From: Candidatus Pacebacteria bacterium RIFOXYA1_FULL_38_18 | Lineage (GTDB): Bacteria; Patescibacteriota; Microgenomatia; UBA1400; PJMF01 | Length of the DNA: 62,073 nt | Assembly: GCA_001787405.1 (NCBI GenBank) | Contig: MFWV01000013.1 | Coordinates: 1 to 62,073, forward strand | Direction of reading: 5' to 3' | Shown: piece by piece, positions 1 to 62,073 of the stretch | Layout of the letters: every line of letters starts with the position of its first letter | Numbering within the stretch: the stretch's first letter is position 1 | Notes under the pieces: model-generated | The model's input: only the letters and a program-made list of their open reading frames with translations | Told to the model about the DNA's origin: nothing | Databases searched by the model: none | Position numbers and translations under genes: made by a program

Positions 1-2
1 AA

Positions 3-155
3 AAACTGCTGGATAAATTTACTGGCACACTTACTTTAGATCAAGTTACAAATTTAGCTAAAATAATCATTAAAAACAATAACACCAGTCAATATTTATA
101 TTTCTTATTAATGCTGTTATCTAAGAATAAAATAAAAGGACCCATCGTGGTCTAA
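3..155 (+). CDS. C-terminal fragment of an unidentified gene cut by the window edge
   Basis: Frame 3 is open from the window edge to TAA 153-155 (..KLLDKFTGTLTLDQVTNLAKII..GPIVV*). No motif recognised. Confidence 0.3.
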   Translation, partial: KLLDKFTGTLTLDQVTNLAKIIIKNNNTSQYLYFLLMLLSKNKIKGPIVV

Positions 156-226
156 CCTCTAATTTCCGCTTGTATCTCACTTTAAATTGCTTATACTGAA
201 ATAATAAGTATTAGTTAGATCACCTT

Positions 227-910
227 ATGTCTTTTACCAAAACCACCTTGCGTTTAGTAGCAGTCTTGGCCCTTTTGAGCTTTGGAGCTTGGTCATTTTG
301 GCGCTATCAACAAGCTCAGAAACAGTTACGCTTATTAAATGATCCTCAAGCCCAGAGTGAGTTGGTAGCCAAAGAGCGTCAGGAACTATTGGCCAAAGTT
401 GGTCAATTAATGGTTTTACCAGAGGGCGAGGAACCTTTAATTTTAGACATTCAGGATGCTGAAGTTATGGCCAAAGCCCAACCCTTTTTCCAAAACACAG
501 TTGATGGTGATAAAGTCCTGATTTATGTTGAAGCCGGTAAAAGCATTATTTATTCGCCTTCCAGAAATATTATTGTCAATACGGGTGCGCTGTTGGTTAG
601 TGGTGGTGCCTTGCCACTAGATATAGAGAATCCTTTACAAATAGAGATTCGTCAGGGTGGAGCAAGTGATGAGCGAATAGAAGCTTTACAAGCCCAACTA
701 TTACAAATTGCTGGTGTAGAAATATTAGAAATTACCAAAGCTGCCAATCAAAATTATCAAGGACCGATCGTCGTAGCCTTGGTTGAAGATGAAGCTAGAT
801 TGGAGCAAGCACGTATTTTTGCTGCCAATTTGGGTGTACCTCTAACTGAGGATTTGCCAACTGCCGAAGCCACCAGTGAGGCCGAAGTCTTGGTAATCGC
901 CGGAAAATAA
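227..910 (+). CDS. membrane-anchored protein with LytR_C-like C-terminal domain
   Basis: N-terminal TM helix (LRLVAVLALLSFGAWSFW). C-terminal IEIRQGGASDERIEALQAQLL..IVVALVEDEA..ARIFAANLG resembles the LytR cell-envelope C-terminal domain. Confidence 0.45.
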   Translation: MSFTKTTLRLVAVLALLSFGAWSFWRYQQAQKQLRLLNDPQAQSELVAKERQELLAKVGQLMVLPEGEEPLILDIQDAEVMAKAQPFFQNTVDGDKVLIYVEAGKSIIYSPSRNIIVNTGALLVSGGALPLDIENPLQIEIRQGGASDERIEALQAQLLQIAGVEILEITKAANQNYQGPIVVALVEDEARLEQARIFAANLGVPLTEDLPTAEATSEAEVLVIAGK

Positions 911-924
911 TTTTTCTGTTTGTG

Positions 925-997
925 TCGGGGATGCCAGACTCGAACTGACGACCTCACGGTTCCGAACCGTGCGCGCTACCAACTGCGCTAATCCCCG
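925..997 (-). tRNA. tRNA-Pro (anticodon CGG)
   Basis: The reverse complement CGGGGATTAGCGCAGTTGGTAGCGCGCACGGTTCGGAACCGTGAGGTCGTCAGTTCGAGTCTGGCATCCCCGA folds as a cloverleaf. Anticodon loop TTCGGAA. CCA is not encoded. Confidence 0.9.
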
Positions 998-1096
998 TTT
1001 TTAAATGAATCTGATCAGTTAAGATCGCTATTCTACTATTAGTTCACGATTTTTAGCACTATTTTTCTCATTCAGCTATATCATATACTGAATAGA

Positions 1097-2425
1097 ATGG
1101 TTGAAGACATCCTGCTCAATAATTATATTACCAGAGGTTTTTGGGGTGATGAGGCCTGGACGGCAATGATTTCTCGCTTGTCTATTCCGGAAATTCTGCA
1201 AGTAACTGGTCAAGATTTTCATCCACCGCTTTATTACCTATTGGTGTATGGATTTATGCAGATTTTTGGAGAAAATGAATGGATTCGTTTATTGTCAACG
1301 GTGTTTTTTATTTTGACTTTGATACCAGTTTATTATTTAGCCAAAAAATTGATCAACAAAACCGCAGCTTGGGTGAGCACGGTGTTGGTTGCTTTTAGTC
1401 CGATTTTGTTTATTTATGCTTTCGAGGCTCGTTCTTATGCACTTTTGACTCTCATATCGGTGCTGACTACTTTATTTTTTTGGCAGGCTGTATCTTTAAA
1501 CCCCAAAAATAAAAAACCCAAAGCAAAGAATATCAAGTTTTGGATTGTTTATGCACTCCTGGCCAGTTTGGGAATTTATACCCATTACTACATGTGGTTT
1601 ATCTTGGCTTCTCACGGAGTTTATTGGTTGCTGGTGGATAGACGTCAATTCAAACAAGTTTTTTTGGTTTATCTTTTTGTTTTATTAGCTCAATTACCTT
1701 GGGTCCCGACTTTATTTTCGCAAGTTCAGACCGTAGCAGGGGATTATTGGATCGGAGCAATCAATGAGAGAACCCATGCAGAATATTTCATGAGAGTTTC
1801 GGCAGGAGATGTTGCTACTTCTTGGCAAGCTAGTGTGGCAAAGGCTGTCTTTGGGGCTATTTTGGTCAGTCCATTATTGGTGTGGTGGAAGAATAAACGA
1901 AGAATTCCCAGAGAGTATTTGTTTGTTTGGAGTTGGCTGATTGTTCCGGTTTTACTTCCTTCTCTGCTTTCTTTTTACAAGCCGGTTTTCTTTTATCGTT
2001 ATTTGGTTTTTACTAGTGTGCCGATCTTGATGATTGCTGTTTGGGGAATTGTTTTACTCAAAAAAGAACTTTTATATGTTTTAGCCACCTTGCTTTTGGT
2101 TTTCTATTTAAAAACTGATTATCTTATTTTTAGCAATGCACCTCGTAGTATGAGAGAGGAACTGGGTGAGGCTTTTAGCTCTGAGACACCTCCAGGTGAA
2201 ACAGTGCCTGTTTTTACCTATCTGCCTTCTTTTGCAGAAGTATATTTTTATACCAAACAACAAGCACCAGTGAAGGTAGTGCCACTGGGATTGGTGCAGT
2301 TTTCTGGCAAGTCTTTGTTGGATAAATATGAGGAAAAAGGCTTGGTGGAAATCGTGGAGCCTGACTCTGATCAAAGTTATTGGGAATTTAGTCAGGGTCC
2401 AATTTCAAAGTTTCATGGTGACTGA
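1097..2425 (+). CDS. GT-C type membrane glycosyltransferase (ArnT/PMT-like)
   Basis: Multi-pass membrane protein. N-terminal GDEAWTAM..QDFHPPLYYLLVYGFMQIFG is typical of ArnT/PMT_2 family glycosyltransferases. Confidence 0.6.
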   Translation: MVEDILLNNYITRGFWGDEAWTAMISRLSIPEILQVTGQDFHPPLYYLLVYGFMQIFGENEWIRLLSTVFFILTLIPVYYLAKKLINKTAAWVSTVLVAFSPILFIYAFEARSYALLTLISVLTTLFFWQAVSLNPKNKKPKAKNIKFWIVYALLASLGIYTHYYMWFILASHGVYWLLVDRRQFKQVFLVYLFVLLAQLPWVPTLFSQVQTVAGDYWIGAINERTHAEYFMRVSAGDVATSWQASVAKAVFGAILVSPLLVWWKNKRRIPREYLFVWSWLIVPVLLPSLLSFYKPVFFYRYLVFTSVPILMIAVWGIVLLKKELLYVLATLLLVFYLKTDYLIFSNAPRSMREELGEAFSSETPPGETVPVFTYLPSFAEVYFYTKQQAPVKVVPLGLVQFSGKSLLDKYEEKGLVEIVEPDSDQSYWEFSQGPISKFHGD

Positions 2426-2481
2426 TTCTTGATTGTTTCTTGATTGGCTATTAATTGGCTGCACCAGAGCTAATTGTCTGG

Positions 2482-3879
2482 CTAATTCTTCAATTCGATA
2501 GCATAAAGATTGAGCGGAGAGTTGGGGCTAAAAGTAGTCAAAATGATGAGTTTTTCGCCTCCTGGCCATGGATAAAAGAAGCCATCAGCAAATTGCCCAG
2601 AATAAATAGTGGTTTTGTTGGTGCTGTCATATTCCACGATTTCAATCGAGTCTGCCGAGAAACTAACTAGATGGCTCGAGTTGGGAAGCCATTGAGGTAG
2701 AGCAGTGAAGATGGGAGCGTAATAATTTTGGAAAAGCTGAGCTGTCTCTGCCGAAGTGGTGGCTTGTAATTTGGTAAAGGCAGCAGGAGAACTTTCTAGA
2801 GACTGAGCGGGACCATAAAGATCAATGGCCAATAGTTGTTTGGCTGGATGATTACTAGTTTCCTCACCAATTAGAAAATTAAGATCTTCTTCGGCATCAT
2901 AAACATAAATATTGTCTGGTTTTAAATCTCTGGATTCAGGTTGAGTGTTGCGCGATGGTACGGGCGGAACGATGTTGTCGGACAAAGTAAGCTCGGCTGT
3001 GGCAGTGTACATCATGCGTTTTTTATCTGGTGATAAATAAACATTTTTGGCGGAACTAGTAGCAATTTGAATAATTTCTTCAGGAAATTCTTTCAAAAAC
3101 TCTCGTTCGTGTTGATACATTTCTTCTTCCCATTCTGATAAAACCTGGGCTCTTTTCCAGGAAATATCAGGAGTTTGAATGAGGTCAACTTTATTTCCTA
3201 TTTCAATAATCATTTCCTTGACTTCTGAAAGAATCATTAGTTCCGCACTGTTGGGTGACCAGATCAAATGGGCCGTTTGCAATTCCAATTCCGGTACGTC
3301 TTGAACAATTAATTTGGGACTGCGAGTGAGGGGAATGAAGTTATTTGATAGCTCCAATAAATAAAGACCATTTTTATCTTCATTGTGAGTGTTGTTGGTA
3401 TAAAAAACTATTTTTTGTCCGTCTGGAGAAGTAGTGATGTTGGTTGCCCCACTCAAAGTGAGCGGAGCAAGACTGGGAGCAGTGGGAAATAGTTGGGCAT
3501 GAGTTTGAGTAACCAATTCTTTTTCAATAGTGAGTAGTTTTTGCCAGGGAGAATAACCTTCTTTGCGTATTTCTACGAGATATTCTCCAGGAGAAAGATA
3601 GAGAGTATTGTCAGTAGCAGTCATCAATTCGCCATCAATATAGACCTCGGCACCGGTGGGAAAGGAGTTGGCATTGAGCAGGCCTGTTTCTGTTTGAAAA
3701 CCAGCTTTGGTAAAACGCAAGCCACCCTTGGCGTATTGAATGGCAATCAGAGCACTCAAAATCATGACTACCAAAAAAACAAACGTATACAAAAGTCCCA
3801 TATTTACCCCGATGAATAGCTTCGGTCTCCACGGCGATTTTTGAGGTAATTTTTGAGGGGAAGATTTTTTCATCTGCAA
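2482..3879 (-). CDS. PEGA domain-containing membrane-anchored protein
   Basis: TM anchor, then a PEGA motif (PTGAEVYIDGELMTATDNTLYLSPGEYLVEIRKEGYSPWQK). Long beta-rich C-terminal region, possibly propeller-like. Confidence 0.6.
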   Translation of the reverse strand: MQMKKSSPQKLPQKSPWRPKLFIGVNMGLLYTFVFLVVMILSALIAIQYAKGGLRFTKAGFQTETGLLNANSFPTGAEVYIDGELMTATDNTLYLSPGEYLVEIRKEGYSPWQKLLTIEKELVTQTHAQLFPTAPSLAPLTLSGATNITTSPDGQKIVFYTNNTHNEDKNGLYLLELSNNFIPLTRSPKLIVQDVPELELQTAHLIWSPNSAELMILSEVKEMIIEIGNKVDLIQTPDISWKRAQVLSEWEEEMYQHEREFLKEFPEEIIQIATSSAKNVYLSPDKKRMMYTATAELTLSDNIVPPVPSRNTQPESRDLKPDNIYVYDAEEDLNFLIGEETSNHPAKQLLAIDLYGPAQSLESSPAAFTKLQATTSAETAQLFQNYYAPIFTALPQWLPNSSHLVSFSADSIEIVEYDSTNKTTIYSGQFADGFFYPWPGGEKLIILTTFSPNSPLNLYAIELKN

Positions 3880-3895
3880 ACGCTATTATATCAGT

Positions 3896-4912
3896 ATGAT
3901 CTTAGAGAGATTAGAGGCATTAAGCAAAATCGTGGCAGTGGATTTGGGTAGTTCTATCACTAGGATTTGGGTTAAGGGCAAAGGTTTGGTTTTGGAACAG
4001 CCCAGTTTTCTAGCGGTAGACACCACTTCACAAAAAATCTTGGCAGTCGGTCAGGATGCCAAAGAAATGCAAGGGCGCACTGCAGCCAATGTGCAGTTGT
4101 TTCAACCTTTTCAAAAAGGCCAAATTTGGGATATAGATGTGGCCAAGGCTTTTCTGGCAGCCATTCTCAGAGAAGTTTTGAGTAAAAGTTTTTTCAATCC
4201 CACACTAGTGTTTAGTATTCCTGCAAATTTAAAAAAAGCCGTAGAGGATGAAACTGTCCAACTGGGTTATGGTTTGGGAGCACGAGAGGTGCTGACAGTG
4301 GCTCAACCGCTAGCTGCTGCTATTGGTGCTGGCATGCCAGTGGCAGACGCTTCTGGTGGTTTTATTTTACATTTGGGTAAAGGAATTAATGAAACAGGAG
4401 TAATTTCTTTGGGTAGTTTGATAGAGGTAGAAAGCAATTATCAAGCTGGAGAGCAGTTTGAAAAAGAAATTATTTTTGCTTTGAAAGAGACTAAAAAATG
4501 CTCGATCAGCCGAGAAACTGCCAAAATGTTAATTGAAAATTTGGCGTCTTTGACGGACTCAACCGCCAAGCCAATCTTGATAGTGGGCAAACAAACCAAA
4601 ACTGGTATTCCCAAAGAAATTAAAGTTACTACTGAAGATTTACGCGAAGCAACACAACGTCAAGCTGATAGTTACGTGCAACTAGTCAAACAGCTTTTGA
4701 CCAAAGTACCCACCGAACTGACGGTAGATGTAGTGGATAAAGGTTTGATCTTGACGGGGGGAGGAGCTAAGTTGGCTGGCTTGGAGGAGTATCTGGTCCC
4801 GCGTTTGGGAGTGCCTGTCTCAGTGGCTGATGAGCCAGAACTGGCAGTAATTCGTGGCATGGGCGAGATCCTGAATCATTTGGAGGAGTTTAGAATGAGC
4901 TTGGGAGAGTAG
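3896..4912 (+). CDS. mreB: rod shape-determining actin-like protein MreB
   Basis: VAVDLGSSITRIWV (phosphate-1), GGFILHLGKGINETGVISLG, ILTGGGAKLAGLEEYL..VADEPELAVIRGMG. Confidence 0.85.
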   Translation: MILERLEALSKIVAVDLGSSITRIWVKGKGLVLEQPSFLAVDTTSQKILAVGQDAKEMQGRTAANVQLFQPFQKGQIWDIDVAKAFLAAILREVLSKSFFNPTLVFSIPANLKKAVEDETVQLGYGLGAREVLTVAQPLAAAIGAGMPVADASGGFILHLGKGINETGVISLGSLIEVESNYQAGEQFEKEIIFALKETKKCSISRETAKMLIENLASLTDSTAKPILIVGKQTKTGIPKEIKVTTEDLREATQRQADSYVQLVKQLLTKVPTELTVDVVDKGLILTGGGAKLAGLEEYLVPRLGVPVSVADEPELAVIRGMGEILNHLEEFRMSLGE

Positions 4913-4933
4913 GAGTAGAAATCTTGACTATTT

Positions 4934-5230
4934 TTAACTCAACTTAATCTCCAAATTCATATCTAAAGCAGCAGCCAAGCGCATCATGACATCCAGAGTG
5001 GCATTACGTTGTCCAGTTTCAATTTCGCTCAATGTGGTTCGATTAATCTTGGCTTTTTTAGCCAATTTTTCTTGGGTGATTTTACGAGATTTGCGAGCAA
5101 ATTGAAAAATAAAAAGCAATTCGTAATACTTAGATTTTTGTTCAATCCAACTCATTTCCTCTGGAGTAAAGCGTTTATCAAACTCTTTCAAAGTGATATA
5201 GGGTGGTTTTTTTGTTTTGTTTTTTTTCAT
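4934..5230 (-). CDS. XRE-family HTH antitoxin (HigA-like)
   Basis: ITQEKLAKKAKINRTTLSEIETGQRNATLDVMMRLAAAL is a classic XRE HTH. It lies 8 nt downstream of the toxin ORF. Confidence 0.7.
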   Translation of the reverse strand: MKKNKTKKPPYITLKEFDKRFTPEEMSWIEQKSKYYELLFIFQFARKSRKITQEKLAKKAKINRTTLSEIETGQRNATLDVMMRLAAALDMNLEIKLS

Positions 5231-5238
5231 GTCTCTTT

Positions 5239-5571
5239 CTAGTTTAAGTATTTTTTTAATCTTTGTCTGGCTTTATTTATTTCTTTAATTGGTGTTTTAT
5301 TGGTTTTCTTTTGAAAAGCAGAAAGAATTATTATTTTGGGGTGTGCTAGGTAGGCGTATATCGACCTAAATTGCCCTTGGCAGGCAATTCTGATTTCAAA
5401 TAGGTCAAAACCTATTTTCTTCCCCATTTGTTTTTTTAAATAACCAATTTTTTCTAGTACCGACAGGCAGGCACGAAGCTCTACTTGAACTTTTTGCGGA
5501 AATTTATTTATTTCTTTTTCCGCCTTGCGATCAATGAGAATGATCTTTCTATTTATTTCAAATTGTTGCAT
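5239..5571 (-). CDS. RelE/ParE-superfamily toxin (Gp49/HigB-like)
   Basis: 110 aa. FDLFEIRIACQGQFRSIYAYLAHPKIIILSAFQKKTNKTPIKEINKARQRLKKY matches the Gp49-like/HigB pattern. Toxin-first order with an XRE partner. Confidence 0.6.
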   Translation of the reverse strand: MQQFEINRKIILIDRKAEKEINKFPQKVQVELRACLSVLEKIGYLKKQMGKKIGFDLFEIRIACQGQFRSIYAYLAHPKIIILSAFQKKTNKTPIKEINKARQRLKKYLN

Positions 5572-5716
5572 ATAAACAACATTTAGCCAAGTGGCAACTT
5601 AGTTTGATAATTAGAGAAAATTATAAAAGTACGAACTGACAACAAACTAACATTAACAAAGTATTAATCAACTAGTTTTTTAATGTGTTAAACTTACTTA
5701 AACTAGCAAAAGAAAT

Positions 5717-6010
5717 ATGGAAAAAAATCCGGCCGAATTACCCCAAGCCACCCCAGAAGCTCTGGAAACTTCTGAAAAGCAAGTGGGCGAAGAATATCCA
5801 GAATTCGATCTAGAGCTTGTTACTCAGGCTTGCAAGACAGTTGGTATTATTGATCCAGAGGAAATAAGATCAATAATGAAAACAACTCTTGAAAAAGCTC
5901 GGGAAACTGGTCAGCCTGCGGCTCAATTATTAGAAGAAGCCTTAAAATCGCTAGCGAATGATTCATCAAAAGAGACCCCTACAGAAGATTTTTCTAAAAA
6001 AAGTGAGTGA
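5717..6010 (+). CDS. small acidic hypothetical protein
   Basis: 97 aa ORF, E/T/P-rich, no motif recognised. Confidence 0.35.
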   Translation: MEKNPAELPQATPEALETSEKQVGEEYPEFDLELVTQACKTVGIIDPEEIRSIMKTTLEKARETGQPAAQLLEEALKSLANDSSKETPTEDFSKKSE

Positions 6011-6030
6011 AAGTTAGAAGTAAAGTTTTT

Positions 6031-7446
6031 TCAAGCAGTTATGTTTCTGACTGCTTCTTGAAATTGCATTCCTCGGTCGTGGTAATTTTCAAACAAACCA
6101 AAACTGGCGCTAGCTGGACTCATGAGCACAATACCTCCCATAGTTGGTATAAATTGGTGGGCTATCTTTACGGCTTCCGGCATGTTTTTGGCAAATTTCA
6201 TGGGAGGAGGCTTGACACCGCTTTTGTCAGCAATTTGTTTGATGGCTGTTTGCAAACGTTGGCCGGTGGGTTTGAATAGCACTAGGCCAATCACTTTTTT
6301 CTCCAAAATTACTCTAGCTAAATCCGTAAAATCTTGATCTCGTTCATGACCGCCAGCAATCAAAATCAAGGGTTTAGTAAAGCTTTCCAAAGCACGCAGA
6401 GTGGCAAAAGGATTGGTGGCTAATGAGTCGTCATAGTAACTCACGCCTTGTTTTTCCAATACAAGTTCCAAGCGGTGAGAGAGAGGCTTGAAGCTTTTTA
6501 GGGCTTGAGTGATGGTTTCGGTGTCTACATTGAATAAGTGCCCGACAATAATGGTTGGCAAAACATTGTATAAATTATGCTGTCCGGGAAGCGGTAGTTG
6601 ATTCGCAGGCAAAACAGCCGAAACTTGACCGCCGGGATGACGATACATCAGGGTGTCTTGGCGCATAAAGGCTACATTATCCGGTCCTTCGTGAAGACTA
6701 TGACGCAGATGCTTGCCAGGACTCAATGAGGCGATTTTGGCGGTTATTGCAAATTGCGGATTATAAATGACGATATCTCTGGGATGTTGCCACCGAGTGA
6801 TGGCGGTTTTGGCGATTTGGTATTCTTTGGTATCGGCATAGTAATCCAAATGTTCACTGGTAATATCTTGAATTACGGCCACGTAAGGACTGATGGTGAG
6901 GGTTTCTAGTTGATGACTGGATAATTCATAGACAACCAGCGTATCTGCTTCGATTTGTTCCAGTTGTGAAAGCGCCGGAGTGCCGATATTACCCAAAAGC
7001 AGAGTTTTCAGCTGGGCTGTTTGCAAAACATGATGAATAACGGCAGCGGTGGTGCTTTTGCCTTTTGTACCAGTAATGCCGATGATTTTTCCTGGGCAAA
7101 GCTCAAAGAAAAGTTGAGTATTGGAAGCTAGTTGAGCGCCTTTACCAATGGCTTTTTTGATGGCTGGCAAACTTTTGGGAATGCCAGGAGCTTTGAAAAT
7201 TAAGTCAAATTTATTGATTTTATCCAGATAATTTGATCCCAGAAGCAGAGTGAGTTGAGAATCTTGTTGCAGGATGGTTTGCTGATCACTGTTTAGTTGA
7301 GCAATTGATCTTTGGTCGGCAATGGCTAGTTTGAGTTTTGGTAGGTGGGATCTGAGAAACTGATAAGTAGACCAACCTTCGGCTCCCAATCCCAGGATGA
7401 CGATTTTTTGTTTGGTTAAATGTTTGAGTGCGCTAGTGTAATGCAT
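6031..7446 (-). CDS. murD: UDP-N-acetylmuramoyl-L-alanine--glutamate ligase (MurD family)
   Basis: N-terminal Rossmann motif IVILGLGAEGWSTYQFL. Mur ligase P-loop GITGTKGKSTT. Length 471 aa. D- versus L-Glu specificity cannot be read from the sequence. Confidence 0.85.
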   Translation of the reverse strand: MHYTSALKHLTKQKIVILGLGAEGWSTYQFLRSHLPKLKLAIADQRSIAQLNSDQQTILQQDSQLTLLLGSNYLDKINKFDLIFKAPGIPKSLPAIKKAIGKGAQLASNTQLFFELCPGKIIGITGTKGKSTTAAVIHHVLQTAQLKTLLLGNIGTPALSQLEQIEADTLVVYELSSHQLETLTISPYVAVIQDITSEHLDYYADTKEYQIAKTAITRWQHPRDIVIYNPQFAITAKIASLSPGKHLRHSLHEGPDNVAFMRQDTLMYRHPGGQVSAVLPANQLPLPGQHNLYNVLPTIIVGHLFNVDTETITQALKSFKPLSHRLELVLEKQGVSYYDDSLATNPFATLRALESFTKPLILIAGGHERDQDFTDLARVILEKKVIGLVLFKPTGQRLQTAIKQIADKSGVKPPPMKFAKNMPEAVKIAHQFIPTMGGIVLMSPASASFGLFENYHDRGMQFQEAVRNITA

Positions 7447-7499
7447 GGGTTGATGACTACTGATTATCAGGATTTGAATTAATAATTCTAATTTATTTA

Positions 7500-9371
7500 C
7501 TATTTACTAAACTGTTGGCACAATCGTGTCTGAGCTGATTTGACGATTTTACTCAACTGATCATTGAGATGATGCTGATCATTCCAAAAGCAGAGAGTTT
7601 CTTGAATTAATTGATCTAGATTTGGAATTTGAGCAAGAATATTTTCCTGGACGAACTGGAGTATGACTGGTAAGGGTTGATCGGGGTGATGATCTTGGAA
7701 TTTTTGTTTACTCAAAGCAAAAGCAACCAGTGTTTCTTGGTAAGTGCCGACACACTCAAATGGTTTGTGTTTATCTTGACCTAGCAGAGCTAAGGTCAAT
7801 GATTTGAGTGTTTCGTCTTCAAAAAGATTGGTGGTAAAGATTGGTCCAATCAATTGATTCTCATCAAGAAAAGGATACAAAATCGTAAAAACAAATAAGC
7901 ACTTGGCACATTTATGACACCAAACATTTGTTTGCTGACCGCGGTTGCAGCTGCGGAAAATAGAATGATACCTGGGGTATTGAGCAAAAATAGCAGCGAT
8001 TTGCAGTTCAAAGATGGGTCGAAGGAGTGATAAATATTCTGGAGCTTGAAGTTCGGCAGAGACTAGGTATTTTTGGGCATATTGGCGGAAAACTTGTTCA
8101 AATTCAAAGGTTTTGGAGTATTGGTGGTTAACGGTGGTGTCATGAAAAGGCACATTGCCTTCATTGGCGGAAAACTCGTTACCCAGCAGAATTTGTTGAT
8201 GACCCAGAAGAGTGGCCACTAAGCTAGTTTCAAAAGCTAGGCGAGCACTAAAGGGAGTATGGCCGTTTAAGTAATTGGCTTGATTGAGTTGTAATAATTT
8301 TGGATCGAGTTGGCGAGTGATTTTAATGATGTTGTTGGCTCGGCTGAGTCCAGCGATTTGGGCGGCGGCAGGGGATTGGGGATAGGAAAGTAGAGCATCA
8401 TATGGCAAATTATTTTCTTCTAAAAGCTCAATAACTAAAGCAGAATCCTTGCCGCCGCCCACTGGTACCAGATAGGAAGGGGCAACTGATGATTGATTGT
8501 TTGGTTGACTTGCTTGATTTTCTGATTGAGTTATTTGATCCGTTGATCGATCGAGAAGTTGAGCTGACTGCTTATCCGCTTGCTTGACTACTTGATCTCC
8601 TGATTGAAGATTGGTTGATTGAGCATTGGTCGATTGAGTATTAGTCGCCAAGCAAACCCATTCCACAAAATTTTCTGCAGTAAAATCTATTTGATTGGTA
8701 TAGAAAAACTCACCCATGCCTCGCAAGAGTAGTGTTTTCCACCAGGCTAATTGATCACTATCCAGTTGACCGGCCTCGATTATGATTTGCTGTGGAGCAG
8801 CTATTTTCCAGTAACTAAAAAGCTCGATTAGACCCAAGTGAAAGATCAAGTTATCTAGTTGCTTTCGGCCGATGTTTTGGATCATTTCTGCCTTGATGGA
8901 ATCGATAGTCAGCTGAGCAGTAAAAGGAATATCTGGTTCTAGCAAGAACTTAAATTCAATCACCAGTAATTCGTTAGTATGACTCCAGCTAAAACTTTGA
9001 TAGATGAATCGTGAGTGTTTAATTCGTAATTCAGCAAATGTCATATCTTCATTATATGCTAATTGCCCACCGAGATTCGAGTGCGATTTACGAATCAAAT
9101 TTTGCTGGATTTTCCGATTTTTGGAAGGGTATTTTCGGGTAAATGAATTGTAAAAAAGAGGAGATAATTGGCAAAAACTATTTTTAAGCAATTCAGAGTA
9201 ATTTTCTCTAGAAAAAATATGTTCAAAATTGATAAAAAGGACGAGTTTTGATCGAACAGCAAGATTGCTATTGAGTAGTGTTTGAAAAATTGAGTTTTGG
9301 GTTTGTCGAATTTTTTTATAAAAAACCCATAAAAGACCCAAAGTATGATGTTTGTATGATTTTTTATGCAA
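7500..9371 (-). CDS. PP-loop (N-type ATP pyrophosphatase-like) protein, candidate MurL-type epimerase; start uncertain
   Basis: VPVGGGKDSALVIELLEE resembles the SGGxDS PP-loop. A Q/S/T/N-rich linker precedes it. Co-oriented and directly upstream of murD. An alternative ATG at 9044 (MTFAELRIKH) would remove a K/N/F-rich 109-aa N-terminus. Confidence 0.5.
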   Translation of the reverse strand: MHKKSYKHHTLGLLWVFYKKIRQTQNSIFQTLLNSNLAVRSKLVLFINFEHIFSRENYSELLKNSFCQLSPLFYNSFTRKYPSKNRKIQQNLIRKSHSNLGGQLAYNEDMTFAELRIKHSRFIYQSFSWSHTNELLVIEFKFLLEPDIPFTAQLTIDSIKAEMIQNIGRKQLDNLIFHLGLIELFSYWKIAAPQQIIIEAGQLDSDQLAWWKTLLLRGMGEFFYTNQIDFTAENFVEWVCLATNTQSTNAQSTNLQSGDQVVKQADKQSAQLLDRSTDQITQSENQASQPNNQSSVAPSYLVPVGGGKDSALVIELLEENNLPYDALLSYPQSPAAAQIAGLSRANNIIKITRQLDPKLLQLNQANYLNGHTPFSARLAFETSLVATLLGHQQILLGNEFSANEGNVPFHDTTVNHQYSKTFEFEQVFRQYAQKYLVSAELQAPEYLSLLRPIFELQIAAIFAQYPRYHSIFRSCNRGQQTNVWCHKCAKCLFVFTILYPFLDENQLIGPIFTTNLFEDETLKSLTLALLGQDKHKPFECVGTYQETLVAFALSKQKFQDHHPDQPLPVILQFVQENILAQIPNLDQLIQETLCFWNDQHHLNDQLSKIVKSAQTRLCQQFSK

Positions 9372-9475
9372 AAATGAGTCCTCAAAGTGCCAACAAACTG
9401 CTAGAATAGAGTGAAGAAAGGCAAAGGTTTCGGCGTATCTTCAGTTTTAAGAATAGTTTTTTGGTCATTAAAATC

Positions 9476-10279
9476 ATGAAAAAGAACGATCAAACAGTCC
9501 TTTTATTCAAAAAGGCCATTTTTAGCAAACCAAAGGCTGAATTGCTAGAAATGCTCAATGACAAAGTTATAAGGTCTAAAAAACCCTTGGTTATCTTTAC
9601 TCCCAACCCAGAACAGCTGGTTTTGGCTCAAAAAAACACTCAATTTAGTAATTATTTAGAACAAGCAGACGTATTAATACCAGACGGAATTGGCTTGGTT
9701 TGGGCAGCCAAGCTTCATCATTTTTTTGGTCGCAAGAAAACTATTTTTGAAAGAATTTCTGGAATAGATTTGTCTATTGATCTACTCGAGTGGTCGTCAA
9801 AGCAAGGCGCGCAGGTTTTACTCTTGGGAGGAAAAGATTATTACCAGGCAGGAAAACAGGCGCTTCAGCTATCAGCTCATGGTCAATTACCTCAAAAACT
9901 ACGTTTATATTGGTTGGAAGGTTACAAAAAAGTGGGCGCGCCGACCCGTGCCGAAGAAGCAGTTGTTGCCCAAACGCTACGCTCATTGAAACCCAAATTG
10001 GTTTTGGTCGCCTTCGGCGCGCCCCACCAAGAGCAATGGGTAATTGAGCATCTGGACCTATTGACCAAATCTGGAACCAAGATAGTAATGGTGGTGGGTG
10101 GCGCTTTTGATGTACTCTTTGGTCGCCTAAAACGAGCCCCACTGTGGGTGAGGGCTATAGGTTTGGAATGGTTTTATCGTTTATTACAGGAACCACATCG
10201 CGCCCACAGACAATTAGCGCTACTAAGCTTTGTAGGTTTAACTTTTCAAGAAATCTTTTCCAAAAAAACCGCAAGATAA
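9476..10279 (+). CDS. WecG/TagA/CpsF-family glycosyltransferase
   Basis: IFTPNPEQLV..ADVLIPDGIGLVWAAK..VAFGAPHQEQWV..VGGAFDVLFGRLKRAPLWVRAIGLEWFYRLLQEP. The ORF track starts at TTG 9461; the first ATG is at 9476. Confidence 0.8.
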   Translation: MKKNDQTVLLFKKAIFSKPKAELLEMLNDKVIRSKKPLVIFTPNPEQLVLAQKNTQFSNYLEQADVLIPDGIGLVWAAKLHHFFGRKKTIFERISGIDLSIDLLEWSSKQGAQVLLLGGKDYYQAGKQALQLSAHGQLPQKLRLYWLEGYKKVGAPTRAEEAVVAQTLRSLKPKLVLVAFGAPHQEQWVIEHLDLLTKSGTKIVMVVGGAFDVLFGRLKRAPLWVRAIGLEWFYRLLQEPHRAHRQLALLSFVGLTFQEIFSKKTAR

Positions 10280-10558
10280 AGAGAATTTTGGTCAATCTTG
10301 AATCAATATTTAAAGCTTGGTTTTTTTTGACAAACAATCAAGCTTGAGAAATCTTGCTCATCATTATTTAAGTTTGAAACGAATGGCAAACTTATAAAAT
10401 ATGTTCTATTGCTTGATAGATAGATATATTAATTATCAATAAAGTAGATTAAGCAATAGACTGGTAAGTGATATTTAGTTACCTTTTTTGTCAACGAAGG
10501 CAACCAATCAATTGCTAATAAAAAAATTGATGGAATTCATCAAAACGTTTTTTTTGAC

Positions 10559-10828
10559 TTATTCTTCACTGGGATTAACGCCCAATAGCCACATCACCGC
10601 TTCTTTTTTATAGCGACGATCTCCACGGGAGTTAATACGAATTGCTGGCAACTTACCACGTTTGCCCCAACGCTTAATAGTCAGAGGAGAGACCCTCAAT
10701 AAATCTGCCACTTCACGGACCGTGAGTAGGTCAGGCAGATTATTTATATCTAGTTTTGCAGCATCGGTAGCTTTACCGGTTCTTTTTTCAGAAGCATCCG
10801 CTGCAATGGTGGCAGACATATCATTCAT
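10559..10828 (-). CDS. excisionase/MerR-type helix-turn-helix DNA-binding protein
   Basis: LLTVREVADLLRVSPLTIKRWGKRGKLPAIRINSRGDRRYKKEAV. The N-terminus looks disordered. Confidence 0.6.
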   Translation of the reverse strand: MNDMSATIAADASEKRTGKATDAAKLDINNLPDLLTVREVADLLRVSPLTIKRWGKRGKLPAIRINSRGDRRYKKEAVMWLLGVNPSEE

Positions 10829-10931
10829 TTAGGCCTTTCTTTTTTATAAATCTATATACAAAAGTAGCAGAATGCGCGCAACGTGGTCAATAGGGGATTT
10901 CAAAACAGATCAATTGACGTCAGAGGGAATT

Positions 10932-10960
10932 AAAAAACCCCGCTATAAAGCGGGGTTTTA
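10932..10960. terminator. bidirectional intrinsic terminator downstream of rplL
   Basis: AAAAAA-CCCCGC-TATAAA-GCGGGG-TTTT. The 6-bp GC stem (10938-10943 / 10950-10955) is flanked by an A-run and a T-run. Confidence 0.7.
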
Positions 10961-10984
10961 AATTGCTTTTTGATAGGTAAGTGG

Positions 10985-11446
10985 TTATTTAAGTTCCACT
11001 ACGCAACCAGCCTCTTCTAAGGTTTTCTTGGCGGCTTCAGCATCTTCTTTCTTGGCAGCTTCCAAAAGAGTCTTGGGAGCAGATTCCACGAAAGTTTTGG
11101 CTTCACCCAAACCAAGTTCAGGTTTCAAAACTCTGACGGCTTTGATAGCAGCGATTTTATTGGAACCACCATCTTTCAAAATGACGTCAAATTCGTCTTT
11201 TTCTTCTACTGGAGCAGCAGCGGCAGCAGCAGGCATAGCACCCATCATCATGGGAGCAGCAGCACTGACACCAAACTCATCTTCCAGAGCGGAAACGAGA
11301 TCGGAGACTTCCATCAAAGATAGTTCTTTGACAGCATCGACGATTTTTTGTACTTTGGCAGGAAGTTTTTTAGCTTCCTTGGTTTCTTTGACCTCTTCGG
11401 TCTTGGTTTCGGACTTTTCCTCGACCTTTTTAGTATCTTCGGACAT
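10985..11446 (-). CDS. rplL: 50S ribosomal protein L7/L12 with K/E-rich N-terminal extension
   Basis: ..[81 protein letters not shown]. About 30 extra N-terminal residues. Confidence 0.9.
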
Positions 11447-11485
11447 AATTTCCTTTAACTAAATACTTATTACTTTTTTGGCGGC

Positions 11486-11995
11486 TTATTCGGATTTTTG
11501 ATCACGAATGGCACGCAGAGCATAGACAAGATCTCTAGAGCCTGCTTTGAGAGCGTTAACGAGTCCAAATTGAGGTCCCTTTAACCTGATTATCAAAGTG
11601 CTAATCAATTCTTGCTTGCTTGGCAATTTGCTGAGTGCTTCAACTTCGGCTGGAGACAATACTTTGTCATCCATAAAGCCTTGTTTGATGGTCAGCTGTC
11701 CGCGATCTTCATGAAACTTGAATAATTGTTTCAGAGCGGACACGGCATCTTCATTGGAAAAGACTACGGCATTCATTCCGGTGAGGGAATCAATTAGTTT
11801 GCCTTTACCAACTGCCAAATCAATGAGAGTGTTTTTGGTAACGAACATTTCGCCACCTACTTCTTCCAGAGCTGATCTCAATGCGACTTGATCGTTCACT
11901 GAGGTGCCACTGTAGTCGAACACGACCACTGATTTTGCTTGTGCAAGCTTATTTTGTAAGATCTCGACTTGCTCCAAGTTCTTTTTACTTGGCAT
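11486..11995 (-). CDS. rplJ: 50S ribosomal protein L10
   Basis: Directly upstream of rpl[40 protein letters not shown] is an L10-like N-terminus. Confidence 0.85.
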
Positions 11996-12175
11996 AGCAA
12001 ATCCTTTTCTTTTGGCTATTACTTAAAGAGCTGTTTGAGAAGAAAGTGGAAATACAAAAAAGAGAAAAAATTCGTTTGAGTAAATTACTCAGATTGAATC
12101 TTAATTTCTCCTCGGTGTGGTATTTCACTCCGCCACGGCGGAGACACACTGTCTTCGGAAACGAAAAGTATTGTA
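11996..12175 (-). promoter_or_regulatory. candidate rplJ promoter and structured leader
   Basis: Minus strand TGATACAAT (-10 at 12170-12175). The roughly 165 nt leader contains nested helices GTGTG/CACAC around CTCCGC-CGTG-GCGGAG (12128-12150), then a weak hairpin plus a U-run. L10-leader-like by position only. Confidence 0.3.
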
Positions 12176-12186
12176 TCATTATTATC

Positions 12187-14169
12187 ATGCTATGCAACAG
12201 CTCAAGAACTTGGTGGAGTTTTTTCTTTAAATTAATCGTCATTACTGGTATCTTTTCTATTTTTTTTACCAGGTTTACTACACAAATAGAGGCCAAAGAG
12301 TACAGCATCAATTCTTTGTTAATTGAGGCAATCATTCGACCAGACGGATCGATGGAAGTTACTGAAAAGCGCCTTTATGATTTTCGTGATGATTTTGCTT
12401 TTGCTTATCAATATTTATATCATCATCCAGATCAAGCATTGGCCCCACACCGTTCAGAACCTTATGAAATCAGAATCAAAAGTATTTGTGATGAGCTCAA
12501 ATGTTATGCGTTCTTGCCTTACGATCAAGTAGATATAGACAATCGACGCAACAATCCAGCCGGTACCTTCACTGTGTTGCAAGAGACCCAAAAAACTTAT
12601 TTTCAGTGGCATTTTAAGGCTATTTTTGAACAAAAAACCTTTACTTTAAACTATGTTGTAGATAATGCCATCACTCTTCATGAAGATACAGCCGAGCTTT
12701 ATTGGCAATTTATAGGCGATGAATGGGAGGTATCACATTCCAATATTTTAATCACTGTGATTTTGCCGGAGGGAATTGACGGCGAGCAAATTTCAGCATG
12801 GATGCATGAAGTACAAGGCGGTGTCATAAATATTGTTGATGATCGTACCGTTACCTTTCAGCTGGTCAATAATCCCATTGGAAGATTTACGGAAACTAGA
12901 ATTATTTTTCCCAAAGAAGTAATGAGTGGTGGTGCAGCTGGGAGTGCTTCACGAGCATTGATTATTGATCAGGAAAATGAGTTCATTCGTCGCACCGAAC
13001 GAGCTAATCAATGGCAAAATGTACTCATTTTAATTTGGTTGGCACTGATAATTTGGGCGTGGGTAGTAGCTTTGCGAGAAGTTTATCGTTTTGTACGTCA
13101 CGATATTCAGCGCATTCCACCAGCCAACTTGGCCAATCGATTTTGGGAACCTCCTAGTGATTTGGAACCAGCTTTGGTGGAGCAATTATTGAGTGGTTCC
13201 AAAGAAATTACTGCGCGTGCTTTTACGGCTACTGCACTGTCACTGGTTCAACAAAAAGCGATGCGTATTATTCGCAGTGATGAAAAGAAAGGTTTATTTG
13301 TCAAAGATTATGAATATGGTTTCGAGCAAACCAAAAAACAAAAAAATCTAACTGAGGTTCAACAATCTGTTTTTGATTATATTTTTAAAACTATTGGCAG
13401 AAATGAAAAAGTTGTCTGGTTTACGGAATTAATCAAATATAGCAAGAAGCATAATATTACTGCCTATAATTTTATAAAAAAACTAGGCAGGACAGCTTTG
13501 GCCAGTAATGTCAAACAAGGAATGTTTGATGATAAAAAAGCTTCCAGATTTTTGACTACGCTCAAACCGCTTGGCAGACCGCTTTTGGTGGGAATTTGCT
13601 TGTTTGCGATCAGCTCAATGTTGTTAGCATTCAATCGATATTTTGAAGTTAGTTCGTTGATTTTATCGATTACACTGGGTTTGCCTTTTCAAATCTTTAT
13701 TCCTGGAATAACACTATTAATCATCGGAACCGTAAGAGACATGCCTCATCGGACAGTCAAAGGTTTAGAGGAGGCCTCTCTTTGGAAAGCTTTCAAAAAA
13801 CACATGCAGGATTATCAACAAACCAAAAAATATCCCATAGACTCGATCATTCTTTGGGAAAAATATCTAGTTTATGGTGCGTTATTTGGAGTGTCTGCCA
13901 AAACACTATCACAGTTACCAATTCAATTTAGCAGTGAAGAGTTTCAAAAAACAGCTGGTTATTGGGGAGTTCATTCGTTTGATTCAATTGGCTCAGCTAC
14001 AGCGCAGACTGCTTCTTTGGGTCAAGCTTTGGGTTCGGTTTCTTCTGCACTTTCTTCACTATCTAGCTCTACCAGCAAAAGTTTTGGTGCTTCTGGCTCT
14101 GGTTCGTCTGGCGGTTCATCTGGCGGTGGCGGAGGTGGTGGCGGCGGTGGTGGCGGCGGAGCAGGATAA
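12187..14169 (+). CDS. DUF2207-like membrane protein with poly-Gly C-terminal tail
   Basis: Signal/TM, then YSINSLLIEAIIRPDGSMEVTEKRLYDFRDDF (DUF2207-type N-domain), several TM helices, and a GSGSSGGSSGGGGGGGGGGGGGAG tail. The ORF track start at 12046 overlaps the rplJ leader, so I prefer ATG 12187. Confidence 0.55.
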   Translation: MLCNSSRTWWSFFFKLIVITGIFSIFFTRFTTQIEAKEYSINSLLIEAIIRPDGSMEVTEKRLYDFRDDFAFAYQYLYHHPDQALAPHRSEPYEIRIKSICDELKCYAFLPYDQVDIDNRRNNPAGTFTVLQETQKTYFQWHFKAIFEQKTFTLNYVVDNAITLHEDTAELYWQFIGDEWEVSHSNILITVILPEGIDGEQISAWMHEVQGGVINIVDDRTVTFQLVNNPIGRFTETRIIFPKEVMSGGAAGSASRALIIDQENEFIRRTERANQWQNVLILIWLALIIWAWVVALREVYRFVRHDIQRIPPANLANRFWEPPSDLEPALVEQLLSGSKEITARAFTATALSLVQQKAMRIIRSDEKKGLFVKDYEYGFEQTKKQKNLTEVQQSVFDYIFKTIGRNEKVVWFTELIKYSKKHNITAYNFIKKLGRTALASNVKQGMFDDKKASRFLTTLKPLGRPLLVGICLFAISSMLLAFNRYFEVSSLILSITLGLPFQIFIPGITLLIIGTVRDMPHRTVKGLEEASLWKAFKKHMQDYQQTKKYPIDSIILWEKYLVYGALFGVSAKTLSQLPIQFSSEEFQKTAGYWGVHSFDSIGSATAQTASLGQALGSVSSALSSLSSSTSKSFGASGSGSSGGSSGGGGGGGGGGGGGAG

Positions 14170-14337
14170 TCTGCCTTTTTTTCCAGGTTGGCTAATTTTC
14201 CAAAGTATTCATTTTTTATCAATTAAAAAATTGTGATACATTCTTCATCTTCAAAAGAAGTATGGAGTATGTGAAATTTTCATTTTTGAAAGAAGTGCGG
14301 AGTTTATAAACTTATACAAACGACTCATACAGACAAT

Positions 14338-14365
14338 TTGCTTTGTGAATTTTTTGAGTTACAAT
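14338..14365 (+). promoter_or_regulatory. candidate promoter of the thrS leader
   Basis: TTGCTT (14338-14343), 16 nt spacer, TACAAT (14360-14365). ATG of the mini-ORF lies 8 nt downstream. Confidence 0.4.
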
Positions 14366-14373
14366 TTGAGTCG

Positions 14374-14421
14374 ATGTTGTTTTTATTTAACTCAACCACC
14401 ACCACCGCTACTACCCGTTAG
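14374..14421 (+). CDS. Thr-rich leader peptide MLFLFNSTTTTATTR (candidate attenuator peptide for thrS)
   Basis: ATG TTG TTT TTA TTT AAC TCA ACC ACC ACC ACC GCT ACT ACC CGT TAG, read directly from the sequence. Too short for the ORF track. Confidence 0.55.
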   Translation: MLFLFNSTTTTATTR

Positions 14422-14450
14422 GGGAGGGGTGTGGTGTAAGTTAAACGCGT

Positions 14451-14480
14451 AACCCTCTCAAACTGAAGAGGGTTTTTTTA
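14451..14480 (+). terminator. intrinsic terminator inside the thrS leader
   Basis: AACCCTCT (14451-14458), 8-nt loop, AGAGGGTT (14467-14474), with a run of 7 T (14473-14479). It lies 17 nt before the thrS ORF. Confidence 0.65.
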
Positions 14481-14496
14481 TTTTAAAAATAAGCTA

Positions 14497-16335
14497 GTGA
14501 AACAGCCCAAAAAACCAAGTACAATAAAGAAAGAACATATGGCAAAACCAATAGAAAACTCAAATCAACTTTTAAAGATTCGTCACACCACAGAGCACGT
14601 TTTAACCATGGCGATGCTCAAGCTTTATGGTGCTGACAAAGTCACAATGGCCATGGGTCCAGCCACCGATGATGGTTTTTATTTTGATTTTGATAGTGAC
14701 CATGACTTCAAGATTTCTGAAACTGAGTTTCCCAAGATTGAAGCAGAAATGCAACGCATTATTGATCAGAATTTACCAATGAGTAAACAGACTATTGCCA
14801 TAAAAGAAGCTAGAAAAATGTTTGCTGGCAATGCTTATAAACAAGAGTGGTTGGATGAGATTGAAGCCAAAGGCGAAGAGGCCACTGTTTATTGGTTAGG
14901 TGAACCCGATCAAGAAAATTCATTTGTTGATCTTTGTGCCGGTCCGCATGTTGAATCTACTGGTGAAATTAAAGCATTCAAGTTATTAAGCATTGCCGGA
15001 GCCTATTGGCATGGTGATGAAAAAAATAAAATGCTGACCAGAATTTATGGCACAGCCTTTGAGTCACCAGAGGAGTTAGACAGTTACATCGTCAATTTGG
15101 AAGAAGCTAAAAAACGCGATCACCGCAAACTCGGTCGTGAACTAGACCTGTTTAGTTTTTCTGATTTAGTTGGTCCCGGCTTACCACTGTGGTCACCCAA
15201 AGGCACGATTTTGCGTAATCTTTTGGATGATTTTGTTTGGCAGTTGCGTCAGCAAAAAGGTTATTCAAAAGTAGAGATTCCGCACATTACCAAAAAAGAT
15301 TTATATGAAGTCAGCGGACATTGGGATAAATTTGGCGATGAATTGTTTCGCATGACTACCAAAGAAGGCCACGAGTTTGTATTAAAGCCAATGAATTGTC
15401 CTCATCATGCTCAAATTTATGCTCGGAAACAATTTAGTTATCGTGAAATGCCTCAACGCTATTCCAATACCACTATGGTCTATCGTGACGAACAAACAGG
15501 AGAATTGACTGGTTTATCCAGAGTACGCTCTATTACCCAAGATGACTCACACGTTTTCTGTCGTCAAAATCAAGTAACCGAAGAGGTTAATGCTGTTTGG
15601 GATATCGTAGAAAAATTTTATCAAGCGTTTGATTTTGAATTACAACCACGTTTATCTTTGCATGATCCTAAAGAATCAGAAAAATATTTGGGTAAAGAAG
15701 AGCAGTGGTTGGAAGCAGAAGAACAATTGCGAAAATTGGTTCGCGTCAGAGGTGTAGAAGCCATTGAGGCAGTGGGTGAGGCCGCTTTTTATGGTCCCAA
15801 GCTTGATTTTATGGCTTATGACTCTCTTGGTCGAGAGTGGCAAGTGGCTACTATTCAACTGGATTTTAATATGCCAGAGCGTTTTGACCTTTTTTGTATC
15901 AATGAAGTTGGAGAGCAAGAACGGATAGTAATGATTCATGTAGCTATCATGGGTTCCGTTGAGCGCTTTTTATCAATTATTATCGAGCACTTTGGAGGAG
16001 CATTCCCTGTTTGGTTAGCCCCAGTTCAAGCCAAGATTTTACCGATTGCAGACCGGCATCTTAATTATGCTCAAAAACTTAAAGAACAATTGGCAACTCA
16101 GGGCATTCGTGCCGAAATTGATGATCGTAGCGAGCGTTTGCCGGCCAAAATTCGAGATGCTCAAATGGAAAAAGTTCCTTACATGTTGACGATTGGTGAT
16201 CGTGAAATTGATAATAATCAGCTCAATGTTCGTCAACGTGATGGCTCGCAACAGACCGTGAAAGTTGAAGATTTCATCAAAGAAACGGTTGAAATTGTCA
16301 AACAAAAACGGCTGGAATCAAGTCTTTTGACCTGA
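14497..16335 (+). CDS. thrS: threonyl-tRNA synthetase lacking the N-terminal TGS domain
   Basis: HTTEHVLTMAM (editing-domain HxxxH) already at about residue 30. Class II motifs (FRMTTKEGHEFVLKPMNCPHH, RVRSITQDDSHVF, GPKLDF). Anticodon-binding C-terminus. GTG 14497 or ATG 14539 are possible starts. Confidence 0.9.
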   Translation: MKQPKKPSTIKKEHMAKPIENSNQLLKIRHTTEHVLTMAMLKLYGADKVTMAMGPATDDGFYFDFDSDHDFKISETEFPKIEAEMQRIIDQNLPMSKQTIAIKEARKMFAGNAYKQEWLDEIEAKGEEATVYWLGEPDQENSFVDLCAGPHVESTGEIKAFKLLSIAGAYWHGDEKNKMLTRIYGTAFESPEELDSYIVNLEEAKKRDHRKLGRELDLFSFSDLVGPGLPLWSPKGTILRNLLDDFVWQLRQQKGYSKVEIPHITKKDLYEVSGHWDKFGDELFRMTTKEGHEFVLKPMNCPHHAQIYARKQFSYREMPQRYSNTTMVYRDEQTGELTGLSRVRSITQDDSHVFCRQNQVTEEVNAVWDIVEKFYQAFDFELQPRLSLHDPKESEKYLGKEEQWLEAEEQLRKLVRVRGVEAIEAVGEAAFYGPKLDFMAYDSLGREWQVATIQLDFNMPERFDLFCINEVGEQERIVMIHVAIMGSVERFLSIIIEHFGGAFPVWLAPVQAKILPIADRHLNYAQKLKEQLATQGIRAEIDDRSERLPAKIRDAQMEKVPYMLTIGDREIDNNQLNVRQRDGSQQTVKVEDFIKETVEIVKQKRLESSLLT

Positions 16336-16382
16336 ACAATCAATTGAAAAATTAAAATTGATCGAGCGTAAAACGACTAGAT

Positions 16383-17567
16383 TTATTCGTCGACAGGCTC
16401 TTCAGTCAAGGCTTCTGCTTCTGCTATTTCTTGATTTTCAGTAGTTTTTGCTGACATATTTTTCAATACCAACCTATCTATGGTAAATGGAGCAGCCAAA
16501 GAAATGACTTCTAGAGTAAAAATAGATAACTCAAAAGCACTGGGAATTTGATTGGTGATAAAAAAAGCACCCAAACCAACTATTCCAGCGGTAAAAAATG
16601 TATCTTTGAGCATTTCTTTTTGAATTTCATCAATGTCTTTGGTTTCCAAACCCATCTTTTTGGCCAAATTACCTCTGCGTATAATTTTAGGAATACCGTG
16701 ATAGACCAGTACTGAGAAAGTCACAATGGCAGTAACGGTATTGAAAGTTCGATTGGGAATACTAACGTCTCCGCTAAAAATGCGAAAATCCCAACCAATC
16801 GGAAAATGTCGCACCAAAATCCAGGCTAGGAAAAAGAAAACCAATAAATAGCCAGTGGCATAATGACCCCATCGTCCGCCAAACATTTTTTGTTCAGTTG
16901 CTGATCCGCGCTGACTGCGAATAGTTCGTCTGGCGATAAAAATAATGACTTGTAAAATAAGTAAGACAATCCAGACTATCAGTAATGTTTGCCAGCCAAA
17001 ATCAGTAGTTTCAGTGACCGTTAGATAGGGGATTTTAAACCAAGTATCTTTGATGGGGTAATCTGGGTAAGGAACCCAACTGTAAAGTATTTTAGCGTCA
17101 ATTGCTTTGGAATAAAAATCTGTCAAAAACAACCGTCCTATGGAAATGTACGAAACCAATTGCATGATGAAATCTACGGCATAGAACAAGAAAGTAATGT
17201 TTCCCTGACGGAACTTCTTTTTGAGAATAAAACCTTGTTGGTCAGTACCTTTGAGTTTGGTAACGGTTTGTTGAAATTCTTTAATACTATTAGCCTTAAT
17301 CACTCTGACAAGGCGAAAGGGAATTAGTAAAAGAGTTTGAGTAACACCGAGTAGCACTACCGAGATCCACATGCTGTTGATCACGCTGTAAAACGCAAAC
17401 AAAATACTGGCATAAAATTGATAGCTCAAGCCAGAGAAAAAAGCATAGACTAGCAAGATAATGGCCGTGATAGAAACAATAGTGCTGAAAGTGGGTAGGT
17501 TGACATGAGAACTGATTCTGGAATCACGAGTTAGGGGTAGTTGGTTTCCAAATTGGCTTTCAGTCAT
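16383..17567 (-). CDS. multi-pass membrane protein, possibly a divergent YidC/Oxa1-family insertase
   Basis: WISVVLLGVTQTLLLIPFRLVRVIKANSIKEFQQTVTKLKG..KKKFRQGNITFLFYAVDFIMQLVSYISIGRLF parallels the YidC core TM1, amphipathic hairpin and TM2. The match is weak. Confidence 0.4.
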   Translation of the reverse strand: MTESQFGNQLPLTRDSRISSHVNLPTFSTIVSITAIILLVYAFFSGLSYQFYASILFAFYSVINSMWISVVLLGVTQTLLLIPFRLVRVIKANSIKEFQQTVTKLKGTDQQGFILKKKFRQGNITFLFYAVDFIMQLVSYISIGRLFLTDFYSKAIDAKILYSWVPYPDYPIKDTWFKIPYLTVTETTDFGWQTLLIVWIVLLILQVIIFIARRTIRSQRGSATEQKMFGGRWGHYATGYLLVFFFLAWILVRHFPIGWDFRIFSGDVSIPNRTFNTVTAIVTFSVLVYHGIPKIIRRGNLAKKMGLETKDIDEIQKEMLKDTFFTAGIVGLGAFFITNQIPSAFELSIFTLEVISLAAPFTIDRLVLKNMSAKTTENQEIAEAEALTEEPVDE

Positions 17568-17612
17568 GTGAGAAGATTATTGTACAGCACTAGGTAGAAA
17601 GAAAGGGTGGAT

Positions 17613-18167
17613 TTAATTTGGTTTTTTTAAATAGAAGAATCTATTTTCTTTTTTACCCAAAAACTCAAAACCAAATTGTTGATAAATTTTTTGGGCGACT
17701 GAATTTCCTGAAGCAGTACTCAGCCACACATTTTCTTTGGAATTAGTTTGCCAAAAATGAGCAAAAGTCTTTTTCAGCAATGGAAGAGAGAGTCTCTTAC
17801 CACGCGCATTTTGATAGAGGCGGATACCCAATGTCCAATGACTGGGTTCGATCAATAAAAGCGAATCAGTAATCAAGTTTTCTACGGACAATAATTCATG
17901 AGAAAACCAGACAAGACCTGATAATTCATTTGGTTTTTCTTTGGGTGTAAGAATATAAATGATTCGTGGGCCAGCTAGCCAGGTTTTTAGTTTTTGGAGA
18001 GTAGAAAAACGTTGGGGATCAGAAGTAAATTTGGCAAGCAAGGGATCATTTTTGACAGCCGTCATTATTTGTTGCTGGTGAATCTCACGCAATCCTTGCC
18101 ACAAACTAAATTGATTGCCTATTTGATCAGTTATACAACCAGCACAAATTAAACTTATTTTTTGCAC
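17613..18167 (-). CDS. GNAT-family N-acetyltransferase (tentative)
   Basis: YQNARGKRLSLPLLKKTFAHFW..VAQKIYQQFGFEFLG resembles GNAT motif A and the C-terminal beta-strand. Confidence 0.45.
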   Translation of the reverse strand: MQKISLICAGCITDQIGNQFSLWQGLREIHQQQIMTAVKNDPLLAKFTSDPQRFSTLQKLKTWLAGPRIIYILTPKEKPNELSGLVWFSHELLSVENLITDSLLLIEPSHWTLGIRLYQNARGKRLSLPLLKKTFAHFWQTNSKENVWLSTASGNSVAQKIYQQFGFEFLGKKENRFFYLKKPN

Positions 18168-18218
18168 AGCATTATTCTAACCCAATTTAAATTTGATAGG
18201 AAAATTGAAAAAAGCGTG

Positions 18219-18974
18219 TTAAACGCTTTCAATGTCTACTTTTACCCCAGGTCCCATTGTGGGAGAAAGAATTACACGCACCGCCCTGCCCTTTAGAGCA
18301 TTTAGCAAAGTACGTAAATTCTCGATTAGTTTCTTTGTTTCCATAGAAGTTTTTCCTAAGGGAAGATGAATTAAAGGTTGTTTTTTTTCGGATTTTAAAA
18401 TCTGTTTGCCAGCTGCCAATTCTTTAATTGCTTGAGCTGGATTGGTAGTCAAAGTGCCGTTTTTGGGGTTAGGCATTAAGCCTTTTGGTCCCAATAATTT
18501 AGCGTGTTTGGCCAATTTGGGCATGAATTCTGGAGAACTAACCAAAACATCAAAATCAATCTTACCCGCCTCAATTTCTTTCAAAACTTGTTCGTCAACT
18601 ACAACCACTTTGCGTTGTTGACCGGTAGAGTGGGGTAGAGTGACCTCCACGCTAACATCTGTATTTTTTACTTCAATATCAGCATTGATCGTACCTTCAA
18701 ATTTGCTATAAGAAAGTTTTTTGACCAATTCTATGGCAGATAATGCGTCATATTGACGAGTTCGATCCACTTTTGACTTGACTGCTTGGTATTTTTTGCT
18801 CCTCACTTTTTGAATTTTAGGTTTAACTGTTTTCTCAACTGGTTGATTTTCTGAATCAGAATTTTGGTTGGTTTGGTTTGTTGCTTGATTATCGCCAACT
18901 TTTTTTTCTGGATCAGTGACGATCTTTACCTTCATTTCTTTGCTGGACATATCAACATTTTTGGTAGTACCCAT
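18219..18974 (-). CDS. rplA: 50S ribosomal protein L1 with about 55-aa low-complexity N-terminal extension
   Basis: SKKYQAVKSKVDRTRQYDALSAIELVKKLSYSKFEGTINADIEV..LGPKGLMPNPKNGT. Confidence 0.9.
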   Translation of the reverse strand: MGTTKNVDMSSKEMKVKIVTDPEKKVGDNQATNQTNQNSDSENQPVEKTVKPKIQKVRSKKYQAVKSKVDRTRQYDALSAIELVKKLSYSKFEGTINADIEVKNTDVSVEVTLPHSTGQQRKVVVVDEQVLKEIEAGKIDFDVLVSSPEFMPKLAKHAKLLGPKGLMPNPKNGTLTTNPAQAIKELAAGKQILKSEKKQPLIHLPLGKTSMETKKLIENLRTLLNALKGRAVRVILSPTMGPGVKVDIESV

Positions 18975-18996
18975 AGTTTCCTTTAAAAATATTTAA

Positions 18997-19422
18997 TTAT
19001 TCTTGAATTTTGACACCCATACTGCGTGCTGTGCCCTTGATGGTTTTGATAGCCTGATCCAAATTATTAGTATTAAGATCCGGCATTTTTTTCTCTGCAA
19101 TTTGTTTTATTTGTTTGTTTGTCAGGGTCCCAACGACCTCGGTTTTGGGAGTGCTACTGCCTTTTTTGAGTTTTAATTCTTGTTTGATCAAATCAGAAAC
19201 TGGTGGCAGTTTGAGAACAAAATCAAAAGATTTGTCTTTATAGATAGTCAATTCAGCAGGAATAATTTGACCGCGTTGATCTTTGGTAGCGTCATTGTAC
19301 TGTTTCAAAAACTCCATCATGTTGATGCCAGCTCCGCCCAAAATAGGACCAATGGGAGGGGCGGGAGTAGCACTACCGGCTGGTAAATTGAGCTTAATGA
19401 TTTTTTCGACTTTTTTTGCCAT
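18997..19422 (-). CDS. rplK: 50S ribosomal protein L11
   Basis: MAKKVEKIIKLNLPAGSATPAPPIGPILGGAGINMMEFLKQYN. Confidence 0.95.
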   Translation of the reverse strand: MAKKVEKIIKLNLPAGSATPAPPIGPILGGAGINMMEFLKQYNDATKDQRGQIIPAELTIYKDKSFDFVLKLPPVSDLIKQELKLKKGSSTPKTEVVGTLTNKQIKQIAEKKMPDLNTNNLDQAIKTIKGTARSMGVKIQE

Positions 19423-19447
19423 GATTTTTATTCCAACTTATAATTTT

Positions 19448-20188
19448 TTAAACTTTTTGCACTTGTAAGAAGTCCATTTCTACTGGAGTTTCTCGACCAA
19501 AAATATTAATTAGTACTCTTACTTGACCTTTTTCTTCATCGATAGAATCAACCGTGCCCAAGAAATCAGCAAATGGTCCATCCGTAATCTTGATGGCTTC
19601 GCCTTCTGTGTAATCTGCTTTAAATTGAGGTTCGGCTTGAGCCATGTATTTTTGAATGGCTTCTACTTCATGACGGGGCAGGGGAGTAGGTTTGCTACTC
19701 ATTCCTACAAAGCCAGTCACTCCTTGTGTGGTACGCACTGCCAACCAGGCATCATCACTCATTTCCATGTTTACGAGCATGTAACCTGGGAAAATCTTTT
19801 CTTTGACAGTTTTGCGTTGACCTCGGCGAATCTGAATTTTTTCCTGAGTGGGAATCAAGACGGCCAAGATTTTCTTTGTTAATTGTAAAGTTTGAGCTCG
19901 TTGCTTGAGGGCTTCTGCCACCTTTTTTTCATGACCTGAATAGGCATGAACTACATACCAACGAGCCTTTTTATTTTCTGCTTTGGAAATGATTACCAAA
20001 TTGGGAGACTCTACTTGAACTTCTTGTTTTTCTGGCACTTCTAGAGCTTCTTCTTGAATAGTGTCTTCGGTTTTTTCTTCAGCCAAGTCTCCAGTATTTT
20101 CATCAATAGTTTCACTGATGATTTCATCGGTTGAAGCTGATTCTTGCAACTTTTCTTGATCAATTTGATTTTGTGTGTCGTCGGTCAT
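19448..20188 (-). CDS. nusG: transcription termination/antitermination factor NusG with acidic N-terminal extension
   Basis: RWYVVHAYSGHEKKV (NGN domain) and a KOW domain (GEAIKITDGPFADFLGTVDSIDEEKGQVRVLINIFGRETPVE). I start at ATG 20188, because the longer ORF-track version overlaps secE. Confidence 0.85.
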   Translation of the reverse strand: MTDDTQNQIDQEKLQESASTDEIISETIDENTGDLAEEKTEDTIQEEALEVPEKQEVQVESPNLVIISKAENKKARWYVVHAYSGHEKKVAEALKQRAQTLQLTKKILAVLIPTQEKIQIRRGQRKTVKEKIFPGYMLVNMEMSDDAWLAVRTTQGVTGFVGMSSKPTPLPRHEVEAIQKYMAQAEPQFKADYTEGEAIKITDGPFADFLGTVDSIDEEKGQVRVLINIFGRETPVEMDFLQVQKV

Positions 20189-20190
20189 AA

Positions 20191-20376
20191 TTACCTTTGT
20201 AAAATTGTTGCCATCATTCTTTGAAACACAGTGTCTAGTCCGCTGATATATAAAGCGACCAGAGTGGTAATACCTATTACTAGCAAGGTCAAGTTCGTTG
20301 TTTCTTGGCGATTTGGCCAAGAAACTTTTTTGAGTTCTTGCGCAACTTCCCGAAAGTATTGGAGCAGTTGTTTCAT
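20191..20376 (-). CDS. secE: preprotein translocase subunit SecE
   Basis: 61 aa. FREVAQELKKVSWPNRQETTNLTLLVIGITTLVALYISGLD. Located upstream of nusG. Confidence 0.8.
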   Translation of the reverse strand: MKQLLQYFREVAQELKKVSWPNRQETTNLTLLVIGITTLVALYISGLDTVFQRMMATILQR

Positions 20377-20495
20377 TAAAGTTTGGTTTTATTAATTACA
20401 GACAGGCTATTCTATCAGAAAGTGGCAAATCTTTCAGAAGTACTTTATGTAGTATACTGTTCTACGTTTCTATTATTAAGTATAATTAACGAATT

Positions 20496-21401
20496 ATGTT
20501 TGCACCAAATGAAGACCAAAAGGTTCGCAAAGCAATCATTACCGATGCTGGTTTTGCTAGCCGTTATTTACCAGTTACCAAAACTCTCCCCAAAGCCATG
20601 TTGCCATTTGGCAATAAGCCAATCATGCAATTTATAGTGGAAGAGTGTGTGGAGGCGGGTATCACTGAGATCATTATTGTTGCCACTCCAGAGGGAAAAC
20701 CAATTTATGAAGATTATTTTCACAACAGTGTAATTCGAATCAAAAAACAGCTAACCGCTCAAGGCAAATCAGAACGCTATGAACAAGTACAGAAAATTCT
20801 GGATTTTCCCAGCAAAATAACGGTTATTACTCAGGACGAAAGTTTGCCTTATGGAAATGGTGCTCCAGTTGCTTCTGCTCAAAAATATGTAGAGGGAGAA
20901 GAAGCATTTTTGGTACTTTATAGCGATGATGTGATGTTTGGCAATCAAGGTGATGCTAAAACTCTGGTTGATGCTTATGAAAAAAATCCAGGAGTAGAAG
21001 CAATTATTATGGCTCAAACAGTAGGTAAAGAAGTGGTAGATAAATATGGCATCATTTCCTTTAAAAAGAACTCCAAAAACGAACTAGATAACATTATTGA
21101 AAAACCTGATTTAGGTACGGAGCCTTCTCAGCTTGCTTCCTACGGTCGCTATCTTTTGAAACCTTCTATTTTCAAATTTTTAAACCCAATGGGCACTGGT
21201 AAAGATGGTGAATTATGGACTGTAGATGCTATTACTCAAGTAGCTAAAACAAAGAAAGTATTGGTAGAGCAAACTAATGGAGAATGGATGACTACCGGTG
21301 ATCCAGAAAATTATTTCCGCGCACATTTAAAATATGTTTTGGAGAAAGAAAAATACGGCAACAAAGTATTGAGTTGGTTAAACGAGTTCAAAAGTGTCTA
21401 A
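20496..21401 (+). CDS. UTP--glucose-1-phosphate uridylyltransferase-like nucleotidyltransferase
   Basis: KAIITDAGFASRYLPVTKTLPKAMLPFGNKPIMQFIVEECVEAGITEIIIV is a GalU-like N-terminus. Confidence 0.7.
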   Translation: MFAPNEDQKVRKAIITDAGFASRYLPVTKTLPKAMLPFGNKPIMQFIVEECVEAGITEIIIVATPEGKPIYEDYFHNSVIRIKKQLTAQGKSERYEQVQKILDFPSKITVITQDESLPYGNGAPVASAQKYVEGEEAFLVLYSDDVMFGNQGDAKTLVDAYEKNPGVEAIIMAQTVGKEVVDKYGIISFKKNSKNELDNIIEKPDLGTEPSQLASYGRYLLKPSIFKFLNPMGTGKDGELWTVDAITQVAKTKKVLVEQTNGEWMTTGDPENYFRAHLKYVLEKEKYGNKVLSWLNEFKSV

Positions 21402-21467
21402 AACGCTATTGATACATTGACAAAAAGTTGAAGTATAGTGCAAACAAAAAAAGCTGTGTAAATCGGC

Positions 21468-21498
21468 AAACACCTTTGTCTGTGAGGTGTTTTTTTTG
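21468..21498 (+). terminator. intrinsic terminator after the galU-like gene
   Basis: AACACCT (21469-21475), loop, AGGTGTT (21485-21491), followed by a T-run. Confidence 0.7.
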
Positions 21499-21579
21499 TT
21501 TTTTACCTCTGGAAAAGGACTTGCAACGTATTGTTTTTTACAGTAAGCTTAATAGTGATTCTGGCACTTTCACAATCAA

Positions 21580-21708
21580 GCGGGAGGGGTAAGAACATAT
21601 ATTTCCTCAACAGTTTGATAAAGGGCGATGAGGCGTACACTGATCCCGTGGGATTTGTGTCCTTCTACCCACCTGGAGTAATCCGGGGAACTGGTTCTGC
21701 CCCTCGCG
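21580..21708 (+). ncRNA. candidate structured small RNA; alternatively part of a 60-aa TTG-start ORF 21531..21713
   Basis: Long-range helices 21581-21596 / 21694-21708 and 21611-21615 / 21689-21693. Internal CTGGA-GUAA-TCCGG GNRA hairpin (21673-21686). Family not recognised. Confidence 0.25.
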
Positions 21709-21757
21709 TTTGATAGTGAAGTGTTATTTTTCCCTTGTCGATTGAGTTTTTCCTCTT

Positions 21758-21811
21758 ATAATGCGAAGCATTGTCAATAATGCGAAGCATTGTCAATAAT
21801 GCGAAGCATTG
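21758..21811. repeat. 2.8 tandem copies of a 19-bp unit ATAATGCGAAGCATTGTCA
   Basis: Exact copies at 21758-21776 and 21777-21795, and a partial copy at 21796-21811. Each holds the palindrome AATGC-GAA-GCATT. A degenerate fourth GCGAAGC lies at about 21834-21842. Confidence 0.9.
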
Positions 21812-21830
21812 AAGATTTTTGGAGAAAATG

Positions 21831-21858
21831 TTGTGCGAAGCAATAGCGCAGGTATAAT
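21831..21858 (+). promoter_or_regulatory. candidate promoter of the tRNA operon
   Basis: TTGTGC (21831-21836), 16 nt spacer, TATAAT (21853-21858). Confidence 0.4.
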
Positions 21859-21913
21859 ATGTGAATTCGCCATTCTTCTTGATCTTGAGTAAGGTAAAAT
21901 AAGATGGTGGAGT

Positions 21914-21980
21914 GTCTTTGTAACTTGGGTTGGTAGAATGCGTCCCGCCAAGGCGGGAAGGTCTCGGGTTACAATTGAAA
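21914..21980 (+). pseudogene. tRNA-Thr-derived tRNA-like remnant (no T-arm, 6-nt anticodon-type loop)
   Basis: GTCTTTGTAACTTGGGTTGGTAGAATGCG..AGGTCTCGGGTT aligns with the acceptor/D-arm and variable/T-stem start of tRNA-Thr(GGU) 76 nt downstream. The 3' half of the T-arm is missing. Confidence 0.45.
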
Positions 21981-21989
21981 AGTAAATAT

Positions 21990-22062
21990 GCCTTTGTAGC
22001 TCAGTTGGTAGAGCGCAGTCTTGGTAAGACTGAGGTCTCGGGTTCGATCCCCGACAAAGGCT
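21990..22062 (+). tRNA. tRNA-Thr (anticodon GGU)
   Basis: GCCTTTG/CAAAGGC acceptor stem, anticodon loop TTGGTAA, T-loop TTCGATC. Confidence 0.95.
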
Positions 22063-22102
22063 CATTTTCGAGTATACTTTCCAGTAGACTCGCCATAAAT
22101 AA

Positions 22103-22188
22103 GCCAGGATACCGAAGTGGTCAAACGGGGCAGTCTGTAAAACTGCTGGCATTAGCCTTCGTAGGTTCGAATCCTTCTCCTGGCACCA
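22103..22188 (+). tRNA. tRNA-Tyr (anticodon GUA), long variable arm, CCA encoded
   Basis: GCCAGGA/TCCTGGC acceptor stem, anticodon loop CTGTAAA, variable arm GGC-ATTA-GCC, 3' ACCA. Confidence 0.95.
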
Positions 22189-22208
22189 AGTTGAGTTTAA
22201 CTTAGATT

Positions 22209-22282
22209 GCCACCTTAGCTCAGTTGGCTAGAGCAACTGTTTTGTAAACAGTAGGTCCTGGGTTCGAGTCCCAGAGGTGGCT
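22209..22282 (+). tRNA. tRNA-Thr (anticodon UGU)
   Basis: GCCACCT/AGGTGGC acceptor stem, anticodon loop TTTGTAA, T-loop TTCGAGT. Confidence 0.95.
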
Positions 22283-22398
22283 CAGAAGAAAACAATGAAT
22301 CAGGATGATAAAATTTTTATCCAACCTCGATGAGTAATTCCAGAGGTGGTTCAAAATTTGGGTGTGATACAATATCACCTTGTATTTGAAGGATATAT

Positions 22399-22602
22399 AT
22401 GGCAAAAAAGAAAAAAGGACCCCGACAAATTGTTGGTTTACAATGCATTAAATGTAAGCAATTCGGTTATGTGACGGAATTCAATAAAGTCAATGAACAA
22501 CTCAAAAAGCAGACTAGCAACGAAGGAACTTTTCCGATTAGTAAATATTGCAAGCGTTGTAAAAAACACACTGAGCATAAAGCAATGAAGAAATTAAAAT
22601 AG
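22399..22602 (+). CDS. rpmG: 50S ribosomal protein L33 (Cys4 zinc-ribbon form, with internal insertion)
   Basis: MAKKKKGPRQIVGLQCIKCKQFGYVTEFNK...YCKRCKKHTEHKAMKKLK. Confidence 0.8.
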   Translation: MAKKKKGPRQIVGLQCIKCKQFGYVTEFNKVNEQLKKQTSNEGTFPISKYCKRCKKHTEHKAMKKLK

Positions 22603-22631
22603 GCTGGTCAACGAATAATAAAGTCTATTCG

Positions 22632-24047
22632 TTACTTAAGTTGAGCCTTCATTTCCTCAAAAGCCTTCAAAATATTTTTAGTTCCGTTTCGAAAATTAGG
22701 ATCTTCATTCTCTATTTTTTTAGTTTTTCGCATAGCTTCGGTAATCCAAGCTCCGTGAGAATTTTCCCGCATTAATTTTTCCAATTGTGGCAAGATATTT
22801 TCAATATCAGCTTTTCTAGCAACTTCATGAGCCATAAATTTGGCTCGAATATTATTTTCCCACTCACCCCATTCACTCAAGGTTAACAAGAAAGCTCCGC
22901 TAGCAACGGCGTCATAAGCCATATCACCAGAGGGTTTGGTAATAAAACCATCTGCCCAGGGGAAACCGTAATGAATGAGTAATTCATTGGCATCTATAAT
23001 TTGTGGGTGGTGAATAACGGCTAGTGGTTTGGTTATTTTTTCAGCCAATGTTGGGTGAAAATTAATTTTTGCCCCAATTTCAAATTCTGCAGGATCATAA
23101 GCTGAAATTTCGTCATAACCGCAACCGCAGCCACGAGAAATATCAATCACCATGTTTTTGATGTCATAGTGTGTGCCGGCATAAACCATTAATTGAAATT
23201 TAGGATTGGGTTTGGCCAATTCAGGCAAAAGTTGTTTTAAAATACTCTCAATCTCTTCTTTATTAGTACCTAAACCACCAGTGGTTAGACACAAGCGTAA
23301 AGGTCTATTACTAGCTTTGGTCCAAGCGCGTTTTTTTTCAGCGACATTGAGAATACGAGGATCAATGGGCGGACCGGTGACAATGACTCTTTGTTGAATT
23401 TTTGTTTCATCTACTTTTTTATCCATTTTATAGGCTTTGCGCATAAACTCTTCTTTGGTGTTTTCATCAAATACACAAAAAAAGGCTGTTGGCTTTTCAC
23501 TATTGGTTATGTATTCATCACGCACGTGTGGGTCAGTAATAACCTGCATCACGGTTTTCCCGTTTTCTAGTAAAATATTGCCGGCAGCGATATGAAAGGA
23601 CAAAATAGGATTCTTAATTTCTCTAGTAAAATGAAGCAATGGAGGAGTGATGCTAGCCAGAATAGGCATTTTTTGTCTACCAAATTTATCAACCAAGTTT
23701 TTGAGCATTTTTAGCGCATGATAACGAGCCACTAGACGACCAATAAGTTCAGTTATTTTTATTCCAGACCAGTTTTTGGCATGCACGTAATTTGTAGGAT
23801 CAAAAATCCAAGCTTCTTTTGGGTCAATTTTATTTTTCCAAGTAGTCATCGCCTGGGCAATAGTCATGGAATAATGAGCGCGGGAAAATACCAAATCTTT
23901 TTTCAAATCGTCCTCAGGCAAATTATGCAAGCCTTTGAGATCTTCATGATAGGTACCGGAAACAGTCACTAGAGGAACTTTGGTTTTGCGCAAATATTTT
24001 TTATCTAGTTTTTTTGTTTGACGCAGTAATTTATCTAAAGTTGTCAT
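22632..24047 (-). CDS. MGDG-synthase/UgtP-like (GT28) glycosyltransferase, tentative
   Basis: TTGGLGTNKEEIESILKQLL and FITKPSGDMAYDAVASGAFLL resemble the UgtP/MurG-type C-terminal domain. ATG 24047 is preferred over TTG 24083. Confidence 0.5.
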   Translation of the reverse strand: MTTLDKLLRQTKKLDKKYLRKTKVPLVTVSGTYHEDLKGLHNLPEDDLKKDLVFSRAHYSMTIAQAMTTWKNKIDPKEAWIFDPTNYVHAKNWSGIKITELIGRLVARYHALKMLKNLVDKFGRQKMPILASITPPLLHFTREIKNPILSFHIAAGNILLENGKTVMQVITDPHVRDEYITNSEKPTAFFCVFDENTKEEFMRKAYKMDKKVDETKIQQRVIVTGPPIDPRILNVAEKKRAWTKASNRPLRLCLTTGGLGTNKEEIESILKQLLPELAKPNPKFQLMVYAGTHYDIKNMVIDISRGCGCGYDEISAYDPAEFEIGAKINFHPTLAEKITKPLAVIHHPQIIDANELLIHYGFPWADGFITKPSGDMAYDAVASGAFLLTLSEWGEWENNIRAKFMAHEVARKADIENILPQLEKLMRENSHGAWITEAMRKTKKIENEDPNFRNGTKNILKAFEEMKAQLK

Positions 24048-24110
24048 ATGGTATAGATTAAAGGCTTTCCAAAACCAACGCAAGGGGAATGCGGTATAAT
24101 TGGCCTTCTA

Positions 24111-24181
24111 AGGCTCATGATGTAGTGGTAGCATGAGGGTCTCCAAAACCCTTCGCCTAGGTTCGAGTCCTAGTGAGCCTG
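24111..24181 (+). tRNA. tRNA-Trp (anticodon CCA)
   Basis: AGGCTCA/TGAGCCT acceptor stem, anticodon loop CTCCAAA, T-loop TTCGAGT. A TATAAT box lies at 24095-24100 upstream. Confidence 0.9.
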
Positions 24182-24250
24182 CAAGTGGATTAAAAGCTAT
24201 CTTTTTAATTCAAATAACATTTTTTGAACTGGGTATAATAAGTCTCATCT

Positions 24251-24778
24251 ATGGGAAAAATATATTTTGTTCGTCACGGGGAGAGCGAAGGAAATGTAAA
24301 ACATACATTTGCTGGTCAAAGAGAGAATACTCCATTAACTGAATTAGGTCGTCAACAGGCTAAACAAGCTGCGCTTGATCTATTAAATCATAACTTTAAA
24401 ATTGATCGAGTTATTACTTCACCACTTAAAAGAGCTTATGAAACAGCTCAAATAATAGCGAAAGAAGCCAAGTTGAGTTCTCAAATAGAAATTGATGAAA
24501 GAATATCCGAGTATGACATGGGTGAGTTAACGGGCACCACCTATCATAAAATTACTTCTGAAGAATTAGTTACGGCTAAAGGGGCAGAGGATCCGCATGC
24601 ATTTCAAAATCGTGTGCATGATTTGTTAAATGAGTTAGCCCAGGGAGACAAGAATGTGTTGATAGTTAGTCATGCTGGCGTGGGAAGAATAATTGAGGCA
24701 ACAAAGAAGAACCTAGATCCTAGAAATTTTTACGATCTTAATTCAATGCAAAATGCAAAAGTTATTGTGTTAGATTGA
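24251..24778 (+). CDS. histidine phosphatase (phosphoglycerate mutase) family protein
   Basis: IYFVRHGESEGN catalytic RHG motif. SHAGVGR later in the sequence. Confidence 0.8.
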   Translation: MGKIYFVRHGESEGNVKHTFAGQRENTPLTELGRQQAKQAALDLLNHNFKIDRVITSPLKRAYETAQIIAKEAKLSSQIEIDERISEYDMGELTGTTYHKITSEELVTAKGAEDPHAFQNRVHDLLNELAQGDKNVLIVSHAGVGRIIEATKKNLDPRNFYDLNSMQNAKVIVLD

Positions 24779-24861
24779 TTTCTAATTTGAGAAAGTAGGT
24801 TCTAACATCCTCCACTAGTTCCTGCAAAATGGGTTTAAAATATTAAAAAGCTTGTAATTTA

Positions 24862-25269
24862 TTATTTGCAAAATTGAAGTAACCACTCTGCATCTTTTTT
24901 ATTCTTAAAATCAGGTTTCGAAAGTAGCAACATTAATTGCTCTTTGCATTTTTCTGGTTCAGATTCCGCTATTTCGGTTAAAAAAAGACGAAAACTGTCG
25001 TTATCGTGCCCTTCTTGTTCATTAAGAAACAAGGCTTCAAACAATTCCGGTAGACATTCCGAACCACCAAGTTGGCTAACAGGTTCAGATAATAATTCTC
25101 TTGTCCAAAAATTATTTCTATCAGATTTTAAAAGTTCAAGTAATTGAGGTAAGTCTTTTTCAGAAGCAGATTCCTTTAGTCTACTAAATGCTTCGAGTTT
25201 CTGTTCCACGCTATATTTCTCGTCATCCGCCCACAGAATTTCTATTTCTTTATTAATTATTTCATTCAT
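24862..25269 (-). CDS. hypothetical HEAT-repeat-like protein
   Basis: DLPQLLELLKSDRNNFWTRELLSEPVSQLGGSECLPELFEAL is helical-repeat-like. No catalytic motif. Confidence 0.4.
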   Translation of the reverse strand: MNEIINKEIEILWADDEKYSVEQKLEAFSRLKESASEKDLPQLLELLKSDRNNFWTRELLSEPVSQLGGSECLPELFEALFLNEQEGHDNDSFRLFLTEIAESEPEKCKEQLMLLLSKPDFKNKKDAEWLLQFCK

Positions 25270-25331
25270 AAATCTTACTTACATTTTTAATATCTTTTAA
25301 TATTAACATAAATACGTATTTAGAGCGTAAA

Positions 25332-25381
25332 AAATTTCAATACCGTCCACTAATCCCTGTTTTGATATTTTTTGATACAAT
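25332..25381 (+). repeat. 50-bp promoter-containing repeat, copy 1
   Basis: AAATTTCAATACCGTCCACTAATCCCTGTTTTGATATTTTTTGATACAAT. Matches copy 2 at 44 of 50 positions. Confidence 0.8.
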
Positions 25382-25387
25382 TAGCAT

Positions 25388-25942
25388 ATGGATCCAGAAG
25401 AATTGAACTTCGAAACAATAAAAACAGAACACACTGCTTTTTATGCTAATTTCCTGGTTGCCCTGAGTGGTTTGCCTGCACAATATGATTTTGAGCGAGG
25501 ATGGGGCGTTCCCAAGATTGAACCAACGATTGATTATATTGGTTTATGTTTACTTGCAGAAATACTTCCAAAAGAAATGACAGCAAATACCTTTGCTGTT
25601 GAGCCTGATATTGAGGTTGATGGCATCATTCTTAAAGAATCTCCAGATATTAAAGAAATCAAGGTATTTTTTGAGGATGGTTATTTTGAAATAGATGTTA
25701 TTCCCCAAAAGGGCAATGAAGGCGACTCAGACTTGGCCACATATGAAGAAGTTTATTGGGTAATTTCGGGAGAGAAAGCTAGTCCAATCTTGATTGAACT
25801 GGTTAATCAAGATAATAAAACACGAACTGAAATACCAAAGTGTGAATATAGAAAACTACTGCAAAAGTGGGGTTTGTTGCGATTTTTTAAACAAGGGATA
25901 ACTCAATTACATCACCAACCACAGTTTGAAGAAAGTGAATAA
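25388..25942 (+). CDS. hypothetical protein
   Basis: 184-aa ORF. ATG lies 6 nt after the TACAAT of repeat copy 1. No motif recognised. Confidence 0.4.
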   Translation: MDPEELNFETIKTEHTAFYANFLVALSGLPAQYDFERGWGVPKIEPTIDYIGLCLLAEILPKEMTANTFAVEPDIEVDGIILKESPDIKEIKVFFEDGYFEIDVIPQKGNEGDSDLATYEEVYWVISGEKASPILIELVNQDNKTRTEIPKCEYRKLLQKWGLLRFFKQGITQLHHQPQFEESE

Positions 25943-25949
25943 TTTTTAT

Positions 25950-25999
25950 AAATTTCAACACACTCTACTAGTCCCTGCTTTGATATTTTTTGATACAAT
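25950..25999 (+). repeat. 50-bp promoter-containing repeat, copy 2
   Basis: AAATTTCAACACACTCTACTAGTCCCTGCTTTGATATTTTTTGATACAAT. Confidence 0.8.
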
Positions 26000-26007
26000 G
26001 TTTTTCT

Positions 26008-26343
26008 ATGAGAACCAGTGAAACTTTTCAAGAATTTGAAGATCAAGATCAAGATGAAGATGAAGATGAAGATCAAGATCAAGATGAAAGAGAGTATCGG
26101 GACGGTCAATATTTATTTCTTCGAATTCCAGAATCTAACCCCAACCAGCATATTACTTATGAAGTAGTGATAAAAAGTTTTGAGTGTGGATATTACAAAT
26201 GTGAAATTAGGAATGTAAGAAAGAAAAACTCATCACTAAATGATGATCAGTGTCTAAAAGTAGGAGCTGTTATTTGGGTAAAAAAAGATGAGTTATCACA
26301 GAAGCCTCGACTGTTGAGAATTATTAAAAAATTTGTTGCTTAG
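26008..26343 (+). CDS. hypothetical protein with E/D/Q acidic repeat
   Basis: MRTSETFQEFEDQDQDEDEDEDQDQDE.. ATG 26008 is preferred over TTG 25990, which lies inside the repeat. Confidence 0.4.
   Translation: MRTSETFQEFEDQDQDEDEDEDQDQDEREYRDGQYLFLRIPESNPNQHITYEVVIKSFECGYYKCEIRNVRKKNSSLNDDQCLKVGAVIWVKKDELSQKPRLLRIIKKFVA
26038..26088 (+). repeat. in-frame hexanucleotide (SAAGAT)n tract
   Basis: GAAGAT CAAGAT CAAGAT GAAGAT GAAGAT GAAGAT CAAGAT CAAGAT GAA. Confidence 0.85.
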
Positions 26344-26381
26344 AGTTGGGTTTCTCAGTAAATCATGTTACAATTTGATAT

Positions 26382-26588
26382 ATGCGTTTTCCAGAATGTT
26401 TGAAAAAATTATTACTTCAAAAACCAAAAGAAAATAAAGAAGAACGATTGCGAAATGAGGCTTTTTATCTGGAAAGAATGATGCTCCTTTATCTTAAGGA
26501 AGAGCTTACCCTTGAAGAATTAAATACAAAATTAAGAAATAACCCGTTTTTTAACGGAAAAAACCCTAGAAAATTTTCTTCTAACTAG
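26382..26588 (+). CDS. small hypothetical protein
   Basis: 68-aa ORF preceded by TGTTACAAT. No motif recognised. Confidence 0.3.
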   Translation: MRFPECLKKLLLQKPKENKEERLRNEAFYLERMMLLYLKEELTLEELNTKLRNNPFFNGKNPRKFSSN

Positions 26589-26666
26589 ATAATTGTAACT
26601 AAGTTAATTTCAAAAATTCCTTGATTTGAAAATTGATCAAGTTCAATAAGATTATTTTTGAATTTT

Positions 26667-27335
26667 TCAAACAACTATTCCGTAACCCTGACCTTTGAAA
26701 GTGACAAATAAACTCAAACCAAATTGTTTATCAATTTTATTGCGGAGTGAGCACATATAGACTTCTAGACTATTAGAGGATGGTTGACGAGTGGCATTCC
26801 AGACGATGTTGTAAAGAGTTTGAAAAGAAAATACATAATTTGGTCTACTCAAAAGAGTGCTGAGTAGCAAGGCCTCCTTTTTATTAAGATGAACAATGGT
26901 TTTTTTATAAGTAGCTTGTTTTTTTTCGAACTCAAATCGAAAGTCTTTATAAGAAAATATTGCTGAGTTTTGTTTTGAGTTTTTCGTGTGACTGATGTTG
27001 GACAAACGAGCCAGTAATTCTTGAGTACAAACTGAATTTGAAAGACAATCTTTGGCTCCGGCAGATAAAAGCTCTGCTCGTTGTAGGGAAGTGAGTGGAT
27101 TACTCAATATTAAAATATTCAAGGAAGGGAAATTTTCTCGTAATTGGAAAAGTAGTTTTTTGGTAAATGCTAGTGACAGTGATTCTGACCAAATAATCGT
27201 TGTTTGGTATTGATGTTGGGCAATTAATTTTAAAAAAGGTTTTCGAATAGAATGAACAGACAAAACATGCTTTTTTTGCAATGCTTGATAGAATTTCCAG
27301 GGCAGTGGTGTGATCCCAACCACTAAAACCTTCAT
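26667..27335 (-). CDS. atypical orphan OmpR/PhoB-type response regulator (degenerate receiver domain)
   Basis: C-terminal winged helix (HLNKKEALLLSTLLSRPNYVFSFQTLYNIVW..SLEVYMCSLRNKID..FVTFKGQGYGIV). The N-terminal receiver-like fold MKVLVVGITP.. lacks the acidic pocket and the phospho-acceptor Asp. Confidence 0.65.
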   Translation of the reverse strand: MKVLVVGITPLPWKFYQALQKKHVLSVHSIRKPFLKLIAQHQYQTTIIWSESLSLAFTKKLLFQLRENFPSLNILILSNPLTSLQRAELLSAGAKDCLSNSVCTQELLARLSNISHTKNSKQNSAIFSYKDFRFEFEKKQATYKKTIVHLNKKEALLLSTLLSRPNYVFSFQTLYNIVWNATRQPSSNSLEVYMCSLRNKIDKQFGLSLFVTFKGQGYGIVV

Positions 27336-27374
27336 GGCTGGGGAAATAAAATACAATAAAAATTACTCAATCGC

Positions 27375-27393
27375 AATGAAGCGAGAATGAAGC
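27375..27393. promoter_or_regulatory. direct repeat AATGAAGC-N3-AATGAAGC upstream of the regulator gene
   Basis: Copies at 27375-27382 and 27386-27393, period 11 bp, 40-58 bp upstream of ATG 27335. Confidence 0.35.
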
Positions 27394-27500
27394 AAAGACT
27401 TATTTTACATTAATGTTGCTTGGTTGTTGATCGTTTCGTGAGGTATAGTAATTAAAGATACCCGGCCGACCGCTCAAGCTTTAATTTTTATCCTATAATA

Positions 27501-27529
27501 TTGACTTTACTGCTATATTTTGATATACT
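27501..27529 (+). promoter_or_regulatory. strong sigma70-type promoter
   Basis: TTGACT (27501-27506), 17 nt spacer, TATACT (27524-27529), with TGA immediately upstream. Confidence 0.5.
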
Positions 27530-27654
27530 CGTCTCTGGTTTAGCACTTTAACACTATTCTTTACTTCCGCTGGGTGGATTGCTGAGTTTGTTGTCAACAA
27601 ATTGAGCCATCCACCCTAATCTCCCTCCGCAAAGGAGGGGAAAGGAGGTAAAGG

Positions 27655-27828
27655 ATGGGAAGCTTACTGCTAATAGCCGCCCTTTCGGGCGGCGCGGTAG
27701 TCAGCATTTTCCTCTCCTATAGGTCGTACAACAATCACGACCAACGGGGAGGAGAATTAGCGGCCAACATTAGCAAAATCTTGCTATTGTTGGCTGTTTT
27801 TACTGCAATAATTTACTTTTTGCAGTAA
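27655..27828 (+). CDS. unannotated 57-aa two-TM small membrane protein; could alternatively be a highly structured RNA
   Basis: AAAGGAGGTAAAGG-ATG. Product MGSLLLIAALSGGAVVSIFLSYRSYNNHDQRGGELAANISKILLLLAVFTAIIYFLQ*. Below the ORF-track cutoff. Confidence 0.5.
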   Translation: MGSLLLIAALSGGAVVSIFLSYRSYNNHDQRGGELAANISKILLLLAVFTAIIYFLQ

Positions 27829-27839
27829 AACACACCCCG

Positions 27840-27900
27840 CCCCGCCCGGCTGAAAAGCCGAGCGGGGGGAAACACCTTATTTATTTTTTCAAAAAATCAA
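27840..27900 (+). terminator. GC-rich GNRA-capped hairpin and distal T-tract after the small ORF
   Basis: CCCGCCCGGCT-GAAA-AGCCGAGCGGG (27841-27866, one mismatch), then ..TTATTTATTTTTT. Confidence 0.45.
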
Positions 27901-27989
27901 TAATTTCTGTTTTTTCAGTTTTCTCAATCACATGACGAAAATCCTGAATGAAGATGTTATCTTTGGTTTTTTTTTGTATACTTTAGTTC

Positions 27990-29357
27990 ATGCCTGCCAA
28001 GTCAAAAAATTTGCCCCAGCCACCGAGTATTCTTGGCACCTTGGGTCCATCTTTTATTTTGTTGGGCCTAGCTCTGGGCAGTGGTGAATTGATTTTATGG
28101 CCGTATTTGGCCGCCCATTACGGCTTGGGATTATTGTGGGGTGGTCTTTTGGGAATTTCTTTTCAGTTTATTCTCAACACAGAAACAATGCGTTACTCAC
28201 TGGCTTGGGGTGAGAGTGTTTTTGTAGGGTTTAGAAAATTGGCCCGCTGGATTCCTTTATGGTTTATTATTTCTACTTTTATTCCTTGGTCTTTGCCTGG
28301 TTTTTCTTCTGCTACAGCTCAGATTATGGTCAGTTTTTTTCCTTTTTTGAACGAAACTTGGCTGGCAATAGGTTTTTTGTTATTGGTGGGAATAATTTTG
28401 AGTTTGGGAAAGACTTTATATAAAACCGTGGAACAGGTGCAAAAAGGAATTATTTTTATCAGTTTGCCTTTCATTCTTTTATTAACTTTCATGTTTTCTG
28501 GGGCAACTGAGTGGAGAGAGTTGGGTTGGGGATTGATTGGTCGAGGAGATGGTTGGTGGTTTTTCCCACCGGGGATTGCTCTAGCTTCATTCTTGGGTGC
28601 CTTTGCTTACTCTGGAGGTGGTGGCAATTTGAATTTAGCTCAGTCTTATTACATTAAAGAAAAAGGTTTTGGCATGGGCAAATACACTGCCAAAATTAAA
28701 TCACTCTTTGCTTCGGGAGAGAAAAAAATTGCGGTAGTTGGTAGTCGCTTTGTTGATTCTACCAGCAACAGAAAATTGTGGCGGAAATGGTGGGGATTGG
28801 TAAACTTGGAACACTTCTTGATTTTTTGGTTATTGGGATTTTTAACGATCGTGATTTTGGCAATTCTAGCCAAAGCATTGGTTTATGGTGGCAAAGTAGG
28901 TGAGGGACTGGCATTTTTGTATACCGAATCAGCAATGATTACTGACAGATCGCACGCACTGCTTGGCAATGTTTTTTTATTGGTAGCAGGTCTGATGTTG
29001 TTTTCTACCCATTTGGGAATTTTGGAATCTTCTTCACGTATTATTTCTGAAAATATTTTTCTGTTTTTTAGTAACCAGAAAAAAGCTAATCTTTCTTTTG
29101 GGTTTTATATTGCTCTTTGGTTGCAAATTGGTTTGGGGGTCATCATCTATTTAGTTGGCTGGCAAGAACCCCGCTTTTTACTCACTTTATCAGCGATTTT
29201 GAATGCTGCAGCTATGATGGTGGCTTTCCCACTGGTTTTTTGGCTGAATAAAAAACACCTGCCCAAAGCATATCAACCTCATTGGTGGCGTCTTTTATTC
29301 ATGCTTTTTGCCTTTATATTTTTCGTGATTTTGGTGGGGGTAACTTTTTTCAGTTGA
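27990..29357 (+). CDS. Nramp-related membrane transporter (divergent)
   Basis: 11-12 predicted TM helices. LGPSFILLGLALGSGELILWPYLAAHYG sits where Nramp proteins carry GPG..DPGN. Confidence 0.55.
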   Translation: MPAKSKNLPQPPSILGTLGPSFILLGLALGSGELILWPYLAAHYGLGLLWGGLLGISFQFILNTETMRYSLAWGESVFVGFRKLARWIPLWFIISTFIPWSLPGFSSATAQIMVSFFPFLNETWLAIGFLLLVGIILSLGKTLYKTVEQVQKGIIFISLPFILLLTFMFSGATEWRELGWGLIGRGDGWWFFPPGIALASFLGAFAYSGGGGNLNLAQSYYIKEKGFGMGKYTAKIKSLFASGEKKIAVVGSRFVDSTSNRKLWRKWWGLVNLEHFLIFWLLGFLTIVILAILAKALVYGGKVGEGLAFLYTESAMITDRSHALLGNVFLLVAGLMLFSTHLGILESSSRIISENIFLFFSNQKKANLSFGFYIALWLQIGLGVIIYLVGWQEPRFLLTLSAILNAAAMMVAFPLVFWLNKKHLPKAYQPHWWRLLFMLFAFIFFVILVGVTFFS

Positions 29358-29392
29358 TCAAATTTTCACTTAATCCACTTAATAATTTATTT

Positions 29393-30010
29393 TTAAACCA
29401 ACCAGCTTAGGACCATGTTGATTATGGGAGAGAGTAATCGGGCTACTGGAGAAACTCCGTTGAAAGGAAAAATTAATAGAATGAGTACAAGAGTGCCATA
29501 ACGACGCATAATCTCTTCATATTCTAGGGCTGTTTGTTGAGGTAATAGGGCCGTCAGGATTTTACTGCCATCCAACGGATAGACAGGAACCAGATTGAAA
29601 ATAGCCAACATAATATTGATCGCCATAATTTGGAAAACTGCCACTTGCAACCATAAAACTGGAAATAAACCAAGTTTGAGCAAAAGAGAAAGAATCAGGG
29701 CAACTAGCAAATTGGAAATTGGTCCAGCGACAGCGATGATGGCCGTGTCGCGCACGGGATTTTTGAGGTTGTAAGGATCAAATGGAGCTGGCTTGCCCCA
29801 ACCAAAACGAGTAAAAAGAATCATGAGAGTGCCCAGTAAATCCAAATGAGAGCGTGGATCAAGAGTGAGCCGACCTCTCGCTCTGGGTGTTGGATCACCC
29901 AGCTTATCTGTCACCCAACAATGAGCAAACTCATGAATGGTAATGGACATAAGTAGTCCGCCAAAAATTATGACGAAAGCAAGTGGCGAGCTGAAGAGCA
30001 GATCAATCAT
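29393..30010 (-). CDS. site-2 protease family (peptidase M50) zinc metalloprotease
   Basis: ITIHEFAHCWV (HExxH) in TM1. NLVPVYPLDGSKIL second motif. Confidence 0.8.
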   Translation of the reverse strand: MIDLLFSSPLAFVIIFGGLLMSITIHEFAHCWVTDKLGDPTPRARGRLTLDPRSHLDLLGTLMILFTRFGWGKPAPFDPYNLKNPVRDTAIIAVAGPISNLLVALILSLLLKLGLFPVLWLQVAVFQIMAINIMLAIFNLVPVYPLDGSKILTALLPQQTALEYEEIMRRYGTLVLILLIFPFNGVSPVARLLSPIINMVLSWLV

Positions 30011-30089
30011 AGGTTTTCATTATACGCGATTGCTCAAATCAGCTACTGTTTGCTCAAATTCCAGTGAGATGCTACAATCCCATCCTGTT

Positions 30090-30317
30090 ATGAAAGGTTT
30101 TGATTTTAAATTTCCCAGAGTAGCGCACATCGGCAACACCGTGTCGCATGCTAAAAACCGCAAAAGTCGGACGTTCAAGTATAACTTGCACACCGTGACA
30201 ATTTTGGTTGATGGCAAAAAACGTCGCTTACGCGTACCCACCAAAATCTTGCGCATGATGAAAAAATCAGGAGTAACTACTCACTATAAACCTGAAGAAA
30301 AAGCCACTAAAAAATAA
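30090..30317 (+). CDS. rpmB: 50S ribosomal protein L28
   Basis: GNTVSHAKNRKSRTFKYNLHTVTILVDGKKRRLRVPTKILRMMKK. The start at 30090 follows TGCTACAAT; ATG 30069 is an alternative. Confidence 0.7.
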   Translation: MKGFDFKFPRVAHIGNTVSHAKNRKSRTFKYNLHTVTILVDGKKRRLRVPTKILRMMKKSGVTTHYKPEEKATKK

Positions 30318-30344
30318 TTTTTCTGAGTTTCAATCTGTTCTATT

Positions 30345-31286
30345 TCATTCTTCCAAAAGACTATTTTTTGCTTCGTTCCAAGAAGTAATATTTTTCCCCT
30401 CCCATTGCACTTGATCCAAAATCAATTGCTTGGTCTGTTTGGATTGAGTGGCCTGCTCAATTTGCTCGCCTTGACTCAAGTGACAGCGATGAATAATAAG
30501 GCGTTTTTCTCCCTGATTGGTCATTACTTTGGTCCAGAGTTTGGGCCACGGATAAAAAGCGCGACAAGCTCTTTCTATCTTGTCTGCTCGCTGACCACTC
30601 TCCATTGCTTGTTTAATAACAGACCAATCATAAAAAGAATCTTGTTTGGTTAGACGTTTGGCAATTGGAGTGGGGGAGTCGGTTGGTTGTGGGACAGCTT
30701 TGATTTTATTTTGAGCAAATTGATCGATCAGATCACCTAATTGTTTGCAGATCAAATCAAAACTATGAGAGTAATATTCTGTTTGAGTCCAAGTTTGATC
30801 GACCGTAAAAGGCAATTGAGCGATGATTGCTCCTTCATCCATTTTTTCGCTCATAATCATCAAGGTCACTGCTGATTTTGGATTACCAGAGAGTAGCACA
30901 AACTGGCCAGGGGAGCTACCGCGCCAACGAGGCAAAAGTGAGGGATGAATGTTGAGCGGTGCAACTTTGGGCAACTTGAGCAACCATTGGGGGATCAAAT
31001 AGCCAAAATCTACCACGAGTAAAAAATCAATCGATTGCTGGGCAAAATCAGTCTCGATTTTTAACTGGACTTTTTGATCAAGTTTCCGATCGATTAAAAT
31101 AATAGGCAATTGGTTCTCTTGAGCAAATTGATGAACAGGATTTTGAATCAAAGTTTGTTGACGACCAACAGGTTTGGGTTGGGGAGTGATGATAAATTTT
31201 AGTTTAAATCGTTTGTCAGCCAGGAGAGTTTGTGCTACTTGCAATGTTCTTTCAGTCGAGCCAGCAAGGGCGAGAGTGTAAATCAT
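30345..31286 (-). CDS. fmt: methionyl-tRNA formyltransferase
   Basis: LNIHPSLLPRWRGSSP motif. Downstream of def. Confidence 0.8.
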   Translation of the reverse strand: MIYTLALAGSTERTLQVAQTLLADKRFKLKFIITPQPKPVGRQQTLIQNPVHQFAQENQLPIILIDRKLDQKVQLKIETDFAQQSIDFLLVVDFGYLIPQWLLKLPKVAPLNIHPSLLPRWRGSSPGQFVLLSGNPKSAVTLMIMSEKMDEGAIIAQLPFTVDQTWTQTEYYSHSFDLICKQLGDLIDQFAQNKIKAVPQPTDSPTPIAKRLTKQDSFYDWSVIKQAMESGQRADKIERACRAFYPWPKLWTKVMTNQGEKRLIIHRCHLSQGEQIEQATQSKQTKQLILDQVQWEGKNITSWNEAKNSLLEE

Positions 31287-31298
31287 GATTAATTAAAT

Positions 31299-31865
31299 TT
31301 AATAAAGTTCCAAAGCCGAGCGATCGGTTATTTCCACCAGTTCTTTCTTTTTTTCTCGATAAACCGGCAAACCGAACTCCAGTGAATAATCTGTAAACAA
31401 AATACCATTTAGATGATCTAATTCGTGTTGTATTACTCTGGCGTGAAAGCCATCAAAGCGATTTTTTTCTTCTATCAATTGTTTATTTTTGAATGATTTA
31501 AACTCTACTTCTACCCATTCCCAACGAGGTACCGCTCCATAAAGTCCTGGCATGGATAAGCAACCTTCTAGTTGGGGATCATCAGCGTTTGGTCCAAAAG
31601 TGTGCTGATTACTATGTTTGGTAATGATGGGATTGATAAAAACTTTGGGTTTGAGCCGAGCTTTGTTGTCACTTTGAATATCGGTAAGAAAGACTCTATA
31701 GAGAGTGTCAACCTGATTGGCAGCCAAACCAACTCCGTGCGGATTGGTAGAGTTTTGTAGCGCAGTTTGCATTTTTTTGATTAAGTTTTGTAAATTAGCA
31801 TCAAAATCAACCACGGTTTCCGCTGGGATTCGCAAAGTTGGGTGAGGGATAGTCACGATTTTCAT
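31299..31865 (-). CDS. def: peptide deformylase
   Basis: GVGLAANQV, EGCLSMPG and HELDHLNG motifs. Confidence 0.9.
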   Translation of the reverse strand: MKIVTIPHPTLRIPAETVVDFDANLQNLIKKMQTALQNSTNPHGVGLAANQVDTLYRVFLTDIQSDNKARLKPKVFINPIITKHSNQHTFGPNADDPQLEGCLSMPGLYGAVPRWEWVEVEFKSFKNKQLIEEKNRFDGFHARVIQHELDHLNGILFTDYSLEFGLPVYREKKKELVEITDRSALELY

Positions 31866-31869
31866 AAAT

Positions 31870-32526
31870 TTAATTTGTCAATATTTCAAACTGAGCTAAT
31901 TCTACCAGAAGAAGCTCGATTTTCTCTGAAGGAATATTGATGATGTCAGTTGAAGTATATTGTTGAAGAGTGGCTTCTATTTGTTGAGCACACTGATTGT
32001 GTTGTGCAAAAAAAGCATCGTTTTTCCAGATAGAATACTTGGCTTGATAACGCTCGCGAAGATCAGTGAGACGCTCGGTTAAAGAGGCAACCCCTTTGGG
32101 CGTCACTCGCAGATCGGCATAACTGCAGATTTGTTGTGTCAAAGAATCATTGGCATTATTACAAATATTGGCTGCATCTAAATTACTAACCAATTGCTGA
32201 ATTTGAATTGGCAAGCCCAATTCTTGAATTATTTTTGCTGTTGCTTGATGAGAACTGTGTCCATATTTTTTTCTCAGTGCCACTTGCCTTTTTCGCCAGT
32301 CATCAGTCAAAAGCGTTGGATCAATTACTTGTGCATTTTTGGTCAAGTCAAACTTCACCAAATTACCCAAATCATGGACTAACAAAGCATTGATAATTGT
32401 TTGCTCACTGATGAAAGGACCTTGCCAATGATCGATAATGTATTTACCTACGGCAGCCACAGTCAACATATGTTGCTGGAGTTTGGGAGGAATAATAAGT
32501 TGTTGATAAAGCTGACGACTATTCAT
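31870..32526 (-). CDS. HD-domain phosphohydrolase
   Basis: MLTVAAVGKYI..LLVHDLGNLVKF. Confidence 0.6.
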   Translation of the reverse strand: MNSRQLYQQLIIPPKLQQHMLTVAAVGKYIIDHWQGPFISEQTIINALLVHDLGNLVKFDLTKNAQVIDPTLLTDDWRKRQVALRKKYGHSSHQATAKIIQELGLPIQIQQLVSNLDAANICNNANDSLTQQICSYADLRVTPKGVASLTERLTDLRERYQAKYSIWKNDAFFAQHNQCAQQIEATLQQYTSTDIINIPSEKIELLLVELAQFEILTN

Positions 32527-34583
32527 TATTCAAAAGTATCATCAATTGGCTGTTCCAAAGCACGAAGTTTTTCTTGAGTTTCTGTATCGGTAGTAGCTAG
32601 ATTATCCAAAATAAATTGATATTGTTGTTTACCTTCCTCAACTCTGCCCAACTGCACTAATAGATCGCCCAAGGCAATACGTGCCTTGATGTAATTATAG
32701 CGAAGCTCAATAGTTTGCTGGAGAGTTTCTACCGCTTGAGCAAATTTGCCCTGACTTTGTTGAGCAATTCCCAAGTTATACCAAAGTTGAGCGTCAGTGG
32801 GAGAGAGATCAATGGCTGCTTTCAAGATTTGTTCTGCTTGGCCAAAATAACTACTATCTATTTGAGCTAATAAGAAAAATACTCTGACTCTAGTTTTATA
32901 AAGATTTAAGTTTCTAGGGTTGAGTAGTAATGCGTAATCAGAGTTTTGAATGGCTGCTGCTGTCAATTGTTGACTGGCCAATTGTTGATCAGCATCCGGT
33001 TCTTTCAATAGAGAATATTGGAGGGCTGCTTCGCTATATAAATTGGCTAATTCATCATAATAGAGAGCTTCGCGGGGAGTTAATTTGATCGCTTTTTCCA
33101 AACTAATGGCTGCTTGGGAATATTCAAAGTTATCTTGTAATTTCTTGCCTTGGGCAAAATACCAGTCAGCTCTCCAAACTTGGCCAATTTTCCAGAGAAT
33201 AATAGTTGTTATAAGCATTAAAGCCCCCAGCATCCATTTTTGCCAATTAATCATTTTGGCTGTTTTTTTGACAATGATTTCCTCTGGCAGAAACGCAATG
33301 GCTGGTAATAAAAACAGCAAAAGATTGCTCGTGACTGTAGAAAAACCAAAGAAAAGAGTAACCGAAAGGCCAATCATACTCAGTAGTACCGCATGTGCCA
33401 CCGAGAACTGTTTGGGTTGAGTGCGAATGCTGTCAAACAATAGCCACATTAGTCCGCCCATGAATAGCGAGTAAGTGAGAGCACCCACCAGACCTGTTTC
33501 GGCTAAGTAATTGAAAAGTTCATTGTGAGCTTTGTTATAAAGGTTGTCCCACTCGGAAACTAAATTGTGAGTGACCGGTCGATCTTGATAATAACTATAA
33601 GCAAAGGTGCCGGGTCCGGAACCAAATAATGGATAGCGTTGCCAAACTTTCAAAGCCCCCTGCCAAACAATTAGACGAATATCAACAGAGCTGGTGCCTT
33701 GAGAAAGATCGAAAGTATCTTTTGGGGAAGGTAACTGGTTGTGAATAAAATTGATTCCTATCAATAAAATCGTTGTCAGTAACCCAGCAGTAAATAATTT
33801 GTTTTTTAAAGGACGAATAAATTTTTTCCACTTTTTCTTAATAGTAGTTTGATGATAGAGCAGGCCAAAACCAATTCCGCTCACTCCCAAACCCAACAAT
33901 CCTGATCTAGAACCAGTAAACAAGAGTACTAATAAAATTAAGCCTGATAGGCTCCACCAAAGTTTATGCAATTTATTAATTTTTCTAAAGCCAAAGAAAA
34001 TTACGATCGGAGCCAAGCCTACTAAATAAGTAGCGAGCCAGTTGGGTTGACCAAAAGTGCCAAACACTCTAGCTTGCACATCTTGTTTCCAGCAATTCAC
34101 TCCAAATTCTTGATGCATGAGATAACAACTGGGGGAGATGCCAAAATGCTCTGGTAGAGCATATAAAGCTGCCAAACTAACTGCCACGATGTTGGTAAGA
34201 AGTAAAGGAAAAATTTGTTTTTTGGGGACATTGTTTAGCAGTCCTAGAAAAAGAACGGTAAAAGCTAGAGAAGAAAAAAATCCACCATTTAAACGACTGT
34301 AATAACCCAACAGAGAAGTTCTGAGATGAATAGAAAATAAAGTAGCGATTGCTTGACCAGCCAAAAAAATTAAAACTAACAAAACCGCTGGGTGTTTGCG
34401 CCAAATAAGTCTTTTTTCTGTGATCATTCGTGCAATCCATAAGGCTCCAATAACTGTGGCAAATACGTAGACAAAAAGCATTTTGCTAATTTGAAATAAT
34501 TCACTATTTATCCAGGTAAATATAAAAGGAGTGAGTAAAAATAGGCCGTGATAGAGAGCAGTAATGAATGCAACCAAATTCAT
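32526..34583 (-). CDS. O-antigen ligase/polymerase-like membrane protein fused to TPR repeats
   Basis: Multi-TM N-terminus with LLFTGSRSGLLGLG (Wzy_C-like). C-terminal TPR repeats (AISLEKAIKLTPREALYYDELANLY.., WYNLGIAQQSQGKFAQAVETLQQ). Confidence 0.7.
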   Translation of the reverse strand: MNLVAFITALYHGLFLLTPFIFTWINSELFQISKMLFVYVFATVIGALWIARMITEKRLIWRKHPAVLLVLIFLAGQAIATLFSIHLRTSLLGYYSRLNGGFFSSLAFTVLFLGLLNNVPKKQIFPLLLTNIVAVSLAALYALPEHFGISPSCYLMHQEFGVNCWKQDVQARVFGTFGQPNWLATYLVGLAPIVIFFGFRKINKLHKLWWSLSGLILLVLLFTGSRSGLLGLGVSGIGFGLLYHQTTIKKKWKKFIRPLKNKLFTAGLLTTILLIGINFIHNQLPSPKDTFDLSQGTSSVDIRLIVWQGALKVWQRYPLFGSGPGTFAYSYYQDRPVTHNLVSEWDNLYNKAHNELFNYLAETGLVGALTYSLFMGGLMWLLFDSIRTQPKQFSVAHAVLLSMIGLSVTLFFGFSTVTSNLLLFLLPAIAFLPEEIIVKKTAKMINWQKWMLGALMLITTIILWKIGQVWRADWYFAQGKKLQDNFEYSQAAISLEKAIKLTPREALYYDELANLYSEAALQYSLLKEPDADQQLASQQLTAAAIQNSDYALLLNPRNLNLYKTRVRVFFLLAQIDSSYFGQAEQILKAAIDLSPTDAQLWYNLGIAQQSQGKFAQAVETLQQTIELRYNYIKARIALGDLLVQLGRVEEGKQQYQFILDNLATTDTETQEKLRALEQPIDDTFE

Positions 34584-34663
34584 AAATATGATCTTTAGTG
34601 TACCTTGGTTTTTTCTGTTATAGTATAGACAACCTGATTAGCAGGTAATATTATTTTAGTTGT

Positions 34664-35806
34664 ATGACAGACAATAGCTTGCCCACTAGTTCTTCTTCGG
34701 TTCCTTTTTCGACCCCATCTTCGACTCTCGCTCGGACTTCTTCTGCGGCTCCAGTTGCTACTTCTCCTGCGACGGATTCCAGCTCAAATTCATACGTAGA
34801 TTCTTATATACCTCCTTCTTTAGCTCAAAATCCTAGTCCAGTCTCAGCCAATCTTGAGCCAGTTGTCGATCAAACAGAATCGGCTTCCGACCAAGTTTTA
34901 TCGCCGAATTCTCCGAAACCCAGCCAACCCAAAAGTGATCCTTTGGCAGAACTAGAAAAGGCTTTGCAAGAGTACGAAACTTTGCGAAACCAAGAAAAAA
35001 GCGAAAATAAAAAAATCGTTGAGCAAGTGGAAGAAGTTAAAAAATCAACGGCTGACAGAGATCCTTTGATGGAATTAGAAGAAGTGTTAAATAAGTATGA
35101 AGATCGTTATAGACAAAATAAGGCGAACTCGACCAATTCATTACCATCTAGGCCAGTTTCTCCAGTTCCAGACCAAATGAAAAATGAGGAAAAGAAAGAA
35201 GAAAAAACTGCTGGAAGCGACTTGAACGACTCGGACGAAAGAACAATTTCTCAAGAAGAATATCGTGACATTCTAAAAAGCGATTCAGTGAAGTTGGCTG
35301 AAATCGATCAGTCAACCAATGAACCTGTTAAGCGAATCGATCAGTCAACCAATGAACCAATCAAATCAGTAGAACCGATTGAAGAACAAAATATTTTTGA
35401 GTTATTGGGAGTGATTGATGCTGATCAAGCAGATAAAGAGGCTTTTTTGGATGAGTTGCAACAGGCTCTTTGGGATGATTTTCTGGACAAAGACTTACCT
35501 CTTCTGGTAAAACCAGAACAATTAGAGGAAATTCAACAACTGCGTCAGCAAGACTCTCTTTCTGAAACTGAATTACAAAGTCAATTAATTGCCAAAGTAG
35601 AGGAATTGGTCCCTGATGTAGAAGAAATAATATTGGAAAAAGCTTTGGAATTGAAAGAAGTAATGATTAGAGAGCGCTTGATTGGATTAAAACAATATTT
35701 TACCAATAGAGCTTCTAAGCTTGATGAGATTCAAAAAGCTGAACAAGAATTTTCTGCAGAGCGTTGGAAGACTGGTGCGCAAATTCTCAACAACCTCACT
35801 GCTTGA
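34664..35806 (+). CDS. hypothetical S/P-rich and acidic coiled-coil protein
   Basis: Internal duplications: DPLAELEKALQEYE / DPLMELEEVLNKYE, and IDQSTNEPVKR / IDQSTNEPIKS. Confidence 0.4.
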   Translation: MTDNSLPTSSSSVPFSTPSSTLARTSSAAPVATSPATDSSSNSYVDSYIPPSLAQNPSPVSANLEPVVDQTESASDQVLSPNSPKPSQPKSDPLAELEKALQEYETLRNQEKSENKKIVEQVEEVKKSTADRDPLMELEEVLNKYEDRYRQNKANSTNSLPSRPVSPVPDQMKNEEKKEEKTAGSDLNDSDERTISQEEYRDILKSDSVKLAEIDQSTNEPVKRIDQSTNEPIKSVEPIEEQNIFELLGVIDADQADKEAFLDELQQALWDDFLDKDLPLLVKPEQLEEIQQLRQQDSLSETELQSQLIAKVEELVPDVEEIILEKALELKEVMIRERLIGLKQYFTNRASKLDEIQKAEQEFSAERWKTGAQILNNLTA

Positions 35807-35841
35807 GCTAGTATTTCTTGATAGCATTTGCTAGGCTCAGT

Positions 35842-36720
35842 ATGCTTATGCAACGTTTTATTTTGCCAAAAATTAAGTCATCTATATTTGAAAAAGAACA
35901 TGGTGTGTTTTGGTTTTCTAGTAAAGAATTGTTGTTGATTTGGGATAAGAAAAAGAAAAGTTTGTTTTTACCCGTTGGATCTGGTTTTGCTGATGGGCAA
36001 GTAGCAGATGTAGATGTAGCAGCTCATACCGTAATCAAATTATGCGAGATGATTGGTCTATCGGCAGCAAGTTTTTTCATTTGGCAGTCTGCAACCGTAT
36101 TTGTGCCCACCCTCAGCTCTCCTTTGGAGCGAAAAATTATCAAACAAGTTTTTCAAAAAGCTGGTTTCCAAAAAATCAATTTGGTAACATTTGCAACTGC
36201 TCTCAAGACATTTGCTCAACGTCAGGCAATACGTGAGGGAGTGGGGTTATATTTGGGTGATGATGTGAGTGAAGCAGTGATTTTTAGTCAGCAGGAACAA
36301 TTAAGTTTAAACTTTGACTATTTAAAAAAATCAGCTTATCAAACAATTAGAGAGTTACTACAAAGCGAGGTAGCATTGACGGTGTCTCAAGACTCAGTAG
36401 CCAAACTTTATCAGGCTTTAGGTCAAAATTTGGAAATTCAGTCTTTTGTATTGAGAGGCAAGAACATTCAAAATCAACAAGTAGTTACACTGTCTCTTTC
36501 TAGAAAACAATTAAAAACAATTATTGATTTGTTGCAAAAAAATTTGGAACTGGCTTGGCGTCGGTTGACAGCCAATAATTTATTTACTAATCACAATCTA
36601 GACCAATGGTTGGTGGTAGGAGATGCTTTTGTTTATCATTTCATGCAAAAACAGCAAGTTGCTCAAGTTTTATTTTTACACTCGGAACTAGAAATAATTC
36701 AAGGAGTCGAATGGTTTTAA
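35842..36720 (+). CDS. degenerate MreB/actin-fold paralog (nucleotide-binding motifs lost)
   Basis: ATVFVPTLSSPLERKIIKQVFQKAGFQKINLVTFATALKTFA and GLYLGDDVSEAVIF parallel MreB. Phosphate-1 is FWFSSKELLLIW instead of DLGSSITRIW. Confidence 0.5.
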   Translation: MLMQRFILPKIKSSIFEKEHGVFWFSSKELLLIWDKKKKSLFLPVGSGFADGQVADVDVAAHTVIKLCEMIGLSAASFFIWQSATVFVPTLSSPLERKIIKQVFQKAGFQKINLVTFATALKTFAQRQAIREGVGLYLGDDVSEAVIFSQQEQLSLNFDYLKKSAYQTIRELLQSEVALTVSQDSVAKLYQALGQNLEIQSFVLRGKNIQNQQVVTLSLSRKQLKTIIDLLQKNLELAWRRLTANNLFTNHNLDQWLVVGDAFVYHFMQKQQVAQVLFLHSELEIIQGVEWF

Positions 36721-37502
36721 AAGATATTTTAACTATTTTTCCTCAAGTAAAGCTAGCTAATTGGCAAAAAACAGTCATTATTTTGGGCATTTTTTTGGTG
36801 CTGGATTTAGCGGGATTGACTCCACCAATTACCACGGCAATCAATCGCAATTTATTGCCAGTAAAAAAGGTTTGGATTGGTGGATTTAATCAAGTGTTTG
36901 GATTTTGGAAAGATGTGGAAAAATTACCCAAAGCGATTCAGCGCATCCAAGACTTGGAACTGCGGCTCGCGGAAACCTCGGCATCACTAGCGGAACTAGA
37001 GTCGCTTCGTCGCGAAAACGAAGAATTAAAGTTCCTGCTCAACAATACCGATCGAATTGGTGAAAGAGTTGTTTTGACCAGTCCCATCGTGGCTTTTGCT
37101 AGGCCAGCCATTGCTGCTGGTAGTGCAGAGGGGGTGCAAGTGGGATCGGCGGTTTTGAGTAGAGATATTTTATTGGGTCAAGTTTCGGCAGTGAGTGCTC
37201 ATGAAGCCAGAATTGCTTTGCTTTCAAGTAAAGATGCTCGCTCGGTTTTGGCCAAAACTAGCTTGGGAACGATGGGTTTAATCAGAGGAGACGGCAAAAA
37301 AATTATTTTTGATGAAGTGGCCAAAACCGAGCCATTAATGGTAGGGGAACGAATCATCACAGCAGGTCAACCCCAGATTGAGCAGAATCTTTCAATCGGC
37401 AGAATTACCAAAATCATTGATAGTCCGTCTGCATCGGTAAAACAAGCAATAGTAGAGCAGTACGTATCATTTTTTGAAGTACCTCTAGTGGAAATACGTT
37501 AA
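36711..37502 (+). CDS. mreC: rod shape-determining protein MreC
   Basis: AAGGAG SD at 36701. TM, then coiled coil (LELRLAETSASLAELESLRRENEELKFLL), then a beta-barrel region (VGSAVLSRDILLGQVSAV..VGERIITAGQ..LSIGRITKI). Confidence 0.7.
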   Translation: MVLKDILTIFPQVKLANWQKTVIILGIFLVLDLAGLTPPITTAINRNLLPVKKVWIGGFNQVFGFWKDVEKLPKAIQRIQDLELRLAETSASLAELESLRRENEELKFLLNNTDRIGERVVLTSPIVAFARPAIAAGSAEGVQVGSAVLSRDILLGQVSAVSAHEARIALLSSKDARSVLAKTSLGTMGLIRGDGKKIIFDEVAKTEPLMVGERIITAGQPQIEQNLSIGRITKIIDSPSASVKQAIVEQYVSFFEVPLVEIR

Positions 37503-37951
37503 TGAAAAACAATTCAATTTTCTTTTTTCGTCTAGTAGCTTGGACTATATTGGTTAGTTTGGAATCGGTAATAGGTTTGCCCTGGCTAAGCTTATGGTTG
37601 AGTGGGGAGTGGCTAATGGGTTTTTCACCCAATACAGAATTGATTAGCCTCTTTATGTTGGCTGTGATCATGGCCTCAGTTTATGCTCTGCCTTTGACTG
37701 TTTCTGGTTTAGCCATAATTATTATTTGGTTTGCTTGGAAAAAATACAGAAGAAGCAATGGAATTTATCTAGTTTATTTGGTTTGTACAGTACTATTGAT
37801 TGGTGTGATAACAAAAACAAAGCTATCTTGGATTATTAGTTTATCAACCATCATTAGCTGGTTGATCTTTTTTAAGATAAGTGGTGTTTCTTTGATAAAA
37901 AAATTATGGCAAAAAAACGATTCAATTTTTTTGGACAAAAGAGTTCGCTAA
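37502..37951 (+). CDS. mreD: MreD-like membrane protein
   Basis: 149 aa, about 4-5 TM helices. ATG overlaps the mreC stop (TAATG). Call is by position between mreC and PBP2. Confidence 0.45.
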   Translation: MKNNSIFFFRLVAWTILVSLESVIGLPWLSLWLSGEWLMGFSPNTELISLFMLAVIMASVYALPLTVSGLAIIIIWFAWKKYRRSNGIYLVYLVCTVLLIGVITKTKLSWIISLSTIISWLIFFKISGVSLIKKLWQKNDSIFLDKRVR

Positions 37952-39948
37952 GGCGAGTAAAGAATCCAAAAAGAATAGACACCTTCATTCAAAAAATCAA
38001 CATAATAGCTATGTTGGTATTATCTCTTTTGATTATCCGAGTGATCGATTTACAAATCTTCAACGGTAATTTTTATCGTCAAATTTCTGAAGATAATCGC
38101 CAATTTAGAGTTAATATTCCCGCTGAGCGAGGAACATTTCTGGACCGCTATGGTGATCCTCTGGTTTTAAATATTCGTCAATATTTTCGCTATGACAATC
38201 CGTTGGCTGCTTATTCCACCATGACGCCTGTGAGCCAACTAGAAGCTTTACAACTCAAGACAGAACAACCTTTTGCAGTAGGTTATCGTCTACAACGCCA
38301 ATACACTAGACCATTTTCTATGGCTCATGTTTTGGGCTACACTTCCGTAGTCAATCAAGATGACTTAAAAAACAACAATGCCTTGCTTTTGACTGATGCA
38401 GTGGGTAGATTGGGCCTGGAACAGCGCTTTGATGAGTTATTGCGTGGTAAAGATGGCTATCAAGAGTTTGAGATTAATGCTTTGGGAGAAAAACAGGCAG
38501 AGCAAGTGAAGATAGAACCTCAACCCGGTCTTTCTTTAAACACTACTTTAGACCCTTTTTTGTCTACGGTAGCCTGGAGAGCAATGGGCAATAAAGCAGG
38601 TGCAGTAGTGATTTTAAATGCAGAAACAGGTGAACTATTGTCATTGGTTAGTACTCCCAGCTTTAATAGTAATTTATTTACAATAAAATTTGATCAAGAT
38701 GATCAGCAACGATCCACGGCTTTGCAAACAGCTTTGGCGGATGAGCGAAAACTCTTTTTCAATAGAGCCATTAGTGGTTTATATCCGCCTGGTTCAATTT
38801 TTAAATTGGTAACGGCTGTGGCTGGTTTGGAAAATAATGCTTTTGGTTTGGATACAACGGTGGATGATCAGGGAATTTTGAAGGTCAATGATTTCCAATA
38901 TGCCAACTGGTATTACACTCAATATGGTCGAACAGAAGGGCTTATTTCTCTAGTACATGCTATTACTCGTAGCAACGATATTTTCTTTTATAAAGCTGCG
39001 GAATGGACAGGCATCACGGCTCTGGCACAGAAAGCTAGAGAATTTGGTTTTGGTTCTCTAACCAAGATTGAAGTGCCTGGTGAAAAAGCTGGTTTAGTGC
39101 CAGATCCAGAGTGGAAAGAAAAGACAATGGGTGAGCGATGGTATTTGGGTAATACCTATCATTTTGGTATTGGTCAGGGTGATTTATTGGCCACACCTTT
39201 GCAGTTAACTCAAATGGTGGCTTTATTTGGCAATGATGGGCGATTGTGCCAACCATTTGTGATTCAGGATCAGGCGGAACAAAAAATCAACTGCGCTTCT
39301 CTGGGCATTGGCGAGACAAATTTGGCAGCTATTCAGGAGGGAATGATTGGAGCTTGTTCCGCAGGGGGAACGGCTTTTCCCTTTTTTGACTGGAATGCTC
39401 GCAGAGAATTCCTCCCTTCAGATCTCAGTCCTGCAGAACAAATTAGAAGAGGAGTGGTGGCTTGCAAAACCGGTACGGCAGAGTTTGGCGCGAGTGATGA
39501 GCAGGGCTACCGCAAGACCAATGCTTTATTTGGGATGGTAATCGGTGGTTTGCCAACATTATTGGCAGATGACTTGGCAAGTTTATCAGATTCTCCAGAG
39601 GTTCTGGCAGAAGAAATGGCTTCTTTGAATTCGCAGATTACTATCAAAGAAAACTTGGATGCTACTCAAGAAAACGCATCTTCTACAAAGGCAGGAATAA
39701 TTTCTGAAGAAAAACTAGATTTAACTCAAGAGCGTCAAGCTTGGCTCAGACGCGTTAAACTTCATGGATTTCCTCAAACACTAGCTATTATGGTTTTAGT
39801 AGAGAGTGATGAAGCACAGCTTTTTGCCGAGGGATCTAGAGAAGCAGCTCCGATAGCCAGAACAATCATTGATTGGCTGGCCGGCCAAGCCATTCCTGAG
39901 GAATTATCAGAGGAACTATCCGTTGAAGATAGTCAAACTCTTCCATAA
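37906..39948 (+). CDS. mrdA: penicillin-binding protein 2 (elongasome transpeptidase)
   Basis: TM anchor. SxxK (PGSIFKLVTA), SxN (TRSNDIFFY), KTG (CKTGTAE). About 90-aa acidic insertion after KTG. Confidence 0.85.
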   Translation: MAKKRFNFFGQKSSLRRVKNPKRIDTFIQKINIIAMLVLSLLIIRVIDLQIFNGNFYRQISEDNRQFRVNIPAERGTFLDRYGDPLVLNIRQYFRYDNPLAAYSTMTPVSQLEALQLKTEQPFAVGYRLQRQYTRPFSMAHVLGYTSVVNQDDLKNNNALLLTDAVGRLGLEQRFDELLRGKDGYQEFEINALGEKQAEQVKIEPQPGLSLNTTLDPFLSTVAWRAMGNKAGAVVILNAETGELLSLVSTPSFNSNLFTIKFDQDDQQRSTALQTALADERKLFFNRAISGLYPPGSIFKLVTAVAGLENNAFGLDTTVDDQGILKVNDFQYANWYYTQYGRTEGLISLVHAITRSNDIFFYKAAEWTGITALAQKAREFGFGSLTKIEVPGEKAGLVPDPEWKEKTMGERWYLGNTYHFGIGQGDLLATPLQLTQMVALFGNDGRLCQPFVIQDQAEQKINCASLGIGETNLAAIQEGMIGACSAGGTAFPFFDWNARREFLPSDLSPAEQIRRGVVACKTGTAEFGASDEQGYRKTNALFGMVIGGLPTLLADDLASLSDSPEVLAEEMASLNSQITIKENLDATQENASSTKAGIISEEKLDLTQERQAWLRRVKLHGFPQTLAIMVLVESDEAQLFAEGSREAAPIARTIIDWLAGQAIPEELSEELSVEDSQTLP

Positions 39949-40014
39949 TTAGCAATTAACTCAGTTTTCTCCCCGTGTTACATTTTATGTCAGATTTTTA
40001 TTGATACTATTCGT

Positions 40015-41109
40015 ATGGTTTGGTCAAAAAAATTTCAAACAGCGCTGTATGCAATTGATGGAGTGGGGCCGGCAACTTTCAATGCAATTCTCAATGCCCT
40101 AACTAAACACGAAGTGACTGAACAAGAGTTTTGGGTAAATAAGGCTCAAATTTGGCAAGAAATATCTTTGGATAAAAAGATTGTAGAATCAATAAAAAAG
40201 TTTAAAAAAGAACATAATATTAATTCATATTACGAGCAATTATTAAGTAAAGATGTTCGGGTGGTATTAAAAAGTGATTTGGAGTTTCCCGGTTTATTGA
40301 ATCAGCTTGACCGATCTCCTCCGCTTTTGTTTGCCAGAGGAGCTCAGTTGACGGGCAGAGAATCTTTTTTGGGAGTAGTGGGTACTAGAAACATTACTGA
40401 ATATGGTCGACGAGTGATCACTGAATTTATTCCTTCCTTGATTCAATTTGGAAAAACCATTACTTCTGGATTTATGTATGGAGTAGATGCCGTTGCTCAA
40501 CGAACCGCCCTGCAGGCAAATGGCAAAACAGTGGGAATCTTGGGTTTTGGTTTTGATTTCATGTATCCTCCAGAACACCAGGCTTTATTTACATATTTTT
40601 TAAATCAGGGAGCAACTTTTTTAAGCCCTTTTGCTCCACATATTTCAGCCAAACCTGGCAATTTTCCGGCCAGAAATGCAATCGTGGCAGGTATGAGCGA
40701 GGGGGTTTTGGTTATTGAAGGGGCAGTTGATAGTGGCAGTTTAATTACCGCTCACTATGCTGCTGAATTTGGTCGAGAAGTTTGGGCAGTGCCCGGTTCT
40801 ATTTTTAATGAATTTTCAGCAGGCACGCAAATCCTGATCAATGAGGGTGCTCAGTTGGTTAATAGCGCAAGAGATATCTTAGGTATTTCGCCAGTAACTC
40901 AAAATAGACAAAATGCGCATCGAGCTTGGGAGAGCTTTTCTCCTGTCAAAAAAACCATTTGTGAGAGTTTGGACTTGGAAGCATTGCCGATTGATCAATT
41001 GGCAAGCAAACTCAATTACCATCCATCAGAACTAGCTATTATTTTGGTAGAACTTGAGTTACTCGGTGTAATTGAGCAGGTGGGAAATAAATGGAAATTG
41101 GCGATTTAG
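40015..41109 (+). CDS. dprA: DNA-processing protein DprA
   Basis: GVVGTRNITEYGRRV..GFMYGVDAVAQR..PARNAIVAGMSEGVLVIEG, with a C-terminal winged helix. Confidence 0.85.
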   Translation: MVWSKKFQTALYAIDGVGPATFNAILNALTKHEVTEQEFWVNKAQIWQEISLDKKIVESIKKFKKEHNINSYYEQLLSKDVRVVLKSDLEFPGLLNQLDRSPPLLFARGAQLTGRESFLGVVGTRNITEYGRRVITEFIPSLIQFGKTITSGFMYGVDAVAQRTALQANGKTVGILGFGFDFMYPPEHQALFTYFLNQGATFLSPFAPHISAKPGNFPARNAIVAGMSEGVLVIEGAVDSGSLITAHYAAEFGREVWAVPGSIFNEFSAGTQILINEGAQLVNSARDILGISPVTQNRQNAHRAWESFSPVKKTICESLDLEALPIDQLASKLNYHPSELAIILVELELLGVIEQVGNKWKLAI

Positions 41110-41138
41110 TTGATCGATAGTGTATAGTCGTTGTTTGT

Positions 41139-43373
41139 ATGGCTAGTAAAATTCCGCTAGTGGTAGTTGAATCTCCCACCAAAGCTCGCAAACTTAGAGA
41201 TTATTTGGGCGACGGTTTTGTTGTGGAAGCCTCAGTCGGTCATATTCGTGATTTGCCCAAGTCCAAATTGGGTATCGATATCGATCATGATTTTGAACCA
41301 GAATACGCAGTAGTTCCCGGTAAGCAAAAAGTCATCACTCAACTCAAAAAACAGGCCAAAAACGCTGACAAAATTTATCTAGCAATGGATCCTGATCGAG
41401 AAGGAGAGGCAATTGCTTGGCATGTCAAACATATCTTGACTGAAAAAGGGACTGATAGAGAGTTTTTACGAGCCACCTTCCATCAAATTACCAAAGATGC
41501 CGTTCAAGAAGCCATGGCTCATCCCAGCAAGATTTTAATGGAGTTGGTAGATGCTCAGCAAGCCAGACGTGTTGTTGATCGTTTGGTTGGCTACAAAGTA
41601 TCGCCAGTATTATGGAAAAAAGTGCGTCGCGGTTTATCGGCTGGACGAGTGCAATCAGTGGCTTTGCGTTTGATTGTAGAGCGTGAACGAGAAATTGAAG
41701 CCTTCAAACCGGAGGAATATTGGGAAATAGCGGTGGGTTTGAATGTTGAAGACAGTAAAATAACTGTTTTTGCAGATAACAAGCCAATTCAGCCTTTGCC
41801 AATAGGCATTTTTGTTGCTCAAGTTACCAAAGTTGATACCAAGAAATATGAGCCAAAGCAAGAAAAAGATGTTACACCAGTCATCGATCTTTTGGAAAAA
41901 GCAGCTTACACCATTGTCAAAATCGAGCAAAAAGATCGTCAACGTCACAGCCTGCCACCTTTTATAACTTCTACTTTGCAACAATCAGCCGCCAATCGTC
42001 TTGGTTTTTCTGCCAAACAAACCATGGCGGTTGCTCAGCAACTTTATGAAGAAGGAATCATTACCTATCACCGAACAGATTCATTTACACTGGCTGCTTC
42101 AGCCTTAAATGATGCTCGGCAGGTAGTAAAAACCGAGTTTGGACAGGAATATCTACCGGAAAAAGTGAGAGTATTTGCCAATAAATCCAAAAATGCCCAA
42201 GAAGCTCATGAAGCAATTCGTCCCACAAATGCCAAACTGCACCCGAATCAATTATTGGCAAAAATCAGTAGTTTATCCACTCGTCATCAAAAACTTTATG
42301 ATCTAATTTGGCGACGCTTGATTGCCAGTCAGATGGCACCGGCTCGTTATAAACAAACCAAAGCAACGATTGAAGCCAAACATCAACAGGCAACAGCTGA
42401 ATTGATAGCCAATGGCTCGATTCAAGAATTTGCTGGCTGGACAATATTGTTCAAAAACTCAGAGGACGTTATTTTACCTGATCTAGCCGAACAGCAATCA
42501 GTGTATAGAGCAGACATCAATCCTCAGCAGAAATTTACTTTACCTCCACCACGCTACAATGATGCTTCTTTGATCAAAGAATTGGAAAAACGAGGCATTG
42601 GTCGGCCTAGCACTTACGCCAGTATCATTTCTGTGATTTTGGATCGCGGTTATGTGGAGCGAATCGAAAAACGTTTTTGGGCAACCAATATTGGTAAAGT
42701 GGTCAGCGATTTCCTACTGCAATATTTTCCTGTCATTATGGACTATGATTTCACGGCAGAAATGGAAGAGGATTTGGATAGAATTGCTAGAGGTGAGAAA
42801 GAATGGCGTCAGGTAGTTGGTAATTTCTTTTTACCACTTTCCAAAAAGATTAAAGAAGTTGAAGAGACTGCTGATCGAGCAGAAATTCCAGTAGAAAAAA
42901 CCGGAGAAAAATGCCCTCTATGCGGTGAAACCGATCAGGGAGAAATAGTAATTCGTGAAGGTAAATTTGGTAAGTTTAGAAGTTGCAATCGTTTCCCAGA
43001 TTGTAAATTTACGGAAAATATCGTTGAAAAATTGGCAGGGCAGCGATGTCCATTGTGCGGTGAGGGCGATGTAGTGATCAAACCTACTCGCTGGCGTCGT
43101 AATTTTTATGGTTGCAGTCGTTATCCAAAGTGTAATTGGGCTAGTTGGAGCAAACCCGAACCAGATCTTAAAATTACACCTGAAGAGTGGGCGATAGAAC
43201 AACAAAAACGTGAAGAGCGCAAACAAAGACGATCAGCAGGCAAAACCGCAAAGCTCAAAAAATCCAAGAAAAATTCTGGCTCCAAAAAGTCCAAGAAATC
43301 TAAACCTGCCAAAAAATCTGCCAAAAAACCGACCAAAAAAACCACCCAAAAATCTACACAAAAAAAGAAGTAA
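41139..43373 (+). CDS. topA: DNA topoisomerase I
   Basis: VVVESPTKARKL (Toprim), DPDREGEAIAWH, TYHRTDS active-site Tyr region, two CxxC..C zinc ribbons, K-rich tail. Confidence 0.95.
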   Translation: MASKIPLVVVESPTKARKLRDYLGDGFVVEASVGHIRDLPKSKLGIDIDHDFEPEYAVVPGKQKVITQLKKQAKNADKIYLAMDPDREGEAIAWHVKHILTEKGTDREFLRATFHQITKDAVQEAMAHPSKILMELVDAQQARRVVDRLVGYKVSPVLWKKVRRGLSAGRVQSVALRLIVEREREIEAFKPEEYWEIAVGLNVEDSKITVFADNKPIQPLPIGIFVAQVTKVDTKKYEPKQEKDVTPVIDLLEKAAYTIVKIEQKDRQRHSLPPFITSTLQQSAANRLGFSAKQTMAVAQQLYEEGIITYHRTDSFTLAASALNDARQVVKTEFGQEYLPEKVRVFANKSKNAQEAHEAIRPTNAKLHPNQLLAKISSLSTRHQKLYDLIWRRLIASQMAPARYKQTKATIEAKHQQATAELIANGSIQEFAGWTILFKNSEDVILPDLAEQQSVYRADINPQQKFTLPPPRYNDASLIKELEKRGIGRPSTYASIISVILDRGYVERIEKRFWATNIGKVVSDFLLQYFPVIMDYDFTAEMEEDLDRIARGEKEWRQVVGNFFLPLSKKIKEVEETADRAEIPVEKTGEKCPLCGETDQGEIVIREGKFGKFRSCNRFPDCKFTENIVEKLAGQRCPLCGEGDVVIKPTRWRRNFYGCSRYPKCNWASWSKPEPDLKITPEEWAIEQQKREERKQRRSAGKTAKLKKSKKNSGSKKSKKSKPAKKSAKKPTKKTTQKSTQKKK

Positions 43374-43382
43374 AATACCACA

Positions 43383-43961
43383 ATGAAAATTGTTTTATTT
43401 GGTGGAGCTTTTGACCCACCCCATTTGGGCCACCAACATATCACTCAAATTTTGCTTAATCAGCAGATCGCTGATGAAGTTTGGTATGTACCCACTAAAG
43501 AACATCCTTTCTCCAAATCAATGAGTCCGGTAGTTCATCGTTTGGCAATGTTGAAATTGATTATCAATAACCCCCGAATCAAGATTGAAAAGTATGAATT
43601 GGAAAAGGGGGGAATTAGTTATTCTCGCGATACACTTGATTATTTATCAAATAAATATCCTCAACACAGTTTTGCTTGGATTATTGGCTCAGATAATTTG
43701 CCAGATTTTCATAAATGGGGTGATAGTCAGGGAAGAGATTATCAAGATTTGCTCGATCATTATCGTTTTTATGTTTATCCACGCAAGAATTTTGCACTCA
43801 AGCCTTTGTATAAAAACATGATTCCTTTGGAGCAAATGAAAGAAATAGAGGTTTCTTCAACAGTGGTGCGTCAAAATGTTAAACAAAGTCAGCCCATCAC
43901 AAAACTAGTTGATCCTTTGGTAAAAGAATATATACACACTCATCATTTATACGTAGAATAA
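43383..43961 (+). CDS. nadD: nicotinate-nucleotide adenylyltransferase
   Basis: LFGGAFDPPHLGH; ISSTVVR-like EVSSTVVR. Confidence 0.85.
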   Translation: MKIVLFGGAFDPPHLGHQHITQILLNQQIADEVWYVPTKEHPFSKSMSPVVHRLAMLKLIINNPRIKIEKYELEKGGISYSRDTLDYLSNKYPQHSFAWIIGSDNLPDFHKWGDSQGRDYQDLLDHYRFYVYPRKNFALKPLYKNMIPLEQMKEIEVSSTVVRQNVKQSQPITKLVDPLVKEYIHTHHLYVE

Positions 43962-43971
43962 TTTTCTGATT

Positions 43972-44271
43972 ATGTCAGCTGTCAAATACAAACAATATTT
44001 TCAAATGATGATTGAACAAAACAAGGTTTTGTTCGCTGAATTTGCCAAAGCGCACGAACAATACCAAGCCGATCCTTCAAAACATGAGCAAGAGTTTAAT
44101 CAGTTGGGCAGCCAAGTCACTGAGGAAGTACGCAATTGGGATCGTAGATTATGTTCGGCAATGGGCAGAGGCCAATTTAGTCAGTACTCACAAAACTTAT
44201 CGGAAAAATTTTGGGGAGAAATACGCAAACTTTTTCCGCTGATTGATCAGGTGGGAGTGATCAAAAAGTAA
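43972..44271 (+). CDS. hypothetical protein
   Basis: 99-aa helical ORF between nadD and nadE. Confidence 0.4.
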   Translation: MSAVKYKQYFQMMIEQNKVLFAEFAKAHEQYQADPSKHEQEFNQLGSQVTEEVRNWDRRLCSAMGRGQFSQYSQNLSEKFWGEIRKLFPLIDQVGVIKK

Positions 44272-44303
44272 CTCTCATTATAGTTCTCACGTATAATGAT
44301 TCT

Positions 44304-45074
44304 ATGACAGATCTTCATCTCAAAAACATCGAACAGACTAAGACTCAGATCATAAAGTTTATCAAAACCACCTATGCTAGAGCAAACAAACAAACGGCAG
44401 TGATTGCAGTTTCTGGGGGGATTGATAGTGCCGTTTCTCTAACCCTTTTGGCAGAGGCATTGGGAAGCAATCAAGTTTTTCCAGTTTTTTTACCCTATCA
44501 CGAGCAAGACATGACAGACGCCAAAGAAATTGTTCTTTGGAATAAAATTCCAGAAGCTAATTGGCGAGAGATTCCCATTGGTAATTCGGTTGATCAATTG
44601 GCGCACAATTTACTGATTGATGCTGATGATCAAATACGTTTAGGCAATGTTATGGCTCGCGTCAGAATGATTGCTGTTTTTGATTTAGCCAAAAAAATAA
44701 ATGCTCTAGTTTGTGGTACGGAAAATAAATCAGAATATTATTTGGGCTACTTTACTCGCTTTGGTGATGAGGCTGCAGACATTGAGCCACTGCTGAGTCT
44801 TTATAAAACTCAGGTGAGGCAACTGGCGAAACACTTGAAATTACCCGCTCAATTTCTCCATAAAGCTCCTTCGGCTGATTTGTGGACTGGTCAAACAGAT
44901 GAGCAAGAGTTGGGCTTTTTTTATAAAGATGCAGATTTGATCTTGGAGCAGTTAGTTGATCAAAAAAAACAATTAAGTGAAGTGGGTGACGTGGATTCAC
45001 GAATTGTTCAGCAAGTAGCTGAGCGAATGGAAAAAATGGCTTTCAAACACCAAGTACCTTATGTTTTGCAGTAG
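44304..45074 (+). CDS. nadE: NH3-dependent NAD+ synthetase
   Basis: AVSGGIDSAVSL PP-loop. GTENKSEYYLGYFTRFGD. Confidence 0.85.
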   Translation: MTDLHLKNIEQTKTQIIKFIKTTYARANKQTAVIAVSGGIDSAVSLTLLAEALGSNQVFPVFLPYHEQDMTDAKEIVLWNKIPEANWREIPIGNSVDQLAHNLLIDADDQIRLGNVMARVRMIAVFDLAKKINALVCGTENKSEYYLGYFTRFGDEAADIEPLLSLYKTQVRQLAKHLKLPAQFLHKAPSADLWTGQTDEQELGFFYKDADLILEQLVDQKKQLSEVGDVDSRIVQQVAERMEKMAFKHQVPYVLQ

Positions 45075-45156
45075 AACTGGTTTTTCTTCTTTAATTTCTT
45101 TTTGAAATTTTGACTGGACAGATTCCCTAATTTTCCCTACATTAGCTATAACTTCT

Positions 45157-46053
45157 ATGTTCAAATATCTTGCCACCAATCAGCGTACGCCAGACCAACA
45201 ATACAAAGCTCTTTTGCGGGAGATTCTGGAACATGGAGTAAAAACCAACACTCAGCTAGAAACAGATGCGCTGACCTTGATGGGTGCCAAACCCATGCGT
45301 TTTAAACTAGCAAACGGTTTTCCCATGATTACGGAGCGCAAAATCAGTGAAAAAATGTGGACTCAGGCCGTAGGTGAGATTCTGGGTTTTATCAATGGCG
45401 CTCGTACTTTGGAGCAATTGGCAGAATTTGGTTGTTTCTGGTGGGCTCCTTGGGGGACAGAGGCCAAATGTAAGAAACGTGGTCTAGCAACCGGCGATCT
45501 GGGACCTGGCTCGTATGGTGCGGCTTTTCATGATTTTCCGACCAGTGAGGGGAAACCGCACAATCAGTTCAAAGATATTATCGAGCAAATCAAAGAAAAG
45601 CCGCACCTGAGAACTCACTTTATTACTCCTTGGATTCCTCAATACATGGCTCGTGGTAAAGGCAAACAACAAAAAGTAGTGGTTTGTCCTTGTCATGGTT
45701 GGATTCATTTGCGGGTATTGAACGGCAAATTGACTCTGCACATGTTTCAGCGCTCTGGTGATGTGCCGGTCGGCGTGCCGGCCAACATGATTCAATATGC
45801 GGCACTTTTGCTAGCTATTGCTCAAGTAACTGGTTTTGAGCCTTACGAATACGTGCACACTATTTCTGATGCTCACATTTATGTTGATCAAATTTCCAGA
45901 GTAAAAGAAATGTTAAAACGAGAAGATCGAGTTTTTCCCACCATGACGCTCAAAAATAAGCATCAAGATATTTTTCAGTATCGACATACTGATTTTGAGT
46001 TGAGTGATTACGATCCTCATCCAGGAATTTGGGATTTTCCGGTGGCAATCTAA
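45157..46053 (+). CDS. thyA: thymidylate synthase (ThyA family, divergent)
   Basis: CPCHGWIHL (catalytic Cys), FQRSGDVPVGVPANMIQY, SDAHIYVDQ, DYDPHPGIWDFPVAI. The DRTGTGT phosphate-binding motif is replaced by QLETDAL. Confidence 0.75.
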   Translation: MFKYLATNQRTPDQQYKALLREILEHGVKTNTQLETDALTLMGAKPMRFKLANGFPMITERKISEKMWTQAVGEILGFINGARTLEQLAEFGCFWWAPWGTEAKCKKRGLATGDLGPGSYGAAFHDFPTSEGKPHNQFKDIIEQIKEKPHLRTHFITPWIPQYMARGKGKQQKVVVCPCHGWIHLRVLNGKLTLHMFQRSGDVPVGVPANMIQYAALLLAIAQVTGFEPYEYVHTISDAHIYVDQISRVKEMLKREDRVFPTMTLKNKHQDIFQYRHTDFELSDYDPHPGIWDFPVAI

Positions 46054-46118
46054 AAAAACTTAAGTTAAATGTCAATAAATTTTAGTACTAATTAAAACTT
46101 AAAACGCATCAAACAACT

Positions 46119-46598
46119 ATGTCTTCAACTCAATCTGTCAAAAATCTCGGTCCCATCACTTTTGTGGATATTGACAACGCTCGTGAAGTAGAACAGATCG
46201 AGTTAATGAAACAAATCATGGAAAGCGGTGAATGTCCGTTTTGTTTGGAAAATCTCAAAAAATATCATCGTACTCCTGTTTTGAAAGAAACCGAACATTG
46301 GCTTTTAACTCGCAATGCTTGGCCATATGACAATACTCGTGAGCATTTTTTAATCATTCTCAAAACTCATAAAGAACGATTGAGAGAGTTGAGTCCAGAT
46401 GAGGGAGCTGATTTTTTCCGATTGATGGTTTGGGCGGAGAAAAAATTTGATTTACCAGGTGGGGGATTAGTCATGCGTTTTGGTGACACTGTTTATTCAG
46501 CAGGCAGTGTCAAACATTTACACGCTCAATTGATCGTACCAGATATAGATAAGCCTGGATTTAAACCCACCCGCATCAAGATAGGAAAAGCTAGGTAG
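46119..46598 (+). CDS. HIT-family nucleotide hydrolase/transferase
   Basis: SVKHLHAQLIV histidine triad. CPFC zinc motif near the N-terminus. Confidence 0.7.
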   Translation: MSSTQSVKNLGPITFVDIDNAREVEQIELMKQIMESGECPFCLENLKKYHRTPVLKETEHWLLTRNAWPYDNTREHFLIILKTHKERLRELSPDEGADFFRLMVWAEKKFDLPGGGLVMRFGDTVYSAGSVKHLHAQLIVPDIDKPGFKPTRIKIGKAR

Positions 46599-46650
46599 TT
46601 TGGCAAATCAGCCAAGCAATAAGAGTTTCTTTGGCAATGATTTTTTAAAA

Positions 46651-47577
46651 TTAAACAGTGACACGAATTAATTTCACTCCATTGGCTTTTAGAATTGTCT
46701 CACCATCTAGTAAACTGTAGCCTTCACGGAAAAAAACTCGTTTGATACCACTGTATGCTACTTGTTTGGCGCAGACTGGACAGGGGAAAGTAGTGACATA
46801 AAGGTCAGCTCCTTCTAGAGAAATGCCTTGTTTGGCTGCTTGGGCAATTAAATAAGCCTCTGCATGAATGGCGGTGGAGATTTTCAGATATTCGCCCTGG
46901 TGAAAATCGGCTCGCGGATCGCCGGCAAAATAGGCTTCGGCTTCTGTTGGGGTGTGTTGATTATGAGCAAGCAATAAAATGGTTTCGTCTTTGAAAATTA
47001 ATCCGCCCACTTGCCTCCACCAGTCATCACTTTTATCAGCTTCTTGTTGAGCGATAGCGATCATCATTTGATCAAATTCTTTGTTCGAAATCTCTGAATA
47101 TTCCTGTAAATCATGTTTTTTTAATGATGATTTTTTATCCCATCTCAAGAAAAAACTAGCGAATAAAACCCGATTTTGAGCGAAATATTTTTCTACTAAA
47201 TGATGGCTAATTTCTTCATCGGGAAAGACTAATTGGGTCGTAGTTTTTTGTAAAATCGCTAGAGAACTAGGAGTTAATAGCTTGATTTTTTGAAATTGAC
47301 CCCAAGTTTGCAGTAATTTTTTCGTTTCACTTGCTTTCAGTGCACGGATGTCTTTTTGCAAAGACCGCAGTTCGTGACTCAATTCTTGACTGATCAACCA
47401 TAATTCTTTTACAGCTGGAAAATGACGGAAAAATCGTCGATAACCCTCATGAATAACCGGTACATAAGCTACCAGAACTTGATCTTTTTTTTGATCAGTT
47501 GGTTTGTTTTCAATTGATTTTTGACCAATTGATTTTTTGAGGTTGGTTGACCTATTTTTTTTCGCCCTTGAGCTCAT
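46651..47577 (-). CDS. dCMP/cytidine deaminase domain fused to an unassigned roughly 160-aa N-terminal domain
   Basis: C-terminal HAEAYLIAQAA...TTFPCPVCAKQVAYSGIKRVFF (H-A-E / PCxxC zinc site). I could not assign the N-terminal VLVAYVPVIHEGYRRFFRHF.. region. Confidence 0.7.
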   Translation of the reverse strand: MSSRAKKNRSTNLKKSIGQKSIENKPTDQKKDQVLVAYVPVIHEGYRRFFRHFPAVKELWLISQELSHELRSLQKDIRALKASETKKLLQTWGQFQKIKLLTPSSLAILQKTTTQLVFPDEEISHHLVEKYFAQNRVLFASFFLRWDKKSSLKKHDLQEYSEISNKEFDQMMIAIAQQEADKSDDWWRQVGGLIFKDETILLLAHNQHTPTEAEAYFAGDPRADFHQGEYLKISTAIHAEAYLIAQAAKQGISLEGADLYVTTFPCPVCAKQVAYSGIKRVFFREGYSLLDGETILKANGVKLIRVTV

Positions 47578-48127
47578 TCAAAGCTTCCTCGATGGTATTA
47601 ACTAATTTTTCAGTCAAAGAAGACTTGATTTTTTGAGCAGCTTCCAGTTGCATCAAACGTAATTTGGCACTAGTGCTAGTGACAGCCATGGGTTTGAGTA
47701 CCACAACTTTGGTGCAAATCTCTTCCAATTCCTTGATTTGCTCTGGTTTATAAGTTTGTTTGGTCGCAATTAATATGTCTGGCTTGACTATTTTGATCAA
47801 TTCCCATTTGGGAGTATTAAGACTTTTCAAGACGACCAGATCTACATATTCCAGATGAGCCAACATTTCCAAGCGTTCATCTTGAGGAACAACTGGTCGG
47901 CCCTCGCCTTTACGCAAACGAATTTTTTGGTCACTATCTACACCGACAATCAAAACATCACCACGTTTTTTGGCCTCTCGACAATAACGAGCATGACCAA
48001 TGTGCAACATATCAAAAGAGCCTTGAGTGAGCACGATTTTTTTCTTGGCTCGGCGTTGTTTTTGGACAAATTTAGCTACAGCTTGGTAACTACTAGCGAT
48101 TTTGTGGCCATTCGGTGCTTTGGTCAT
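47552..48127 (-). CDS. cytidylyltransferase-like nucleotidyltransferase (RfaE-II/TagD/RibL-like)
   Basis: IVLTQGSFDMLHIGHARYCREAKKRGDVLIVGVDSD (HxGH). ATG 48127 is preferred, because the longer ORF-track N-terminus overlaps the divergent gene. Confidence 0.7.
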   Translation of the reverse strand: MTKAPNGHKIASSYQAVAKFVQKQRRAKKKIVLTQGSFDMLHIGHARYCREAKKRGDVLIVGVDSDQKIRLRKGEGRPVVPQDERLEMLAHLEYVDLVVLKSLNTPKWELIKIVKPDILIATKQTYKPEQIKELEEICTKVVVLKPMAVTSTSAKLRLMQLEAAQKIKSSLTEKLVNTIEEALNELKGEKK

Positions 48128-48137
48128 GGATGTGATG

Positions 48138-48147
48138 ATTGTACAAT
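48138..48147. promoter_or_regulatory. palindromic ATTGTACAAT, a candidate shared bidirectional -10 element
   Basis: Reads TACAAT on both strands, 8 nt before ATG 48156 (+) and 10 nt before ATG 48127 (-). Confidence 0.4.
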
Positions 48148-48155
48148 ATCTCAAA

Positions 48156-48917
48156 ATGAAAGTGATGGCAATCAAAACCTCAATTATTAAACCTGGAGAA
48201 AATCTAGAGCGATTTTTGACGGTGCATATCAAGAAATTGCCAGAAAAAAGTATTTTAGTGATCACTTCCAAAATTATTAGTTTTGCTCAAAACAGACTGG
48301 TGCCAGTGGAGACTGGTGAGCGAGACGAAAAACACGCGTTAACTCGTCAGGAGGCGGATTTATACTTGGATCCTGCTCAATCCAAATATGACATCATGCT
48401 CACGATCAAAAATTCATTATTGGCGGTCAATGCAGGGATTGATCAATCCAATGCTGATGGTCAGTATGTGCTTTGGCCGAAAAATTTACAGCAAACCATC
48501 AATCAGCTTTGGCAATTTTTGCGAGAACATTTTCAAGTTGGGCAATTAGGCATCATTGTGACTGATAGCAAAACCATGCCTCTGCGCTGGGGAGTAACAG
48601 GAACAGCGATTGCTCACTGTGGTTTTGAGGCACTGATCAGTAAAATCGGTACGCCTGATATTTTTGGAAAAAACCTAGAAATGACACAAATTAATGTGAT
48701 GGAAGCGGTGGGTATTGCGGCGGTCTTCGAGATGGGGGAGGGAAATGAGCAACAGCCACTGGCCCTTGTTTCAGAGATCTCCCAGCCAGTGCGTTTTCAA
48801 GATCGACCGCCGACCGATACAGAGCTTTCTGACTTGGTTATCAAACCAGAAGATGATGTGTATGCTCCAGTGATGATGAGTGCTAATTGGCGAAAGGGAG
48901 GCGGTCAACATGAGTAA
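48156..48917 (+). CDS. CofE-like (F420-0:gamma-glutamyl ligase family) protein
   Basis: IKPGENLERFL..ILVITSKIISFAQNRLV..AVNAGIDQSNADGQYVLWP..IIVTDSKTMPLRWGVTGTAIAHCGF. Confidence 0.55.
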   Translation: MKVMAIKTSIIKPGENLERFLTVHIKKLPEKSILVITSKIISFAQNRLVPVETGERDEKHALTRQEADLYLDPAQSKYDIMLTIKNSLLAVNAGIDQSNADGQYVLWPKNLQQTINQLWQFLREHFQVGQLGIIVTDSKTMPLRWGVTGTAIAHCGFEALISKIGTPDIFGKNLEMTQINVMEAVGIAAVFEMGEGNEQQPLALVSEISQPVRFQDRPPTDTELSDLVIKPEDDVYAPVMMSANWRKGGGQHE

Positions 48918-49518
48918 AGAAAAGTCTCCAAATTTAGAAAAAATTCATGTTTTTGGCATAGCAGCCATCAGTCAGGACGGTTTTATTGGTCAAGATAAAG
49001 TTCATGTTTCAACCAAATGGACTAGCCAGGCAGACAAGGATTGGTTTTGGGATAGAACTAAACAAGCTGGCGCAGTAGTGATGGGTAGCACCACTTTTTT
49101 TGCCACTCGTAAGCCTGGTTGGCCGTTGCCGGAAAGAATGAATTTTGTTTTGACTCGTGATCCAAAAACAGTTTGGCAACGCTATGACAGTGACGAAGAA
49201 CGAACAGCTGTCAAGCAAAAAACCAATTTAGTTTATTTAAATGCTTCTCCTAGAGAATTAATTGAGCGAGCGATTACTGATCAATTTACTGAGCTGGCAG
49301 TTTGTGGAGGAACTAGTATCTACACTGATTTTTTACCTTTTATGCAGACTTTTTATTTGACTAGAGAACCAGTGGAACTCAAACAAGGTTTGCCACTCAT
49401 CAAAAACACCAATCTTTTGGCTTTGGAAAAATTACTAAACAGCGAATTTGAGTTAGTAGAAGAAATTAAACTAAATAACCAAGGTACTTTTCGTCAAACT
49501 TGGCAAAGAAAAGACTAA
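48910..49518 (+). CDS. dihydrofolate reductase-like (RibD_C/DHFR family) protein
   Basis: IHVFGIAAISQDGFIGQ..AVVMGSTTFFAT..MNFVLTRD. Overlaps the CofE-like stop (ATGAGTAA). Confidence 0.55.
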   Translation: MSKEKSPNLEKIHVFGIAAISQDGFIGQDKVHVSTKWTSQADKDWFWDRTKQAGAVVMGSTTFFATRKPGWPLPERMNFVLTRDPKTVWQRYDSDEERTAVKQKTNLVYLNASPRELIERAITDQFTELAVCGGTSIYTDFLPFMQTFYLTREPVELKQGLPLIKNTNLLALEKLLNSEFELVEEIKLNNQGTFRQTWQRKD

Positions 49519-49520
49519 TT

Positions 49521-49949
49521 ATGAAAATACAAATTAAGCGTTTTGATAAAAATTTACCGCTACCAGAGTATAAGACTGCGGGGGCAGCAGCTTTTGATTT
49601 ATATGCCAGGGAAAAAACCGTTATTCCAGCCAAGACGGTTAAATTGGTACCACTGAATATTGCTCTGCAACTGCCCAAAAATCACTGGGCCATACTATCA
49701 GCTCGCAGTTCGTTGCATAAAAAAGGCTTGATGATAGCCAATGGTATTGGTGTGGGGGATTACGACTATCGCGGTGATAATGATGAGTACCAGGCAGCTT
49801 TGTACAATTTTACAGATCAGTCGACGACCGTAGAGCAAGGTGAGCGCATTGTGCAGATGATTATTCTGCAACGCGAACGAGCCGAGTTTGTAGAGCAGTC
49901 CCAATTAAATACCGAAGATCGCGGGGGATTTGGGAGCACTGGTCATTAA
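49521..49949 (+). CDS. dut: dUTP diphosphatase
   Basis: AGAAAFDLYA, GIGVGDYDYRGD, RGGFGSTGH motifs. Confidence 0.85.
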   Translation: MKIQIKRFDKNLPLPEYKTAGAAAFDLYAREKTVIPAKTVKLVPLNIALQLPKNHWAILSARSSLHKKGLMIANGIGVGDYDYRGDNDEYQAALYNFTDQSTTVEQGERIVQMIILQRERAEFVEQSQLNTEDRGGFGSTGH

Positions 49950-50169
49950 ATTATTTTTTCCCAGTAAGATATTTTTTGTTCTTTATTCAAAAAAAGATTG
50001 ATTCTGAAGTGAGTTTTTGTAAAAAAGCATTTGCTTGGTTTTTTTTCGGGTTGTACACTAGAAAATTTTCCTGTATGAATTATGGATCTTTCACAAGCTG
50101 TTGTATCGCAAAAATAGCCTGTACTACAACATATTGTGTTTTTTTAAAATAATTTATTTGGAATAATCA

Positions 50170-51246
50170 GTGCCAAAAAACGCGGAACAAAAACAATCTT
50201 TTTCAAATTGGAGGGAAAGAGCTCACCCTTTTTATCAACTGACGGCAAACTTTTTGGATGGTAAGGGCTTTGAGCCAACCACAACACCAGAACTAAATCT
50301 GGATTTTTGGGGCAATTTCCCTCCCAAAGAAATCATTCTGGCCACTGGCAGTACTAGAAAAGCCTTGATCTTGAGTGTAATCCTGACCAAAACCGAACTG
50401 CCTTTTAGTCATCCTCTGGAATATCAAGATTTCGTCATTAAACACATCAATAATGGGAACGGCTTTCTGCAACACAAAGCTTTGCTCGGTTTTTATGAGG
50501 GTGTACCAGTTTATGCTCATTCGGCAGCAGCTGGAGAGAGTGATGCCAATAATCCTCGTCAAGAAGCCATAAATAAAGCTCAGTGGTTGGCCAATCAAGA
50601 ACCATACAAACTAGATAGTGATAATTATTTGATCATCACTACTGACGCAGTCGATTTTCCAGATAGAGACAACAATGGTCGATTTGATCAAGACAGCGAG
50701 GGTTTGGGAAAACCCATGAATAATGCTGATTATCCTCAAGCCAATTTTTTAATGAAAACACGCAGGAGAGTTTTACAGTCCTTGGGACAATTGATTTATG
50801 ACGGACAGAAGAAAAAATACGAAAAAAGATACATCAAAGATAATTATCCAGTAGGAACAACCCTCATTCATCACAACTCGATTGTGCTTTTGGAGATCAT
50901 TTCTCATTCATCAGTGGAAGTGATCAAGATTTGGGACATGATCATTCGCGCTCTCATTACCAAAGATTTTGTCAAAAATGCACAAGTTTATCCTGATCAA
51001 GGAGGTGGAGGAGCGTCTCAGCAAAATCAGGATTGGCAATCAGCAGAGAAAGTTTTTGCCACTTTGGACGAAGCAACTCAAAAGTCTTTGGCTTCTTATT
51101 TGGAACAGGATCCGCAGTTTTTTAAAATGTTAGTGCTTTTTCAAATTTCTGGCATGCCGGCAATTAGTATTTTACAAGAAATTGAACAATGGGCTAAAAA
51201 TAAAACTCAGGTTGTTGCGGAAGGGATTGATTTAACAGAAGGTTGA
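50170..51246 (+). CDS. hypothetical protein with Maf-like N-terminal half (tentative)
   Basis: EIILATGSTRKALIL, LIITTDAVDF and GLGKPMNNAD parallel the Maf motifs ILAS.SPRR..LL, DTvv and LGKP. GTG start. About 170 extra residues. Confidence 0.35.
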   Translation: MPKNAEQKQSFSNWRERAHPFYQLTANFLDGKGFEPTTTPELNLDFWGNFPPKEIILATGSTRKALILSVILTKTELPFSHPLEYQDFVIKHINNGNGFLQHKALLGFYEGVPVYAHSAAAGESDANNPRQEAINKAQWLANQEPYKLDSDNYLIITTDAVDFPDRDNNGRFDQDSEGLGKPMNNADYPQANFLMKTRRRVLQSLGQLIYDGQKKKYEKRYIKDNYPVGTTLIHHNSIVLLEIISHSSVEVIKIWDMIIRALITKDFVKNAQVYPDQGGGGASQQNQDWQSAEKVFATLDEATQKSLASYLEQDPQFFKMLVLFQISGMPAISILQEIEQWAKNKTQVVAEGIDLTEG

Positions 51247-51326
51247 TTTAACAGAAAACTAAATCTTTAAAAAAGGAAGACTTAACCGTTGTATTTAAAT
51301 AGAAAAACCAGTAAAGTGAGTGAAAT

Positions 51327-51962
51327 ATGAAACACGAAAAAGGAATTTTAATTGCACTGGAAGGTGGTGAGGGAGGTGGAAAAACTACGCAGATTGTTCG
51401 TTTGACTACACGTTTTAAAAAAGCGGGCAAAGACGTAGTTTCAGTCAGAGAACCTGGCGGTACGGTGATTAGTGAACAAATCCGTGAAGTAGTGCTTTCT
51501 CATAAAAATATTGGCATGCAAGATACCACAGAGGTGTTGCTGTTTCAGGCGGCTCGTGCTCAGATTTATGGCGAAGTAGTAATTCCCGCCTTGAAAGCTG
51601 GCAAGATTGTTTTGATGGATCGGACCAGTGACAGTAGTGTGGTTTATCAGGGTATGGTGCGGGGTTTTGGCAGAAAATTGATTGAACAATTGAATGAAAT
51701 CTCTACTCAAAAAACCACGCCAGATTTAACAATTCTCTTAGATGTGTCTGTAAAAATTGGTTTGGAGAGACGCAACGGCTCTGGTAAGATTGATCGTTTG
51801 GATATGGAAGCTGCTGATTTTCATGAACAGGTGCGTCAAGCCTACTTGAGTTTGGCCAAAGAAAATGCTCATAAGCGTTGGATCACAGTTAATGCTGAGC
51901 AATCAGAGGACGAAGTGGAAAAAGCACTTTGGCAAATAATTTCCAAAAAACTTTCTTTATAA
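51327..51962 (+). CDS. tmk: thymidylate kinase
   Basis: ILIALEGGEGGGKTTQ P-loop. VLMDRTSDSSVVYQG (DR motif). Confidence 0.9.
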   Translation: MKHEKGILIALEGGEGGGKTTQIVRLTTRFKKAGKDVVSVREPGGTVISEQIREVVLSHKNIGMQDTTEVLLFQAARAQIYGEVVIPALKAGKIVLMDRTSDSSVVYQGMVRGFGRKLIEQLNEISTQKTTPDLTILLDVSVKIGLERRNGSGKIDRLDMEAADFHEQVRQAYLSLAKENAHKRWITVNAEQSEDEVEKALWQIISKKLSL

Positions 51963-51999
51963 TTTCTGATATGCTTTGAAGCATTGATTGGTATGTAAA

Positions 52000-52611
52000 A
52001 TGCAAAAACTTCCTAAAGCGGTTACTAGATTGGTCGAGAAATTCGAGCGTTTGCCCGGAGTGGGTCCCAAATCTGCTCAGCGTTTAGTTTTCTATTTATT
52101 ACACAATCCAGATCATGAATTGGCAGACTTTGCTGAAAAACTCATTGCCCTCAAAAAAGAAACAGTCAGGTGCAAAATTTGTCACAATGTGGCCGAACAT
52201 GATCCTTGCGATATTTGCAGTGATGATTCTAGAGATAAAACTTTACTGTGCGTTGTAGAACAACCGTTGGATTTATTGGCTATCGAAAGATCAAATAAAT
52301 TTAATGGTCAATATCATGTGTTGCATGGCTCGATTTCACCACTCAATAATATCGGTCCTGAACAACTTTTTTTACGCGACATCATCAAGCGTTTGACAGG
52401 AGTAGAGGAATTAATCTTGGCCACCAATCCCACCATGGAGGGGGAAGCAACGGCTCTTTATATTATGGAAATGCTCAAAAATAACTCTCACGAAAAATTC
52501 AAAAAAATTAAACTAACCCGCATCGGTCATGGTTTGCCGATCGGAGCAGACATAGAATATGCTGATGGAGTTACCTTGGCACGAGCCTTGGAGGGCCGAC
52601 GAGAAATGTAG
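52000..52611 (+). CDS. recR: recombination protein RecR
   Basis: LPGVGPKSAQRL HhH motif. CKICHNV..DPCDIC zinc finger. Toprim (LILATNPTMEGEATA). Confidence 0.9.
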   Translation: MQKLPKAVTRLVEKFERLPGVGPKSAQRLVFYLLHNPDHELADFAEKLIALKKETVRCKICHNVAEHDPCDICSDDSRDKTLLCVVEQPLDLLAIERSNKFNGQYHVLHGSISPLNNIGPEQLFLRDIIKRLTGVEELILATNPTMEGEATALYIMEMLKNNSHEKFKKIKLTRIGHGLPIGADIEYADGVTLARALEGRREM

Positions 52612-52681
52612 TTTGAGATTTGATTTATTTGGACTGTGCTATACTTTTAAATAGATGGTTAGTCAGCTGATAGTTTCAAGT

Positions 52682-52729
52682 AACCGACTGTTTTTCCTCA
52701 AGAAATGAGAGAAAAAGGTCGGTTTTTTT
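52682..52729 (+). terminator. long hairpin terminator after recR
   Basis: AACCGAC (52682-52688) pairs with GTCGGTT (52718-52724). There is an inner TTTTTC(C)TC/GAGAGAAAAA helix and a following T-run. Confidence 0.6.
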
Positions 52730-52813
52730 GAAATTTATTTTAGATTAAATAAAGTTGAGTAGAGTTATAACAAATGGGATAGAGTAGTAATAAATAATAA
52801 CCGAGGAGAACTC

Positions 52814-53164
52814 ATGAATATTCTAGTTCAAGCCAAAAACATGAAGACCACCAAGGCACTGCGAACATTTATTGAAGATCAACTGAGTAAAATCAAAAGA
52901 CTGGGTTTGCCAATTCAGCGAGTGCAAGTGTTTTTGGAAAATGTGACGAGAAAAGACAATGATCCTCATCGCGCCACAGTCCAGTTGGTAACGGACATTC
53001 CCAAAAAAGGTCGCATTACGATCGAAAGCAAAACTCACGACCTTTACTTGGCAGTAAGTGAGGCTACCAAATCCTTAATGCGACACTTACGCAAAGAAAA
53101 AGAAAAACTTCATGATCAAACCAGGCGCCAGCGAAGAAAATTGAAAAATGGTGATATTGAATAG
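52814..53164 (+). CDS. hpf: ribosome hibernation promoting factor / RaiA family
   Basis: GAGGAG SD. MNILVQAKNMKTTKALRTFIEDQLSKIKRL.. is a typical HPF N-terminus. Confidence 0.8.
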   Translation: MNILVQAKNMKTTKALRTFIEDQLSKIKRLGLPIQRVQVFLENVTRKDNDPHRATVQLVTDIPKKGRITIESKTHDLYLAVSEATKSLMRHLRKEKEKLHDQTRRQRRKLKNGDIE

Positions 53165-53202
53165 CTCTTGCTTGAGCACACCAGGTTTAGTATTGTGGAG
53201 TC

Positions 53203-53910
53203 ATGAATAATAATTCCGCCACCCAAAATAGTTCTCAAGATTTGACTCAAGCCTCGATTGAAAGTCCCACTCAAACTTTGCCTCAAGATCCGGCTGAAGA
53301 CTTAGTTCAAACTCAAGACTCGATTGGAAATCCAACTCAAACTATGCCCCAAGACTTAAATCAAGATTCGGATCAAGCTCAAGATTTAGATCAAGTTCAA
53401 GACTCGATTGAAAGCCCAACTCCAACCCCAACCGAAAGTCCAACTCAGGCTCCTGCTGAAGCTCCCGCAGCAAAACCAGACCCTCTAGCAGCCTTGGAAG
53501 AGCTTTTAAAAGGCTCTCAAAACTTAGGCAATTCAACTGAGCCAGATTCAAACATGAATTTGGATTCTGGTTCAATCGCCAAATCGATTACTGAGCCGAA
53601 TGCCGAATCAGCCACTAAACCAACCGCCGAATCAACTGCCAACTCAGAACAGGAGCGTCAAGAATTTACTAAAATGGAAGCTCAACAAAATCAAGCTGAT
53701 ATTCAGGAAATCAAGGAAAGAGAAGCGGCTTTACAGCAATTGGCCCAATCAGCCACTCAAGCAGATCAAGCACCAACACAAGAGAATAATGGAGCTCAGC
53801 CAACTCAGTCAATTGGTCAGTCAACTACTCAAACAGCACCGCAAACAAGCGATCAAAAAGGTTTTGAAATTCGACAGTTAGGTCACGATAAAATCCCAGG
53901 AGGATCATGA
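53203..53910 (+). CDS. low-complexity Q/T/P/D-rich repeat protein
   Basis: Repeated DSIESPTQTLPQD / DSIGNPTQTMPQD / DSIESPTPTPTESPTQ. No TM helix. Confidence 0.4.
   Translation: MNNNSATQNSSQDLTQASIESPTQTLPQDPAEDLVQTQDSIGNPTQTMPQDLNQDSDQAQDLDQVQDSIESPTPTPTESPTQAPAEAPAAKPDPLAALEELLKGSQNLGNSTEPDSNMNLDSGSIAKSITEPNAESATKPTAESTANSEQERQEFTKMEAQQNQADIQEIKEREAALQQLAQSATQADQAPTQENNGAQPTQSIGQSTTQTAPQTSDQKGFEIRQLGHDKIPGGS
53253..53426 (+). repeat. three dispersed copies of a roughly 24-bp coding repeat (CTCGATTGRAAAKYCCMACTC..)
   Basis: Copies start at 53253, 53319 and 53403 (spacings 66 and 84 bp). Confidence 0.6.
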
Positions 53911-54527
53911 AACTAGGAGGACCCAAAGTAGCAGCTCTTCAAGGTGGGGGAGGATCTCGTCAAGGATTTGGTCATTTCAATGAAGAGCATCTAGAACAAG
54001 GGGCCACTGCTTCCGCTGTTCAACAGAAACAATTAGCCCAGCAAGGGGCACAGATTAGTTCAAAACCGGGAGCCAATCAGCAACAGAGCCACGCTCAACA
54101 ACCAGCTCCTCCACCCAGAGAAGTGGGTGATTTAAAAGATGAATTAATCACTCGTCCGGCAAAAGATATAAAAGAGGGAGTGGGGAGTATTTTCAGTTTG
54201 CATGATATTTTAAATATTAAACCTGGCGACACACCAGAAGAAATGGGAAAAAAGAAAACCATCACCAAGAATTTTGAACAATTGACAAAAGAGCAACAAG
54301 CAGTGGCCAAAAAGCTTTTTCAAGCAAAAATGCAAAAAGATAAAGAAGCAGAAGAAGAAAAAGAGCAGAAAAAACAAGCAGCTGCTCAAAAATCAACGGG
54401 CCACTTGGCTCCACCTAGCTCGCCCAAGAAAGGTGCGGTTGGTTTGGCAGGTAGCAGAAAACAAAAAGCTCAACAAAGCCTGGAACAACAACGTCAATCA
54501 ATCGGTCGAGTAGCTGGTGCGAATTAA
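53907..54527 (+). CDS. low-complexity Q/K/A-rich hypothetical protein
   Basis: ATGA overlap with the previous ORF. KKLFQAKMQKDKEAEEEKEQKKQAAAQK. Confidence 0.4.
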   Translation: MKLGGPKVAALQGGGGSRQGFGHFNEEHLEQGATASAVQQKQLAQQGAQISSKPGANQQQSHAQQPAPPPREVGDLKDELITRPAKDIKEGVGSIFSLHDILNIKPGDTPEEMGKKKTITKNFEQLTKEQQAVAKKLFQAKMQKDKEAEEEKEQKKQAAAQKSTGHLAPPSSPKKGAVGLAGSRKQKAQQSLEQQRQSIGRVAGAN

Positions 54528-54584
54528 TTAATAAATTCATTCGATTGTTAACCGCTCTTTATCCAAACCAGCTATAATCAAATT

Positions 54585-54641
54585 ATGGCAAAGTTTTTTA
54601 GAGGTGTTGTTTTTAAAATGCTTGATTGGACTACTTTATGA
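54585..54641 (+). CDS. candidate 18-codon upstream ORF coupled to cysS (MAKFFRGVVFKMLDWTTL)
   Basis: ATG lies 6 nt after TATAAT (54573-54578). Its TGA overlaps the cysS ATG (ATGA at 54638-54641). No SD before cysS. Confidence 0.3.
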   Translation: MAKFFRGVVFKMLDWTTL

Positions 54642-56059
54642 AACTTTATAATACTCTTTCCAGACAAATCGAAGAATTTAAACCTTTGGAGCCTCCACTA
54701 GTCAAGCTTTATGCTTGCGGTATCACCGCTTATGATTACACTCATTTGGGTCACATCAGAAAATATGTTATGGATGATGTGCTGGTACGTGTTTTGCGTC
54801 ACGCCGGCTATGAAGTAAAGTTTGTGCGCAACGTGACTGATGTAGGACACTTAACCTCTGACTCTGATACCGGTGAGGACAAAATGGAAAAAGGAGCCAA
54901 AAAATATGGCAGTACAGTTTGGGATGTGGCTCAGAAATTTGAAGATTATTTTCATTATTCTATGGATTTGATGAATGCAGTACGACCTAATGTCACTAGC
55001 AAGGCAAGCGAGCATGTACCAGGGCAACTGGAAATGGTCAAAAAACTAGAAGAAAAAGGTTACACCTATATTATAGAAGGAGATGGAGTTTATTTTGATA
55101 CCAGCAAACTAAAAGATTATGGCAAACTGGCCCAACTAGATATCAAGGGTTTACAAGAGGGAGCTAGAGTAGAAAAAGTGAATGGTAAGCGTCAGCTTAC
55201 TGATTTTGCTCTTTGGAAGTTTGAGCGACCTGGAGAAAATAGAAAAATGGTTTGGGAAAGTCCTTGGCATCCGCGCAGTTTTCCCGGTTGGCACATTGAG
55301 TGTTCAGCTATTAGTATGGAACATTTGGGTGAGCAGTTGGATATTCATACCGGAGGAATAGATCACATTCCTGTTCACCATACTAATGAAATTGCTCAAA
55401 GCGAAACAGTTACTGGCAAAAAACCATTTGTCCGTTTTTGGATACATCACAACTTTTTATTTATAGAAGGTAAAAAGATGAGTAAGTCTTTGGGTAATTT
55501 TTATACCATCGATGATTTACTCAAAAAAGCTTACGATCCGATGGCTTTTCGCCTGCTTTTATTGGGGGCTCACTATCGTTCAGAAATGAATTTTACTTGG
55601 GAAAACTTGGAAGGAGCACAAGTTTCCTGGGAAAAATTGATTGATAAAATTCAGCAATTTTTGGTACAGAAAGATAATGATCCAGAGCCCACGGAAACGC
55701 AATTAGCTTTGGAAGAAAATTATAAAAATAGATTTTTCAGTCAAGTTGAAAATGATTTACACCTTCCAGAAGCATTGGCGGTGATGTGGAAAATGGTTGG
55801 TGATGATCAGTTGACTGCTTCACAACACTACCATTTATTATTATCTTTTGATGAAATATTGGGTTTGGGTTTGGCCAAAATCGAGCCGGCAGAAGAGCTG
55901 GATGTTTCTGATAAAGTACAGAGTCTGCTTGACGAGCGGAAGATTGCCAGAATGGCTCAAGATTGGCAGAAAGCAGATCTTTTACGCGGACAACTAGAAC
56001 ATTTGGGTTACAAAGTTGAAGATAAAGAAGACGGTCAGCAACTAAAAAAACTAAAGTAG
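54638..56059 (+). CDS. cysS: cysteinyl-tRNA synthetase
   Basis: HLGHIRKY (HIGH), KMSKSLGN (KMSKS), GWHIECSA. ATG 54638 is preferred over TTG 54626. Confidence 0.9.
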   Translation: MKLYNTLSRQIEEFKPLEPPLVKLYACGITAYDYTHLGHIRKYVMDDVLVRVLRHAGYEVKFVRNVTDVGHLTSDSDTGEDKMEKGAKKYGSTVWDVAQKFEDYFHYSMDLMNAVRPNVTSKASEHVPGQLEMVKKLEEKGYTYIIEGDGVYFDTSKLKDYGKLAQLDIKGLQEGARVEKVNGKRQLTDFALWKFERPGENRKMVWESPWHPRSFPGWHIECSAISMEHLGEQLDIHTGGIDHIPVHHTNEIAQSETVTGKKPFVRFWIHHNFLFIEGKKMSKSLGNFYTIDDLLKKAYDPMAFRLLLLGAHYRSEMNFTWENLEGAQVSWEKLIDKIQQFLVQKDNDPEPTETQLALEENYKNRFFSQVENDLHLPEALAVMWKMVGDDQLTASQHYHLLLSFDEILGLGLAKIEPAEELDVSDKVQSLLDERKIARMAQDWQKADLLRGQLEHLGYKVEDKEDGQQLKKLK

Positions 56060-56091
56060 GTCTTGACCTCAAAATAATCTCTACCCAATCT

Positions 56092-57195
56092 TTATTTTAA
56101 GTTTTTCATGACTTGTGCATAAAAATGCAGATTGTGAGCGCTAGCCAATTGGTAAGCCAGCCCATCTTTGATTTTAAATAAATGATGCAAATAGGCTTTG
56201 GTGTGATTTTGACACACGGGGCAAGCGCAATATTGATTGACTGGTGAAAAATCAGTAGCGTATTTACCACGATCAAGATAGAGAAACTCGTACCAATTTG
56301 CTGTTTTAGCAGATTTTATTTTATGCAGATCAAGTTTGGCGGGATCTTGATTGAAGACATACAAGCGCTGATGGCGCGCGTCACGGGTGGGCAAGACGCA
56401 GTCAAAAAGGTCGTAGCCCATTTCTCGTAATCTCATGATGTTGGTGGGAGAGCCCACGCCCAAGGCGAAAAGCAGTTTGTTGTCGGGAGTAGCTTCTGCT
56501 GTGACGCGCGCCATTTCATAATCAAAATTTCCCTGATCGTCAAATGGCCAACCGCCAAAACCATAACCATCAAAACCAATTTTGACCAATTCCTCAGCAC
56601 ACTTTTGGCGTAATTGATAATCGCGATGACCTTGTACTACGGCCAATAAAAGTGGTCGATTTTTGCCGATTAGTTTCTTGGTTTGACATTGTTTTTCAAA
56701 CTCAATTTTGCAACGGTAAGCCCAATCAATAGTTCGTTTCACACTTTGTTTGAGCCTAGTGGGAGAAGCATCGATAGGGGAAAAATCATCCAAACAAATC
56801 ATGATGTCACTATTGATAGCAAACTGAACCTGAATTGAATTTTCTGGAGTAAAAAGCGTTTTTTTGCGCTGTTTTTCACTAGAATATAAAATCACTCCGT
56901 CATCTATGATCTTACCCAGTTTGGGATTGCTATGAATGAGTGAAAATAACTGAAAACCGCCAGAATCAGAAACAGTTAGCCCGTCCCAGTTCATGAAAGA
57001 TTTTATACCACCGACTTTATTTAAGATTTTGGTGCCTGGTTTGCTCATTAAATGATAGGTATTGATGACCACACCCTTGATTTTTGCTTGAGCTACTTGC
57101 TGGCTGGATAATCCACGGACTACGCCCAAAGTAGCATCTGGTAAAAAAATAGGTAGAGAATAGGTTTTATTGCGTACCGAAAATTTTTTCAGCAT
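56092..57195 (-). CDS. tgt: tRNA-guanine transglycosylase family protein
   Basis: VSDSGGFQLFSL, LGVGSPTNI, LFDCVLPTRDARH, and a Zn site CACPVCQNHTKAYLHHL. The N-terminus is shorter than in canonical bacterial Tgt. Confidence 0.8.
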   Translation of the reverse strand: MLKKFSVRNKTYSLPIFLPDATLGVVRGLSSQQVAQAKIKGVVINTYHLMSKPGTKILNKVGGIKSFMNWDGLTVSDSGGFQLFSLIHSNPKLGKIIDDGVILYSSEKQRKKTLFTPENSIQVQFAINSDIMICLDDFSPIDASPTRLKQSVKRTIDWAYRCKIEFEKQCQTKKLIGKNRPLLLAVVQGHRDYQLRQKCAEELVKIGFDGYGFGGWPFDDQGNFDYEMARVTAEATPDNKLLFALGVGSPTNIMRLREMGYDLFDCVLPTRDARHQRLYVFNQDPAKLDLHKIKSAKTANWYEFLYLDRGKYATDFSPVNQYCACPVCQNHTKAYLHHLFKIKDGLAYQLASAHNLHFYAQVMKNLK

Positions 57196-57200
57196 AAGGA

Positions 57201-58352
57201 TTATTTTTTCTTTCTTTTATTTTTTGGCGATTTGCCTAATTCCAATTTGGCAAATAAATCGAGGGAGTTTTTGAAGGCTTCGTCCATGTTGAAGTATTTG
57301 TAGTTTGCCAACCTACCGACAAAATAAATATTGGTTAGTTTGTTTGCCTCTTTTTTGTATTTTTTAAAAAGCGCCTGATTGGCTGGATTTGGCACTGGAT
57401 AATATGGCTCGGTTTTATCGGCTAGGTGAGGAATGGAATACTCTGTTGAAGTAGTGGTTTTGGGATGTTTTTGTCTGGTAAGGTGTTTGTACTCAACAAT
57501 TCTAGTAAAAGCTCCATCTTTGGGAGAAGGATAGTTGATGACGGAATTTTCTTGATATTTTTCTCTATTGTGTGTTTGCCAAACAAAATTGATTGAACGA
57601 TATTCCAGTTGTTTGCCCAGACTGTGTTTGAACTCAAAAAAACGATCAATAGGTCCCGTATAAAAAAGTTTCTCAAAGTTTTTCAATTTGTTTTTGAGAT
57701 CAAAATAATCAGTATTTAATTGAATAGTAATGTTGGGATGAGCAAGCATTTTTTCAAATAATGGAGTGTAACCTGCTTCCGGCAGAGCTTGATGCTGATC
57801 GGTAAAATAGCGGTCGTCAAAATTAGTGCGCACTGGAATACGATTGAGTACAGTAGCATCAAGCTCTGCCGGATATTTATCCCACTGTTTTTTGGTATAG
57901 TTTTTGAACATTTTTTCATAAAGAACTTTGCCAACTCTAGCCAAAGCAGCTTCCTCGCCATTTTGAGGATCATCATTTTTGATTTGATGTTCAGCCAACC
58001 ATTTTTTCATCTCTGCTTGTGTTTGAAGATGAAGCCCAAATACTTGATTGACGGTAGTGATATTGACGGGAATAGGTACGAGCTGATTGTCAACTTTGGC
58101 TAGCACTCGATGTTCATATGGATACCACCTAGAAAAACGATTGACATACTGCCAAACATCTTCGTCATTGGTGTGGAAAAGATGGGCTCCGTATTTGGAA
58201 ACACGAATGCCGTCAGCGTTATAAAAATCATAACAATTACCGCCCAGATGATCTCTTTTTTCGATGATCAATACTTTTTTACCCAGTGAAGCATAACGTT
58301 CAGCCAATGTTGCTCCAGAGATACCCGCGCCGATAATAATAATTTCAGACAT
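57201..58352 (-). CDS. glf: UDP-galactopyranose mutase
   Basis: IIIGAGISGATLAERY..VLIIEKRDHLGGNCYD..GAHLFHTN..GRLANYKYFNMD. Confidence 0.9.
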   Translation of the reverse strand: MSEIIIIGAGISGATLAERYASLGKKVLIIEKRDHLGGNCYDFYNADGIRVSKYGAHLFHTNDEDVWQYVNRFSRWYPYEHRVLAKVDNQLVPIPVNITTVNQVFGLHLQTQAEMKKWLAEHQIKNDDPQNGEEAALARVGKVLYEKMFKNYTKKQWDKYPAELDATVLNRIPVRTNFDDRYFTDQHQALPEAGYTPLFEKMLAHPNITIQLNTDYFDLKNKLKNFEKLFYTGPIDRFFEFKHSLGKQLEYRSINFVWQTHNREKYQENSVINYPSPKDGAFTRIVEYKHLTRQKHPKTTTSTEYSIPHLADKTEPYYPVPNPANQALFKKYKKEANKLTNIYFVGRLANYKYFNMDEAFKNSLDLFAKLELGKSPKNKRKKK

Positions 58353-58829
58353 ATTGTTTTAGATAGAGTCCATAGGGGAGATTATAACAACATTATTTTA
58401 CTTGCCGATTCACTCAGTAAAATTGTTTTAACAAATACCTAGCAACGATTCTTATAATCATTGATTTTAATAGTATTACTCACTTTTTAAATGAGATTCT
58501 ATGCTATTTTTTTGTGCTAGTACGCAAGTTTAATCAGTTGAAATTTTGTCCATTTTCAAAACCAAAACCCAACCAAAATCTAGTGAATTTGGTTTCGGCA
58601 TGGCCATCACTAGCCCTCAGCCTCGCTCAGGCCTAATAATAGAGTAGCATTGAAATATCGAACAGATCAAGGCAATTTAATTCAGATTGGATTGTCAGGG
58701 TTGATCAACGATGCGGTAAGTGATTAATGAGTAACAGTCGATAATTTTGACAATCAAACTTGAAAAAGATAGACTTAATTTATTGTTTATTTAAAATAGA
58801 TATAGGATAAATAAAAAAAGAAGGAAAAT

Positions 58830-59774
58830 ATGTCCGAAGTGTCTCAACTGGGTTCTCCAAAAGAATCAGTTTCTCCAGACGATATTGATTGGTCAGTTTT
58901 CAAAAATAACTTAAATGATCCAAAGCAATTTCAGGAAAATTTGGAACGGGCACTTCAGGAAGGGTCTGTTGATGATTTGAGTAAAATCATCAATCATATA
59001 GACCCCCCCGAATCATCCGAAAATTTAGCTCGGACACAAGCATATATTAATGAGCTCAAGCAATTGGTAGCCAAAAATCCAGGAGCTGAGTCAGTTCAGC
59101 TCTCTAATGGTGATTCGATATATTTTCCTGATCAAGAAATTCTCAAATTAGAAACTCAACTCCAGAAACAAAATGAGTACAATGATAAGGTTTTTCCTCA
59201 ACTGGCAAAAATTAACAGAATAATTCAAGAACGGAAGACGAAGTTATTAGCAGAGTTGAAAGAAGAGGCGAGTAAATTAAAACAAAAAATAGAACAGAGA
59301 CAAATGCTGACTCCAGAAGAGTTGGGAAAAGTAGTCAATAATTCTGAGATAATCTTTGGTAAAAAGTTGTTTCCGTTTTTCAAGTCAGTTCTTGAAATTT
59401 TAAAGTCAGAAACTCCTCCAAAACCTGAAAAAATCTTAGAACTTTGGAGAAAAATAAATAATACTCAAACCTTCATGCAGATTAAGCCAGCACTTGATTT
59501 ACTTTCTGAACAGGAGGCTTATCAAAAAGCACCAAATAAGGAAAGTTATAAGTACACAACTTATGGCATAAATGGTGAGCCGATTGGTGAAAGTGCAGGA
59601 AGAGCTAAAATTGATGAAAGGAAAATTCAAGAAGTTCTCAGAGAAGTTAGCCAGGCTGTTTTGTTGTCCCAACTTTTAGAAAATCAATATCCATTAGATC
59701 AAAAACCTTCAATTCGACAAAATTTTTCATTGAAAAATATTAATGGAGAACAAGTGCCGGTCAGAAGTTCCTAG
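58830..59774 (+). CDS. hypothetical coiled-coil protein
   Basis: GAAGGA SD. 314 aa, no TM helix, no motif recognised. Confidence 0.4.
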   Translation: MSEVSQLGSPKESVSPDDIDWSVFKNNLNDPKQFQENLERALQEGSVDDLSKIINHIDPPESSENLARTQAYINELKQLVAKNPGAESVQLSNGDSIYFPDQEILKLETQLQKQNEYNDKVFPQLAKINRIIQERKTKLLAELKEEASKLKQKIEQRQMLTPEELGKVVNNSEIIFGKKLFPFFKSVLEILKSETPPKPEKILELWRKINNTQTFMQIKPALDLLSEQEAYQKAPNKESYKYTTYGINGEPIGESAGRAKIDERKIQEVLREVSQAVLLSQLLENQYPLDQKPSIRQNFSLKNINGEQVPVRSS

Positions 59775-59904
59775 GAAGAGGGTGATGATTGATTTGCTTA
59801 TTAGCATGTTCCAATGTTCGTTCTGAATTACTCATTTTGAAAATGTATCATTTAATACAAGTATGTCATAAATCATGTATTGTCAGTTTTCGGAAATTCA
59901 ATTT

Positions 59905-60126
59905 TTATTTGTGTAAATGAAAAGTTTTATGTTTGGAATTGGCACCAGAAAGTATTGATATTTGGTTGGGTTTAATCAAAAAATGTTGGGCAAAAGCCTT
60001 AATGATGGCTTGATTGGCCTTTCCTTGTACGGGAGATTGCGAAACGTAGACATGAAAAGTGTCGTGAGCGTCTTTTTCAATCCTTGGTTTTTTTGAGCCG
60101 GAATGAGCAATAACTGAGATGCGCAT
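59905..60126 (-). CDS. DUF167 (YggU-like) protein
   Basis: MRISVIAHSGSKKPRIEKDAHDTFHVYVSQSPVQGKANQAIIKAFAQHF..ISILSGANSKHKTF. ATG 60126 is preferred. Confidence 0.7.
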   Translation of the reverse strand: MRISVIAHSGSKKPRIEKDAHDTFHVYVSQSPVQGKANQAIIKAFAQHFLIKPNQISILSGANSKHKTFHLHK

Positions 60127-60500
60127 AGAGTGATTATACAAGAGGAAGGATGATAGAATACCCTTCATGAACCTATCAGTTGGAATAGTGTGGATGCAAT
60201 TCCACAACTAGACACCAGGTAGAAAGAAGACAAAACATATGTCAAGCAACCACCTATTAGCCTCAATAGAGGAGTAGCTAATAGACAGGGGATTTCCTTC
60301 GAGTTTACTATCAATCTTCCCAAACCAAGAAAAGCACGAAAGATAACAAAGAGGGACGAATTAGGTCGTATAATATGGACAAAAGCTAAATAGTTGACTT
60401 GTTTACTTTTTGATATAGTTAGCATACAATTTCCACTTGGCCTAAACAGCAATTGCGCTGTGGTGGCAAAAATCGTTCACGGGTATAAAAGGAGGCTATA

Positions 60501-60722
60501 ATGCCATACCCACACGAATCGAATCAATCCGAGAAAGCCCGCTTTGATGATGCGTGCGGTCGCGATGGGGCGAACCTTTCGCCAAGTGAGAAGGATCGCT
60601 TCAGCGATTACTTCCACACCCTGTCGAACCGTCAACGCATGTCCTTCCGCGAAATCGTCGACTTGGCGAATCAGTGGAAGCGTGATCACGGTGATGGCTT
60701 CCGTCGTAGCGATCGCTACTAA
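60501..60722 (+). CDS. 73-aa hypothetical protein in a GC-rich, probably foreign mini-cassette
   Basis: AAAGGAGG SD 8 nt upstream. A strong terminator follows. About 54% G+C by my hand count, against visibly AT-rich flanks. Internal duplication SEKARFDD / SEKDRFSD. Confidence 0.5.
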   Translation: MPYPHESNQSEKARFDDACGRDGANLSPSEKDRFSDYFHTLSNRQRMSFREIVDLANQWKRDHGDGFRRSDRY

Positions 60723-60746
60723 CGGAGGCGGCTGATTCAACCCACC

Positions 60747-60784
60747 GGGCAGTCATTCTTCGGGGTGACTGCCCCTTTTTTTTT
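60747..60784 (+). terminator. intrinsic terminator of the GC-rich cassette
   Basis: GGGCAGTCA (60747-60755), loop, TGACTGCCC (60766-60774), then C and T9. Confidence 0.75.
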
Positions 60785-60812
60785 CCTCAAAAAATTATAT
60801 ATTTACACTTGT

Positions 60813-61250
60813 ATGCAAAAGATCAATGAGTTTATCGAATCAGCAATTGGTAAAACAATATGGAACCCTCATAAACGAGTAAGTTCTGAGTTTGTTTTTG
60901 AGGTTGGAGAGAAAACCGAATCTGATAGGGGAGAACTTCATTTTGTTATTAGCAATTGTCATTGGTGGTTGCAAAAAATAGATTCAGAAAAACGAGTTGA
61001 TATAGTAAATAGTGAAAGTGAGCAAAATTTTATTGAAAAAAAAATATCAATTCTTGAGCAAAAATCCATAAAACAGGTGGATTTTGATGAAGAAACAGCT
61101 AATACTACTTTCGAATTCTCAGATAGTCTTCTACTAAAAGTAAGCCCATACGGAAACGATAAACTTAGGGATCAGTGGAGTGTTTTCACAAAAGACAAGG
61201 TTTTATTAGTAAAATCTAACGGAACCAGTGATATACAAGACAACGTCTAA
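60813..61250 (+). CDS. hypothetical protein
   Basis: 145 aa from ATG 60813. The ORF-track start at 60765 lies inside the terminator. No motif recognised. Confidence 0.4.
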   Translation: MQKINEFIESAIGKTIWNPHKRVSSEFVFEVGEKTESDRGELHFVISNCHWWLQKIDSEKRVDIVNSESEQNFIEKKISILEQKSIKQVDFDEETANTTFEFSDSLLLKVSPYGNDKLRDQWSVFTKDKVLLVKSNGTSDIQDNV

Positions 61251-61259
61251 TTTTTTAGC

Positions 61260-61574
61260 TTGAAATTTTTTATAAATCCAAAGCTTTTAGGCGACTTTCT
61301 ACCAATCGAAGAAATTAAATCGGCATTCGCTATCCAAAGTGATGCGGTTTTTCATTTTGATGGTAAAAAGATTACAGACAGACTTGATTTTGATCAAAGT
61401 TCATTGCCTAGTTCTATTGCCATACTCAGTCACTCAATGGTCAAAAAATATCCAATCAATCAGGTTGAGAATTTTAAAGTTAAACTAGCTACATACCTTA
61501 ATTGGTATAACATTAAGCGACCACATATGGACTTAAATTATTTAAGCCTTTCGTTTGAAAAGATTGGTAGTTGA
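61260..61574 (+). pseudogene. remnant of a DDE (rve-type) transposase C-terminus
   Basis: ENFKVKLATYLNWYNIKRPHMDLNYLSL matches the conserved end of the integrase core (..YN..RPH..L). The upstream 65 aa do not look like a catalytic domain. TTG start. Confidence 0.45.
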
Positions 61575-61797
61575 AAGACAAATATCCGTATTGAACCAGA
61601 AAGAGAACTAGTCCGATGTTATAATTCCATCAGAAGAAGTCATCGAGAATTACACTGTTGAAATCAGAAATATACTCGCAAATGCAGACTTTTCATTAAA
61701 GAGAAATATCATTTTGGGAAAGACATCGACAGGGTAGTCACAACTTAAGAAACAGCTATCATATCAGGATACATCTAAATCGAAAAGGAATACACTA

Positions 61798-62073
61798 ATG
61801 TCAAGTTCAAATCTATCAGTCGGAATTGTTGGTTTTCCCAACGTTGGCAAGTCTACTTTGTTTAACGCCCTGCTCAAGAAGCAAGTGGCGCTAGCAGCGA
61901 ATTATCCGTTTGCTACCATCGAACCAAATACTGGTATTGCTGAGGTGCCTGATGAACGTTTGGCGGTTTTGGCCAAGATTGTGGGTACGAGCGTCATCAA
62001 ACCAGCTACGGTAGAGTTTGTTGATATTGCTGGTTTGGTTAAGGGTGCGAGCGAAGGGGAAGGTTTGGGTAAT
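61798..62073 (+). CDS. ychF: ribosome-binding ATPase YchF (5' part, truncated by the window end)
   Basis: [68 protein letters not shown]. Confidence 0.85.

Follow-up and report, generated by a model that had tools for sequence, protein, structure and literature searches.

The thrS locus

The window (the whole stretch of 62,073 nucleotides that was analysed) is DNA of a Pacebacteria-like member of the Patescibacteria, also called CPR. Relatives of its threonyl-tRNA synthetase (ThrRS) all come from Patescibacteria/CPR, as judged by 160 loci gathered in ThrRS searches, and the nearest, at 70-80% identity, lie in Candidatus Pacebacteria MAGs and metagenome contigs. The other products encoded in the window include ribosomal protein L10, a MurD-like ligase, PBP2, topoisomerase I, CysRS and further housekeeping proteins, a gene content that marks it as part of a cellular CPR genome. 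The features that matter here are the following.

12046/12187-14169: gene for a DUF2207 membrane protein, upstream of the intergenic region
14161-14174: terminator-like hairpin of the DUF2207 gene, adjoining its stop codon
14170-14538: intergenic region between the DUF2207 gene and thrS
14360-14365, + strand: TACAAT, putative -10 box of promoter P1
14374-14421, + strand: leader ORF, 15 codons plus TAG, encoding MLFLFNSTTTTATTR, evident from the sequence and with equivalents in relatives
14387-14444, + strand: hairpin P1 (1:2, the "protector"), predicted fold, -23.2 kcal/mol
14395-14415, + strand: control codons ACC ACC ACC ACC GCT ACT ACC, which are also segment 1, the 5' arm of hairpin P1
14421-14436, + strand: segment 2, the G/U-rich tract GGGGAGGGGTGTGGTG
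14422-14459, + strand: antiterminator (2:3), 14422-14428 (GGGAGGG) with 14453-14459 (CCCUCUC), modelled, -14.3 kcal/mol
14451-14479, + strand: intrinsic terminator (3:4), AACCCTCT (14451-14458), an 8-nt loop, AGAGGGTT (14467-14474) and T7 (14473-14479), -11.1 kcal/mol
14498-14525, + strand: promoter-like element P2, TGAAAC-16 nt-TACAAT, from a consensus scan (match 14497-14525), function putative
14539-16335, + strand: thrS, 598-aa threonyl-tRNA synthetase (Pfam PF07973, PF00587, PF03129)
21990-22063, + strand: tRNA-Thr(GGU), found by ARAGORN and Rfam

Pfam assigns to the synthetase an SAD editing motif, a class II core and an anticodon-binding domain and finds no N-terminal TGS domain, just as an earlier reading of the window, made from its sequence and called here the sequence-only reading, had said. 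The same reading placed thrS 17 nt beyond the terminator, which is wrong. A mechanical choice of ORF start would begin the gene at GTG 14497, but alignments with all close homologues begin at the first residue of a protein started at ATG 14539, which rules out the GTG and makes the real gap 59 nt. The tRNA-Thr(GGU) reported at 21990 is there, and it reads ACC and ACU, hence every one of the six control codons; when charged, it is presumably the signal to which the leader would respond.

At gathering thresholds, Rfam recognizes five tRNA genes in the whole window and nothing at the thrS leader. Apart from thrS and cysS, the window contains no aminoacyl-tRNA synthetase (aaRS) gene. A Cys leader was looked for at cysS and not found.

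A leader ORF rich in Thr codons

The leader ORF reads ATG TTG TTT TTA TTT AAC TCA ACC ACC ACC ACC GCT ACT ACC CGT TAG. Six of seven consecutive codons specify Thr (five ACC and one ACT), all of them of the form ACY. Its limits, from ATG 14374 to TAG 14421, and its run of Thr codons agree with the sequence-only reading, as does the TACAAT box at 14360-14365, 8 nt before the ATG. A weak -35-like sequence, TTGCTT, lies at 14338-14343, separated from TACAAT by a 16-nt spacer. Transcription from promoter P1 is predicted to begin at about 14372-14374, giving a transcript that would be leaderless or would have a leader of 1-2 nt.

This geometry recurs in class A leaders, that is, those of the terminator type. 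A -10 box, counted as any hexamer within one mismatch of TATAAT, lies 6-11 nt before the start codon in 19 of 22 class A leaders, as opposed to 3.6% of random ATGs. The same spacing is found ahead of 23 of the 63 long ORFs in the window, so leaderless transcription appears to be usual in this organism. The earlier proposal that the mRNA for the leader peptide would be leaderless fits this geometry, with the start site and the translation of the leader both putative. TGTG often precedes the -10 hexamer of class A leaders.

The Thr codons of the leader are not rare ones. Codons of the form ACY account for 85% of the Thr codons in 23 leaders, as against 74% in the genes of the window, and a preference for ACY also suits pairing with the G/U tract. 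On both strands of the window (62 kb), the leader is the sole mini-ORF with at least four identical residues in six that is followed by a terminator. An ORF in the +1 frame (GTG 14345-14452), with a poly-Pro stretch (...QPPPP...), was considered as well and ruled out: in relatives, ACT and ACA codons destroy the poly-Pro frame.

Three pairings predicted to compete

The leader RNA is predicted to fold into hairpin P1, with an outer helix (14387-14392:14439-14444), a core (14397-14417:14425-14436) and the TAG stop codon (14419-14421) in its apical loop. The minimum free energy (MFE) fold includes the pairing that the sequence-only reading had drawn between the ACC repeats and the G-rich tract, 14397-14402 (CACCAC) with 14431-14436 (GUGGUG). 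Segment 2 can do more than this. The Thr codons are the partner of its 3' part, and its 5' part (14422-14428) resembles the 3' arm of the terminator. Pairing of the G tract with the 5' arm of the terminator had also been foreseen, and the pairing exists, though not in the register given for it: instead of 14424-14429:14454-14459, the model prefers 14422-14428:14453-14459, 2 nt away, with 7 bp that include one G-U pair and enclose a small internal hairpin. This antiterminator is the MFE structure when a ribosome is modelled at Thr codon 11.

The intrinsic terminator with its T7 was rightly recognized from the sequence; both a terminator scan and the fold bear it out, and no terminator-like site in 11000-19000 ranks above it. 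In silico, the antiterminator and the terminator are mutually exclusive. Clustered cognate codons, an intrinsic terminator, a 2:3 antiterminator exclusive with it (in silico) and a 1:2 hairpin over the control codons, so placed that a stall there would free segment 2 and a ribosome at the stop codon would not, are among the marks of a classical attenuator, and by sequence and modelling the leader has these.

Might the leader act instead on the translation of thrS or on the stability of its mRNA, as a uORF would, with no regulated termination of transcription? Translational control through stalling uORFs is known, and there are leaders in other loci (L036, L037, L049, L055 and L064, grouped as class C) that have the Thr run and a hairpin and no obvious terminator. 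In the window, however, a canonical intrinsic terminator with T7 stands 59 nt before the start of thrS. The distance from the leader stop codon to the thrS ATG is 117 nt, too far for translational coupling to be likely. A leader of the uORF type is very improbable here.

Conservation of the leader upstream of thrS

The comparative set consisted of 134 non-redundant Patescibacteria thrS loci, in each of which ATG mini-ORFs were sought within 300 nt upstream of thrS. Mini-ORFs with at least four Thr in six residues are found on the sense strand in 30 of the 134 loci and on the antisense strand in none. The same criterion applied to each other amino acid yields at most three loci.

The arrangement is found in Pacebacteria, Paceibacterota, Brennerbacteria, Roizmanbacteria and other lineages. 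Leader peptides in relatives include MLIRLSLAATTTTR, MKSLIVITTNTTTL, MKLLHIVTTTTTTSP, MQNQSLTTTTTTSS and MKTTTTISC. Conservation of the peptide is limited to the Thr run, and the primary sequences of the leaders are otherwise unrelated. What the loci have in common is the order of the parts: the -10 box and the ATG come first, the mini-ORF (9-21 codons) with its Thr run follows, and beyond its stop codon lie the G/U tract and the terminator. This order is seen in L001-L004 (the four nearest loci of the reference-genome set) and in many distant loci. Mini-ORF, Thr run, reading frame and position of the stop codon are conserved upstream of thrS in many relatives, as one would expect from the sequence-only reading. 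In all 23 non-redundant class A leaders, the Thr run forms the 5' arm of hairpin P1, whose apical loop contains or adjoins the stop codon. In the first 15 of these leaders to be measured, 25-37 nt separate the stop codon from the start of the terminator.

A mini-ORF so short invites the suspicion that it is a chance ORF beside the terminator of the upstream DUF2207 gene; AT-rich intergenic DNA is, after all, full of ATGs and -10-like hexamers. But DUF2207 owns a terminator-like hairpin of its own (14161-14174), the pattern is unique in the window, its background rate in 907,693 bp of related DNA is near zero, and the enrichment for Thr (30 loci against none on the other strand and no more than three for any other amino acid) comes from loci whose sequences differ and which are not assembly duplicates of one locus. 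Chance is strongly disfavoured, to the point of being scarcely credible.

Since each locus has a different terminator sequence, the pairings were judged by an alignment-free test of partner strands, in which the duplex energies of cognate and non-cognate strands were compared by permutation (n=23). Cognate strands pair better in each case: -16.7 as against -14.2 kcal/mol for the 1:2 pairing, -14.0 as against -11.1 kcal/mol for 2:3, and -15.2 as against -9.6 kcal/mol for 3:4, with a permutation p of 2e-5 for all three. A 15-locus version of the test gave p=1e-4 for the 2:3 pairing. RNAalifold, run on a plain MAFFT alignment of 21 leaders, recovered four pairs of the terminator and no more, because indels misalign the arms. 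The covariation is that of the alignment-free cognate test, not of column statistics of the R-scape type.

Direct sensing by RNA, an unlikely alternative

T-boxes sense tRNA directly, by contact of RNA with RNA and with no need for translation, and they control thrS in Firmicutes. Their effect is much like that proposed for the leader: from the same genomic position, uncharged tRNA-Thr brings about antitermination and hence more ThrRS. The leader might therefore be imagined to sense uncharged tRNA-Thr as a T-box does, with ACC as the specifier, or to bind ThrRS on a hairpin, in the manner of the operator of E. coli thrS, whose product regulates itself through RNA mimicry. The T-box is not foreign to the phylum, either. 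Upstream of thrS in L020 there is a divergent T-box (37.9 bits, where the gathering score is 93; E=4.7e-7 in a relaxed local search), and L021 and L038 probably carry one at thrS as well. A T-box search at the gathering score (93) of 16 thrS loci without the leader gave nothing.

In the window, however, the features of T-box RF00230 (Stem I with its specifier loop, the T-box sequence GGGUGGNACCGCG) have no match in 14100-14620 even at E<=10, and there is no conserved loop resembling an anticodon arm. Moreover, the Thr triplets always share their reading frame with an ATG that follows a -10 box at 6-11 nt, and with a stop in the loop of hairpin P1. Sensing with no ribosome involved is thus a most unlikely account of the leader, one to which I give hardly any weight. 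By the look of the sequences, T-box and leader-peptide sensors are swapped between Patescibacteria lineages at thrS. A switch of sensor between lineages has likewise been described for hisS, and leader-peptide attenuation of hisS paralogues in Bacillus is established or predicted (PMC2965389).

Modelling a stalled ribosome

The consequences of stalling were explored by equilibrium folding, with the ribosome represented by a stretch of RNA, -18 to +12 relative to the A-site codon, that was kept unpaired. In the window, the probability of the terminator is 0.91 in the free RNA. With the A site on each successive Thr codon it becomes 0.81, 0.52, 0.19, 0.01, 0.19 and 0.90, and with the A site on the stop codon it is again 0.91. 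The first and last Thr codons are thus of little consequence (0.81 and 0.90), modelled stalling there barely shifting the terminator. Masking the Thr codons gives the antiterminator and masking the stop codon brings the terminator back, in line with what the sequence-only reading would lead one to expect.

Most of the 23 class A leaders, 16 of them, behave in the same way. On average over the 23, the probability of the terminator is 0.86 in free RNA, 0.21 at the best Thr stall (which brings it to 0.1 or less in those 16) and 0.97 once the ribosome occupies the stop codon. By stall site, the mean is 0.37 at Thr codons as against 0.72 at other codons; the stretch where a stall removes the terminator matches the run of Thr codons. 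For five of the 23, the equilibrium model leaves the terminator at a probability of more than 0.6 with a stalled ribosome in place, and a switch there would require kinetic trapping. Two leaders, those of L003 and L044, have the antiterminator as their MFE structure with no constraint at all.

How readily would a comparable switch arise by accident? Comparison with shuffled controls had been set in advance as a test of the alternative pairings. Only the 29-nt spacer 14422-14450 was shuffled, with its dinucleotides, and with them its G-richness, preserved. Antitermination equal to that of the window was seen in 1-2% of 300 such shuffles, so the real pairings are better than the controls.

A putative second promoter past the terminator

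P2 lies between the terminator and thrS, with its -10 box 13 nt before the thrS ATG. It belongs to a block, AAAA(A/C)(C/T)CAAGTACAAT, whose conservation extends over the window, L001, L002 and L081, with variation confined to the fifth and sixth bases (in L001). L081, the closest relative (80% ThrRS identity), retains the P2 block and has no leader, so the leader element is dispensable. A -10-like box lies 3-14 nt before the thrS ATG in 10 of the 23 class A loci. Because the conserved P2 sits past the terminator, thrS need not depend on read-through, and the attenuator probably modulates only part of its transcription. One may suppose a dual arrangement, in which basal transcription from P2 would be joined by read-through from P1 induced by Thr starvation.

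The same facts lend themselves to a more drastic view, that promoter P1, the leader and the terminator form a separate unit with a short transcript of its own (a small RNA, or a micropeptide gene) and with no effect in cis, and that thrS is transcribed from P2 only. The P2-like block is, after all, conserved and the sole upstream element in L081, the -10 box close to thrS recurs in 10 of 23 loci, and trans-acting sRNAs derived from attenuators are known (rnTrpL, PMC6614838). It is difficult, however, to see why such a unit should stay with thrS though its upstream neighbours change (DUF2207 in the window, tRNA-Val in other loci), or why conservation of a micropeptide should be confined to its Thr run. 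A 2:3 antiterminator that covaries with the terminator would be of no use to an sRNA gene that simply ends in a terminator. Finally, several relatives retain a thrS Shine-Dalgarno sequence that transcripts from P2 would miss (L001). An independent transcript is therefore unlikely.

A proposed mechanism

I propose, with considerable confidence, that the element is a ribosome-mediated leader-peptide transcription attenuator, which would sense charged tRNA-Thr and control read-through into thrS. The proposal was built on sequence, comparison and equilibrium folding. The analysis itself established the sequence anatomy, its conservation, the specificity for Thr, a thermodynamic switch and covariation in each of the three pairings; from these I infer the start of transcription, translation of the leader, premature termination, the response in vivo and the function of P2. 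The 1:2 / 2:3 / 3:4 logic that the sequence-only reading had put forward gains support from conservation, from the cognate-pairing tests and from the mask model, all of which point to such a switch, and it withstood every refuting condition of that reading that could be tried in silico.

Transcription from promoter P1 would start essentially at the leader AUG, and a 70S ribosome would load on the leaderless mRNA. If Thr-tRNA(Thr) is plentiful, the ribosome would cross the six ACY codons and reach the TAG at 14419-14421, which abuts the G tract. There it would cover segment 2, or else hairpin P1 would re-form after its release and sequester that segment. Either way, nothing would then keep segments 3 and 4 from making the terminator, and transcription would stop at about 14480.

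If charged tRNA-Thr is scarce, through low Thr or low ThrRS activity, the ribosome would stall on 14395-14415. Segment 1 would be held single-stranded beneath it, leaving 14422-14436 free, and 14422-14428 could pair with 14453-14459 while segment 4 has yet to be transcribed. The terminator would then fail to form, and RNA polymerase would proceed into thrS. Since the signal is charged tRNA-Thr, the control loop would report ThrRS activity as well. P2 (14498-14525), probably constitutive, would meanwhile provide basal expression of thrS, the attenuator adding an inducible boost.

Relation to known systems

Among known regulators, the leader resembles thrL of the E. coli thr operon. The two have in common clustered Thr codons, the 1:2 / 2:3 / 3:4 hairpins, an intrinsic terminator and the use of ribosome position to read charged tRNA-Thr. 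E. coli thrL, however, controls thrABC biosynthesis through mixed Thr and Ile codons in a leadered, SD-dependent ORF, whereas the leader described here has a synthetase gene as its target, uses Thr codons only and is apparently leaderless.

Attenuation of a synthetase gene through codons for its own amino acid has its own precedent in E. coli, where the pheM leader peptide controls pheST. Leader-peptide attenuators of the same kind are established or predicted for trpS and leuS in Streptomyces (PMC1262725). These examples and the leader in the window share the attenuation of an aaRS gene and differ in amino acid and phylum. The present leader is also more compact, with its stop codon in the loop of hairpin P1, abutting the antiterminator strand, and it has a putative second promoter past the terminator.

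A proposal with the same target, thrS, came from reannotation of S. lividans TK24 by RNA-seq, in which attenuator leaders were suggested at alaS, trpS, leuS and thrS (PMC8079986). The 'thrL' upstream of thrS in that organism is leaderless and was proposed to be Thr-dependent; its peptide, MKRVRPFLETTPGFVPAR, contains two Thr, and it has no clear Rho-independent terminator (PMC8079986). In the window, by contrast, the leader contains six codons for Thr, its terminator is canonical, its antiterminator is defined, and comparative data support it broadly. The sequence-only reading knew of no Thr-leader attenuator of thrS. As a general statement this does not hold, the weak 'thrL' of S. lividans being on record, but for Patescibacteria it seems to stand: full-text literature searches, which were not exhaustive, turned up no description of a leader-peptide attenuator in CPR/Patescibacteria.

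For the putative leaderless layout, there is a parallel in mycobacteria, where leaderless poly-Cys short ORFs are reported to attenuate Cys-related operons in response to Cys (bioRxiv 10.1101/834739). They are short ORFs at the 5' terminus of their mRNAs with a run of codons for one amino acid, as the leader in the window would be, and they differ in sensing Cys and in belonging to Actinobacteria.

The mechanism of attenuation itself is therefore not new, because leader-peptide attenuators of aaRS genes are known and there is the weak 'thrL' at thrS of S. lividans. What appears to be new is a robust example at thrS, its wide conservation in Patescibacteria, and a compact, apparently leaderless layout with a putative second promoter downstream. 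This well-supported Thr case enlarges the small set of aaRS genes under leader-peptide control.

Beyond thrS

A scan for the strict pattern through 907,693 bp of related DNA, on both strands, gave 24 matches, and 20 of these are Thr leaders upstream of thrS. Among the other four are two Phe leaders, at the genes for DAHP synthase and prephenate dehydratase, and a third that is a Phe-rich ORF at the end of a contig. I lean slightly towards the view that leaderless leader-peptide attenuators beside promoters form a phylum-wide regulatory system of the Patescibacteria, so far undescribed, with at least three architectures at thrS and with Phe leaders on genes for aromatic amino acids. The architectures at thrS appear to be the classical 1:2 / 2:3 / 3:4 arrangement, one in which the 5' arm of the terminator lies inside the leader ORF, so that the ribosome itself would be the antiterminator, and one with no terminator.

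Patescibacteria account for much of the diversity of bacteria. Most of them are uncultured, they rely on hosts for their amino acids, and next to nothing has been learned about how they regulate genes. A conserved cis-regulator of an essential synthetase predicts that they couple transcription to translation, initiate on leaderless messages and monitor charged tRNA-Thr. If there is indeed a phylum-wide system, then these ultrasmall, host-dependent bacteria would read their supply of amino acids through tight coupling of transcription and translation.

The leader is also a candidate RNA family absent from Rfam, one that could improve the annotation of CPR genomes. In a relaxed search of the leader locus, it scored 16.4 bits against Thr_leader (RF00506) and 19.8 bits against Phe_leader (RF01859), where the gathering threshold is 55 for both. 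It is a member of neither family, and the sub-threshold scores amount to a weak resemblance to Phe_leader and Thr_leader.

Further putative forms of control upstream of thrS

There is a second class of thrS leaders, found in Shapirobacteria/Woesebacteria-like genomes, in which a long terminator-like hairpin (GCCCGACAGGGCA...UGCUUUGAUUCGGGC, followed by a U-rich tail) takes its whole 5' arm from the last codons and the stop codon of the ORF. Most of the leader peptides in this class have the ending ...T-T-S-P-(D/N)-R-A-stop. Stalling of a ribosome at the neighbouring Thr codons would then block the terminator directly, and a separate antiterminator would be unneeded. The leaders occur in the following Patescibacteria thrS loci (L-numbers; positions are those within each locus):

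L018, 550-606
L022, 76-126
L041, 2846-2893
L054, 2854-2907
L057, 2796-2852
L076, 2890-2943
L099
L130

In a third group (L036, L037, L049, L055, L064), the Thr run is followed by ACC-CCN-stop-GGGG, giving a hairpin with the stop codon in its loop. No obvious intrinsic terminator was found with these leaders. They may act on translation, or termination may take place at a non-canonical terminator.

The leader peptide is not the only device at this gene. Positions 2773-2950 of L020, upstream of thrS, hold a divergent T-box (AAUUCGGGUGGAACCG plus a terminator), with a score of 37.9 bits, below the Rfam gathering score of 93, and a similar motif is present in L021 and L038. Judged by the L020 element, the same gene is under the control of a T-box or of a leader peptide according to the lineage of Patescibacteria.

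Probable leaderless translation

In 23 of the 63 long ORFs of the window, an in-frame ATG is preceded at 4-13 nt by a TATAAT-like box (for example, the ATGs at 25388, 44304, 3896, 9044, and 30010), an indication that this organism commonly makes leaderless mRNAs. Some thrS leaders might obtain a leaderless message by another route. At three loci the leader AUG comes 0-3 nt after the end of a tRNA-Val(GAC) gene:

L022, tRNA-Val(GAC) at 1-75
L041, tRNA-Val(GAC) at 2769-2843
L057, tRNA-Val(GAC) at 2719-2796

Here 3' processing of the tRNA could itself generate the leaderless mRNA. The same tRNA gene is near the leader in L025, ending 19 nt before the leader ATG, and that leader has a TACAAT box of its own. 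L027 and L078 also carry tRNA-Val(GAC) upstream of thrS, yet no leader was detected there.

A short ORF precedes cysS in the window (54573-54641):

54573-54578, TATAAT box, followed by 6 nt
54585-54641, 18-codon ORF, MAKFFRGVVFKMLDWTTL
54638, cysS ATG

The TGA of the ORF overlaps the cysS start (ATGA). Since the ORF contains no Cys codons, it is more likely a uORF serving translational coupling than an attenuator.

Phe leaders at aromatic amino acid genes

Leaderless mini-ORFs rich in Phe codons stand upstream of two genes of aromatic amino acid synthesis:

L034, 5844-5906, MIYKVKTGFYFTFFASQTGR, upstream of DAHP synthase (Pfam PF00793)
L078, 1888-1962, MKITNKIFYSKFFFFNFQKEEVIL, upstream of prephenate dehydratase (Pfam PF00800)

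In both, the G-rich end of the ORF is complementary to a terminator downstream. It therefore seems that Patescibacteria use attenuation by leader peptides as a general device.

Other features near the leader and thrS

In the stretch from the attenuator's terminator to the thrS ATG, a block, AAAA(A/C)(C/T)CAAGTACAAT, is conserved (window 14498-14525; L081 about 1165-1192; also L001 and L002), varying only at its fifth and sixth bases, in L001. TG(A/G)AAC lies 16 nt upstream of it. L081, the closest relative, lacks the leader and still carries the block, which resembles a second, basal promoter for thrS or a site for a regulator. At the place corresponding to the leader (about 1100-1135), L081 has AGTACTACTGGTGGTACT, an ACU-ACU/GGU-GGU palindrome that might be the decayed remnant of a Thr-run hairpin.

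A GTG-initiated ORF whose product contains QPPPP overlies the ACC repeats of the window in the +1 frame (14345-14452); it is not conserved in relatives, and the ACC run is therefore taken to produce it incidentally. Between 55 and 105 nt upstream of the leader's -10 box there is a direct repeat of 14 nt, AAGAAGTATGGAGT/AAGAAGTGCGGAGT (14255-14268 and 14290-14303), with copies 35 nt apart that match at 12 of 14 positions; it may be a protein-binding site or due to chance. Farther upstream, the end of the DUF2207 protein (14100-14169) is a long low-complexity tail rich in Gly and Ser, with repeats of GGTGGCGG...

Follow-up and report, generated by a model that had tools for sequence, protein, structure and literature searches.

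A probably young insertion between a regulator gene and an Nramp transporter gene in one groundwater Patescibacteria species, and the candidate translationally gated membrane-protein gene that it carries

The stretch of DNA analysed here (62,073 nt, hereafter the window) comes from a Patescibacteria genome that is Paceibacteria-like. It carries a divergent gene pair, an OmpR/PhoB-type regulator and an Nramp-family divalent metal transporter, and between these two lies an insertion with its own promoter and small open reading frame (ORF), flanked by two upstream regions of Nramp type. The features of the locus are as follows.

26667–27335, minus strand: OmpR/PhoB-type regulator gene, with a winged-helix domain and a degenerate receiver (222 aa as called in L022)
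27336–27457, no strand assigned: left copy, the orthologous regulator–Nramp intergenic region, from local alignment to relatives
27375–27393, plus strand: direct repeat AATGAAGC-N3-AATGAAGC, period 11 bp, similarly placed in relatives
27444–27449, plus strand: TATAGT, −10 box of the ancestral leaderless Nramp promoter, an architecture shared by relatives
27458–27475, plus strand: dead Nramp start, ATA CCC GGC CGA CCG CTC, with ATG changed to ATA at 27458
27476–27870, plus strand: species-specific insertion, a predicted self-contained transcription unit, absent from all relatives checked
27501–27529, plus strand: promoter TTGACT-17-(TTTTGA)TATACT, 10/12 matches with a TG extension
27655–27828, plus strand: 57-codon ORF encoding MGSLLLIAALSGGAVVSIFLSYRSYNNHDQRGGELAANISKILLLLAVFTAIIYFLQ, from the ORF translation, without homologue
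27871–27989, no strand assigned: right copy, an additional upstream region of Nramp, divergent in sequence and nearest in likeness to L009/L032
27990–29357, plus strand: Nramp-family divalent metal transporter gene (NCBIfam NF037982, 257 bits)

The winged-helix domain of the regulator is clear (Pfam Trans_reg_C, 2.4e-15), while the receiver domain scores only 0.022 (Response_reg) and the NCBIfam response-regulator matches are weak. The ATG at 27335 is the start used by relatives. Loci of transporter relatives were fetched from species genomes (21), from metagenomes (26) and via protein look-ups (4), and the divergent regulator–Nramp pair is kept across these relatives. The gap between the two genes is 654 nt in the window, compared with ~70–135 nt in 11 related loci (L001, L002, L003, L004, L009, L024, L049, L053, L057, L058 and L060). 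The short gap is also seen in L024 and L049, the closest relatives, with Nramp proteins 83–84% identical to that of the window. Searches with the insert DNA against 47 relatives' loci (nhmmer, blastn) and against phages and plasmids (blastn) returned chance matches only. By these comparisons, the insertion of ~400 nt before Nramp is specific to one groundwater Patescibacteria species, and it appears to be young. At least 24 contigs carry the exact Nramp protein. Over the stretches compared, the window is 100% identical to four independent assemblies (L022, L023, L051 and L052), and the insertion is therefore not an assembly artefact; GCA_001787395.1 is likewise identical over the stretch compared. 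Variation for covariation or dN/dS analysis was sought in the four assemblies and, at 100% identity, there was none.

The left copy retains the regulatory region seen in the relatives. Specifically, local alignment of 27336–27457 gives z = 15.2 with L024, 7.4 with L001 and 3.9–5.0 with L053, L057, L058 and L060. The direct repeat within the left copy has a counterpart, CAATGARGC..ATGAGGC, at the equivalent place in all six loci (L001, L024, L053, L057, L058 and L060). The AATGAAGC repeat is probably the operator of the OmpR-type regulator, a function predicted from sequence. In the clade, a −10 box TATAnT mostly lies 7–8 nt upstream of the ATGCC of Nramp (at most 11 nt in two relatives), an arrangement that reads as a leaderless mRNA signature. 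The pattern TATAnT-N7/8-ATRCC has three matches in 62 kb, compared with 0.3 expected, and two of the three flank the insertion (at 27444 and 27977). The first is the ancestral −10 box, TATAGT, which now points into the insertion. Downstream of it, the window reads ATACCCGGCCGACCG, and this dead start aligns with ATGCCCGGCCGACCG of L053 and ATGCCCAGCCGACC of L024.

The right copy has its own −10 box, TATACT at 27977–27982, 7 nt upstream of the live Nramp ATG, and it is this copy that appears to drive Nramp today. Its operator repeat is spaced 16 nt apart, not 11. The right copy is most similar to L009/L032, with z = 5.7 when the first codons are included and 3.4–3.9 when they are not, and it is not significantly similar to the left copy (z = 1.3) or to the close relatives. 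In total, ~525 nt (27476–28001) stand in place of ~15 nt of ancestral 5' coding region, and this block consists of the ~400-nt unit together with a second promoter-and-start module.

Several origins of the block were considered. A simple recent tandem duplication of the promoter was rejected, with the two copies alike at z = 1.3 only and the right copy nearest to the distant L009 type; since L024 resembles the left module more closely than the right module does, such a duplication is unlikely. A MITE or insertion-sequence element was also rejected, as the window lacks a further copy and terminal inverted repeats are absent at ~27476 and ~27870. The repeat that flanks the insertion is a diverged promoter module of ~110–130 nt, not a short target duplication. 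A decayed tandem copy of Nramp or of another gene of the window was rejected as well, the insert having no similarity to them by blastx or tblastx. The whole block, insert and right copy together, may have come from a different lineage, or the right copy may have evolved very fast.

The promoter at 27501–27529, inside the insertion, is of host type. The pattern TTGACT-N-TGATATA occurs twice in the window, compared with 0.03 expected, and the other occurrence, at 60394, is followed by a long leader, a Shine–Dalgarno (SD) sequence AAAGGAGG, a 73-aa ORF and a GC-rich terminator. The 73-aa protein has homologues at 69–89% identity. SD sites are rare in the host genome, in which many genes look leaderless. 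Because the set of signals at 60394 precedes a conserved gene, such signals are the mark of a genuine protein-coding gene in a genome that is mostly leaderless.

The 57-codon ORF of the insertion is preceded by the SD sequence GAAAGGAGGT at 27640–27649, 6 nt upstream of the ATG at 27655. Over its 10 nt, this SD sequence is complementary to the canonical tail of 16S rRNA. A codon model favours the annotated frame (−240, compared with −249 and −269), and third-position GC content is 0.55 in the ORF and 0.34 in the host. The peptide contains two hydrophobic stretches of 19–20 residues, and the loop between them carries R, R and K. AlphaFold2 run with no alignment predicts a helix at 2–26, a turn and a helix at 30–56, with pLDDT of 78.5, bearing in mind that AlphaFold2 tends to make any hydrophobic stretch helical. 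In 5000 dinucleotide shuffles, an ORF of at least 57 codons arose in 23.6% and one with an SD sequence in 1.06%. An SD-preceded ORF with two hydrophobic segments arose in 0 of the 5000, a figure that overstates the significance because the shuffles destroy local composition and hairpins.

The RNA fold of the insertion is exceptionally stable. The region 27536–27900 folds on the plus strand at −177.9 kcal/mol, compared with a mean of −100.2 kcal/mol for dinucleotide shuffles, none of 100 of which was as stable (z = −12.9). When 150-nt windows are ranked by stability across the 62 kb, the top five all lie within 27551–27900, at −63 to −81 kcal/mol compared with a mean of −29.8 (sd 7.7). The predicted elements are as follows; hairpins A–G are those of the minimum-free-energy (MFE) fold.

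27554–27568, plus strand: 5' strand of helix P1 (the anti-SD strand), 15 pairs with 27644–27658 in both the MFE and centroid folds
27572–27616, plus strand: hairpin A, 19 bp
27620–27641, plus strand: hairpin B, 8 bp, UCUCCCUCC and GGAGGGGA with loop GCAAA
27640–27658, plus strand: SD GAAAGGAGGU, spacer and AUG, together the 3' strand of P1, from sequence and pairing probability
27662–27705, plus strand: hairpin C, with inner GCCGCCC-UUUC-GGGCGGC at 27676–27693
27706–27757, plus strand: hairpin D, UCCUCUCC with GGGGAGGA, enclosing GGUCGU with ACGACC (27722–27742)
27760–27797, plus strand: hairpin E, 16 bp
27798–27830, plus strand: hairpin F, 11 bp, including the stop codon
27837–27869, plus strand: hairpin G, 13 bp, 12 of 13 pairs G-C, GAAA loop

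In the predicted fold, P1 seals a three-way junction that contains hairpins A and B, so that both the SD sequence and the AUG are buried, with ensemble unpaired probabilities of 0.14 and 0.002, respectively. When the 5' strand of P1 is removed in silico, the SD sequence re-pairs, probably with UCCUCUCC at 27710–27717. That the SD sequence remains paired even in this truncated form counts against a gated, translated gene. The ORF is open through four hairpins and its stop lies 7 nt upstream of hairpin G. Hairpin G is terminator-like, yet the U run begins 8 nt past the stem, and the terminator scan did not call this hairpin. The coding region is almost wholly base-paired; this is unusual for a translated gene and counts against translation.

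The minus strand of 27536–27900 folds at −152.7 kcal/mol (z = −10.2), so that the plus-strand fold is the more stable by 25 kcal/mol. The plus-strand helices contain 11 G-U pairs and one A-C opposition, and the minus-strand fold contains six G-U pairs. The asymmetry is mild and points the same way as the promoter, SD sequence and ORF. The plus-strand fold has two GNRA-type loops, and its GGAGG-type tracts (three) and CCUCC-type tracts (three) are all paired. A search of the region for perfect DNA palindromes, with a stem of at least 8 Watson–Crick pairs and a loop of 3–9 nt, found none.

The original prediction, made from the letters of this DNA, had placed a promoter, a series of hairpins, an SD sequence and a 57-codon ORF in the gap, and each of them lies where it was predicted. 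The segment is also more GC-rich than its surroundings, as had been said (45–56% compared with 30–37% in the flanks, and 39% in the whole window). The suggested comparison of the stems with shuffled sequence, the z = −12.9 given above, places them far beyond chance. By contrast, the proposal that CUCCCUCC sequesters the SD sequence does not agree with the fold, in which the SD sequence pairs with 27562–27568 or, when the 5' end is removed, with UCCUCUCC. The 15-bp helix that locks the SD sequence and the AUG, the lineage-specific insertion, the two Nramp promoter copies and the dead start go beyond what had been predicted.

Homology searches with the peptide recovered only the peptide itself. 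This was so for a word-indexed search of 5.8 billion proteins, an exhaustive phmmer search (1.84 billion representative proteins), and scans of genome and viral contigs with the back-translated peptide; comparison with Pfam, NCBIfam, PHROGs and PADLOC gave nothing significant. The suggested homologue search thus extended the peptide to no second protein, and the likeness to UPF0391/DUF1328 that had been proposed was not borne out, as Pfam hmmscan lists only DUF5009 at E ≤ 10, with 13 bits compared with a cut-off of 25. A permissive Rfam search of the region, likewise suggested with the original prediction, found no family at its gathering threshold; the best scores were 25.8 for sRNA41 (threshold 45) and 23.1 bits for HgcC (threshold 50; E = 0.0046). 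The Rfam gathering search of the whole window found tRNAs only, and none of 20 relatives' loci has an Rfam riboswitch upstream of Nramp. A structured pattern scan of genome contigs gave one match, in Desulfatitalea, which is assumed to be due to chance. A likeness of the 5' untranslated region to L016 (29/37 nt) was also set aside as chance, the downstream proteins being unrelated by BLASTP and the L016 stretch being promoter-like.

We tentatively read the segment as a young, species-specific, complete gene for a two-helix membrane protein under translational gating, with a probability of roughly 40%. The RNA would start near 27536 from the host-type promoter. Its 119-nt leader would form the three-way junction, with the closing 15-bp helix pairing the SD sequence and the AUG, and the ORF, folded into four successive hairpins, would encode a membrane hairpin of two helices joined by a basic loop. 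The GC hairpin with the GAAA loop would form the end of the unit. The mRNA would thus be synthesised in a translationally closed form, and the small protein would be made only upon opening of the closing helix, by processing, a helicase, temperature or co-transcriptional loading of ribosomes. We infer that the gene is transcribed, translated, gated and co-regulated, and that its product is located in the membrane. As no homologue of the peptide was found, the support for coding comes from intrinsic signals only, which were picked after the sequence had been seen. Of the original proposal of a translation-controlled small membrane protein, then, the general reading is the best supported one, through the sequestered SD sequence and AUG, the AlphaFold2 model and the shuffles, and the family likeness attached to it falls away.

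The small gene lies directly 3' of the orthologous Nramp promoter and operator, with Nramp apparently served by the second promoter copy. This position downstream of a conserved operator and −10 box suggests regulator-controlled transcription too, so that the regulator-controlled promoter probably supplies the small gene as well and makes it part of the metal-transport regulon. There is a slim chance that the segment is a newly born or captured gene of dual purpose in a bacterium of the candidate phyla radiation. Its hyper-structured RNA would double as the message for a two-helix membrane peptide, and duplication of the leaderless promoter and operator would have recruited it to the metal-transport regulon, with the old start switched off.

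The reading as a gated membrane-protein gene has to be weighed against the possibility that the insertion has no function, being a foreign fragment or a product of template switching that was fixed by chance in a clonal population, with hairpins that are simply DNA palindromes. Such an origin would agree with the species-specific occurrence, the lack of homologues and the atypical GC content, with the good fold of the minus strand (z = −10.2), and with long near-perfect stems, which are expected from a recent inverted duplication (PMC8794818). The four assemblies, identical over the compared stretches, show no sign of selection. However, the promoter, leader, SD sequence, ORF and terminal hairpin share one orientation and stand in the correct order, the promoter is of host type, the G-U pairs favour the plus strand, and the frame stays open across four hairpins; we consider a functionless insertion unlikely. 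A structured non-coding RNA, in which the structure is the functional part, the ORF is incidental and the SD-like and anti-SD-like tracts form a chain of duplexes, would account for the extreme stability, the plus-strand bias, the GAAA and GCAAA loops and the pairing of every GGAGG-type and CCUCC-type tract (three each), and would sit well with a host genome that seldom uses SD sites and with a peptide that has no homologue. But no Rfam family comes near its gathering score (HgcC, cited as the best, reaches 23 bits of 50), there is no homologue and hence no covariation in support, and long near-perfect stems would be atypical of globular functional RNAs. The ideal SD–ATG distance, an open frame stopping 7 nt short of hairpin G and the two hydrophobic segments would also be unlikely to arise by chance, and an RNA of this kind is quite improbable.

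A type I toxin–antitoxin locus, in which the 57-aa peptide is a membrane toxin, its mRNA is sequestered at the SD sequence and an antisense RNA from the minus strand neutralises it, seems about as improbable. The minus strand has weak promoter-like sites, namely TTGAGA-16-AATTAT at 27927–27900 (9/12 matches) and, by eye, TTTTGCTAATGT at 27778–27767, but no convincing combination of antisense promoter and terminator was found. Four promoter-like sites were seen where 2.1 are expected by chance, and the minus-strand matches are not considered more frequent than chance. The peptide has two membrane segments, whereas classical type I toxins mostly have one. No second copy lies within the 62-kb window, and no known toxin family was matched in Pfam, NCBIfam or PADLOC. 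As far as we are aware, Patescibacteria have no described type I systems. As a lineage-specific orphan, the segment does resemble type I loci, which are often just that. The toxin-like mRNA that had been suggested agrees in part: an mRNA of ~335–355 nt, the peptide length, the anti-SD strand and the 5' and 3' stem-loops fit the descriptors (PMC8594479), and the search for an antisense promoter or RNA gave nothing convincing. Finally, the insertion could be a cis-regulatory leader of Nramp, traversed by read-through from the promoters at 27444 and 27501 and modulated by translation of the small ORF. The conserved left promoter and operator point into the insert, termination at hairpin G may be leaky for want of an adjacent U run, the ORF stops 7 nt upstream of that hairpin, and the operator repeat of the right copy has 16-nt spacing instead of 11-nt. 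Against this, the leaderless signature of the clade is retained (TATACT-7-ATG) and implies a separate start site for Nramp, and the relatives have no leader regulation, with gaps of ~70–135 nt and no riboswitch in 20 loci. There is also no competing terminator/antiterminator pairing, the hairpins of the MFE and centroid folds being local and independent, and we regard a leader as very unlikely.

The insertion postdates the split from relatives with 84% identical Nramp. If the ORF is translated, the segment would be a datable case of a small membrane-protein gene newly arriving in a reduced genome. It would also illustrate how copying of a promoter and operator module can tie a gene into an existing regulon, and would provide a case of SD-led, structure-gated translation in a genome that otherwise depends on leaderless mRNAs. 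Should the peptide prove toxic, RNA-controlled toxin systems would be extended to Patescibacteria. If none of these readings is true, the segment would be an orphan insertion of no general consequence.

Among known systems, HgcC is archaeal. Like HgcC (Rfam RF00062), the segment is a GC-rich, hairpin-rich island with its own promoter in an AT-rich genome; unlike HgcC, it carries an SD-led ORF, and its score is far under the gathering threshold of 50.

Type I toxin mRNAs are 150–400 nt long and encode 20–60 aa, with an upstream anti-SD sequence and 5' and 3' stem-loops; examples in T1TAdb are hok, aapA1, tisB and bsrG (PMC8594479). Like them, the segment would produce a short stand-alone mRNA for a hydrophobic peptide, with an anti-SD strand predicted to close the ribosome-binding site in cis, and it has stem-loops at both ends and a patchy, lineage-specific occurrence. 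In size it agrees as well (57 aa with two hydrophobic segments, from a predicted transcript of ~335–355 nt). It differs in having two predicted membrane helices and a coding region that is paired throughout, and in sequence it is unrelated to these mRNAs; no described toxin family was found with Pfam, NCBIfam, PADLOC, PHROGs or phmmer.

Other small proteins that go with metal transporters or two-component systems are MgrB, MgtS, PmrR and KdpF. We know of no mRNA from the MntS, MgrB, MgtS, PmrR or KdpF genes that is base-paired throughout. As with co-regulated small proteins of this kind, the small gene lies downstream of an apparent regulator operator, and it may be co-regulated. Like MntS/MntH, the locus would place a very small protein, here a hydrophobic one, beside a metal importer and a response-regulator gene (PMC4361602). 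MntS differs in that it is not a membrane protein, and the peptide has no homology to any of these small proteins. Like MntS, for which a recent origin has been argued (bioRxiv 10.1101/2023.06.02.543501), the small gene appears to be young in evolutionary terms.

The intergenic region between the OmpR/PhoB-type regulator gene and Nramp, the divalent metal transporter gene, contains, at 27375-27393 of the window, a direct repeat with a period of 11 bp, (C)AATGARGC-N3-AATGAGGC. The repeat is conserved at the same place in the loci of six relatives (L001, L024, L053, L057, L058, and L060), and probably serves the OmpR-type regulator as its operator. The receiver domain of this regulator is degenerate, matching Response_reg with an E value of only 0.022.

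The hairpin-packed insertion between the two genes is interrupted in one independent assembly of the same species, L023 (JGI 3300002093), whose contig ends at window position 27629, inside the leader stem-loop at 27620-27641. The break could reflect either an assembly failure related to the hairpin or strain heterogeneity.

Window-wide, many genes carry a TATAAT-like box 6-10 nt 5' of the ATG and lack an SD, for example:
24251
25388
30010, minus strand
41139
44304
27990, Nramp
Of 60 GGAGG sites, only 5 are followed by an ORF that reaches 50 codons or more. This genome appears to depend mainly on leaderless mRNAs.

The window contains a second GC-rich island, at 60394-60790, with a promoter of the same rare type as that of the insertion (TTGACT..TTTTGATATAGT). 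Specifically, the island comprises:
leader of about 80 nt
SD, AAAGGAGG
60501-60722, ORF encoding 73 aa, hydrophilic
canonical terminator
The fold z-score of the island is only -3.95. The 73-aa ORF matches no family in Pfam, PHROGs or PADLOC, and has three homologues (P0002-P0004) with 69-89% identity.

Among clade members, the N-terminal tail of Nramp differs in length by about 7-20 residues; in L005, a 12-nt tandem repeat of four copies (CCCGCCCAACGA, 2938-3000) in this region encodes PTTR repeats. In another relative, L016, Nramp is preceded by a different gene, which has an AAAGGAG SD and a 133-aa product bearing an N-terminal membrane segment. Upstream of this gene, and again upstream of Nramp, stands a motif of about 24 nt, CTGAACAAGTCAAnnAGGGGGAGC (2275-2300 and 2858-2885). 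L016 appears to show, independently, a second gene addition at the Nramp locus accompanied by a copied upstream motif.
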